Origin: Octopus vulgaris
Taxonomy: Eukaryota
Direction of reading: 5' to 3'
NCBI GenBank assembly: GCA_951406725.2
Contig: OX597820.1
Coordinates: forward strand, 48,422,001 to 48,486,000
Length of the DNA stretch: 64,000 bases
The position numbers and the translations under genes were made by a program. Position 1 is the stretch's first letter; each line of letters starts with the position of its first letter. Below, in pieces: positions 1 through 64,000 of the stretch. The notes under the pieces are model-generated. The model was not told where the DNA came from. It saw only the letters and a list, made by a program, of their open reading frames with translations, and did no database searches.

Positions 1-129
1 AATCATTCTCATATACGCGCAGACACACAATCATATATAAATGAGTACATATGTTAATGTGTATGTAAGAGTGTGTTTCTCTGTTTGTGTACGGATATCC
101 AATGCCTTTTAGGTCTGTGTATATATATG

Positions 130-191
<62 letters not shown>

Positions 192-627
192 GTACAAGTA
201 CTATATGTAAGTTTATCTTCAAGTATGTATTGTAGTCTCATTCATTTAATTAAGTTTCTTTCACCCATATTTTCCGTGTCGCTTGGAACAATTAATTTCC
301 AAAATTTATAATAAATGCCTTTTGCTTCTCACCGTCTGATCTGCTGGATATGAAATTTAAACGTTGGTAGATGTAACAGATTTGCGTGCTTAAATATGAG
401 AATTTCAATTTTAAGCGCTAGTATTATATGTTTGAATCTCAAAACGCTTATTCCATTTATGAGATCCATATGTCTTTTTTGTGTTCCTTTTAACACTTCA
501 CTACCGTAAGAAAAACGATTCTTCGATCATAAGTGTGTAGATCATCACCCTTTTCGGTTTTAATATATAAGCAGAGAGTTATAAAACGATATCAATCTAA
601 TATCATCGTCTTTAATTTAAAAGGCTC

Positions 628-703
<76 letters not shown>

Positions 704-749
704 GTCTATCTATCTGTCTGTCTGTCTATCTGTATGTATGTCTGTCTGT

Positions 750-794
<45 letters not shown>

Positions 795-867
795 CCTATC
801 TATCATTTATTCTTTTGTCTATAAATCTCTCTCTCTCTCGCTCTCTCACTGTCTCTCTCTCTCACTG

Positions 868-898
<31 letters not shown>

Positions 899-1584
899 AT
901 GTATATATATACACACGCAGACACGTATATATATGCATATATATGTATTTGTGTGTGTGTATATATATATAAAAATATAAATGCATTTATATAAATATGC
1001 ATGTAACTTTGTATAAGCATGCACATGCGTTCACACGTCTCAGCTACATATTTAGTATCTCTTAAACATGCGAAATGACACGAGAAAAATACAACATAAA
1101 AATAAAATAATACAAATAATAAACAAGAAAAAAATCTACTGCCAGTAGATAAACGCAAAAGAAAGCATATATCATACATAACAAAACTTACAAGATTGAA
1201 AGCAATAACTATAAAAACCACTGAGACATCTTAAATAACATTTTACAAGAAAAATACTAAAAACAACTTTGAAAACAGGAACAGACCACTAATGAATAAA
1301 AAGAAAGTTGCTAATATGACGTGACTTTTTGCAACCGCAAAACATATCTTTACGTATTCTCGCTCACTCTTTCCTTCTCATTCCTTACCCCTTTTTTTAT
1401 GATACATTCCTCCATGGGGCTGACTTGTCTAACAATAAGTGTTCATCTCTCCGCTTTCGTTATTCGCACTCACCCGCAAATACGCGCTCATAAATATAAA
1501 TATACCGTGATAGACTTATACACATGCGGCCACTCGTACACATGCATGCAAACACTTTTAGTCATATATATGAATGCGTGCTTG

Positions 1585-1645
<61 letters not shown>

Positions 1646-1750
1646 ACACATATATATAAATATACATATATATACAAATATATATGGGCATATCTCTCTC
1701 TCTCTCTCTCTCACTCTCTGTATATATATAACTCTCTCTCTCCCTCTCTA

Positions 1751-1800
<50 letters not shown>

Positions 1801-1901
1801 ATTAGTGGTTGAGAGAGGCGAAGCAGTATAGGCAAGTGTATCAACAATACACCCATAAAAACAAGATTGACTGGATCAATAATAACAACAACAACAAAAG
1901 C

Positions 1902-1958
<57 letters not shown>

Positions 1959-2307
1959 TCCTGATTATGTTTTACGACCAAAAATCTCGAGCTGGGCTAT
2001 CAGTCAGGTCGTAAAAATATAGCTTTGCCCCCCAGAATAATTACAACACACACGTAAAATTGAAAATACCGTCCAGACATAAAACCTTTAGTCTATATGA
2101 TGTTAAAATGTTGTTTGCTTGTTTGACATTGCTAGCGCATACTTAGATACATACGTACCTACATGCATTTAATCATATACATTTATAGATACTTGCTTAA
2201 ATAAATACACTGCGGCGCACACATTTCTACGGCCGTTTAAATCAAATGGGTTTCCATACTTTTCGACGATAAATATTCCAGTTTCTCGATGAAGTAAAGT
2301 GCTTATT

Positions 2308-2382
2308 TATTCTTTTGTACGGCCCGAAATTTTGGGGGAGGGAGCCAGTTGATTAGATCGACCCAGTACGCAACTGGTACTT
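2308..2382 (-). mobile_element. 3' fragment of the same SINE family
   Basis: Reverse complement matches 16452-16512 (TACCAGTTGCGTACTGGG..AATTTCGGGCC). Confidence 0.8.
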
Positions 2383-2399
2383 TCAATCTTTCTTTTGAT

Positions 2400-4480
2400 T
2401 TTCCCTTCATATATCTCATTTTCTAATGACGTATAAGGTGTCTATCCAATTTAATCTCCTTATTGTAATATATAAGTTTGGTAAATGTTTCTTCCTCATT
2501 GCCAGTGATTTTTCCTGTTTTTTCATTTCATTTTCATTCAATACGGTATTCCTATGTCATTTAGTGTTGCTACAAGTGTAGTTACAATGCTTTGTATTTC
2601 ATAACCATTAGACATTTGAGTGCCAATGTCGTCTGCATTTCTAACATGGATGATTTTCTTACATTCTATTGATACTCCTGGCATGCCTTCTATTTCTTTG
2701 ATGATCTTGTCTGTGATTAAGTTAAGTACGCTAAAAGATAGTAAACTGACTTGCCTGAATTCCTTCTTAGTATGAAGTTTTGCATTTCTTTTTATGGTTC
2801 TGTGTTTTCCACTTCATTTTACATTCAGCATAATTTTGACATTATTTGGAGTCTTTGTTTAATCACATATCTTGATTTCTAGAAGATCATTTTTCAAGGT
2901 ATATTTTATCGACAGCCTTGTTTGTTCATTTGTGCTTGCTTTAATTATTCCATTATCTATTTAACTTAGGATTGAGGTATTGTGACAGTCTTGGAATTCT
3001 GTTTTCCCTGGTAAAGAAACATAGATCGATTGCTTCCTCGAGGACATCGCAGTGGTCAGACTAATACATTACTTTACCAATGTCTATTATTAGACGTATG
3101 TTGTTATCAAATATGTTTAATGCTTTTGTTAGTATTTATTTTGTACGAGTTGCCTTTCGATGTTTCTTTGACTTCGTTACTTTTCTACTTCTTATTAAGC
3201 TTTTGGTTCCATTAGCAAATTCCAAATTAGGCACAAGTTTTCTGTGATAATCACCATACGGCTCTTTTATGTATCCAACCAACACAGGAGCAATCTGCTC
3301 ATCGTTAATATTTCCTTGATTTTGTTATTTGTTTATTCATGAATTTGCCACTTGTGATCTCATTAATTTTATCATATATGTATTTAGATTTATTAAATTT
3401 TGCCATTTTTTTGGCATTGATCGCCAAACCATTTAGTTTTAGCTTTTCCAACTTTCAGTAAAGATCTCTATACTTGGAGAACTCTGTCTATCCCCAACGG
3501 TATCATATTTCTGTCTTCCTTCCATTTTTGATAGAATTTCATTTGTCGAGGAGTTTTACTCTCCTTTTCCCCCTTTTAGGCAATGCTTTCATTAATTATG
3601 TTTGCACGCAAGTTTTAATTGCGTTCTATTTATCTTCCATTTGTTGTTTATTAAAAGCTTCCTCTATTTCTTCTTCATTATATAAATATCCATTCTTGTT
3701 CCTTATTTATACATTCTACATAGCTTGTATTCTGTCAGTTGTAGCTTGTTCAGTTTAATTGTTCTCATCTTTTAACCATTTTCAGTTTCTTTAGTTTGAT
3801 GTACAGTTTAATTAATTGATATCTGCTCCAGGGCATATTTTGCAAATTTCACTCAATATCCTAATTGTTGGTTTATCATTACATAGTCTATTTCATTTCA
3901 TGGTATGTTACATAATATTCTTTGTGCTTCCTAAAATAGAAAGTAGATGTCTACCAAAATATTTCTTTGACAAAAACGGATCAGACGGTCTCTATTTTCA
4001 TTTCTTTCATGTAATCTATATCGAAAATTATTATGATCGGTGTTTTCTCTGCCTACATATGCGTTAAAATCACTTATGAATTTGGATCATTCGGGTTTTG
4101 TTTTCTTATATTCTCAATATGTTGGTACAATTTTTTTCAAGCTCATCATCACTATGTAATGATATACAAATATATAAGTGAATGATGTTGATATTGAAAA
4201 GTTTTCCATGGTGTTACGTCGTTTTTATCACTGTATCCGATATTGTCAAATACTCAATTAATGGTTTTCTATGGTAGCTTCCTTTTAATTCCCAAGCCTT
4301 TTGTATGCCGTTTACCACCAGAATACAGCATTGAATGATTATCTCATACAATTTAACCATTATCTCTCCACAGAGTTTTCGATATTTCCATGATGAGTAT
4401 ACTAATTATTTGAGAGCGTGTGTGTATGCCACTATTTCCCGGTTGATATAAATTTGCTCATGTATACCAAATACATAGAC
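2400..4480 (-). mobile_element. Highly decayed RTE-type LINE (APE endonuclease and start of RT)
   Basis: Residual motifs ISKTLWRDNG (~4370), KICPGADIN (~3830; compare YPGADxxSDH), FRQVSLLS (~2750). A-rich coding-strand bias. Confidence 0.55.
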
Positions 4481-5128
4481 AGAAAATGTTATTCCGAGTT
4501 ATAAGAACAGCTCATATTTATAAGAACTATCAGACAGTAATATCCCATAAGTATATAGAATATAATCAACGTTAGCTGCCTTCTCAACGAGGAATTCATT
4601 TCTTTACTTAAATGTTATACCCTCAGTCAGCTGCAACACATCCAGGGCCGCCATCGTCTTGCTTATAGCTCCTTATGCAATTCATATTTAATATGCACAC
4701 ACACGTATGCACACAGAATTGCACACGCACACACAACACAAACATGACGAATGCACGTATATACACAAGGAGTCACACTATACACAAAGCAGAGTGTGTA
4801 TATTATATAGGAAACGAACACTTTCTGAAATGTTAACTTCACATACATAAGCTCGATGTCATGAGAATATAATATGCTTGTGTACATGCTTACAGAAATG
4901 CATTAAACGTTTTGCGTAAGTCAATTGAACACAAGGATCTTTGAGACATCTTCTAACGTTAATCGGTTACCAATCATATCTAACAATAAACGTGATTTCT
5001 GTTTTGATTATGGTTCTGCCTTTATTTTTTTTTATGTTTCTGTCTTTCTTGCACGCTGCTTCTCTGAATTGACCCTTTGAGTAAATCAGCAACATAAAGC
5101 TCAAGGAAAAGACTTTGGAATATTCAGG

Positions 5129-5160
5129 TGCTGCTGCAGCAGTAGTAACTACTGCTGCTG

Positions 5161-5234
<74 letters not shown>

Positions 5235-5322
5235 GCCGCCGCCGCCACCACCACCACCACCACCACCACCACCGCCACCACCACCACCACTACTACAACT
5301 ACTACTACTACTACTACTACTG

Positions 5323-5372
<50 letters not shown>

Positions 5373-5432
5373 GCTGCTGCTGCTACTACTACAACTACAA
5401 CAACTACTACTACTACTGCTGCTGCTGCTACT

Positions 5433-5474
<42 letters not shown>
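5129..5474. repeat. Compound trinucleotide microsatellite (CTA/CCA/CTG)n
   Basis: Read directly. Confidence 0.95.
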
Positions 5475-5714
5475 TAAGCGGCAGCGGAAGTAATAATAAT
5501 GATAAAATGTAGTAACATTGATATGTACGTGCTAGTTTACATGCATTTTCTGTGCTTACGCATGCAGACCCATTTATATGTATCTATATGTGTTTATTAT
5601 TATATAAATTAACTCTGAAAATACATAATCATAAAACGTAAGCTATTAACAAGTAGTGGACAGATTCTGTAGATTTTATTTACAGCATATATATCTCTAG
5701 GGAGGATTTGGTCG

Positions 5715-5750
<36 letters not shown>

Positions 5751-6673
5751 GCACAGACACACACACACACATAAATAAACATATGTATGTATATATATAT
5801 ATATGAACACACATATACATAGTTATCTATCAATGCATGTACTCATTTTATGTATATACGTGTGTAAATTTGTATATATTTTTTAAATGTGTGTGTTTGT
5901 TTGCGCGCGTTTATACCGAATACTGATAAACATTTCTTGGCATATGAATATGTATATCTTTACACACGAACACGATATATACTTATATATACATATTAAT
6001 ACACACACAGAGATATGATACACACACACACACACACACACATATTAACACATACATATACGGTGTCCATTATAAGATAAAGGAAATGTAGATGAGCAAA
6101 GCTGGGAAATCACAACACCCTCCCATTATTTAAGATAAATAATACCCACAAGAATGACGGTTAGTTAAAGCATAATGGTCCCCTGGACACACACATACAC
6201 ACACTAATACGCAGACGCCCATGCACATTCTCATATACACGCGCACACTAAAGAACGACATAAATATAAACTTTATTCAAAACAATATCAATACAAGAAC
6301 GCTTTCATAAATTTTGTAAAACCATGGTACCTATCTGTGTATCAAGAAGGGATATTAGCTACTTTAGCAATTACAACAACTGTATCTCATAAAGTATCAA
6401 ACTGCAACAGTTGTTAACAATAAAAGCGGCAAGAATTACAAGGGAATCTGGTTCTTAATAACAACTACAACGTTAATGTTAATTATAACGACTATTACTA
6501 CAACAATATGGCAATTTATATTTTCCGTCACCAAGACAACAATAGAATATGGAGAAAAAAATCTAGAACAAAACAAAACAAAACAAAGCAAAAACAAAAA
6601 CTCCACCGAAAATAAAGTACTACATAAGGTAGTGTAATAGCTTGTAATGACTAGATGACTAGGAGAGTAGAAG

Positions 6674-6711
6674 GTGAAGATGATGATGATGATGGTGACG
6701 ATGATGATGAC

Positions 6712-6749
<38 letters not shown>

Positions 6750-6811
6750 CGACGACGATGATGATGATGATGATGATGATGACGATGATGATGATATACG
6801 ACGACGACGAC

Positions 6812-6849
<38 letters not shown>

Positions 6850-6897
6850 CGATGATGATTATGATAGTGGTGGTGTTGATGCTGCTGGTGATGGTAG

Positions 6898-6932
<35 letters not shown>

Positions 6933-6969
6933 ATGATAGTGGTGGTGTTGATGCTGCTGGTGATGGTAG

Positions 6970-7006
<37 letters not shown>

Positions 7007-7200
7007 GCAAAAGCAGAAGAAGAAGAAGAAGAAGAAGAAGAAGAAGAAGAAGAAGAAGAAGAAGAAGAAGCAAGGGAAAGAGATATAATGATAAAATTAA
7101 GAACAAGGAGATGGAGGAGGAGAAACAGAAGAAGAGAAAGAGATGGAGAAGTAAATAAAGAGGAAGAGAAAAGGAAAAGAAGAAGAAGAAGCAGAAGAAG

Positions 7201-7232
<32 letters not shown>

Positions 7233-7248
7233 GAAGAAGAAGTAGAAG

Positions 7249-7280
<32 letters not shown>

Positions 7281-7291
7281 GAAGAGGAAGT

Positions 7292-7322
<31 letters not shown>

Positions 7323-7424
7323 GAAGAAGAAGTAGAAGTAGAAGAAGTAGAAGAAGAAGTAGAAGAAGAAGTAGAAGAAGTAGAAGAAGAAGAAGAAGAA
7401 GAAGAAGAAGAAGAAGAAGAAGAA
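6674..7424. repeat. Compound (GAT)n then (GAA)n microsatellite with an internal ~70-bp duplicated block
   Basis: Read directly; GATTATGATAGTGGTGGTGTTGATGCTGCTGGTGATGGTAGT occurs twice. Confidence 0.95.
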
Positions 7425-7591
7425 CTTTGCAAAGTTAATAGAAAATGAAGAGGGGGTACGTGTTGAAGAGAAAAAGAAAAAAAATGAACGCACTAGAAAT
7501 AGAAGAACAAGAAAAAGAATGGAGATGAAGTAGTACAACAAAGCCAACAAGACGGACGGTTAAACTAGTAGAAAAAGAAAAGATATGCGAA

Positions 7592-7640
<49 letters not shown>

Positions 7641-7912
7641 GTGGAAATAAAGAAGAAAAGAAAGAGAAAGGCAGGAGTGGAATGAAAAGTAAATGGCGGA
7701 TAAAAACAATAATAACGAAAGCTATGGTATCAAGGAAAATAATTACAACGAACTATTAACTCACCTACAACAGTCATAACGATAAAAACAACATTAAATA
7801 GAGAAAAACGTTATTAGAAAACAACATGAATACAAAAATGACCAACAACTATACAAGAAGAAGAATAAAAGTAATGTCGATAAGATGAAAAAATAGCAAG
7901 CACAAGAACAGC

Positions 7913-8334
<422 letters not shown>

Positions 8335-8681
8335 CCAAGATGGAGACAATAATAGTTGGTTTCATATTGGTTGTACTGTTAAAGACATTAAACGCCATAT
8401 TTAAGACAAACGTAGAAGTAGCTAACTTACAACAATAATAATCTATGTGGACAACAGGAACGATAACAACAACTAGAACAACAGCAACTACAACAACAAT
8501 GCAAACTACAGCAATTCGGTGTCTTAGCTGGTTTTCTGTGTGTATTAACTTTGAAACCCCATGTTTAAGACAAACCGGAAATGTGATATTATCATCATGC
8601 CTGTATTATCCACGCTTCACTTTAATAGTTTTTTTGTTGTTCATATAACGTATCGAATATACATCTATATATGTATATAAG

Positions 8682-8761
<80 letters not shown>

Positions 8762-9358
8762 GTGTATGTGTGTATGTGTGTATGATTATATGTATATATA
8801 TATATATGCACAGACACACACATACATATATATTTATAGACACATATATATGTGTGTATATGTAAATAAATAAATAAATATATATATATATTATATATAT
8901 GTATGCATGCAATATATATATATATATATATATATGTATATGTATATATGTGTGTGCGTGTGTTAGTCTGTGTGTATGTGTGTGTATGCATGTCTGTGTG
9001 TGTGCGTTGCATCCTCAGATTGAGTATGCACGCTCTAGTATATATATATATCTGTATAGATACATATACTTGCATAAGCATAGAACAACACATCCATATA
9101 TCCGAACGTATATACGAGCGACGATATAAATAACTGTATATACTTATTATTGGCTATTTGGACAACCCACGTGTTGTTTTGTGGTTAACGAGTTCACTTC
9201 TCTATCACGTGCTATTTCATTCTATTCAAGTTAATGGCACTTTGGGTCTTTGTTTTCGAGATAGCTTCCACTTGACTATTGACTAACAAATAAGATCCCG
9301 GAGTATAGAAAATGCAAAAGATCGATGTTTCTGTGTAGACATGTGTATGCACGTTTGT

Positions 9359-9389
<31 letters not shown>

Positions 9390-10638
9390 CATCTATGTTT
9401 GTATGTGTATGCATACATGTATATAAATATGTATATGCATACGTTACACATGCACAAGTTCACATACGTCAGAGTCACTTGCCCCTATTCGCACATACAG
9501 ACTTACACACTCACACACACATACACACGCGCACTTACCATTGTTGTCTTGTTGGGATCACTAACATTAATTTTATCCCTCTTTCATTTAACGTATTTTA
9601 TATTATTATCTCCCTTTCTTTCAATCTCTTTTTCCAATCATTTGCCTTGTTGGCCCGCTGAACTCTCCACGTTTTATTTTTACCTCTCTCTGTTTATTTT
9701 CTAATATACCTTTCTGTTGAAGAGCCTAGGCTCGAATCATGAAAGACTTTTTCATTTTTCTTGAGCGTCAAACTAAATACTCTTGCTTGTTTTTCATACA
9801 TCTGTCTTAGACATTTGTTTTTCTATAAATTTCAGCTATATACTAAACGCTCACGTAGTTACCCCAGTTTGAACCTGACTGAACTTCCTACTCTTTGGAC
9901 TTTCATATATATATGTACGTATAAGTTTACATGTATAATATTTCTTTTCACATACAGATTTAAATTGAAAAACTGCATATACCATACTGAAGAGTTTTAA
10001 GAGATGTGACTATAATAAAAATATTTTACTGCTGCCACTATATTTTCTCGTCAAGATGTTCTGCCTTAGAACTTTAGCAAATTGGTAAAAAAAATATATG
10101 TTGATACGTTGTTCTGAATCATATATCAATCCCAGAAATCTTTTGAGAATTATAACTTTCTATCTGATTTGAAAGCAGTCGAGAACTTTTTGTTTTTGTG
10201 TGTCCATTTTCATCTGTTAACAAATATGAAAAGGAATTCCATCAAGCTATCAAGTAGATTTATGCGCTCAGTTCTTAGTAAGAGATCATCTCACCGACGA
10301 GCGAATGAAATTCCCACAGCAGAGTGTCTGTGATTAAAGAAGAAATAAATGGTGAATTAAAAATTTAACCATTGAAAATATATAACGAGAATGCAATACA
10401 ATATTTTGAAATTGTTTTATTAAGAAATGGGAGAACTATATAGGACATCATCATAATCCAAAGAACGCAGAAGTGCAAATGAAAAATGTGTGAACCTGTC
10501 TTCGTCTTTGTTTTTTCTTTTTGCAAATTTTCTCAATTTATACATATATATATATATATATATAATATAAATCATATATATATATATATATGCATATATA
10601 CATGCGTATATGTACATACATCTATAACCTGTTGCCTG

Positions 10639-10689
<51 letters not shown>

Positions 10690-11023
10690 TATACATATAT
10701 ATATATGAATAAAAAAGGCAGGCAACAGGTTGCTTAGCCACATACCGAGAAAAGACTGTTTATTTCAATTTTCTACAAATAAGACTCCACATACGACATA
10801 TCCCTGCAATTCACAAATGCAAAACAGAAGGAAGAAATAACGAAAACAAAGTCTAACAGTTATTTACGAACGCGTTTTATTTATATACAAAATATATATT
10901 GAACTTTTGTAGAAGTTCCTACCGTTAATGTTTATATTTACATGCCGAAATCTACCAGTAAATAATTGTTGGATTTTTAAAAACCATTAAAGCTATTGTT
11001 TACTCTTATGACGTATGTATGTG

Positions 11024-11071
<48 letters not shown>

Positions 11072-11623
11072 TTTGTGGGTACAGGACATAATGAATCGTG
11101 TACAACAAAAACTACGAAGCACGAGTACATGGAACCTGAACTATTCTTTCGAACAACGAAAGACACAAATGGAAAACGAAAAAACAACATAAAGAACGAA
11201 CCTTCATCAGTAGTTTTTAGCTGTTTTTCTAGTCTCGTATTTTGAGCATATAACAATAATATACGCTTTCGATAAAACAGTTTCTCCCGCATAGGAATTG
11301 AAATGAAATTTACTATTTTGCGGGTGATGCAGTGAAAATTGGTAACACAAATAAACATTATTATTATCATTATTATTATTAATCTATGTTTGACTTTTGC
11401 TTTATGTCTGTACAAGTTTGCTCCAAGTCTCACCCATAGTCCTAAAGAGACAACAGGTTGAAAGTTCACGTTTTTGTTATGCCTAGTGTGCCATATATTT
11501 GGTTATTTTCTTGGTGTTGTACTAGTGAATGTCTAAAAAATAAATTTAAAAAAAAAGTTTGTTTTAAACCTTGGGATTACATAGAGAGTATTTTGCGTAG
11601 GATATGAGCAGTTCCCATGAGCA

Positions 11624-11686
<63 letters not shown>

Positions 11687-11790
11687 CATTCGGAGGGTTC
11701 TTGAAGCATAACAAGTAAACAAGTATCACCGTAGTCTGCTGGCTAGGAACAGCTGAAACTTTCGATCATACCTGGCAAAAAAATACGCTG

Positions 11791-11875
<85 letters not shown>

Positions 11876-11879
11876 TGAT

Positions 11880-11925
<46 letters not shown>

Positions 11926-11933
11926 TAGAACTG

Positions 11934-11967
<34 letters not shown>

Positions 11968-12113
11968 GAGAGAAAAGATAGATTGGTAGAATGACAGATA
12001 TAGATAATTATAAGATAGACGAGCACATGTCTATATGGATGTGTTCGTCTCTCTCCCTCTCCCTTTTTTCCATTCTTTCTCCCTTCCATTCTCTCCCCAT
12101 CTCTATCTCCCTC

Positions 12114-12145
<32 letters not shown>

Positions 12146-12322
12146 CCGATAGAATAAGTACTAGGCTTACAAAGAATAAGTCCTGGGGTCGATTTATTCG
12201 GCTAAAACCCTTTAAAGTGGTGGTCAAGCATGGCCGCTGTCAAGTGAAAACAGGTATAACAAGTATAGGAATAAAGAATGTACATATCTAGACGCACAGA
12301 CACACAGACACACACACACACA

Positions 12323-12391
<69 letters not shown>

Positions 12392-12916
12392 GTATATACA
12401 TATATACACGCGCACACACACCTTTACGTATAGATATGCATTAATATAATCGTGCTTGTACGGATTAGGCCTTTCGCTGTCTAATAAAATCCACGATCGC
12501 GAAATCTACAGACGATGGAAATGAACAATTTGGCAACTTGCTTCCATTGTCCGTTTACATCGCTGAAATTCGTCTCTCCCAGCATTTTGTCAATACCACC
12601 TTTGCCCACTGGATGACCCTCTGAGACCATTAATCTATCTGCTGCTTGTCACATCTTCACCTAGATTCTAGGTCCTAGAACGCCATGCGAAGTGGCTGTC
12701 GCTGCTATAGCTCCTGCACATTTCCATATTTACTACTAACTTTTATATCCCAATGCGTTATGTCATCCCATTGACAACCAATGAGCTAATCTCTGCGTAC
12801 GAGTTATCTGTTCCTTATCATACATATATTCTTACATGCTTGCACCTTGCATATATGAATACATATGCATTCATACATAGATTCATACACATAGACACGC
12901 ACACACATATATATAT

Positions 12917-12970
<54 letters not shown>

Positions 12971-13019
12971 TGCGGTGGACAGCATGATCGCAGTCCACTA
13001 ATTAGAACTAGTAAAATTG

Positions 13020-13051
<32 letters not shown>

Positions 13052-13069
13052 CATATATATATGTGTATT

Positions 13070-13212
13070 TTGGGCTGTGTCCCTTTCTGTAGAACAGCGT
13101 AGGCTCGAAACGTAAAATGCTTTTTCTATTCCTGAGGGGTATACTAATACATCTCTTTGCTTTGTACACCACCTGTGATCGTCTTTTGTTTTTTTCGTAA
13201 ACTCTCCCTATA
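13070..13212 (+). repeat. Dispersed ~150-bp repeat (pLTR-like) embedded in TA tracts; other copies at 50924-51085 (-) and 9705-9840 (+)
   Basis: 13070 and 50924 copies share CCTTTCTGTAGAA.AGCGTAGGCTCGAAACGTAAAA..TTTCTATTCCTGAG..ATACTAAT.CATC..ACCTGT..TCGTCTTTTGTTTTTTT. The 9705 copy is more diverged. Confidence 0.85.
13084..13117 (+). ncRNA. Hammerhead-like motif with CUGUAGA core (same family as 51017)
   Basis: UUU-CUGUAGA-A-CAGC GUAG GCUC-GAAA-CG-UA-AAA, one helix II mismatch. Confidence 0.45.
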
Positions 13213-13516
13213 TACATACATACGTATATATATTTTACTAGGTTCATTTAGATGACTGCAATCTTGCTGGGCATCGCCTTTATGGGTTTTAGTCGATTGA
13301 GTTCACCTAGAAATTTAGTTTACTGCTTTGTTAAACCTGGTACGCGTAACATCAGTTCTTCTCAGTAAATTGCTAACTTACATTTACGTAAACAAATCAA
13401 CACCATTTGTCAAGCGGCAGTTGAGGACAAGTAGAAACACAAAGACACGCGCGCATGCACACACATACATACACACACATATATATATACATACATGCAA
13501 ATACGCACATACACAC

Positions 13517-13565
<49 letters not shown>

Positions 13566-13576
13566 TATATATATAT

Positions 13577-15095
13577 TAGGTTGATGCAAAATAACTTATC
13601 ATTTCAAAAACTTGAAGGCATCCTCTAATTTTATTTGATTTAGTGCAAAAACTCAACATGCAATATTTCCGCACAATTGAAGACTTTTTAGAGGTTGCCA
13701 CCATCCACTGAACCTTTTGTATATTGTTATTTTTCAGTTAGTATTTATTGAACATTTCTGTCTGCTGGCCCCCTTCTACTGGCCCTGATATACAATTGTT
13801 TAAGAGATTCAAAGCAAAGTGGGTGGAAATTGGTAAGAACAATAACCAAACAGCAACAGATGACCCTGACATTGTAGAGGAAATCTCAGATGCTGAAGAA
13901 ATCATTCAATTTGCTCATGCTCAGTTTGATGAACAGCAACCTCGTGATAAATGTAAGGAATTGCTCGAGCTAACGCTCATTTTCCTCGGTAGTACCCCCA
14001 AGTCAGGAATCAGCTTTAAATCACCCGGAGCTTAATACAGAGCACGATGTATGACCAAGCTCATTTACCGTATTAAAATTTGGATGTTTAAATCTGAGAG
14101 GAAAAAGGAGTGAGAGAGGTTTGCTTCTTTTCAGCCTCGATATACATCAGATCGTGGTACCTGGTAACCATACGCTTGTGCGCCCTCTGTTCAGATATGC
14201 TTTTTATACAAAGTCTGAAGCTATACAAGCAATACGATGACACTGAATAAGTTTTTAAGACATTTGTGGCAACATTCTGAGGAACATGTGACGCTTGCAT
14301 TTTTTGATTCGGGTGTTTCACGTGAGACAAAAAACAAAATGAAGCATGCTCTGCAGAAACCAGTTGACTCAAAACCAAGCAAACGAGCATCGATAAATCC
14401 TGAATCAGTTGGCCAGAAACAACTTCAAGATTTCGTTACTATCAAAAAAAAAAAAAAGATTCTTTGAAATCCTAGAGGCGCCTTGCACTTTTCTTGATAA
14501 CGATGCTGAAGAATAAAATGATGATGAAAGTTATGTGAATGCAAGAGATATCGCATATGGATTCAAAGTGATAAACGACATTGTGGAAAGAGGTGTACGA
14601 CTGATGGAGGAATACAACAAACTGATAACCAATGATGGAGAACAGAAATAATACTTTCTTCAAATTGTTAAAAATCACAGGTCGTCACTCTCAAATAAAA
14701 GCAAGAAAACGTTACTCTTGCTCCAGAAAAAAACAAAAAATAAACTTACATACGTGTTTATGATATGCCTACTGGGGAAACTTCCACATAATAAAAGGTT
14801 AACGGGCTATACGCTGTACCTCACTAAATACAATAGCCTAGAATGTCATCGATTTTTTTCAAACTAGGTTAACTAGATACATATGAAGCCGGTTCAGGCG
14901 AAAATATCAACAAGACAATATTTTTGAGCACAAACTGATATATATTTATTTTTAAAGCTTGGTAGCAACCTTTAATTTTCTCCTTTGCAACCCCAAATTT
15001 CGTATACAATGTTTTCTTAGGAATATGAACAAAGTAGGAGGGTGTCTCCCTGAGAAGTGAAAAAAAATTTTTTTGACCCCTATTTTGCATCACCG

Positions 15096-15097
<2 letters not shown>
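13577..15097 (+). mobile_element. Internally deleted hAT-superfamily (probably hATm-like) DNA transposon with decayed transposase
   Basis: TIRs TAGGTTGATGCAAAATA / TATTTTGCATCACCGTA. Residual motifs STGPDIQLFKRF, QPRD..ELLELTLIFLG, PGA*YRARCM, FLRHLW, KVINDIVERGV. Subgroup assigned from memory of these motifs. Confidence 0.75.
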
Positions 15098-15186
<89 letters not shown>

Positions 15187-15492
15187 CACACACACGCACA
15201 CACACACACACGCACACACACACACACATTCGAAGGCACTCTTTAGCTGTTGTTAAAGCGTAGGTTTAGGAGAAGCTCACTGATATAATAAATCCAGATA
15301 TGAAGGGAATGGCATGGAACATTTGTGGCGCGGTCTTTGATTGCACTTAAAATAATGGCACTACCACAATCTTGAACCTGCGTTCCATATTGACTGTGGG
15401 TATCTTGCCCTGGATCTCTCTCCATGAAGCCAGTAGCGTAGGGAGGACCTGTGTGGTGGTGTGCAAGCCTTATCGGTTCTAAAATTTTAGGC

Positions 15493-15549
<57 letters not shown>

Positions 15550-15618
15550 GTATATATCCATGTATACACACACGCATATACGCAAATACAAATATACATA
15601 CACACATATATAAGCATC

Positions 15619-15980
15619 TATGTCATTATTCAGTTTTATTTCGCGATTTCTTGCGAATAGAGAAGTCGCGTACTAACCTAGATCCAAGGCTCCTTCAATG
15701 GAATTTCAACATCAACAGTGTGTTTTTGTATATATGTATATGTGCAAATTTTTATGTTTTGTTTTACGCGTGTATTTCCATGCATGTCTATACATTGCAA
15801 CTGTGTGCATGAAAATAAACACACATCATATAAAACATATAAATCTGCACATATACATACATATATGCCCTGTTGATGTTGAAATTCCGATGAAGTGGCC
15901 TTGGAGGCCTTGGATCCAGATTAGATAGAAAATGACTGTATTGGCAAGAAATCTTGAAATAAAACTTAATAATGACATAC
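15619..15980. repeat. Old, diverged inverted repeat, ~170-bp arms
   Basis: TATGTCATTATT.AGTTTTATTTC..GATTTCTTGC and GGAATTTCAACATCAACAG each have reverse complements in the right arm. Confidence 0.85.
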
Positions 15981-16317
15981 GTACATACATACATATATAC
16001 ATACATAAATACACAGATACAAATATATAAAGGCTCTACTTCCTCTAAATTTCGAACATACTGTGGGTATACAGCATCTGGAAAGATTCTGTATGTCTAC
16101 GTATTATAAAAAGGCATGTGGAAGCCTACGCGGTGTGCCTGGGGTGCAGTAGTGGCTTACATATATATGTATGTGTGTGTGTGTGTGTGTGTATTGTGTG
16201 TGTGACGTGTACTTTGATACCCTCTGCGCGGCCAATACAGAAAGAATGGCAATAAGAATAACGTTCCTCGGATAATTAGCAATGATCCCATTCAGATTGT
16301 TAATATTTGAGGATTGA

Positions 16318-16950
16318 AAGGCGGCGAGCTAGCAGAAACGTTAGCATGCCGGGCGAAATGCTTAGCGGTTTCCCATCCGTCTTTATGTTCTTGGTACAAA
16401 TTCCGCAGAGGTCGACTTTGCCTTTCATCTTTTCGGGGTCGATAAACTAGATACCAGTTGCGTACTGGGGTCAATCTAATCGACTGGCCCTGTCCCCCAA
16501 AATTTCGGGCCTTGTGCCTTGAGTAGAAAAGTATACTTGAGCAATGAAAGGGAGCGAGCTGACAGAATCGTTATGGCGCGGTTTTCCGTCCGTCTTAACG
16601 TTCTGGGCTCAAATTCCGCAGAGGTCGACTTTGCCTTTCATCCACACGGGGTCGATAAAATAAGTACCAGTGGAGTTCTGGGGTTGATGTAATCGACTTG
16701 CTTCCTCCCCCAACATTGCTGGCTTTGTGTCAAAACTTCAAACCAAAATTTGAGGATTAGAAGTTAGCGAGCAGGCAGAATCGTTACCGCGATGTTATTT
16801 CATCGTTCTGAGTTAAAATTCCACCGATGTCGACTTCGCCTTTTATTTTTCCAGGGTCGATAAAATATGTAACAATTGAGGACTGGTGTTGATAAAATTG
16901 ACTTATTCCTCCCCATAATTTGTTGGATTTTTGCCAAAAATTGAACCCAA
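16318..16950 (+). mobile_element. Three tandem copies of a tRNA-related SINE (starts ~16318, ~16548, ~16761)
   Basis: Each has GCGAGC.[AG].CAGAA.CGTTA..AAATTCC..GTCGACTT.GCCTTT.AT..GGGTCGATAAA; the core resembles the Meta/MESC SINE domain. Confidence 0.85.
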
Positions 16951-17420
16951 TACTTGAAAATTATATGGTGAACTCTTAGAATATCACACATTACATTAAA
17001 TATCTCGTAAATATGTCTATCTCTGAGTGTTTATCGTTCTACCAGTGTGTGTTCATGGAAACGTCTATGCAAGTATTTATCTCCCTCTGCGCGTTAGAGT
17101 TTATCTTCAAAGTCATTACCTGCTGTTATTTGGGTTTTTTGAGAGTCACTAAAACAGAGAACCAAGATAAGCAGAACGGTAAGACGCTGTGATATGTTTG
17201 TCTTTCTGATTGTCTTGAACAGTGTGTTTATCTCTTTGTTTATCGTCATGTATATGTATGTTCCTTATTCCTATCTATCTAGCAATATATATATATATAT
17301 ATATACATGGGGAGATAGAGAGACAGATAGACAGACATACAGAAAGAGAGAAAGAGTAGGGGGTTAGAGAGAAAAAGTAGGGGTGAGAGAGAAAGAGAGC
17401 GATACATATAGATATACATA

Positions 17421-17498
<78 letters not shown>

Positions 17499-17892
17499 CG
17501 TATATTTTTTCAACTATATGATTATAAAAATATTATTATAATTAAGGGCGCTGGAATGCCAGTGACTATACGCTAGAAGTAGATGTCAAATACCTTATAT
17601 ATTTCTCGCTGTATCTCTACTGAGGATTGGAAAGTAATCATCCTTACAGAACATGAAACTTTAAGATATAGGATTATCCGAAATTTTCTAAGTCTTGGTC
17701 ATTAATTCGCATTCGACCTGGGGTTATAAATAGAGAACAAATTTTGAGTGGATTGTAGGTATTTGCATTGTACTTCCTGCGCCCTTAATCATAATTATAT
17801 TTTAATAATTATATACTTAAATTAATTTTACCGATATGGTCATTTTTTTATACGCTAGCCAGTGGCAATGATTCTAATGATTATATCCTCAA

Positions 17893-17946
<54 letters not shown>

Positions 17947-18029
17947 CATACATATCAATGTATGTATGTATGTATGTATGTATGTATGTATGTATGTATG
18001 TATGTATGTATGTATGTATATATATATAT

Positions 18030-19440
18030 AGTAGTAACAGAAAGGAGGAATTTCGATTATCCCCACGTGGTGAGTTGTAATATATATAAGAAATTAAAGA
18101 AGGAAAATATGCATATTTCGCATAGTTTTAATATAATTTTTAATATATCAACCGGTTTCGCTCTCGCTATTCATGATATTATGTTTTACTTATTTGAATA
18201 TGATATTTACGAGTGAATTACTTTACAAGTAGAAAAATAAAGGGAGGTAATTGGTTATCATTATTATTGTTATTCTTGTGGACATGGGAGATAACTGTTC
18301 AGCTTTCGGTAAGGGGAGGAGAATATCTATGTACAGACAAAAAAGAAGGTTTCGAAAAACTTGTTTAGTGAGGGGATTTGTGTACAGTGATATAATCGTG
18401 AATTGAAATATGTAAAAAGAAAAAAAGTTGGTTATGCATGCATATTATGACGTGTTCTGTATTTTTAAATCTAAAAAAGTTTATTTAAACGTTCTTGTGG
18501 AGAGATTGTATCTTTGCACTGGTAGAAGGGGAAAACTGTGTAATTTGGTTTGATGTTATCTGCACATTTTTGTATATGTTCACTGAGAGGAAATTTCCTG
18601 TTTTGCGGGAAACGGATTTTACTCTTTCTGTAGAGTGGTTCTCGCAACCTGAGCAGGTTATTACATAAATTAGGTTCTCAGAGGCACAAGTGAAACCAGC
18701 TTTAATTGTGAACCTCTGCCCTTGTTTGAAAAGGAAATCCGAGCCTTCAAGTAGGTTGGGGCAGGTTCCACAGTTTGGTTGTTTGTAAAGCTTCGCATTT
18801 GTTAGCAGTATCTTTAGCGATTTGTCTTGTTTTTGTATTTGAGGAGTTTGTGTGTTTTCAAGATATCGTTCATTTTTCGATCTCTAGTTAGTAAAGGAGG
18901 ATTTTTCACAATAGTGTTGAATGCCTCACTGTTTCTAAGGTTGGGTGTTGATATAAATAGTAATGTTTTGAGATGAGATGTGGTGCTAAGTTTTGTTGTT
19001 CTTAGTATTTTTATGTCTAATTGTTTGGCACGTTTAATTTTCTCGTCGATAAATGAGGGTGAATATTGTCTTTCTATTAGCGTTGATTTGAGGTCTTGAA
19101 GACGAAAGTCCCGAGTTGTTCTATCAGATACTATTGTGCAAATCCTTTTTGCCAAATTGAAAGGGATATTTATTTTGATGTGTTTCGGATGGGATCAGTT
19201 AAAGAGGAGATATTGTTTTGAATCAGTTGGTTTATAATAGATGTTAGTTATGATTTGATTGTTGACTTTTTTATCATGATGTCTAAAAATTGGAGTTGTT
19301 CTTTGTTATATTCCACTGTGAATTGAATGTTACTTTTTATATCATTTAGTGTTGATTAGAAATCCAAAAGTTTGTCAATGTTCACCTTCCAAATGATAAA
19401 ACAGTCATCCAAGTATCTCTTCCAATTTTCTCTAATGTAG
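18030..19440 (-). mobile_element. 5'-truncated Penelope-like element (RT C-terminus, GIY-YIG, 3' pLTR region)
   Basis: Minus strand reads RENWKRYLDDCFIIW (~19430), YYKPTDSKQYL..HPKHIKINIPFNLAKRICTIVSD, FTCASENLIYVITCSGC (~18670), LSEHIQKCA..FPFYQC. Confidence 0.9.
18145..18179 (-). ncRNA. Minimal type I hammerhead ribozyme-like motif, A3-U8 core variant
   Basis: AUAUC-AUGAAUA-GC GAGA GC-GAAA-CCGG-UU-GAUAU: helix I, core, helix II with GNRA loop, GAAA, palindromic helix III, UH site. About 300 nt downstream of the PLE ORF end, same strand. Confidence 0.65.
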
Positions 19441-19739
19441 AGGTAACCAAGTCACAAATCAACAACTTAGAAACATTCTTCGGTAATTACTCTAAAGTTA
19501 AGTGTTATAAAGTTAAATGTATAACGTACAACACAGCATTAGGGCAAAAATCGTCTTTGCGAAACTTTTCTTCTTTCTCATTGGAAAGGAAATTTCACAA
19601 TATTTTCTGCTTGCTGCGCAGCATGAAAAGGAATACGTGTATATCTATTCGCATGTAAATGAGATCATCTGAGTTTAAACTGAATGCAATTGGCATACAA
19701 ACTATAGAGATTTCTTCCTGAAAAAGCCCATGCTTTGAT

Positions 19740-20090
19740 AGAAGTATTATATAACGTGGTGATGTTTCTACAAAAAGGCACTATCAAATCATATAAGGCT
19801 TGCAAGGCAACTCTTAAAAGAAGCCTCACCAGCACAACACGTCATCATTCTCAATTGGCAAACACTACACCACCTTCAGAGCATATTTGGAAAGCGAAAA
19901 ACAAAGATATAAAAGGTAAAATCTCTACTATGTAATAAACAGTAATAGATAAGGGAAAGGCATACAACTACGAATGGGATAACAATGGTACTCGAAACCA
20001 GACAAAATAGCTATTATGCGTTGCTTTACATTAACCTTACATATAGAAATAGAAAGAAATTCCTGCATTCCAAAATGAGCCCAAAGATCT
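19740..20090 (+). pseudogene. Very degenerate GIY-YIG endonuclease fragment, probably from another PLE clade
   Basis: VLY..TLKR..NTTPPSEHIWKAKNK resembles the NxTxLSxxIWxLK segment of PLE endonucleases. Confidence 0.45.
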
Positions 20091-20494
20091 GTTAGGATTT
20101 GAAAGACAAAACCGTTTAACTGCATAGATTCCTTACATTCTTTTTCATTTGTTATACGTTAGTGTGTAACATCGACTGAAGCTCCATATTGATAGAACAT
20201 AGTTTTGCATTTCAGTAGGTGTATTGCATATGATTTATATATGTTATGCAAACTCACAAACCAGGTGTCCAGGTGCATGCACGTATATTTGAAAACTGCA
20301 AAATATAGATGAACTGGCATGATAAAAAATGTCACCGCCAATACATGTGTGTGTGTGTATGTGTGTTTGTGCGTACGTGCGTGAGTGTGTGTGAATGTAT
20401 GTATATACTTATATATATGCATATATACAATAACAATATATATATATATTAATATATACAGATATATGTGTACGTTTGCAGAATAATGCGTATG

Positions 20495-20543
<49 letters not shown>

Positions 20544-20544
20544 G

Positions 20545-20609
<65 letters not shown>

Positions 20610-21524
20610 ATATATATGTATGTATATATAAATACATGTCCAAATTCTCGTATAAATACGCAAATAAAATTAGGCATACAATCCTGTACACAAAAATATA
20701 TAAAAGTTTATACATACATACGCACACAGACAAACACACACGCATATATAATACATACATATATACATACATACATGCGCACACACAAATATAACCATGC
20801 TTATATATACACGAAGTTAAAAGTCGATTACATGGCGGTTTATCTCTACAAACGCGATATAGTTAATTAAAATCTCATTTAATCGTGATTTTAATATATT
20901 TTTTATAATAGGGGCATTTATCATTTCGAGGCAATTTTCCCAGCTTGAAATATAATTTATATTTTTGACGTTATTCTCTTTTCTCGACTTCAAATAAAAT
21001 TATCAGTGCTTATAATATTTAAAAGAAATCATGATGTATGCAATAAATACCAAAATATACACACAGACACATACATAAGCACACTCACAATAACCACACA
21101 ATTTTAATCACTATCACCCACTCAGAAACAAAACGCATAGAGATTAATTCACGAAACAACCACAAACATGCACATAGAGTCACAAGCAATCACGCATGTA
21201 AAATCACACGCATGCGTCTACACACATAGATACACACACAAATTACATACACATACATATATAAATGCATACATTAACACGCACACACACACTTGTACGT
21301 ATGCATATAAATATCTACTTGTGTGTGTGTGGCTCTCTGCTTACATATGTGGGTATATGTATATGTATGAAATATGTGTAAGCAGCTGTGCATAAAAATA
21401 CATATATACATTTACTTACGTACACACATTTTAATGTACAGCCTGCATATATATGCATCTAAGATCACGCACATTCGGAGATACATCAAGGATTGTGTGT
21501 TTGTGTGTGTGCGTGTGTGTTTTG

Positions 21525-21569
<45 letters not shown>

Positions 21570-21774
21570 ATCTGTCTCTTATACTCTTCTTTTATACACA
21601 CACAAACTTACACACACATATATATATATACATAAACACAAACACATATTGTGTGTAAATGTTGGAGTATATGCACGCTATCATTGTGCATAAATATGAT
21701 AACCAACCAAAAAGAAGCATACACACGTAGAAACACGTAGACTTGCACACGTGTATGAGTATGTGTACGTATAT

Positions 21775-21827
<53 letters not shown>

Positions 21828-22032
21828 GATATGTATATATATATATATCCATATGCATATATATATATATATATATGTGCATATATATAAATATATATTT
21901 ATATGTATATATGTACATATATATATATACATATATATATATATACACATACATACGTACAGAGATACAGGAACATATATGTGTATGTACGTGCATGTGT
22001 GTGTATACTTTACTTATACCTGTATATACCTA

Positions 22033-22262
22033 TTTCTTTACTACCCACAAGGGGCTAAACACAGAAAGGACAAACAAGGACAGACAAACGGATTAAGCCG
22101 ATTACATCGACCCCAGTGTGCAACTGGTACTTAATTTATCGACCCCGAAAGGATGAAAGGCAAAGTCGACCTCGGCGGAATTTGAACTTAGAACGTAGCG
22201 GCGGACGAAATACGGCTACGCATTTCGCCCGGCATGCTAACGTTTCTGCCAGCTCGCCGCCC
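22033..22262 (-). mobile_element. Full-length SINE, same family as 16318
   Basis: Reverse complement: GGCGGCGAGCTGGCAGAAACGTTAGCATGCCGGGCG..GTTCAAATTCCGCCGAGGTCGACTTTGCCTTTCATCCTTTCGGGGTCGATAAA. Confidence 0.9.
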
Positions 22263-22563
22263 TTTATACTTGCATATACCATTCATGAATGCATACATAC
22301 ACATGCGTACACGTATTTACCTACATAACTACTTACGCATATAAATATAAATATGTGCAGGTGACGTAATCCTTCATTTCTTACGTTTCACCCCCAATGC
22401 ATCCTCCATGCGCATTCTCGCACTAAGCAGGCATTGATTTTAGAAACGGAGGCCGTTTTTTTGTAAACGTCTATACGTAATGATTTATCAGGAGTGATGC
22501 TGAATCTTACGGCTTTTCAAACAACGCATCCAAGTTTAGTGCGATGTACAAATGTACAAATTA

Positions 22564-23860
<1,297 letters not shown>

Positions 23861-24335
23861 CCTCGGAAAGTCTATTTTCTACGTATTTCGATCGAATCAA
23901 GAACGAGTTAACGCGTGATCTCATATCGACAATGCAAACTTCATACAATCAAGGTATCTTTAGCCTGATGTGTAGCTTATGGGCTACCCTTCGTTTGGGT
24001 AAATTATTACATCCGGGGTTCCGCTCTGTAGTCTGGGTTTTCTCTACTCCACTCCCTAATATTTTAGATGCTTATTCGCATATACATCAAATCTTGTTGC
24101 TAACTGTGAACAGTAAAAATTAGCTTTTTTCAGCTTATCATACGTCCATACTGGAAAAATTCACAGCCTTCTGCGTTGATAAACCACTATTGTCCCAGAA
24201 ATTCGTTTTTTTCATCTACGAATTGCTTGAAGCTCACTAACTCCCTACACTTTGATCCTTGGATCTTACCTTTACACATACACGCGCGCACACACAAACC
24301 AGCCCCCACCCCACCCAATATATATTTATGTTTAT

Positions 24336-24960
24336 GAAGGGTGTGGCTTAGTCATTAGGATATTCGGTTCATGATCGTTAAGTCATGTGTTCGATCACAG
24401 CGGCGCGTTGTGTCGTTGAGAATAACACTTTATTTCACGTTGATCCAGTCAGCTGGCTAAAATTGATAGTACCTACGCTGTGCCACGCTGAATTCACCCT
24501 AAGAACTATGGTAGTGGTACACGTGTCTGTAGAGTGCTTTGTCATTTACAGATCAATTTCACGAATGAGCTGCTCCCGTTGATCGAATCAACTGGAACCC
24601 TTGTCGTCGTAATTAAAGGAGTGCCACTCACACACACACATACACACACACAGATACAGTACGTGATCGACCACACTCTCGGATGTTGTTATTCATCGCT
24701 GGCCACAATGTCAAACTGCGCTTTTGCAATTTTTGTTTTTAGCTTTCAAACCATCTCACTCCGCTGGCTAGGTAGGCAGGCTGACATTACTCTTCATACG
24801 AGAGGTGGTTTGTCGCAAGATTAACTATTTACAGCTGAAAGGACTGGGACAATATTAAAAGAAATATCTTGCTTAAAAGGACACAACGCGCCGCCGGTCT
24901 TGGAGGCTAAACCACGATCTCACATTCTTGAATGCAACCGCTTTAATCATTAGACCACAC
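24336..24960. mobile_element. Two adjacent degenerate tRNA-derived SINEs, tail to tail (24336-24626 +, 24660-24960 -)
   Basis: Plus copy has TGGCTTAGT..GTTCGATC..TTGAG..ACACTTTATTTCACGTTG, shared with 56751. Minus copy shares its tail with the 35148 SINE. Confidence 0.6.
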
Positions 24961-25201
24961 ACTTTCACTTTATGTCTGTACATATACGTGTGTGTGTATG
25001 TGTATGGTATATGTGTGTGCATATATATGTATATATGCATATATATTTATATGCATATATAAGTATATATGCATATATATATAGCAATTAAGGACAACTT
25101 CTTAATAAGGAAAACTTAACAAGAAATTATCGGGTAGATAGCGTGAAAGACCTCATAAGAGAAAAAATTTCGAAAATAATTCTTTCCTATTGAACATATT
25201 A

Positions 25202-25375
25202 ATTTATATATAGAGGGCATTATTATACATACATGCCACACGCTAAGAGGGACACAATTAGTCATTTCTACCAAAAATTTTACTAGTAAAATTAGTAAAA
25301 TTTTTGGTAGAAATGACTAATTTTGTCCCTCTTAGCGTGTGGCATGTATGTATAATAATGCCCTCTATATATAAA

Positions 25376-25376
<1 letters not shown>
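25202..25376. repeat. Near-perfect palindrome, ~83-bp arms, ~8-nt loop
   Basis: 25202-25284 is the reverse complement of 25293-25376, with one mismatch seen. Confidence 0.95.
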
Positions 25377-25429
<53 letters not shown>

Positions 25430-25432
25430 TAA

Positions 25433-25523
<91 letters not shown>

Positions 25524-25979
25524 TTAAGGTACAGTCAGGCGACAACTTTAAGGACAATAATTATCAAAAATAAGACGTTACATATAAATTATTTACTTCA
25601 GTAAAGTGAATCCGTTAGGCCGAGAGTTTGAGCCTCAACGTTTAACGATACTGATATCTTTAATTATTTAAAATGAAATGTTATTTACATTAACATGACT
25701 TGTTAAAAAAAAATGGAGGGAAGAAGAACTCTTCTACTTGTTCAAGCACGCATCTCACGTCCATATCATGTGATTTTAATCATTTTTCAACAATGGAAGA
25801 GGACATATTGTGTGATTTAATTAAAAGACTATAGCTTCATGCATGCACTCATTCACAGTGGAAATCCATTAGAAAAAACATAATAATATAGGCCCACACA
25901 AACATACATATATACATGCATTATATACATAAACACATGCATATAAATATTTGTATATACATATATGTATATATATTTG

Positions 25980-26043
<64 letters not shown>

Positions 26044-26129
26044 ATACAAAATGAGACAAGAACACAAAACATCCAGATAGGTGATACAAAAAAAACAAGG
26101 ACGGATAATACGGAATTTTCTTTCATGAG

Positions 26130-29110
26130 TCGAGTACCAGATTAGCTTCGCAATTTCGACGAAGGAGAACCAGAGGAGGAAACAAACACTTCGATGGGAG
26201 CTTACTTTGACAAAATTCAGGCCTGACATCTCCATCACTCTGTGTAAACAATCCCATTACAAAGCCAAATGCGAAAATATCGATGGTCAAATTGGAGACG
26301 AAATATCAAAACAAACGACTGGCAATATAGCAGAACAAATGCGAAAACTATGATATCCCAAAAGACAAAAGCAGATCAAGAAAGTTATAGCAACAGAAAC
26401 AACTATTTCTCAACAAATATGCTGCAAATTTTGGTAAAGACTCTAGGACCCTAAGTAATAGCATTGAAAGTGGACAATCCCACCAACGTAACAATCGCCA
26501 GATCCCGTGGCAACATGAACACTCGTTTCACCATAAATTGATGATTTAATACGGCAAGAACTCTTCTCTTTTTTGTACTCAAACACACTAATGCAGACAA
26601 TATGAACAAAAATCACAAACAAGATAGATATACCTCTGGTCAGGCCATTAGGAATAGAAATAATAGATAATTTTCAAGGGCTCAATAGAGATTACCTACA
26701 AGATACTGCGCAAAAATCCGATCTAGATCTGGAAGTAAACCTAGATCATTTCCTATGTTGTTAAAACAATACTAACAAGAAATTGAAAAATAACATAATA
26801 CCAAAAACAGGACAGAAAACACAACGAAACAAATTGAAATACCACAAACAAAACACGAAGTCCATGAAATAAGCATCAACAGGCATAAAAATCATAAACA
26901 GAGAATAATCCATTTTTTAACGTCGGACAACAAACATCGCAGAAAGAAAAAATCCAAGATGTAACATATCTAAAACCACTAAACGTATTGATCCTAAAAT
27001 AATTAAGTTATCCAAAAGAGATCTTAACAATGATGAATTCCAACTTCTGTCGAACTTCAATATCCTTCTGCTCAACCTACACCAATAGTCAACCACCAAG
27101 AACTAAAAGAGGATATCTACACATTGTCGTAGGTTACTAATAAAAGTAATGAGATTGATGAACCCCTAGTAAGAAAATAGATCGAACTTCACCCCATCAA
27201 AAAGGAGGAATAACTATCTTGACCAATACATTGATATGCTGTCTAAATTTCCCCTTAGACGCAACACTAATGTTTGGCGAAACATTAACAAATCGGAGAC
27301 GTCTGTACTTAAACGTATGCAAAACGATCAGACAATGATAATTAAAAAGCAGATAAAGGGAGTGCAATTGTTATTATGGCCGCCGAATACTACAAGGATT
27401 TGGCTGAGGATCAACTGCAGGACACAACCTGTCGTGAAATAACTTCAAATATAGACCGCTACATCAGGAAGAATATCAACAACCTGGTGTCAAAACGCAA
27501 CTTACTGATAATGAAAAAGAGTACATCACCAATTTCGTACCAAAACGCAGCAACTTCTACGGTTTACCAAAAATAGATAAGTCAAAAGATATTCAACATG
27601 CAGTAAAAGAACAAGAAAGAGAGTACATACACTTACTATATCCAAAAGACTTAAAACTTAGATCTATTATAGATGGTCCAGCATGCCCTACCCATCGCCT
27701 AAGCAATTTTATTGACATAGTTTTGAAGCCACTATGTATCTACATACCTAGTTTCATCCGGGATCACATCGACTTTTTTTCCTTAAACGAATTCACTTTT
27801 ACTTAGTTTTGATGTGGAAAGCCTTTGCACCAACATTCCACATGATTAAGGAACAAAGACGATTAAATACTGGGAAGAAAACATGATTCCCATCAAATTC
27901 ACAGTGCAATCTATATTGTACATAGTTAGACCTATACTGGAAAACAACCCATTCTTTTTCAATGGAAAGATTTACATCCAAATTAAAGGCACGGCGATGT
28001 GAACGAGATTTGCTCCCGTTAACGCGCACTCTGTAATGTGATACTTGGAACAACAACTCTACCAAAAAGTAGAGGAAAGCTATAGCACTATATTTAGAAA
28101 GTATATTGAAAAGGCATGGAAAAGATACCTTGACGACTGCTTCATAATCTGAACAGAATCTCTAAATACTCTGGAAGAGTTCAATATCCTCTTGGACAAA
28201 CTACACTCATCTCTACAATTTACAAGAGTGATCAGTAGTAACAAATTACCATTCTTTACCAAAAATATATACTATGAACACACGGATACTCATCAATACA
28301 GGAAATTTAAGTCGTGCCATCCACCACATACAAAACGCAAGATCCCATATTTCCTAATCAGAAGAATATGTACCATTGTAGTAGATACGAATATAAGGAA
28401 CAAACGCCAAACAGAAGTAAGAGGAATTTTGCTCAAACAAAAATACCCGTCTCTACTTATAGACAATGGCAGACAGCGGCTTATAAAAATACCCATATAA
28501 CAAATGAGGACAACCTACAGAAGAAGGAAACAAGAACAAGTCATACCATTTATAGTAACACACAGCCCATGTCACCAGAATATCTTCAACATTGCTAAAG
28601 CAAATATACCAATCATTGATCAAAGTAATGAATTAAAAGATATAATCACGGATCGAGATGTGGTTCTTACTAAAAGACAGCATAAAAACTTGTACAAAAT
28701 TATTAACAAAGGCAAAGTTTGATCTTAGCAACGAAGACCAATCATTCACTGTATCTAAATGCAATGATAGCCGAGTGGCACATGCCAGTTCATACATACG
28801 GGCCAATATATGAACACAAAAGCCGGAAAAATATTCACGAACGCAAATATGAACTGCAAAAGCAGAAATTTAATTTACTGCATCAAATACCCAAATTGTG
28901 AAGATCAATATGTGGGTCAGACTGTACTATCAGAACCTTTACATGTGCAAATTAGAAACCCAGAACTCCGTCAGTTACTCTTGAACAACATGTGGTCGCA
29001 AAATATTTATAAGTTTTCCATTCCACAAACTACACAGTACAAATGAAATCTAGAGAAAAATCAGAGAAAAGAACTTTATTAATAAATTCCAACTCAAGCT
29101 AAATAAACAA
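26130..29110 (+). mobile_element. Decayed Penelope-like retroelement (RT + GIY-YIG), many stops and frameshifts
   Basis: In order: KLSKRDLNNDEFQLL (~27000), ADKGSAIVIM (~27350), FYGLPKI, SFDVESLCTNIP, QIKGTAM, WKRYLDDCFII (~28120), SCHPPHTKRKIP..RRICTIV, GIY-YIG NLIYCIKYPNCEDQYVGQT (~28870). The 5' boundary is approximate. Confidence 0.9.
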
Positions 29111-29429
29111 CAACAACAACAACAACAATAATAATAATTATATAGGTACTATTTCTACTGCTACGGCAACTACCACTTACAATTACAATAATTCTAAAGA
29201 TATGCATGATGACGATAGCAGGAAAATACTACCTAAATCTAGAGAAACGTCAGTAAAAATAATCTTACTGAGGTTCTAAAGTTCTATTACCATAGCTACA
29301 CCTAACACCACCACAATCACAACCACAACCACCACCACCACCAGCACCAATGACAACAATATTAAAGGTGATGATAACGGTGATAATGATTATTGAAATG
29401 TAAAAACTCCCTGGAAATATTTACATTTC

Positions 29430-29693
29430 CAAAAAATAGCCAAAGCAATTACTGAACTGAAGGGAAGGATTATGGCAGCATTAAACAAGGTGACCGTCCA
29501 GAAGAGTTGCAGGAGATTCCGAAGTCGTCTAAAAGCCGCGGATGAAGTCAATGGCGACTTTATCGAATAAATTTACTCTAGTATTTCAAGATATTTTTAT
29601 GTAATTTTGGTAAATATGTCTGTTACAATGCGACGTCAGTGTTATTTTCACTTTTGCATTATTTAGATGACAGTTTATTCAACCAACCCCTGT
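29430..29693 (+). mobile_element. 3' end of a Tc1/mariner-superfamily (maT-like) element
   Basis: ELKGRIMAA..KSCRRFRSRLKA..NGDFIE*, followed by a terminus ..ACCCCTG. Confidence 0.6.
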
Positions 29694-29806
29694 GCGTAAG
29701 TGTGTGTGTGTGTTTGTGTGTACATATACATACATATGTATATATATTATATATATACACATGCATACATACATACATATATATATATATATACATACAT
29801 ACCCAC

Positions 29807-29850
<44 letters not shown>

Positions 29851-30204
29851 TAACAAGCGTGGTCATATTGAAATAGTCACGTCTGTTTCGAACATTCATC
29901 GATATTGAGGACATAGTGCAATATTTAGAATGGATTGGATGATTTTAAAGAATTATGAACTCAGTCTATCCAATAATTTCTTTCATTAGCAGTTATGATC
30001 TGAGGAATTTGAAGCCACATTTGTTTCATTCCATCCATCCATTCATCCATACATACACGCGCGCACACATATATATGTATATATACATCCATGTATCAAT
30101 CTATCTTCGTATATATAAATATATATATATATATATATGAGCACACGCACATATAAACAACGATATATGGCAAATGAAAGGTAAATGGAATATCTATATA
30201 TCTA

Positions 30205-30244
<40 letters not shown>

Positions 30245-30487
30245 GGTGATAAAAGAAGACTCTTTAATATTTAAATAACGTAATAACATGTATATTTACT
30301 CTGACACCTAATTGTTTTTAATTATTTTTTAATACTTCATTTGGGATTTTGCTGCTAATATATTTTCATTTCCGCATTGTTTTTATATATATATTTCAGT
30401 ATAATTTGAAGCACGAATGTTGAGAGCATATATATATACATACACACACACACACACACATTTATATATATATATACACGCTTGTTA

Positions 30488-30550
<63 letters not shown>

Positions 30551-30563
30551 CACACACACACAC

Positions 30564-30617
<54 letters not shown>

Positions 30618-31503
30618 GTGTGTGTGCATGCGTATTTGTGTGTATATGCGTTAATGCATTTATATATATTATTTATGTCTCGTATACACTGGTTTATGTA
30701 TATACAATTGTCTGAATGCTTGTATCCGGTTGTGCTTAATGGTAGATGTCATATGGGAATTGTGCAGACAATTGAAATTAATTACTTCCATTATTTAATT
30801 CTTAATTGTTAATGAAATTATTAATCTAATTATGGAAAATGTAACAGAAGCATTTATTCATAATTAATATGCAGAATATACCCACATCCCAACATATAGC
30901 AATCGGAATCAACAAATCTATGAGAAAAATTAAAGTAATACACATGAATGACTTCTTTAGATATAACAATTACAAATAACTTTCGATAAAAGTTATACCG
31001 AAACTTACACTACTTAATCATATAATTAACCATGCAAATACTACGCTGAATTACTAAGTCACTGTAATTATTAAAAATATAAATATACTCTTGATGACCA
31101 TTTGTTTTAAGTTTTATGATGTGGGTGAAGATAATGATTTTATTTAACAGCATAATGCCGGCAATTTGAAGCGAAGTGTGAATTATATCAATCCCAGTAC
31201 TTGACTGATATTTTCAGTGATAAATTGGAAATCTGACGAACGCAAGATTTCAAATCGGAACGTAAATTATAGAAATAAATGTGACAAATTATTTTGCTTG
31301 ACGTTCAAATGATTCTGCTCTATGTTGTCAGTTTCATATGTTCTATATTGTATCCATGTACATTTTATACTCACTAATATGTCTGCAACTATCTAAATAC
31401 GTATCACTATTATACGAGTTCGTATTGAATTGCTATGTCGACTCAATCTGTACATTATTGAGGTAAGTTATACTTAGTCACCTATCATTATTACTTCATA
31501 TAC

Positions 31504-31537
<34 letters not shown>

Positions 31538-31786
31538 GGTAAAATAGCATAGTAATATGTTATTATACGATTTGAAGCGACAATTTTTAAATACAAACTT
31601 CTTGGACAAAAATAAATAAACACAAAAAACAAACCCTCACTGAATCTCCAAAAAGCAAATGCCTTACCTGGTAGTTGTGCTTCAGTTTTTCAATAATCCA
31701 CAATTTTGGTATACAGCGACGTGACTCCTAGCAACCTACATACCACATAGCAATTCCTGCGCCTATTTGTATGTATATAAATATAT

Positions 31787-31921
31787 CCATCTACGAAATT
31801 GACTCACAAGGCATTGTCGGCCCGAGGCAATAGTAGAAGACACTTGCCCAAGGTACCATGCAGTGGGACTGAACCCAAAACCATGTGGTTCGGAAGGAAG
31901 CCTTTTACCACACAACCACAG
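31787..31921 (-). mobile_element. tRNA-derived SINE, third family; related copy at 58075-58195 (-)
   Basis: Reverse complement: TGTGTGGTAA..GGGTTCAGTCCCACTGC..TTGGGCAAGTGTCTTCTACTA. Confidence 0.65.
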
Positions 31922-33003
31922 ACTGAAAAATGATGAGCTAACCCTAGCCAGAATCCAACCCACAGATCAAAGCAAACATGACTCCTTGCACATCCGATTA
32001 TGCCAAATGTTCAGCTATCTATTTCAGCTAATATATGAGTCTTCCATAGTAGCTCCGTAACTTAGAAAGCCTTTCGCGTTTATTTACAAATATCTTACAT
32101 GTAGGTATATATATATATATATATATATAGAAAAGAACGCTACAGACGACAATAAGACATCCGGACTGGTAAACGATACTAAGACGGACAGAAAAAGCAA
32201 CAATAAAAGAAGATGAAAAGCAAGGATGGGTCATTCGTAGCCTTCCCTTATCAGTCAAGTTTACAGATCATCCTTACAGTTTCAGCCAGTTACAATTGAG
32301 ACTTTTCAAATATGACTGGCCCCATAAATCTAATTTAAAAGCATTAAATTTTGGTGGAGAAGGGAAGCGTATGTGCACGACAAGAAAGACAAAATAAAAC
32401 GGAGAAAATGTTACACAATTACAAATGCAAACACCAAGAAAATAACAACAGGTGTCTTTTGACCAATAAAGACGAATCGATTTGAGCTGGCGTGTGTAGA
32501 GTGAAAGCATTGAAGCAGGAACTTAGGAGATGAACATAAGAGATGAAATTCAGGAGACAGGAATATGAGATGCTATGTAACCGGCAGTCGAGCCAGGAAA
32601 TAAAGATCATACTTGGCCTAACACAGGTCACGTGGAAGGAGAGGAAAGAGGTAGGGGCAGAAGGTATGAAGAATTAGGGGAAGAACGAGAAAGAGGAAAT
32701 CAAAGAGACATAGAGAAAAGTACAAGGGAGATAGAAGAGGAGGGAAAGAAGGGAGATTAATGAAAGAGGAGGCCAAGAAATGTGAGAGAGGGGGAGAGAG
32801 AAAAAGAAAAGAGGAAAGAAAGAATAAGTATGAGGGGTACTACAAGAAAGTGTAAAAGAGTCGTAGAGAATTTAAATACATACTTACAAGGTGAGCAAAC
32901 GTGTACGTACGTAGCTATATATATATATATATATATATATGTTCCAAAAATGGAACAAGAATACAACAGGCGACAATAAGGACTATATATATATAAGGAT
33001 ATA

Positions 33004-33038
<35 letters not shown>

Positions 33039-33068
33039 GCATGTATGTATGTATAGATAGATAGATAA

Positions 33069-33136
<68 letters not shown>

Positions 33137-34136
33137 AAACAGTAAGACAACAACAGAAAGAAAGAGACCACGATATTATGTAAATAGAGGCATTTTCCGA
33201 TGGCCGGATAACTGATATATGTACGTATCAATCGCAGCTAAGTACTTTATCCCGAATTTCGTAAAATCATGTTGCAATGTTGACTTTTTCCTTTTATATA
33301 AAGAGTACAACAATTGTTATGATTTACTGGATCGAGCAGATGTAAATTGAATGTTATATTTTTATGCAGGTCTAGTCCCGTTTTGGTCTGTACTTAAGGA
33401 ATTCAACAATCAGAATCTGGTGTGACAATGGGAAACGGATTATGCAGATCGACTTAGACCGAGAAACGTTCCACTAAATTCCAATGAGTTTCGACTCTCA
33501 AATTTCGATCAAAGAGAATTTAGTATTCCTCCACATTAAACAGAAAGAACTTGGCAGGGCGGATTAAGCGTGGGATAGAACATGTAGACAGAGAGTTGTG
33601 AAGCGATCATTTTCACTATGTATATCCACAATTGCTAATTTCAAAACAAATGTTATACTTAAGATGATTTATATTCATAATTTCCGTTTATTCGTTGAGT
33701 TATCTAAAAGAGACAGCAACATGTAAAATAAAGCAAAATAATAAATTAATAATGTTTTGATCGATCCAGCTACGTATTAGAAAATGGAAAAAGAAGAAAA
33801 TTAAATTAGAATTTTATAAATAATGTGTTTTGATTTCAATTTTAAATTGTATCGTTTAATTTTTGGGAAGAAATGTATATTTCTATGAACAAATTAAAAC
33901 ATAGAATGACTTCTAATGGTATATGAACTACTCCATTGTTAAATTCGGTGCTTTCTTTTTTTATCAAGTCTTCTCTCACTTCCTTTAAACTTAATATCCC
34001 TGTCTCTGTATGAGACGTATTAATCGTCGCTGCGCTCCTTGATTTTTTTCTTTCCACCATTCCCCTCATCTTTGCTTCTGCATGCTTACATTCATACAGA
34101 AATACATACATATCTATGCATATGTATACATATATA

Positions 34137-34190
<54 letters not shown>

Positions 34191-34204
34191 GGGGGTGTTT
34201 ATAA

Positions 34205-34248
<44 letters not shown>

Positions 34249-34481
34249 GTGTGTAGCTATCCATCTATCTATATAACTCTGTGTGTGTGTAGTTTTAATA
34301 TACTTAGAGTTTGTATGAAAATTTATCACCGTTACTTGAGCAGTTTCATGATTTTCGAAATTAATATGATGTGTAAGAATCTGGAGTTATGCCATAATTG
34401 TCTCGACTCTCATAAAAAACTATTATTATTAAAGAAGAGAAGACTGAGCCTAATATGTGCATATATACATATATATACATT

Positions 34482-34531
<50 letters not shown>

Positions 34532-34532
34532 G

Positions 34533-35110
34533 CAAATCCGACACCCACAATACAGACAGTTAAAGGTGAGTGAACACATAGAAAGGTGTGCCAGGAATCT
34601 TAATCCCAATTTCCAAAACTTCCCCTTCTATCAATGTTCACAGAACACCACAATGCAACAAAGGTTGAATAAAGAGGCATTTTTCATCAATAAATATCTC
34701 CCCCAACTAAATATGAACACACAACTCAATACAGAACACCACTAACCCTTCAATTTAAACAACTAGCCCCTATACACTCCCTACACCATTCACATTTCTA
34801 AATCCAGAACTACTTACTCCCTTACAAATAATCTTTTTTTTCTTAGGAACTATTAGACTTGACACCGTGTATTAGACGGTGTATACAAAGCAATGAATAG
34901 CTTTGCGGAAACCATGGTATGCTTTGTTTTCTGACGTTATAATCATCTCATAATAATGACTTTTATTACTACCTCAGTCCATCTAAATGTATATATTTGT
35001 CGTTACCTTTCATAAAAAGCCTTTTTTTATTTACAATGTGAATTTTCGTTGATTTTTCATATTTTACCCTTACATTTCCACGTGTAGTTTATATTTTCTT
35101 TTTCAAACAT
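34533..35110 (+). mobile_element. 3' fragment of a Penelope-like element (GIY-YIG C-terminus plus pLTR region)
   Basis: 34533-34715 reads QIRHPQYRQLKVSEHIERCARNLNPNFQNFPFYQCSQNTTMQQRLNKEAFFINKYLPQLN, homologous to the C-terminus of the 18030-19440 element. Confidence 0.8.
34885..34927 (+). ncRNA. Minimal type I hammerhead ribozyme-like motif, A3-U8 core variant
   Basis: ACAAAGCA-AUGAAUA-GC UUU GC-G-GAAA-CCAUGG-UA-UGCUUUGU: 8-bp helix I, palindromic helix III, GUA site, one extra G before GAAA. About 170 nt after the PLE GIY-YIG end. Confidence 0.62.
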
Positions 35111-35147
35111 ATTTCTACTATATATATATATATATATATGGGGGGGG

Positions 35148-35443
35148 GGGGTGCAATGGCCCAGTGGTTAGGGCAGCGGTCTCGCGGTTTCGATTCCCAG
35201 ACAGGGCGTTGTGAGTTTTTATTGAGCGAAAACACCTAAATCTCCACGAGGCTCCGGCAGGGGATGGTGGCGATCCCTGCTGTACTCTTTCGACACAACG
35301 TCTCTCACTTTTTTCTTTTCTTGGCCTGCTCGCCTAGCCAGCGGGGTGGCGTCATTTGAAGCCTAAAACAATGCGAAGCGCATTGTGACCAGCGATATGT
35401 AGCAACATCTGATAGCCAGGTCTGCCACGGTGATCACGGTGAT
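35148..35443 (+). mobile_element. tRNA-derived SINE, second family
   Basis: A box TGGCCCAGTGG, B box TTTCGATTCC. The 3' part matches 24663-24780 in reverse. Flanked by TA tracts. Confidence 0.75.
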
Positions 35444-35916
35444 ATATATATTTCTAAATACCCAGGGCCAATATAATTCAGTTCAATTCAGATATATATT
35501 CTTATAAGTAACCTCCCGAAACCTGTGTATTTAGTTTGAATAGTCATCCTAAACGGAGACGAGTATCAAAGTTTAAAACCGGTCCGCTTGGACAATTGGG
35601 GAGATCTCTTCTATTGAAGCCCATTGGTTACTTTCTTAATCCGCAAAAAAAAAAAATGATTCACTTATATCTTATTGAACTCTCCTTCTCATTGTTGAAT
35701 ACTACCGTATGTTTCAAACTGAAGGATTATTCAATACATTTGGTAAGGTACAAATTTATTATTGCTTATCAAGAACTGTGCTGACGGTGCCTTAGGCCAG
35801 CTAATTCGTCATCGGAGAGCTTTCAGTCGAAGACTTATATGCCCCATTATTACACTATTTTCATTAGTTATTTGGCGGTGATCGCTATAAGCTGAAAGCT
35901 TATAAAATACTATTAT

Positions 35917-36012
<96 letters not shown>

Positions 36013-36112
36013 CTATACACAAACACGCACATCCCAGATCACGAACACGCTCCTCAACATTCATACGTTTTACTATCGAATTTATTATTATTATTATTAT
36101 TTTATATATATA

Positions 36113-39100
36113 CTAGCAGCATAGCCCGGCGTTGCCCGGGTATGTAAGAGCCCCTAGTAGGCAACGACTAATCCCAATGTAGTCCTTTCTCTCCAGGGAA
36201 CGAAGGTGCATGTGGACGTTGCAATGTCTTGTCTTCACTGGAATACTTCTGTATATACGGTGTTCCTAGCTGTCCGTTTGGGCGAAAACATGAAAACATC
36301 ATTGCGCCTCCCAACGCGTGAACAGCCCACGTAGAGTTGACCGTGGGCGAAGCACTGTTCGCCCAAATGTAACCCAGCGACTTGTAGCGTTTGGCCTTGG
36401 GATTTATTGATGGACATTGCGAAGCAGAGTTTAACAGGAAACTGAGAACGCCTGAAGTGGATTGGTAGGTCAGCGCCCGACGGTTGAAGGTGCATCCGTG
36501 GAATGAAGACGTCCTCTCCCTTCCCACAACCGGTAAGTATTGTGGCCGTTATTAAATGTGGTGCCAAATGTTTCACAACCAAACGTGTGCCGTTGCACTG
36601 TTTAGGTGGAACCAAATTCCTGATGAGCATAATGGGCGCACCGACTTTTAACTTCAGGATGTGTGGTGGCAGGCCTGGCGGTTCAAGTGAATTCAGGAAT
36701 TCAACAGGATAATCGGCAAGCTGGGCGGGGTCTGCTGTCCTATCTATAGATTTGTAGATGTGGACATCACCAGGAATAGCTTCAAGTAGCTGGATATTGA
36801 TGGAGTTGACGGTTGTATTTTTGGGTGCGAGAATAGCTCTGCCTGCCAGCCATTTTAGGTCGCGTAAATTGTTTTGTAGGTCGTGGAAGACAGCGTCCCG
36901 GAGGCTAGCAGGGGTGTCGACAATGGTGCAAAGTGAGTCCAATTGAACGTAGCCATCCGCATCAGACAGCATCCTATTTTCACCGAGCGATAAGAGGTCC
37001 CTGGAGAATGCAGCAGATCCGCTGTCACCAATTAACTGCGCGCGCATGTTAGTTTGGAGGTGCAAGAGCCGCACATGTGCCCAAAGAGCTGACGACTTAA
37101 GGCACGCGCGCACGGCATCGGCACGGGTTCCTTTTGGAATAACAGGTAGAGTCTGCCTGAAGTCTCCTGAAAGAAGTAAAGTTAATCCTCCCATGGGGGC
37201 CGTAGAGTCTCTGATGTCTTGCAGGGACCTGTCCAGTGCCTCAAGGGCGCCTTTGTGTGCCATAGTGCACTCGTCCCATACGATGAGTTTGCATCTGCGC
37301 AGAATGTCGGCCTGTTCTGAGTTCTTGGCGATGTTGCAGATAGGTGACTCGGACTTTGCCAGATCGAGCGGGAGTCTGAAGGCAGAGTGGGCGGTTCTGC
37401 CACCCGGAAGCAACGTGGCCGCGATACCAGAGGAAGCTACAGCCAGGGCAATGTCCGTGTTGCGTCTGACCTCTGCCAGAATTAGTTTAGTGACGAAGGT
37501 TTTGCCAGTGCCGCCGGGTGCATCAAGGAAGAAAATCCCCCCACGTTGCTGTCTGACAGAGTCTACGATGGTGTTGTAGGCTATGCGCTGGTCTGGAAGC
37601 AGCCGTGGTTCATTATCTTGGACGTACTGGTGCAGTTCCTCAATGCAGTAGGAAGTTTCGCGTAACAATTCAGCAGACATAACATTGGCGTGTTCACGTG
37701 TGGGTGGTGGAAGGCCGTACTCTGTTAAAGCAGACCCACCCATATCGATGACAGCGTCTTCGAGTTGAATGAGCGCAAAATTGTAAATGAAGTTGGTGAA
37801 CGTGATCTCGGCGGAAGGGCAGTGTTGCTGAGCCGTACGTAAGAAGTCGTGCGACATGTCATCCCTGTATTTCATCCAGAGACTTAGTGGATCACTAAGC
37901 TGACATTTTTGAAGAAGGATTGCGAAAAGATGTCGTAGGGCCGAATGCGTTTGCAGTAAAGCACCCTCTGCCATCGTGGCGTCCCACTGGGAGTCATCCT
38001 CTAGAAGGCCAAGTCTCATACATGCTTCCCTGAAGGTGTCTCACAGAACCCCATTGACGGTACGTATATTGGCGAAACCTGTTGGACCAGTGACCTCATG
38101 TAGAAGGAGACGGAGGTAGAAGCATTCTTGCTTGTTTGGCGGGATGTTGTAAACTCGACCCAGGCAGGAGTCAAACTTGACGCCTGGGAAGCTTTCGACG
38201 TTTTTGCCGGATTTCCGTCGAACCCAGGTGTTTTTAGACCACACGAAGTACGATGGGACCTGTGGGTACAAAAGCGTTCGAGCGAAGTCATCACGTTGGC
38301 ATAATTTGAAGAAACCAGTCAACGTTGTGTCTTTAGGGCTGGTGGCTATCTGCACAGCACTTTGCTCTGTGAAGTAAATCCGCTGTCCATTTTCCAAGTG
38401 TACAGCAAGCTGCACCACAGCCGGGTGTCTCTGATGGAGCGGGAAGCCGTAAATGCGCCAAAACGCTTCGTTGCTGCTGAGGTACCGGCCAGCCAAGTAG
38501 TTGGACACTTCGTCGCGACTGGTGGTCCTCTGGATGCTGAACATGGCAGCATCGCTGCCTTTGTTGATATATTTGCAGACATATTGTATTGACCTGATGG
38601 AGCTGCAGAACTCAACGTTGACGTGGGCTTTGAATATCTTCGACAGGAGAGGACAGTAGAGGACAATGTAGCTGTTGTCCACTTGATGTCGCCCAACCGT
38701 AATCGTGCGGCCTCCATTGGCTGGACTCCTTCGTTTGTACAGCGGATACCCATCGCCGCCTGTTTGAGTCTCCAAAGTGAACCGTTTAGGGAATCCCTTT
38801 GAGCAGGCTAATCCGTTTTTGTAGCATGGTGTGTTGGCGTAATTTGGTCCACAGGGCCCGTGTACCATGGTAGTGCGGACAATTTCGTAGAGTCCGGGGT
38901 CCTCATCGGGGTCAGGAATCTCGGTGGAAATGAATTTGTCAATGTCATTAGTCTCGATTTTATGAGTGAGCCAAATTAAGATGTGAGCATGTGGCAAGCC
39001 CCTCTTTTGCCACTCGACTGAAAACATGTGGCACCTGACATGCCCTAAAATCTGACCCTTAACTATCAAATCCTTCATTTTGCCCAAATTCAGACGGAAA

Positions 39101-42100
39101 ACCCTAGCAACGATGTCGTGTCGATGGGTGTGAGATTGACCCGGGAGGAGTTCGCGAGTGATTTCGTCGCAGCTGGGATTGCACGTGTAGGTGATAAAGA
39201 GGTCCGGCCGGCCGTAAATGCGCACGTAGGTCAAGGCGTCTTGGGTCCTTTCACGCATATATCGCGGTCCTCCCGTGAAGGTGGAGGGTAGAATGCATGG
39301 CTTGCCGATGTTGCGAGGGTCATTTTCTTGTTGCAAACCGTCACGGATATGAATGTAGGAGTCGGAGCGAAGTTTGGTCTGATTAAGTTTAATGTATAGC
39401 AGCCTTTCCGATTCCATTTTTGCGGCCATGTCGACGGCGAACTGGTTGAATAGCTGACGACAACGGGGTAATAAGTTGAACTCACCCTCCCTGACCATGA
39501 ACCGGTATGAGTAGAACGCCCTGCAGGAAACCGTCTTTGATGCCGCAGTAGTTTGATTGGAGGGCTGCCGTAAAGGAATTCCGAAATGGTAGCCGTCTTC
39601 CCCATAAGGGAAAAGCAATGGATACTGAAGCGCGTCATAAGATCTGTGAGTCTCGCTGATCCTGTGTAGGTTGTTACCACGGGAGGAGATGATTATGTCA
39701 CGGCTGTTGTGTTGCTCTCCGTGTATGACTGCGGCAATTTCGTTGCACGCAGGTGCGTTGAAACGGCGTTCGTGCTCCCCGTGGGGTCGTTTATCAGCAT
39801 CAATGACAACGGTGAAGTTTGGAGATGGAGCACTGTCCAAGGCATATCTGAAGCTGCAGACATAGCTGTTGATATCATGAAGCATGGTTTGGAGATGGAG
39901 AAGAATGTCTTTGCGGGGAACATAGCTTGTACCCGGTATTATTCCAAGGCGTGCATCAACCTGGTGGTTGTAGTCGGTAATGAAGTATATTTGGAGGAAA
40001 GAAGACTGCTGAATCTCGTCTGGCAGAAGTGACCCAATAAGATGGTAGACCTGTCCCTGCACTTTGAAAGTAGGCATCCAGCCTTCTCTGGGAGGAATTT
40101 TGGCCCCGAAAGAGGTCATTTGGAATGAGCAGTTGTACTTTCGAATTATTTCAAGGAATTGTGACGAATCGGGGGTTAAACCCGCCGCGAGATCCTTCAG
40201 TGGTTGAGGTGGTTCCCGTAGGGGTGGCAGGTCCACTTTGCCACCAGAGCAGCACAAACCAGGTGGCTCTCCGGGCCATTTCTTGGCTTTGCAAAACTGG
40301 CATACAATTGTCATTGACCCTATCTTGATGTCGTCACGCAAGGAGAAGTTAATTGTGGCGTCGTAGTTGAATGCTAGTGACAACCAGAAAGCGGGGGCAG
40401 GGGTACGTACACCACGAATGATATCCCGACGTTTGTTGATACTCTCAAGTCGAGTGCACCGTGCCTCAGCAGATTCAGATGCACGTGCGACAGCGGCAGC
40501 AGTGGCATCCCTTGAAAGCCTTTCAGCTCTCGCCTCAGCACCCTCTGAAGCCCTAGCAGAAGCAGTGTTAATGGCATGTCTGGATGTCCGAATAGTCCGT
40601 TGGTGTGGAGTTTCGGCAGATCGAGCCCTGGCTGTGTTTGCGGCGTTAGCAGCTTGGCGAGTTCTCCTCTGTTGAGGTGTTTCGGCAGCTTTGGCCATGG
40701 CATTGTTTGCGGCGTCAGCATCTTGGCGAGTTCTCCTCTGCTGTGAGGTTTCGACAGATCGTGTCCTGGCGGTGCTAGTGGCGTTAGCCACATTCCGAAT
40801 GGCCCTTTGTTCGGGGTTCTCGCGAGCTCTGCGGATGGAAGCACAGTAAGAAGCCCGCATATTTTGGCTGGACTGTTGCTCTTTCGTCAACCTCGAGCGG
40901 AGGGAAGATCTGTACGCTGCGACCCTTGCAAGTCGGGTAGAACGGTCGCTAATAGTTTCAGATGCCTGAGCAGCGGCATAACGGGAAGCTGTTTGCGAGA
41001 GGCGCAAGGCGGTTTCCTCGTGGGTCTCGCGTGCCCTTCTAGCTCTAGCAGCCGATGCCTTGGCCGTCCGAGGGCTGAGGAGGGTCCTTCTCTTCTTGGG
41101 TGGCATTTTGGTGGATAGCAATGTGTTTGGCAAAGGTGTAATAAAAAGGAACACGTGGGGTAAGTATTTTGGTGGATAGCAATGTGTTTGGTAAAGGTGT
41201 AATAAAAAGGAACACGTGGGGTAAGTATCCGAAAATGTATAAAAATGTACAAAAATGGCCAAAAAGCTGGCAGCAATGTGAGTGACAACAACGAAAAAGT
41301 CAAAAGTGATCAAACTGAACAAACGAAAGGAAAAGTTTTTTGATGCACACGACAAAAGTGGTTTATAATAAACCAAGAGTTTGCAAGTAGCGTCCAAGGA
41401 CCGTTAGGGTACGTAAAAAATTGAAGGTAAAACGTTTGGGGTGGTAGTTATAAAGAAAGTTTAAACAAAAAAAGTATTCGAATAACTTGCGGCTGCAGCA
41501 GCTATTAGCAGAAGTGGCGGTGTTGGGGGTAAAGTCTCGAACGTAATTTCTTCCTGGTAGGAATTGGTTGGATCGAATTATCGATAGCTAAAAAGGTCAA
41601 GTTGCGTCCCCTAGACAGTCTGGTTTGTGTTTAATACACAAATTTGTTTGCTATGTGTGCCACATATGATTAAATTAACCGATTTTTTCCAATAATGTAT
41701 CCTATTGGAATAAAAAGGGCTATATAGCTCCTTGGAGCAGACATGATGCTCGTTGTAAAAAAAAAAAAGATTCCTGCCAATTTGTGAAAGATATTGTCGA
41801 AAATATGTCATGTTGAATTTGAACGCGATTTCCCAAAATGGCATGATTTTATCGATTGTTTCTGATGGTAAGGTATTGCATGGAAAACTAACGTCAGAAT
41901 TGAGTTTCTTAGGGTAACATTAAGCTTCACCATGAGTTTGGTGAAAATCGATTGCAAGTTGTGAAAACTACCATAGATAATGCGTTGCATAAAAAAGCTT
42001 AGATTCTCGAGTTGCGTCCCCTAGACAGTCTGTGGTTCATGTTTATGATTGTCGACCCCATGTCGAATTTATCAATTTTTTTCAGAACTGGGGGAACTTT

Positions 42101-42262
42101 TCAAAATTTTCGCTGCGTTAGTTTTGAATTATGACATTGGGCTATGTGTGTGTCAAGTTTCATCAGAATCGGTTGAAAGCCGTGGTCAGGGTGAGGGTAC
42201 GAGAAAACAGACACACAGAAGCACGCACAGACAAACTGCCGTTTATATATATAGAGAAGAGA
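36113..42262 (-). mobile_element. Autonomous-type Helitron (rolling-circle transposon), full length, 6150 bp
   Basis: Minus strand starts TC (TCTCTTCTCTATATATATAAAC, 42262) and ends with hairpin CCCGGGCAACGCCGGG (36125-36140), 8 nt, then CTAG (36113-36116). Inserted between A and T in a TA tract. Encodes RepHel. Confidence 0.95.
36235..41106 (-). CDS. Helitron RepHel protein (Zn finger + HUH Rep + PIF1-family SF1 helicase), 1623 codons with one in-frame TGA at 38041-38043
   Basis: Likely start MPPKKRR (ATG 41106). Zn finger CQFC..LCC. Rep motifs PDLFITYTCN, VEWQKRGLPHAHILIW, YVCKYINKG. Helicase motifs DAPGGTGKT, IVWDE, GDFRQTLPV, FAMSINKSQGQT, HGQLYVGCSRV. The two track ORFs are in one frame: RTVNGVL*DTFREACMRLG. 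Confidence 0.93.
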
Positions 42263-45200
42263 TATATATATATATATATATATATTCTTAGTTTCGATCC
42301 AAGAATCGCGGCCACAATCAGATACATATAAACTCATTCTCGTTGTTGCTCATAGTTTCTGTTTCCTTTTACTTTTTTATATATTATTTTATTTCTCTCT
42401 ACCTTCCGTAATTTTTACCACTTTTTCTGTTGTTTCTATCGCTTCCCACATTCCAACATGTCTATCATCTCTACTTTCCTGCACCACCTGCATTTCTCCT
42501 CTGAAACTATTCTTTGTCTCTTACGTTCTTTCTATTCCAAAGTATGCCTCGGTTTCACTTGTCTTCTGTCCTCTAAAACATGTTACTGCAGTCACATCCC
42601 CTTCATCTGTCACTGCCTGCTACTCCATCTCATTTCCCATGGTTTTCGATTCGACTTCCATTACATTTTCTCTACTAAAACTTTCCATTAAACCCATTCT
42701 CTTCTCCTAAATCCACATGCCTATCACACTCCGTTCTGCTTTTCCCAAAGCACCTTCAACTAGTTCCATTACTTGCATCTTCCTCCTGGTTCGTCCTCTT
42801 GTCATTTACCACCTGAATCGTCAAATTTGCCATTTCATCGCCTCCATTACGCTTCGCGAACTGAAACCCACCCCATCCTTCTCGCAGTCCCAAGTAACAT
42901 CTACCATCAACGCCACTCCATTTCTCCTACCCTCCCTTGTCCCTCCCACTATTCCCGCCCTTGTACTTCTTACAATTTACTAATCCGTTTGTCTGTCCTT
43001 GTTTGTCCCCTCTGTACTTCTTAAAATTTCCTTAGTCCCCTTTTCCAACTCATATTTTTGTCCCATTTCTATGCCAAAGTAAAATTTGAAGCCAACCACA
43101 TTCCTTCCCCCTTTCAATATTACCTTCATTTAAGCGAGTCCACAACCTCTGTAACAGTTCCTAACTTTTCCTTCTTTTAACCTTGTCATCCTCCCACTTT
43201 GCTACTTTTTTCGTTGCCATACCTTCCTTTACCTCTTAAACACCCATGTATCTCTAGTGACCTGACAAATGTGCTCCTATTTTGCCCTCTCTAATTTTAT
43301 ACCTAATGGATGATAGGTTCGAAAGCAGCTCAGAAACATCCGACTCGGCAACGGGTCTCCTGTCTCAGAATATTTTCACTCCACTGATCAATTCTCTGAC
43401 GTATCCAGGTTGTTGGAGCGGCTGCTCTCACCCTGTTCTCCCAGCACTCGCCTCCAGATGGAACAGCTTATGATATCTTCGAACATGTACGGCATTTAAC
43501 CTGAAATCTCAAACTTTTCTTCCTCTTCCGCTCTAACATTATACACGTTTTTCGTTGATCACTCCGCCTTCTGTTAAGCCGATCTCTTGCCGCCCATTGA
43601 CACTCCCACCTCCCTCACTACCTTCCAACCGATCCATATAATCTGAAAACATTAACAAAGTTTCATCATACACAACTCCCTCACCGCATCTTCACACCTT
43701 TTATATAAACACGCGCCTTTCATCTACCCTATTGTCTCGTTGATATAACATTCACAGACACATACCAACGCAACTTCATGTTGACACATACACACACATC
43801 TCTTCACGTACTCCACTTCTGCAAATTTAGACTTACACTCATGGCCATGCATCCACCATGTCGTCTGCCCAAAATTATTTCCCACTCACACACATACTCT
43901 CGCACTCATAGTTTCTCATTCACATACTTTTCTTCTTCCCTCCCTACCTCTTTGCTTGTCGATTGTGTTTCACACCTTTGCCACCAACATTTAAAATTTC
44001 TATCAAATGTGCACACTCACACACACACACAAGCGCGCGTACTCACACATACACATACACGTATGCACGCGTGCACACATCACACAAATACATGTACACG
44101 CTTAGAGGCCGGCAAAAGGAACTGATGGAATAAGCAGCGGGCTTATAAAGATATCTATAATTACGAGGCAGGGACAATTTCTTCGACGAAAACCCTTGGA
44201 GTAGGTGACCTAACAAGGCTATAGTCGAATGATTGAAACAAGTAACCGATAAAAGATATATGATGATCAATATTCCAAATAAATTCATGATTTCTTAAAA
44301 CTACCTTCGTTTCTATAGAATGAAGGCAACCACCTAACTCTCATTGCAACAGACTTTGACATTGAATGAAAGTTAATCTGGAGGAATTTGCAATTTTCCG
44401 GTGTTTTTTGGAGACAAGAGGGTGGCTCTACATCTATGGGCTCTCAGTTTCCTTGTTTAAGAATTTGCTTTAAATTTCATCCATGATATTACTGCAGCTG
44501 AAGTTGATGCGCTGCTCTCTTGCCGAGTTTGAAGTTTGACGGAACACATGAAAATAATAAAAGTGATTAAGCCATGGCCAGTTTTGTATAACTAGAAGTG
44601 CGTTATCTAATGCTTATTTATCTTTTGTAGAAGACGTGTTCCATTTGATAGACATTTCAGTTATTTCGTGATGGCTGAACGACAAAATAGAATAACTCTC
44701 TCTCTCTCTTACATTCAGGTTTGTTTTGTAGGCAGAAATAGCATCGAGGAGAGAAATACAGGAATCAGCCATAGAATTACAAAAATAAACTTCGCTTTTT
44801 GTCGCGAAACCTGTTAGTGCTTTCTCCTTAATTTCTACCACTTGGGAGACAAATACATTAATAGAGTAACACGCTGGACATATTACTATATAACCAGCCA
44901 GGAAGAAGAAAATAAAAGGCAAACTTTGAAGCTGTTTATAATTGGGTACCAATCAAATTTCGCACTAAAATAACTAGAATACAATTTCCAGGTCACTTGA
45001 ATTGAACAGAGAATATATTTTATCAAGGGCTTTATATATTTATTTATAATAATCATTTTACCTTTAATCTTTCTCATTTTATAATTTATTTATTTACTTA
45101 TTCATTTATTTATACCCTTATTTTTGCTGAATCTAAGTTTTATGCTTCGTAAAACCTGACTGATGGCTTTTATAAGATATCAAATCATATATAACTGTCG

Positions 45201-45538
45201 ACTACTTAAATAAAACCCATTACTATATCCAACATCACGAACACCAGTATTGCCAATATAGCTAAAATAACAACATCAACAACAACAAAAGCATGTGATT
45301 ATCATCATCATTATAGAGAGTACAAAAAAATATATAAAAAACAAGGAAAACGTACTATAAGTAAAAGTCATCCAGTCATTTAGTTGATGTTAACATCTCT
45401 CCTTTCATTATATTTCCTCTGTTTGATGTCCACACGTGGTGAGATTCGTTTGCGGTCAATGTTCAACAAAGGGGAAATAATACGTAGAAATAAAAACCGA
45501 TACGGTGAGAATGGCAATTACATACACACATAGCGATA

Positions 45539-45540
<2 letters not shown>

Positions 45541-45587
<47 letters not shown>

Positions 45588-45643
45588 GTGTATAGAGGTG
45601 TCCTCGTATACACACACACACACGTGCACACACATATACACAC

Positions 45644-45691
<48 letters not shown>

Positions 45692-45771
45692 GTATGTGTA
45701 TATATATACATATATATATATATGTATATATATATGTATATATATATACATATATATACACATATATTTAC

Positions 45772-45803
<32 letters not shown>

Positions 45804-45859
45804 GTACATATATATATATACATATATATATATTCATACATATATATACATGCATACAT

Positions 45860-45914
<55 letters not shown>
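45541..45914. repeat. Compound (TA)n/(CA)n tract, representative of dozens across the window; (TAGA)n at 628, 25432, 33054
   Basis: Read directly. Confidence 0.95.
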
Positions 45915-45916
<2 letters not shown>

Positions 45917-46329
45917 CATACATAGCATCAATGCGTTTGTGTGTACATATAAGCATATATGAATATGTAAACTTATATATATATATATATATACATATAT
46001 ATATTTATAATTATATATGTACGTATATATAAATTGTTGCATACAATATATACAAAAACAGTACGCGTGCTTAAATTCGTACATGCACATATTCGTGCAT
46101 TAACGCATATACATATAGACTTAGAAACATACATAAATACATGCAAGCATACTCACATGTATATCTGCCAATACCCCGTTCACATCAACCCCCATCTGTT
46201 ACGCCTAAGCAGATGAAAGGGAAATTCTGGAAGAGATTATAATTAGTGAAGTTGATTTCACTATATGGGTTTGCGTTTGACTGCGTGTCTGTATAATTAC
46301 ATGCTTGTTCATGTTCATGTATATATAGA

Positions 46330-46367
<38 letters not shown>

Positions 46368-46918
46368 TGTACATCAAACGGAAGCGAGTCAAGAGAAATA
46401 GCTCAGAATCGAGAGAGATACGCATGTGAATTACAATGACGAATTAGGGAATATTAAACAAATTAAGTAGTACACAATTTAAATTCGTAATCCTGTTCGT
46501 TTTTTGTTATTACAATACTACGCACTGGTCAATATGAATCGTTAATTTTTGTTTATTTTCACTTTATTTATGTAAATTATCTGAGTCATTTGGTAGAGGC
46601 AAGGAAAGATAACTGCTGTGCTGGAAACAACCGTTGAGGCAATCAATTCTGCTGATCACCTGAGTCTGTTTCGGAATATGCAATAGTAACAGGTTCATAA
46701 ACCGCGTTTATCCCTGCATTGAAGAGAAGATAGTATACTGCAGGCGTACGTGTATGTTTAGTTTTCACCACGAGTATATTAACTTAATCTATATTTTAAA
46801 TGATCGGAGATATATATATAGGTTGTTGTTTTTGATGAACTGAGTATTTGTCTGCGCGTGTATATATAAATAGTGTTCTGATGCAATGATTTATTGTATT
46901 CGAAAAGGCATTGGTGTT

Positions 46919-47774
46919 TACATAAGTGGTATGATCAATAAGTGCCCGGATTGTTGCCATATTAACGAAGTTAGAGTATGCAGAGTGAAACCGCTTGTCA
47001 CAGACTGATCTTGAAATATGTTGTGCATGCGCACTGAGTTTAAACGTTCTAGCTCCCAGCCACTGTTTACAGCAGTGCATAGAAAGAAGGTGTGTAGCGC
47101 GTGAGCGTCGCATTGGCCATGGCTGAGGATCTGCCTCAAATTTTGTAAAAAGCTTGGCGATACCTGCTCAGGGGCGTACGCAAAATTTTCAAAATAAATC
47201 ATCGTTGTCGACACAATCAAGGAGATCTAGGAAACTAAAACCCGAGTGTCTTTTTGGTAAGCTGAAAGCTGTTTTGGCACAAACTTGGCAAATCTTCAGT
47301 GATAATGGACTGAACTGAACCGTAACTAATCTTCACATCTGATGATAATTCACGGATGGTGATTCGACGATTTCCCCTCACAGCTGCTCGCGCATCTGCG
47401 ATATTTTTCTCAGTTCTGTTGGTTGCAGCTCTCCCAGAACGTTCGTCAATATCGACATTTTTCGGCCATCTTGGAAACGTCTGAAACACTTGTACACTTG
47501 GGTGGGGATCATATACTCTTCTCCATTACCTTTCTTCAACATTGCTTTGGCATTTGAGCAGGTATCACCATGACAACTTTCTCTGTCATAGTGAATGCAA
47601 CGATCACACGCTACACACCTTCCTTCCAAGCACTGCTGCAAACAGTGGAAGCTAGCTAGAATATTAAAACGTAGTGCGCATGCACATTAGAGTTCAAGGT
47701 AAATCTTTGCAAAGCAGCCGACTCTGTTTCGTTACTGTGGCAACGATCCGGATACTTATTGATCAGACCTCGTA
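46919..47774. mobile_element. Mariner-derived element made of two 5' ends facing each other
   Basis: TIR-like ends TGATCAATAAGTGCCCGGATTGTTGCC / GGCAACGATCCGGATACTTATTGATCAGACCTCGTA. Plus arm encodes RICLKFCKKLGDTCS; minus arm encodes GDTCS..FRRFQDGR..DERSGR..NRRITIRELS. Confidence 0.8.
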
Positions 47775-50480
47775 TATACGCCTTTGAATTACAAATGTCG
47801 TCCAGTGTCAATTGGGATACCTGCACCTTTGTGTTTGCATGTGTGTATGTGTTTGTATGTTTGTATAATATATGTAGTCTGTGAGTACAAATGATTTGTA
47901 GTGCGAGCATTTATATTTCGTGTGAATAAGTGTTTTAAACCCTGTTAATGTGCACATGTGTGCGTATCAATGGAGGTGTTTGTTTGCAGCATGTGTAAGC
48001 TGTAATATTTTCCAGTTGACATGTATATGTGTGTGCGTGTTTTGTTCTGCTTTTGTGAGTTAAAAGCAAAATCAGTGGCCAAGTTCAATATTTAGAGTTC
48101 AATATTTACATCTGTAGTCACGCATATGTATATGAGTTTTTGAGTTAATGCATTCGTTCAGACAGTTGGCTGGCTCTCTGTGTAGCTAATAAGCGTATAC
48201 GTGCATACTTCTAAGTGATTGCTTATTTGTGGTTTATATAGTATTGAAAGTCAAGGTTAAGTGAATTGTCAGTGCTTGGGCGTGTGTTAGTGCATGGCTT
48301 ATTGTATACGTACGGATATTTCTGTGGTGCGAGCGGGGCAGATGATGTTGGTTTTGGTACTGTTGTCATATAAATGGTGTTGGTAGTGCTGGTACTTGTA
48401 TTAACTATACTTTCAGCGATAGTATTAGGGTGGAAATGGTCTTGATTGTAATTCCATAGTTGTTAGAGCATGTATTCTTGCTGGAGTATGGGTGTTGGTG
48501 AGAATATTCATTCCTGGGGATTATGGCCGTAATAGTGAATGGATCTTATTGTTGGTTTTAAGGATAGAATATGTGAGTCGTATAGCAAAACATCTATATC
48601 GGATAAAAAGATTTGCGATATTTATTCATATACTTTTAGGCTCTGAATTCAAATACCACCTCGAACAATTTAATGGGAAATCATTTCTTCTAAATTTGAT
48701 CCCTTGTACCTAATTTGGAAATTAAATTTGAATTTTGAACTATAATACAGAAAGTGTATATTTACAAAAACGATCATTGTAGCGTCAGCTTCCGAAATTA
48801 TAAAAATAGCGGCTGTAAATTAACTGAATTCAAGTAGAGTATAAGAAGTAAAATGCATCAGAATAAATCAATGGCCTTACATTTCAACACATGTCTTTTA
48901 AACGTTTCTCGCCGGATCCGGTTAAGTCCAGAATACCTGCCAGATGGCAACTGAGATGACGTAACAAGCACTGTGGTGAATCTTACACAGGAAACTGCTG
49001 CACCAGTAAAGCAGATTTTATCAGCGCATACATTGCTTTGTTGTCGAAAATAAGAGCGATTGTTGCAATTTTTGCACGTAGTGTCAGACTAATTTGGAGA
49101 GCTTCTTTATTGTGAATGAAGTAAACTCACCTGGAAAATTTTCATGTCAAGCATTATAGAAATCTTCGAGAATCTTGTGGCCTGGCAGTGCTATGGGTGG
49201 TGGGAGCAATAGATATCCATGTCTATATGCACAGTCAATTCATTTTATTTGTCAGAAACACGTATATAAATATCTATCATACTGCACTATGTGATGTACA
49301 CCGTTGTTGGTCACTGGTTCCCCGGAAGATAATTATTGGTTCATTTCATTTACTACGGTTAAAGTGATAAGGAATTCTGCCTGTAAGAGACTTACGTAAG
49401 AAAGCATCGGTTTATCTCTCTGAAACTCTTTAAGTGATATACACACACCACGGCAAGATATAGATATATTTACATACATACTCAATAGAGAATAACACTG
49501 ATGCTCAACAGCCGGGTAACTGTATGGGTATAGGTGAGTACGCTGAAATAGGAATGCATGTCATCGGTTACTAAGGACTACATTCGTAAAGAAAACAAAT
49601 ACAGAGATTTAGTTTCATTAAGATTTGCTAAATGGCGATTTGGAAAGCTTAATTGACAAAGCAAATTCCTACAGAAATTTGAATTCCAGCAATTCAACGA
49701 TGTTACGTCTAGGACATTTTTCGTTGGAATAGCAGTTATATTGACAGCTTATTAAGTGAGTAAACAAAAATTCGTACTGTATGGGTTTTCTTAATGCATT
49801 ACCCTATATACATAGTAAATCTGGAAGATGCTACAGCTATTTAATTATTATATACATACATGCCTACATATATATATATATATATATATATATACATGCA
49901 TATATATGTGTACACAAACGCACATACATATATATGCATACACACACATACATACATACATACATACATACATACATACATACGTACATACATATATGTA
50001 TACGTGTGTAGATCTGTGTTTGTGTCTGTGTGCGTAACTGCGAGTGTATATATAGGTAAGAGATTTACGCCATTATCATTTGAGAGTTCAATAATGGTTG
50101 TCACAGCGAATTAATTTCCATGACAATTCTAATTCACAGCTAATACTTTTCGCTAAATTGACGACTACCTTCTTAAAGAATATTTTCATTATTATTGGTG
50201 TTTTTTTTTTAATAATTATCCTATTTTAAATAATGCTGTAAATCGCTGAATTGATACTTATGCCAGATTAAGTAGCGCTAACGGGTAGAATATTATGTCA
50301 CAATAAAATTGTCTTGATCTTTTTATTCGCCTCCTACTTAATGTCGTTGCATCCAATATCCTTAATAACATTCATAATTCACCATGTTAGGCTTTCTTTA
50401 TCCCTCTACCTATTTATATTTATTCATACATATATGTATATATATATGTATGCATACTTACATATATATATGTATATATA

Positions 50481-50539
<59 letters not shown>

Positions 50540-50862
50540 CATAAATACATAGCGACATACATACATACATTTGCATGTTTATGTATATAAATATGTGTAT
50601 ATGAATATATATATATATTTATATGTCATTCAAAATAGCATTAATTACTAACATTCATGTAGTCATACCTCCTAATTTCCCAATGTTTCTCTCAGGGCCT
50701 TTCTGTGTTTCTGTTATCTATCTATGTGCCTATGTATCTCTCTCTCTATCTATATATCTATCTATCTGTCTCTCAGTCTGTCTGTCTGTGTATATACATA
50801 TATACATACGTACACACACACACACACGCACACACACATATGTATGTATGTCATTATGTATG

Positions 50863-50927
<65 letters not shown>

Positions 50928-51016
50928 AAAGTTTACGAAAAAAAACAAAAGACGAAGACAGGTGGCGTACAAAACAAACAGATGCATTAGTATAGCGCTC
51001 AGGAATAGAAAATGTA

Positions 51017-51050
51017 TTTTACGTTTCGAGCCTACGCTCTTCTACAGAAA
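51017..51050 (-). ncRNA. Hammerhead-like motif with CUGUAGA core
   Basis: UUU-CUGUAGA-A-GAGC GUAG GCUC-GAAA-CG-UA-AAA. Confidence 0.5.
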
Positions 51051-51684
51051 GGTACACAGAAAAAAACAAGGAGAGAAAATAATGTGTGTAGTGGCTAATA
51101 TATATATATATATATATATATGTATCTATGTACGTATGTATGTATATTCATTTTTGTATTTAGGCTCTTGGTAATTACTCGTTAATGCTGTTTATACATA
51201 GAAAATGTGGCAGTGTTCGAAATAGTTTTTGTTTTTTATCCAAGTTCAGATCGATATATGTGATGTCCACTTTGAACTTACAAATTTGAACTTACAAACT
51301 TTAGAGAAATAAAGACAGTCATAAAATCGCAGTCTGTTGCGGGAAAAGTCGTATGAGAATGTGAGACATTTTATTGGTCACAAGTGCTAGAAAGTGGGAG
51401 GTCTTTTGAGTGAGACTGAATAACCTCTATGCAGTAAACACATTTATCAAAACTATGACCGTTGACCCTTGCCAAAGCGGTGAGCTTCCATTGATTCGAG
51501 ATTTTGTGTCTTGGAAACATGTTTATAGTGAGTTACTTATTGCATGGTTGCCAACCAGGTGTTTTTACTTTTTTGTTTGATTGGGATTTTAGAATACTTA
51601 CATGTGTTTCGTCACATCACACTTCATGATTGCGTTATGTGTCTTTGCTCTACAGCTTTTATACACACATTTTTCAATCCTCTC

Positions 51685-51747
<63 letters not shown>

Positions 51748-51754
51748 TAGATAA

Positions 51755-51786
<32 letters not shown>

Positions 51787-51809
51787 TCTGTCGTGTCTGG
51801 GGATAGTCA

Positions 51810-52083
51810 TATTCTGTCGTGTCTGGGGAAGTATTTTTTTTTTGTGCCTTATAATGTAACACACTCACCGGTAAAATTTCCACTTATTTCTTATTTTTAT
51901 TTTCCTAAAATTTTCGTTGCGTCTTGTAACCTTTTCGATAGTCAAAAGACTATTGAAAAGGTTGCAAGACGCAACGAAAATTTTAGGAAAATAAAAATAA
52001 GAAATAAGTGGAAATATTACCGGTGAGTGTGTTACATAACAAGGCACAAAAAGAAAATGACACTCCCCGGACAACAGACTATG
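51810..52083. repeat. Long palindrome, ~130-bp arms, AAAA loop (51944-51947)
   Basis: ..CGTTGCGTCTTGTAACCTTTTCGATAGTC AAAA GACTATTGAAAAGGTTGCAAGACGCAACG..; outer parts are more diverged. Confidence 0.95.
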
Positions 52084-52141
52084 TTTCAACGCACGATCTC
52101 ATATAAAGAATCTTGCAAACCAAACCCCAAAACGGAATTTA

Positions 52142-52480
<339 letters not shown>

Positions 52481-52673
52481 TATATATATGTCTTCGAAAC
52501 ATATGTCGAAAGTAAGAGAATTTGAATAGCATCTGCGTTCAACTCCGTTTATTTACTTTTATATATATCTATATATATATATGTGTGTGTGTGTGTGTAT
52601 GCATGTATGTATGTATGTATGTATGTATGTATGTATGTATGTATGTATGTATGTATGTATGTATATATGTATG

Positions 52674-52719
<46 letters not shown>

Positions 52720-52948
52720 TAAGTAGATAGATATATGTATATAGGCAGATAGAGAGAGAGAGAGAGAGAGAGAGACATACAGAGAGAGACAGAGAGAGAG
52801 ACAGAGAGAGAAATATATAAAGTACGATCTATTCGTGGTCAGAGGCATTCGTAAGCTGAGGTTTCTACGCTATTAAAGGAATATGAGAAAGTCAGGAGAT
52901 AAAGTACGACTTATTCGAGATCAGAATTGTTCGAAAACAGAGACTCTA

Positions 52949-52995
<47 letters not shown>

Positions 52996-53007
52996 CACAG
53001 AGAGTGT

Positions 53008-53220
53008 CACGAGGGGTTGCCGATAAGTTCTTGGTTTTAAGGGTATAACGAAAAGTCTGGTTGGAAGCCCAATCTTCCGATTTCTTTTACACAGCTTAGA
53101 AGACCCGCTGTAATAAGTCTGTGAATCTGAGAGAGGAATATCCTGAATAAAATCATAATTAACAGATCCTTCTGTATTTTACTTTAGTAAAATCCAGGTA
53201 GTTTTCAGCATCGCCTCGTG
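53008..53220 (+). mobile_element. ~215-bp mariner-derived MITE, copy 2
   Basis: Ends CACGAGGGGTTGCCGATAAGTTCTTGG / CCAGGTAGTTTTCAGCATCGCCTCGTG. Interior reads KSVNLREEYPE*, like a mariner C-terminus. Confidence 0.75.
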
Positions 53221-53374
53221 TGTATACACACACACACTCACACTCACATATGCATGCACACATGTGTGTGTTTGCGCGTGCGAGCGTGTGATAGCTATCT
53301 CTCTATCGATATATATATACATACATATATGTATACATATATATGTGTGTGTGTATGTATGTATGTATGTATGC

Positions 53375-53412
<38 letters not shown>

Positions 53413-54666
53413 ATCAAATCAACATGCAGAATAAATGGAGTGTGAAGCTAAGAATTTAGCATGACCTTTTAGATATATTTTTGAAAAGTAGTGAGGTAAT
53501 GTGCATAAAATCGTTTCCGTAATGTATGGAGGCATTCTGCTATTCTATATTTAAGAAGAATAAAATCTCATGCTCCATTGAAAAGGTGAAATCAGTTAAT
53601 GGCATTAATGCTTGCCGGGAGATAGTCTCCTTAGTTTGGTTGTAGTCGAAATACATTTTAACTCAACTCATCATAGGAGCTGTATATAATGTATGTCGGT
53701 GTCAATGCAACAACATCTTTCTACGCAAATCTAAAGAGTCAATGATCATTCTTCTTACGTGAAAGCTTGTCTTCTTGGGAGAAGCAGCGGTAAAGATAGA
53801 AATATATAGAAGCAAGAAATAAAGAGAACAAAATTGCGAGATTTTGTTCGAGAGAACTATACCTAAACGAATGATAGATGATTTTGATGGAAATTTCTGT
53901 TACTATGGAGTTCATAGACCCCCATGGTTGGGTAGCTTAAAAGGAGCATATGCTAGATGGAATGAAAAATTTTTGTCGATAAGTTCAAAACAGGAAGATC
54001 ATTTGCAACAATGTGTAAGGTAGCAAACCACTACGAGATCTGGATCAAAGAAAACTGCACTGATGTTTAGAAAGAAATATATGGTTTCAAAGATATGAAA
54101 AAACGAATTTATTAACAACAGAATCCGTTATCTCTGATGCGCATGAAGGCTCTAGCTATCAATCAGCATGTTAGGAGAGAGAAAACCTGAGCAATGATAG
54201 GAAAACAAAATCTGATGTAATGTATTTTTGTGGCTTTCTCATTAAAGATTTGGTAATTATGGTCTATGCGGTATCTTCAAAACTGTGCAAACCACAAAAA
54301 ACATCTCTTACGTTTCTGGCTCTTTCAACTAGGCAGTAGAGTGCAGTAACTTTCACTAAATGTTTTATAATATAGCGTGATAGATATATAGAATGATGGA
54401 AGTTAGACTGTCTTTGTTACAGAATTGCCAGACCCTTCATCTCCTGCAGGAACGGCGAAGGCTGGGAACTGATATAGTCTACATATGAAACAAAGTACGT
54501 TGATCGAAGATAGGGTGAAGAGCAAATCACGACTGACACCAATAGATCAATAAAGTAATATCTTTGGCATCAGTCCAAGAATTGCATATGTTTATCTATA
54601 TACACGTATGTATAAATGCAAGGATCGGTATACATACATGCATACATACATACATACATACATACA

Positions 54667-54702
<36 letters not shown>

Positions 54703-54703
54703 T

Positions 54704-54854
54704 AGAGGTAATGCAGTACGATCGAATCATGCAGCTCCATTTAATTGATCAATGCAATCATTACTCTACAATTGCTCTACATTTTAAATTGATGCAATGA
54801 TTGCATTGTTCAATTAAATGGAGTTGCATGAAACGATCGTACTGCATTACCTCT
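54704..54854. repeat. Inverted repeat, ~59-bp arms, ~33-bp spacer
   Basis: AGAGGTAATGCAGTACGATCG..CAATGCAATCATT / AATGATTGCATTG..CGATCGTACTGCATTACCTCT. Confidence 0.9.
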
Positions 54855-54940
54855 TGATATCTTAGTTGCTATTTTAATACCTTGCTTTGATTGTATGGAT
54901 AATACCGTACTAAATTCTGGTGCCTCAACTATATATATGA

Positions 54941-55023
<83 letters not shown>

Positions 55024-56249
55024 ATATACATATATGTATATATACACCATTTATCGTTTTCTTGGAGTGTGGCCATGCTATGACACCGCCTTGAGAAACT
55101 TTTAGTTGAAATTTTAAACCTGGTGTTTAATCACTTTGCTGAACCGCTAAGTTACGTGATGGTAAGCACAACAACGCCAGTTGCCTACAAACCACTGCGT
55201 TTGTAAATTGTGATGGATGGAATCATTTAATATCCTTTGACATCATAATACCTCGTTACTCAATAGGTTCTTACACGAATCTTCTCGTGCAAACACAGAT
55301 TTTACTCCATTTTTGCCCGTTACGTAAAGTCTTTCATGATCTATCCTAAGTCTTTACTTATTATTTAGCTATGGTAGCAGCATTTTCTGTCTCTATCCTC
55401 CTTCTACCATTATCAATATCTCGGCTGTCTCATCCGATATCTTTACCACTGTCCCTTTCGTTCATTGTTTATCTCCTCTTATGTCTTTGTATTAAGAGCA
55501 GCTACTATCCTTAATTGAATTATTGTCTGCTTAGTGAAATTCCTTAACCCCGATTGGGGCTCAATTTCTACGCATTGATCTTAACGTTACTTTCTCCCCC
55601 TCCTCTCTCTCTCTATCTCTATCTCTCTCTGCTTTACTCTACTCTTCACATAATCCCATGTCACAGAAATCGCACTCCCTCTCCTTGATTTTCATTTCTA
55701 CTCAACCTCTGTTCCCCCTTTCCTCTGTCGCATATATTATCCTCCCTTTCCCTCCATTTTCTTCTTATATTTCCTCCTCTCTCCCTCCCACCACTGCTCT
55801 CTTCATGCACTACTTTATGAGGTACTTTGCCAATTTTATTTTGTTGAGGGCGACAGAATCTAATATAATATCTGCGTGTGACTGTTTACTGGTCTCCTAC
55901 CCTAGAGTTTTTGCATATTCCATCTATAAATTAAGAATATTACGATTATTAGGAAAATCTCAGTTTCCTGAAACAGCTGTCGAATTAAATTATCTATTTT
56001 CACCTTACTTATTCCGTATCGTCTATGGTCAATGTACATATATTTGTATATATGCACACACACACATGTATGTGTGTGTGCGTGTGTGTGTGTGTGCATA
56101 TCTTTGTAAACATATGTAGATATATATAACTATGTATATATATACGTGTGTGTGTGTGTGAATGCATATATCTAATTTTGTCTAGCTGCATTAATACCCC
56201 TATCTCTCTCACATCCCTACAGATATATATATATATATACACACATATT

Positions 56250-56297
<48 letters not shown>

Positions 56298-56750
56298 AAA
56301 TACTTCATTAAATTTTTAAATTTCTAATTCACTCTATGTTCCTTTTAGAATGTCGCAGCGCATTCACGTGCTCGGTGTAGTGAATATATTCTGAAAAATA
56401 GTAGAATGCAGTAAGCTTGTCTGATGATCCTAGGTGCTTGCGTACAAAAGGAAAAGTCCATTGATTACAAGATATCTGGTCTTTACTTTGTAGTTTTTGC
56501 AAGCGTAAGGCTATTTTTTCTTATATTCATTATATTCACAGTGCGTGTTTCTTAATAGTGAGAATTTTGTGGCTTTAGAGTGTTGACTCCTATTTCTAGC
56601 AAGCTGGTAGTTCGGTGTGCTATTTTATTTCTATATTTTGTCTATTTAGGTTAAACTTGCTGGCCACTTATTATATTATTATATATTATTATTATTTCTA
56701 ATAATGGTAATAATATTTTATTATATATACATGTATGTGTGTGCGTGTGA

Positions 56751-57100
56751 AGGGGCGTCGAGCGTCGAGCGTACGATCGTGAGGTTGTGAGTTCGATTCC
56801 CGGACCGGGCTGCGTGTTGTGTTCTTGAGCAAGACACTTTATTTAACGTTGCTCTAGTTCACTCAGCTGAAGAAAGGAGTTGCGACCGCACTGGTACCAA
56901 ACTATATAAACCTTTGCCTTTCCCTTGGATAACATCGGTGGCGTGGAGAGAAGAGTCTGGTATGCATAGTTGACTGCTGGTCTTCTATAAAAAACCCTAG
57001 GTTGTGCGTTCGTTGGTGAGGCAACTTTCTGCTCAGATTTGTACCCAGGACGGGAACCTCTTCCGTGCAATTACGGTCATTCGTGACCAACGTAGTGGAG
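56751..57100 (+). mobile_element. tRNA-derived SINE
   Basis: B box GAGTTCGATTCCC followed by TTGAGCAAGACACTTTATTT..GTTGCTC, shared with 24336. Confidence 0.7.
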
Positions 57101-57224
57101 TTTATGTATATATATTAATATGTGTGTCTTTGTGTGTGCGTGTGTGTGTGTGTGTGTGCACGTGCGCACGTATGCGTATGTATGTATGTATGTATGTATG
57201 TATGTATGTATGTATGTATGTATG

Positions 57225-57295
<71 letters not shown>

Positions 57296-57710
57296 CAAGT
57301 TCGAGCCAGGCTTAAATGATGATGCAATGGAAATTGCCGAAACTGATGCCAGTATAAAGAATCCTCAATCGGCATATTTTGCACGATTAAGGTCACTGTT
57401 AATTCATACGTTTACATTATGTACGTTGAGAACTTTAGTAGACTATTTCAGCTCATATTTCTAGCAATGTAGGTGCTTCTAACATCCTAGTCACATTTAG
57501 TGACACTTATAATATTCCCATCTTGTGAACATTGCAAACTGCTGTTCATTCTACAGACATACATATATACAAATATATATTTTTTCTGCTAGTTTCAGCT
57601 CAGAACTGCGGCCATGCTGATGCACCGCCGTTTTGTGCTACACTGTTATTACTAAGAGCCTCCTCTAATATGTGGCACTTGGTGAAGAATAGAGTTTGAT
57701 ATTGACCCTC

Positions 57711-57783
<73 letters not shown>

Positions 57784-58017
57784 AGGGTAGCTATATCAAA
57801 CTCCATTCTTCACCAAGTGCCACCTTGAAGGGCTTTCAATCTAACAAATCAACTGCAGGACTTTTCTTTAAAGACTTGGTAGTTAGTATATTGGTCTTTT
57901 GATGAACGGCTAATTTGCGGGGACGTAAACACATAAATACCAGTTGTCAAACGGTTGTATGGACGAACACTGACATAGAGACACATACATACATACATAC
58001 ATACATACATACATACA

Positions 58018-58076
<59 letters not shown>

Positions 58077-58492
58077 GATGGGCTTCATTCAGTTTCCGTC
58101 TACCAAAGGTTTGGTCATCTTGAGGCTATAGATGACGTTTGCCCAAGATGCCACATGGTTGGGAAGCAATCTTTCTACCACTCAGCCACGTATATGCCTA
58201 TATACATATTGTATAAGTGTTAAAGTGTGAATTTATTCTACTCATTGTAGTAATAAGTACCGTGGTTCCAAAATCTTATTGCTTCTATTTTAAAGCTAAA
58301 TAATAGAAGAATAAATAATGGAAGAAAAGACAAAGAGAAAGAGAGGAAAACAAACAGAATAACTCATTAACCCATATCTCAGCTACATTTCGCAGTTAAA
58401 TTCTATACGCTGAACATCTTGCTGCAACTATACTGATCACTCGATGAAGTATGTTGCAAGCTGGATGTAATGGTATCGTTCCTATAATAGTA

Positions 58493-59665
58493 TCTTTATA
58501 TATATAAAACTGAGAATGTGTGTCTGTCTGTGTGTGTTCCCTAAAACTTGAGAACTACACAATCAATTTCTTTCAAATTTTACACATGCCTTACTTATTA
58601 TCCGGGAAGTGTCATCGGCAAAATAAAATTAACTTTTTGCCTAGGGCGAGCCTACAGCAATATCATATCTTCTCCACTACGATTCCCTAAAACTTGAGAA
58701 CTACACAACCAATTTCATTCAAATTTTACACATGCCTTACCTAGGGTCCATGTAGTTTCGTGGGCAAAAAATGTTCAACTTCTTGCCTAGAGCGAGCCCA
58801 TAGCAATATCATATCTTCTCCACTATTTCAGTATTACGTGTTAAAAGTGAAACAAATACATTTCTCTATTTTATGTCAGATACTTTCACTTTAACAATAG
58901 AAATAATAATAACAATTGAATTATATGTAGTAAGTAATAATTAAATTCAAACTAAAGTATAATATAATCGTAACATAAAAAAAGTAAAAATAGCAATTGG
59001 TATAAAATTGCATCAATGACTTGAACTTGAATAAGTGGTTTCACATGAATGGGAATAAATTAAAAATAAAATTAGCGTGCAGAAATGGAATAGTCCAGAT
59101 GGATAATAAAAAATTAAATTAAAGAAAAGACTATTGTCTATAAAGTATACAATGTAGAGAAAAAAGATTTGAACACATGGAGGAAAGCACCTTCGAAAAG
59201 TGTCTTGGTGCGACTATGAAAATTATCTAATCAGAGTCGGTAAATACGCCACAATAGAAGCAAGGTTCGAGTCAACGGAGCGTGCAAGGGAGTACTCGAC
59301 TCGAACTTGCAAAGTGGAAATATTTTATTTTAACCTTTATATCTGGGACGTAGGACGTCCCGGAAAAAATTTAAAATGCCCTCCCCCCGCCCCAGAAGTA
59401 GAGGTAGGCTGGATCGTAGCCACACTTCTATACAAGAGGGAGGACAAGATACAATTGATCGAAATTACAAGAGACGGGCTAACAATTCCAGTCTGTTATA
59501 TATTTTGAGTATTGTTATCACTAGCGATATCAAGATATAACTTTGTATTTTGTAATTATGTGTAGATGTATATATATAGATGTACATGTAATTTGTACAC
59601 ATATATATACACATATATACATGCACTAGCACTATGACCGGGCAACGACGGGTCTTTAATGCTAG
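58493..59665 (+). mobile_element. Putative non-autonomous Helitron, about 1.17 kb
   Basis: 5' A|TCTTTATATATATAAAACTGAG resembles the autonomous 5' end. 3' hairpin CCGGGCAACGACGGG followed by CTAG|T is nearly identical to the autonomous terminus. That both ends belong to one element is inferred. Confidence 0.65.
58537..58826 (+). repeat. Diverged 146-bp tandem duplication inside the small Helitron
   Basis: TTCCCTAAAACTTGAGAACTACAC...AGCAATATCATATCTTCTCCACTA occurs at 58537 and 58683. Confidence 0.9.
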
Positions 59666-59686
59666 TATATATATATATATATAATG

Positions 59687-59752
<66 letters not shown>

Positions 59753-59823
59753 GTATTAGGGAGTAAATCCAAACCTACTGGGAAAAATTAGATTTAGGAT
59801 TAAATCTAATTTTACAGTATAAA

Positions 59824-60003
59824 TATATATATATTAAATTAGAGATAAAACCACTATTAGGCAAATCAAACAGTGAAAAGCATAAACCAAAACATAGAAA
59901 TAAAATTAATATAATTAATTTTATTTCTATGTTTTGGTTTATGTTTTTCACTGTTTGATTTGCCTAATAGTGGTTTTATCTCTAATTTAATATATATATA
60001 TAT
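59824..60003. repeat. Near-perfect palindrome, ~87-bp arms, 3-nt loop
   Basis: AAATTAGAGATAAAACCACTATTAGGC..TAAAATTAAT ATA ATTAATTTTA..GCCTAATAGTGGTTTTATCTCTAATTT. Confidence 0.95.
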
Positions 60004-60996
60004 ATCATTCTATATAATTAACAGATGCACTACGCGCACGCGCACATACACACAGAGACACAGAAACACACACACACAGACACACACACAAACACGTACA
60101 CACATATGTGTATAGTTTGGACGAATGATTACGAAGTATTATTCTCCCAGTGTGGCTTCCTCAAAATGTTAAATTAAACATAGCCTCCGGTTATGCTATA
60201 CCTTACAAAGGAAATTTACAAGTAATCACACTGTGTCCAAATGATTCTGCCTTAGTATTTACGTTAAGGGCACTAGTGGCAGTAGAATGCTTCCTCACCA
60301 TTAAACCTACTTTCTGAATGCTGTAAGTCAAATTAAGTTGGCAATATTCTATCTCCCGAAGCTATTGTACAATAACTTACACTAACACACTGAAATTTTG
60401 TTCAAAGCGAACCGACGTGGTTCGTTATTGGTATCTCCGCAGGAGATCTTAGAAAGTAAAGAGATTTCACAAATTATATTACTAATTTTCTCTGAAGGTA
60501 TGATGACTCTGGCACCCCACAAGGGTCTTCTTAACAGCAATATAGTCCACTCCGCTATCCTTAATGCCTACAAAGACATTAGTTCACTATTACCGCTATG
60601 ACACCCCACAGGTAAATTTTTATCAGCACCAATTCTCCTGCAAGAACACCTGCTCTGACATCTATAAGAATACCACCAAGAAAATTTTCTCTCAATCACT
60701 AGCCGTGGAAATCAAATACAATTTCCTAGGGCATAGAGTCATAATTTCTCAACAGGGTCCCCGTAATTTAAGAATTGGACATCTACATTCTTGAAGATCC
60801 TGGTATTTAACCTAGTGCACTCACGCCTGAAGGCGGTACTGCAATGTTTCTTTATATTGTGAAGGACTCTAAAGAAGAGGGCAGGATCGGGATTCAAATC
60901 TTATTTACTATAACCTATTTCATCCGACTTTTTCTTTCTATACACATACAAAAGATAAAAGAAAATTGGCGAGCGATATATATTTATTAATATATA

Positions 60997-61403
<407 letters not shown>

Positions 61404-61429
61404 ACGGGCATACGGCATAGTGGAACGCA

Positions 61430-62290
61430 TCAGACAAACTTTCATACGGTGTCTGAGTTGCACTGCTGGGAGGCATTCACTTGAACTTGGCATCGTTAAT
61501 CGATCGGTAAGACGTATTTTGCATGAAGACCTGCATTTCCATCCGTATAAATTAATCATTGAAACCACGGAACTATGCACAGTTGCTTTACTTCGCACGT
61601 CACATGGAAGCAATTGTTGAGGCAAATAAAATCTCATTTTCATCTCAATAACATGGTGAATCAACAGAACTGTCGTTATTGGGCTCTTGAAAATCTGAGA
61701 TCGCTGCAGGAAAAACCACTGCTCAGCCCAAAAGTAGTGACTGTCTGGTGTACTTTTGGAAAAGCTGTCGTCAGCGGTCCTTACTTTTTAAAGTCAATGA
61801 ATGAAATACTATTACTGTGAACTCCGAGCATTACATCGAGATGATAAACAACTTCCTTGTGCCTGAATTACGACGACGACGTATGCCTATTCGACGTATA
61901 TGGTTTCAGCAGGATGGGGCGAGGGCCCACTTGGCCAGAGTATCAATGGACGTTCTTCAACCTCTCTTCGATGACTACCTCATTTCCAGGTTTGCTGACC
62001 ATCCTTGGGCCCCTCGATCCCCTGATCGTGTGTGTACGCATAAGCCCCGTTCACTGGACGATTTGAAGAAAGTTATTCGCGTGGAAGTCACCCAAATTGA
62101 CAGAGCAATGCTGGAGAGAGTGGAGGCTAACTTCTAAGAATGCCTTCAGAAATGCACCAATGAAAATGATCACCACATGACGGATGTCGTTTTCTAAATA
62201 TGCTAATTAAATACGAAAATATTGACGTCAATTGAATTTGTTTGCAGCTAAAATTTTCATAAACGTCCATTCTTTCTGCTCCAACCTGTA
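61430..62290 (+). mobile_element. 5'-truncated Tc1/mariner-superfamily element (rosa/DD41D-like), decayed transposase
   Basis: VRRILHEDLHFHPYK, HFHL..VNQQNCRYWA, VTVWC, WFQQDGARAH, WAPRSPD (following motif deleted). Ends ..AACCTG|TA. Confidence 0.8.
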
Positions 62291-62291
62291 G

Positions 62292-62325
<34 letters not shown>

Positions 62326-62785
62326 GGGGAATGGCAATAAACACAAGTTTATACTATTTGTTCCTGTGTACGGTTTCCAGCTAGCCGCTGTTGGAACGAT
62401 TTTCGTCTGCCTCCTATATAAAGTATGTTTTTAAATATAGCGCTTCCATAAGAGATGTTATCTCTGGATGAATACCGCAGTAAATTGTCTTTCAACGATA
62501 TATTTACATTGAATAAGCTATATTGATGGCTATGTATATATATATTCATATACTTATGGACATACATACATGTGTCTATATATATATATATACGCATAAC
62601 TGTGTACCTATATACATGAACCCATACACACACAAATATATATACATATATATATAGATATGTGTACATAAATACATAAATATATTTATATATATATACA
62701 TATATCCAATATATGCAGATATATGCCTATAGATATAAACACACACACACACGCATATATATAGGGACAGATATATATATATAGG

Positions 62786-62918
<133 letters not shown>

Positions 62919-63550
62919 TTACACATAGGCACATTTATATAAAATTATTAGACATTTAGACATACAAAGATAGACAGGGATAGAGAGGACAGCTTAAGTG
63001 AATGTAAGTGAGATGAAATGAAAACAAGTGGGGTAGACTGGAGGTTGAGAAATGATGGAAAGAATGCGAGAAAACTTATATTAATCTATTTACAATATTC
63101 ATAATGGCGTTGTCTGCTACAGAAACACACACACGCACTCACATACACGCATTCATATACAAGGGTGTATATGTACGTGTTCAAGTGTTTGTGTCTACTG
63201 GCTCTTGGGATTAGTCAAAGACGAAAGTTTCGTATCGACTTCTGGGTTTCTGTTCTTGTTAAGCCGACTGGAAAACGAGACGGACTGACTTTAATGCTTT
63301 TTATGGTTGATTATGATATTAGAAATATGTTTTAGGTTGACACTTACAGGTATCGATTTTCTATGACTGTATCCTAGACGCATGTGTGTATGTGTAAACG
63401 TATATGTGTGTATGTATGTATGTAGGTATACATGTTTACTGGTTTGTCCATAAATATTCAGTTAACACACACGCGTAAAGACAAGCACAAATAGCAGTGT
63501 TCACAAGCACTGACATAAGCGCATATGCGTATTCATGTCCGTACATACTT

Positions 63551-63624
<74 letters not shown>

Positions 63625-63880
63625 CATATATATATATATAGTCATATATATATATGTATATATATATAAGCATGTATATGTGTATACATATATATATGTT
63701 TAGCGAGATAGAGAGAGAGAGAGAGAGAAATAAGAAGAGGAAATGAGAGAGAGACACACAGACAAATATAGAAAGATATATAGCTGGACAGGTAGATGTA
63801 TAGATAGAAATAGGCACATATACATGTATAAATAGAAAGTGGGGGCATACGAGAGAGGAATTGAGAGTGCGCAAGAAAAA

Positions 63881-63916
<36 letters not shown>

Positions 63917-64000
63917 ATGATGGAACGAAAGAGAGAGGGAGAGAGAAATTGAGAAAGAAAGAAAGGAAGAAAGAAAGAGAGAAAGTAAGACAACATGAAA

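Follow-up and report, generated by a model that had tools for sequence, protein, structure and literature searches.

A hammerhead motif with an A3-U8 pair in a truncated Penelope-like element of Octopus vulgaris, and natural variation of the 3-8 pair among its relatives

The 64,000-nucleotide stretch of the Octopus vulgaris genome analysed here (the window, to which all positions refer) contains a 5'-truncated, solitary Penelope-like element (PLE), consisting of the end of an open reading frame and a 3' pLTR. It extends on the forward strand from 34531 to about 35119, between a (GT)n and an (AT)n tract. For 24 of the 29 family loci, homology to the window begins at 34531, and copies of the element terminate in ATTTCTACT, followed by (AT)n. 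In a search of 2.8 Gb of genome sequence, for which 40 of 2,592 candidates were scored, family copies were 82-91% identical. Many copies lie close together in inverted pairs, as is usual for PLE insertions (e.g. at loci L009, L015, L055 and L264/L265). The coding remnant (34533..34745, +) comprises the C-terminal 70 codons and the stop of a PLE RT-GIY-YIG ORF and shows 93% identity to amino acids 441-510 of the ORF at locus L015. A second PLE of the window, the 18-kb element, has its ORF remnants at 18480-19439 and belongs to a different family, to which the stretch 34533-34742 is 59% identical (36 of 61 residues). The relationship between the two GIY-YIG C-termini proposed in a first-pass annotation of this DNA is thereby supported.

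In the L015 ORF the GIY-YIG domain scored above its Pfam cut-off and RVT_1 below its own. Homologues of this ORF with both RT and GIY-YIG domains exist, molluscan sequences being among the homologues, and the family has the single RT ORF with C-terminal GIY-YIG and the pLTRs of an EN+ PLE. Direct pLTR-ORF-pLTR repeats with two motifs of the kind described below were found in L387 (3.1 kb apart) and, in another family, L388 (4.0 kb). A CX4CxxC linker, recognised by eye in the family translations, falls within the CX2-5CxxC finger of the Neptune clade, so that the ORF as a whole indicates a Neptune-like PLE. The window copy itself, a solitary stub lacking a promoter, is probably inert. Contigs from sequencing runs of organisms labelled B, C and D show the same family and variants of it, and no relative of the element was found in viral contigs.

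Several other repeats lie in the window. Just past the stub, a dispersed repeat resembling a SINE occupies about 35150-35440; by eye its start is tRNA-like, and similar sequence flanks the copies L264 and L265. Two long in-frame ORFs of 601 and 1120 amino acids, separated by a single stop, occupy 36235-41403 (-); the longer one matches Helitron_like_N (E 1e-50) and contains STPRs repeats, and the element is probably a young Helitron. At 27790-28977 (+) lie the remains of yet another PLE family, the third in the window and more distantly related (36% to the family ORF); a generic scan of the window showed no hammerhead just downstream of it. A canonical minimal hammerhead of the ordinary PLE type has its core start at 61135 (-), its parts being CUGAUGA, a long stem II preceded by an additional A, GAAA-G-U-U and a 5-bp helix I.

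The 3' pLTR of the stub contains, 148 nt past the ORF stop and on the sense strand, as is usual for PLE minimal hammerheads, the motif which is the subject of this report (34885-34927, +; all parts given below are on this strand). The arms of helix I, ACAAAGCA (34885..34892) and UGCUUUGU (34920..34927), form 8 bp with pairing probabilities of 0.7-0.96 when the motif is folded; pair 2.1-1.1 changes from A-U to G-C between subfamilies. The core strand AUGAAUA (34893..34899) supplies A3 (34893), U4, G5, A6, A7, U8 (34898) and A9, and is followed by a 2-bp stem II with G10.1-C11.1, a second C-G pair and a UUU loop (GC-UUU-GC, 34900..34906), whose GC/GC pairs are kept in descendant subfamilies and whose loop changes. 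The strand GGAAA (34907..34911) provides G12, an extra base best read as 12a (G34908), A13, A14 and A15.1; position 34908 varies between G, U, C and A. The palindrome ACCAUGGU (34911..34918) is the predicted intermolecular helix III of a dimer, with a self-duplex energy of -11.2 kcal/mol, and lengthens along the lineage from CCGG over CCAUGG to CCAAUUGG. In the hammerhead numbering, which is well established, as are the roles of G12 and of the position-8 ribose (PMC6155905), cleavage is predicted after A17 (34919..34920, GUA triplet; H17 = A34919). The family pattern has 284 matches (control 0); in the first 100 of these as listed, U, C and A occur at N17 but G does not.

The motif agrees with the hammerhead consensus in U4 G5 A6 N7, A9, A15.1-U16.1 and H17, in the type I arrangement of three helices around the core and in a Watson-Crick tertiary pair 3-8 (A-U in the window copy; four Watson-Crick types and one wobble across families). 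It deviates in having A3 and U8 instead of the literal C3 and G8, and in the interruption of the contiguous G12-A13-A14 right after stem II, which affects the window sub-lineage and is absent from an ancestor-like subfamily and from the family of the 18-kb element (family B). For these two reasons the motif is a variant and not a member of the consensus. Letters, helices and A3-U8 core were all verified as first annotated, and the sequence confirms a type I hammerhead motif that is minimal and of the dimer type and has A3-U8 in place of C3-G8.

The pattern ATGANTAGC-N3-5-GC-N0-1-GAAACC matches exactly two places in the window, compared to 0.00 expected from 100 shuffles. These are the core at 34893 and that of the 18-kb motif, which had been said to have it in common. 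The latter (18145..18179, -, core start 18174) is likewise an A3-U8 hammerhead and otherwise canonical; most copies of family B have C17 (GUC site), the 18-kb copy U17. A generic minimal-hammerhead scan ranked 34893 first and found three motifs in the real window versus one in total in 10 shuffled windows. Rfam covariance models gave no hammerhead match in 34700-35100 at E up to 10 and, over the whole window, microsatellite-driven miRNA hits only among the 150 listed. The folding energy of the motif is ordinary (z -0.39).

Upstream of helix I lies a hairpin with a CACCG/CGGUG stem (34862..34882, +), which is kept along the lineage leading from G3-C8 to A3-U8, with a variable loop and no compensatory change seen in the stem. 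Its presence had been noted correctly; of the seven base pairs ascribed to it, the seventh is private to the window copy, the family having a C at 34876 which leaves about 6 bp.

A3-U8 is the majority state in the window family and in family B (alignments of 30 loci each), and the pattern of the window family, with A3-U8, has 284 matches in the genome and none in the control. Alignments and genome counts support the view that A3-U8 has become fixed in the family and is seemingly selected. A single motif scaffold gave 3,106 exact genome-wide matches (control 0), 1,918 of them U3-A8 and 901 A3-U8. A non-U at both 3 and 8 was present in 62, three being C-G or G-C and 59 scattered mismatches. A further 225 make up the rest, and copies with G8 sampled from the 3,106 matches were U3.G8 in seven of seven cases. 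Families with G3-C8 account for 169 matches versus 50 in the control; a small C3-G8 family also occurs in the genome, with helix I unpaired. Two subfamilies are alike across the whole motif save positions 3 and 8 (GUGAUCA versus AUGAUUA; 146 matches, control 0). A hand tally of the first 100 listed of these gave 79 A-U, 14 G-C, 4 A.C and one each of G.U, C.C and U.C.

In 29 subfamily representatives, hand-chosen after their sequences had been seen, positions 3 and 8 are paired without exception (A-U 12, C-G 8, G-C 5, U-A 3, U-G 1) and U4, G5, A6 and A9 do not change. Unpaired positions 3 and 8 in other clade members, which had been named as an outcome that would refute the first-pass reading, did not come up. 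Helix I of the same representatives shows two-sided change in all five of five pairs, with 93% of cells paired, and the covariation score of 0.719 was not reached in any of 500 shuffles, which ignore relatedness. With the changes of the palindrome along the lineage, this bears out the covariation of helices I and III suggested before.

We also searched related loci in metagenome and MAG contigs (n=126). Of 19 sense-strand motifs that passed the scoring, 17 are C3-G8, one is U.G and one A.C; neither A3-U8 among these 19 nor any antisense motif was found in the 126 loci, and a looser pattern added one motif, with U3-A8 (L149). Fourteen of the outgroup C3-G8 motifs sit 66-482 nt past the ORF match. 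Outgroup PLEs are, by their sequences, mostly C3-G8. Many of the bacterial-MAG and metagenome contigs in question (L131-L256; e.g. Thiodiazotropha, SUP05 and Stappiaceae bins) bear animal-type PLE ORFs, which are probably contamination with host DNA. At the level of sequence, related PLE families carry all four Watson-Crick versions of the 3-8 pair, a natural covariation of the catalytic tertiary pair.

Irregular forms have been amplified, too. These include U.G at 3-8, U.U at 2.1-1.1 in part of the youngest family, and C.A or C.C mismatches inside helix I in older families, so that the constraint looks loose. The youngest PLE family (L105, L116, L118-L121, L129 and related loci), with a median of 3.6% between copies, includes both the U3.G8 wobble subfamily and the U.U mismatch forms at the base of helix I. 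An older G3-C8 hammerhead-like group (L260, L263, L269, L272, L286 and L323, near position 1500) has a GCC/GGC-type stem II, a CUC-A-GAG helix III and no PLE ORF nearby.

Trees of the ORF ends group the window family with the G3-C8 families and apart from the 18-kb family. In topology tests covering 29 of 60 sequences, with 5,000 replicates for the AU test (flagged as few by IQ-TREE), monophyly of A3-U8 was rejected (dlnL 91) and that of G3-C8 was borderline (p-AU 0.0525). A tree of the flanks with the motif masked, built from 30 of 43 parsed copies (13 dropped for short upstream sequence; two more did not parse), is a ladder from G3-C8 over canonical A3-U8 and the window family with its extra base to the descendants of the latter, several internal nodes being weak (26-70). 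About four independent double changes account for all 3-8 states, each yielding a Watson-Crick pair. The first-pass annotation had regarded A3-U8 as a clade-wide variant. This did not hold, since other clade members have U3-A8, U3.G8, G3-C8 or C3-G8 and A3-U8 is not monophyletic; the A3-U8 common to the window and 18-kb elements is probably not one clade-wide trait. As the window lineage groups with G3-C8 and not with the 18-kb family, the 9-nt core common to both most likely reflects convergence or reversal, the most likely course being a change from G-C to A-U in the window lineage, either separate from the A-U of the 18-kb branch or reverting to it. Conversion of the core from family B was considered as well and is unlikely, since the G3-C8 subfamily is matched in helix I, at N17 and in both flanks.

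One extra base at the position of 34908 is present in 32 of 32 aligned family rows, and the CG preceding it is retained in most aligned rows. The extra G had been suspected of inactivating the window copy in particular. Given its presence in the whole family and the continued amplification of descendant subfamilies this no longer applies; the extra base, if inactivating, affects the whole sub-lineage rather than the window copy. Along the ladder the 3' strand passes from GAC-GAAA or GCC-GAAA to GCG-GAAA (window) and on to GCG-UAAA or GCG-AAAA, which suggests that a stem II bulge shifted register, G34907 becoming G12 and G34908 an insertion that drifted later. Natural hammerhead insertions described in the relevant parts of PMC3088659 are A6a, U13a and 2a/2b, none of them after G12.

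Helix III of the window motif cannot close intramolecularly, and its palindrome is predicted to pair as in a double hammerhead. For families B and D, the predicted dimer of lowest energy (MFE) has this fold. In the window copy the double hammerhead (-25.8 kcal/mol) lies 1.2 kcal/mol from the dimer MFE (-27.0 kcal/mol), a rival structure in which the helix I 5' arm pairs with the stem II strand. A few assembled contigs guessed to be RNA span the predicted cleavage site, such contigs being blind to RNA ends and levels.

From the predicted folds and from related systems we consider it rather probable that the motif acts in full-length tandem copies, where palindromes would pair and the element RNA would be cut slowly, probably aided by the element's protein. 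Full-length insertions of the family hold two motifs about 3.1 kb apart in direct repeats. These are predicted to assemble into a double hammerhead whose helices I and III form between molecules. Slow processing of tandem transcripts is likely by analogy with other PLE hammerheads: those treated in PMC4209133 cut weakly as dimers, and the Poseidon hammerhead, according to the portions of PMC11167929 dealing with it, cleaves only with PLE protein and is partly rescued by C3G/G8C, its cleavage being unnecessary for insertion in vitro. In successive master elements the 3-8 pair would have been swapped by compensatory double changes, starting from C-G in outgroups and leading to U-A and U.G in one branch and to G-C and A-U in the other. 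The 18-kb branch would have acquired A-U separately from the change of G-C to A-U in the window lineage, and the register shift of the stem II bulge would have left the old G12 as an insertion after the new one. The solitary, promoterless window stub would itself be inert. The exchange of the 3-8 pair by compensatory changes points to selection on the active site's conformation, and the 3-8 pair belongs to the active conformation according to PMC3884650.

Three other explanations have to be weighed. That the motif is a chance match to a relaxed hammerhead pattern within AT-rich repeat DNA would fit the empty Rfam search and the unremarkable folding z-score. However, canonical hammerheads of related PLEs occupy the same position and strand, the pattern controls are zero and the helices covary, so that a chance match is hardly conceivable and effectively refuted. 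It is also improbable, though less extremely so, that none of the motifs with a swapped core cleaves and that pairing at 3-8 reflects a handful of random fixations carried along by master elements, or a fold without catalytic role. The independent events are indeed few, amplification extended to a wobble subfamily and to forms with helix mismatches, and A3-U8 and U3-A8, when engineered, have low activity in the data of PMC9901934, where a type III hammerhead was mutated at pairs of positions and only the G3-C8 swap rescued activity. Against this, every double change ends on a Watson-Crick pair, mismatches are scattered single copies (the 59 among the 3,106 scaffold matches; six non-pairing rows of the 100 listed for the minimal pair), and the pair concerned is a feature of the active conformation (PMC3884650).

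The alternative to be taken most seriously, although we still regard it as unlikely, concerns the extra base: A3-U8 and G3-C8 would cleave in canonical families, and the extra-base sub-lineage would have lost catalysis and kept its helices for protein binding or dimerisation. In descendant subfamilies the base at the old G12 position has drifted to U, C or A, and GCG-UAAA outnumbers GCG-GAAA by 25 to 5 in a hand tally of the first 50 listed rows. A competing hairpin exists in the predicted fold, derived subfamilies could form an A3-U17 trap pair, and in the experiments of PMC11167929 that bear on this point insertion in vitro did not require the hammerhead. On the other hand, U4-G5-A6, A9, the GC/GC stem, the G after C11.1, AAA, U16.1 and a non-G N17 are retained in several of the later subfamilies, in contrast to loop II, helix I and the palindrome, which change across them, and PMC3088659 regards the adjacent U13a insertion as one that is probably accommodated with ease. 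We thus prefer slow, dimeric and probably protein-aided cleavage of full-length tandem copies.

PMC8557442 suggests, in its remarks on the subject, that hammerheads may simply parasitise PLEs. From an evolutionary standpoint, repeated compensatory change at a pair of the active conformation argues for selection on catalysis, and the presumed self-cutting has likely been kept under selection in these elements. A more far-reaching reading is tentative, and we would give it somewhat less than an even chance: one PLE clade would have passed through all four Watson-Crick pairs at 3-8, arriving at A3-U8 twice, and would then have put up with an insertion behind the general base, every state reaching copy numbers in the hundreds or thousands, with cleavage selected in PLE retrotransposition and dimers and protein rescuing the cores. 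If this were true, cores nearly dead in protein-free assays would be made workable by dimerisation and the element's protein, and searches limited to CUGA or UUGA cores would miss whole ribozyme families. The genome offers a series of natural mutants, among them a pair of motifs distinguished solely by positions 3 and 8, so that the role of PLE hammerheads can be tested with short RNAs. The window copy is probably an ordinary dead stub of a clade whose sequences display complete natural covariation at 3-8.

Compared to known systems, the motif most closely resembles the metazoan PLE minimal hammerheads of PMC4209133, as far as these are characterised in the portions relevant here. It is like them in type I topology, pLTR location, palindromic helix III, G10.1-C11.1, an NUH site and the occurrence mostly as solitary truncated copies. 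It differs from them in A3-U8 (G3-C8 in its ancestral subfamilies), in a 2-bp stem II without the extra base between 9 and 10.1 that accompanies their long stem II, and in the extra base after G12. The same source describes a U3-A8 variant in Cercyon elements of Schistosoma, and the rows covered from the alignment in its supplement (part 2 of 3) have CUGA and UUGA cores only and include no cephalopod. In the literature searched, which had Lünse 2017 and Przybilski & Hammann 2007 outside its scope, there was no report of natural A3-U8 or G3-C8 hammerheads. Natural U3-A8 is already in print (PMC3088659 and PMC4209133, in the passages on core variants) and is the sole natural 3-8 variant found in that literature. 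The variants of Perreault et al. 2011 (PMC3088659) are alike in 3-8 covariation (U3-A8), in an insertion in the GAAA strand (U13a) and in a 2-bp stem II; in the relevant text, unlike in the window clade, neither A3-U8 and G3-C8 pairs nor an insertion following G12 are found among them.

The short-stem-III PLE hammerheads of Lünse, Weinberg & Breaker, as summarised in PMC6765202, are likewise small, associated with PLEs and cleave as dimers. The element itself resembles the Neptune-clade PLEs, as outlined in PMC8557442, in RT, CX4CxxC linker, C-terminal GIY-YIG and (AT)n ends, and is Neptune-like by these features. For engineered exchanges at 3-8, the results given in PMC9901934 and for the PAc Poseidon hammerhead in PMC11167929 show that G3-C8 rescues at least partly. 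Other laboratory double mutants at 3-8 in the portion of PMC9901934 concerned have low activity, whereas A-U and U-A are natural states in the octopus elements and are present there in hundreds to thousands of copies.
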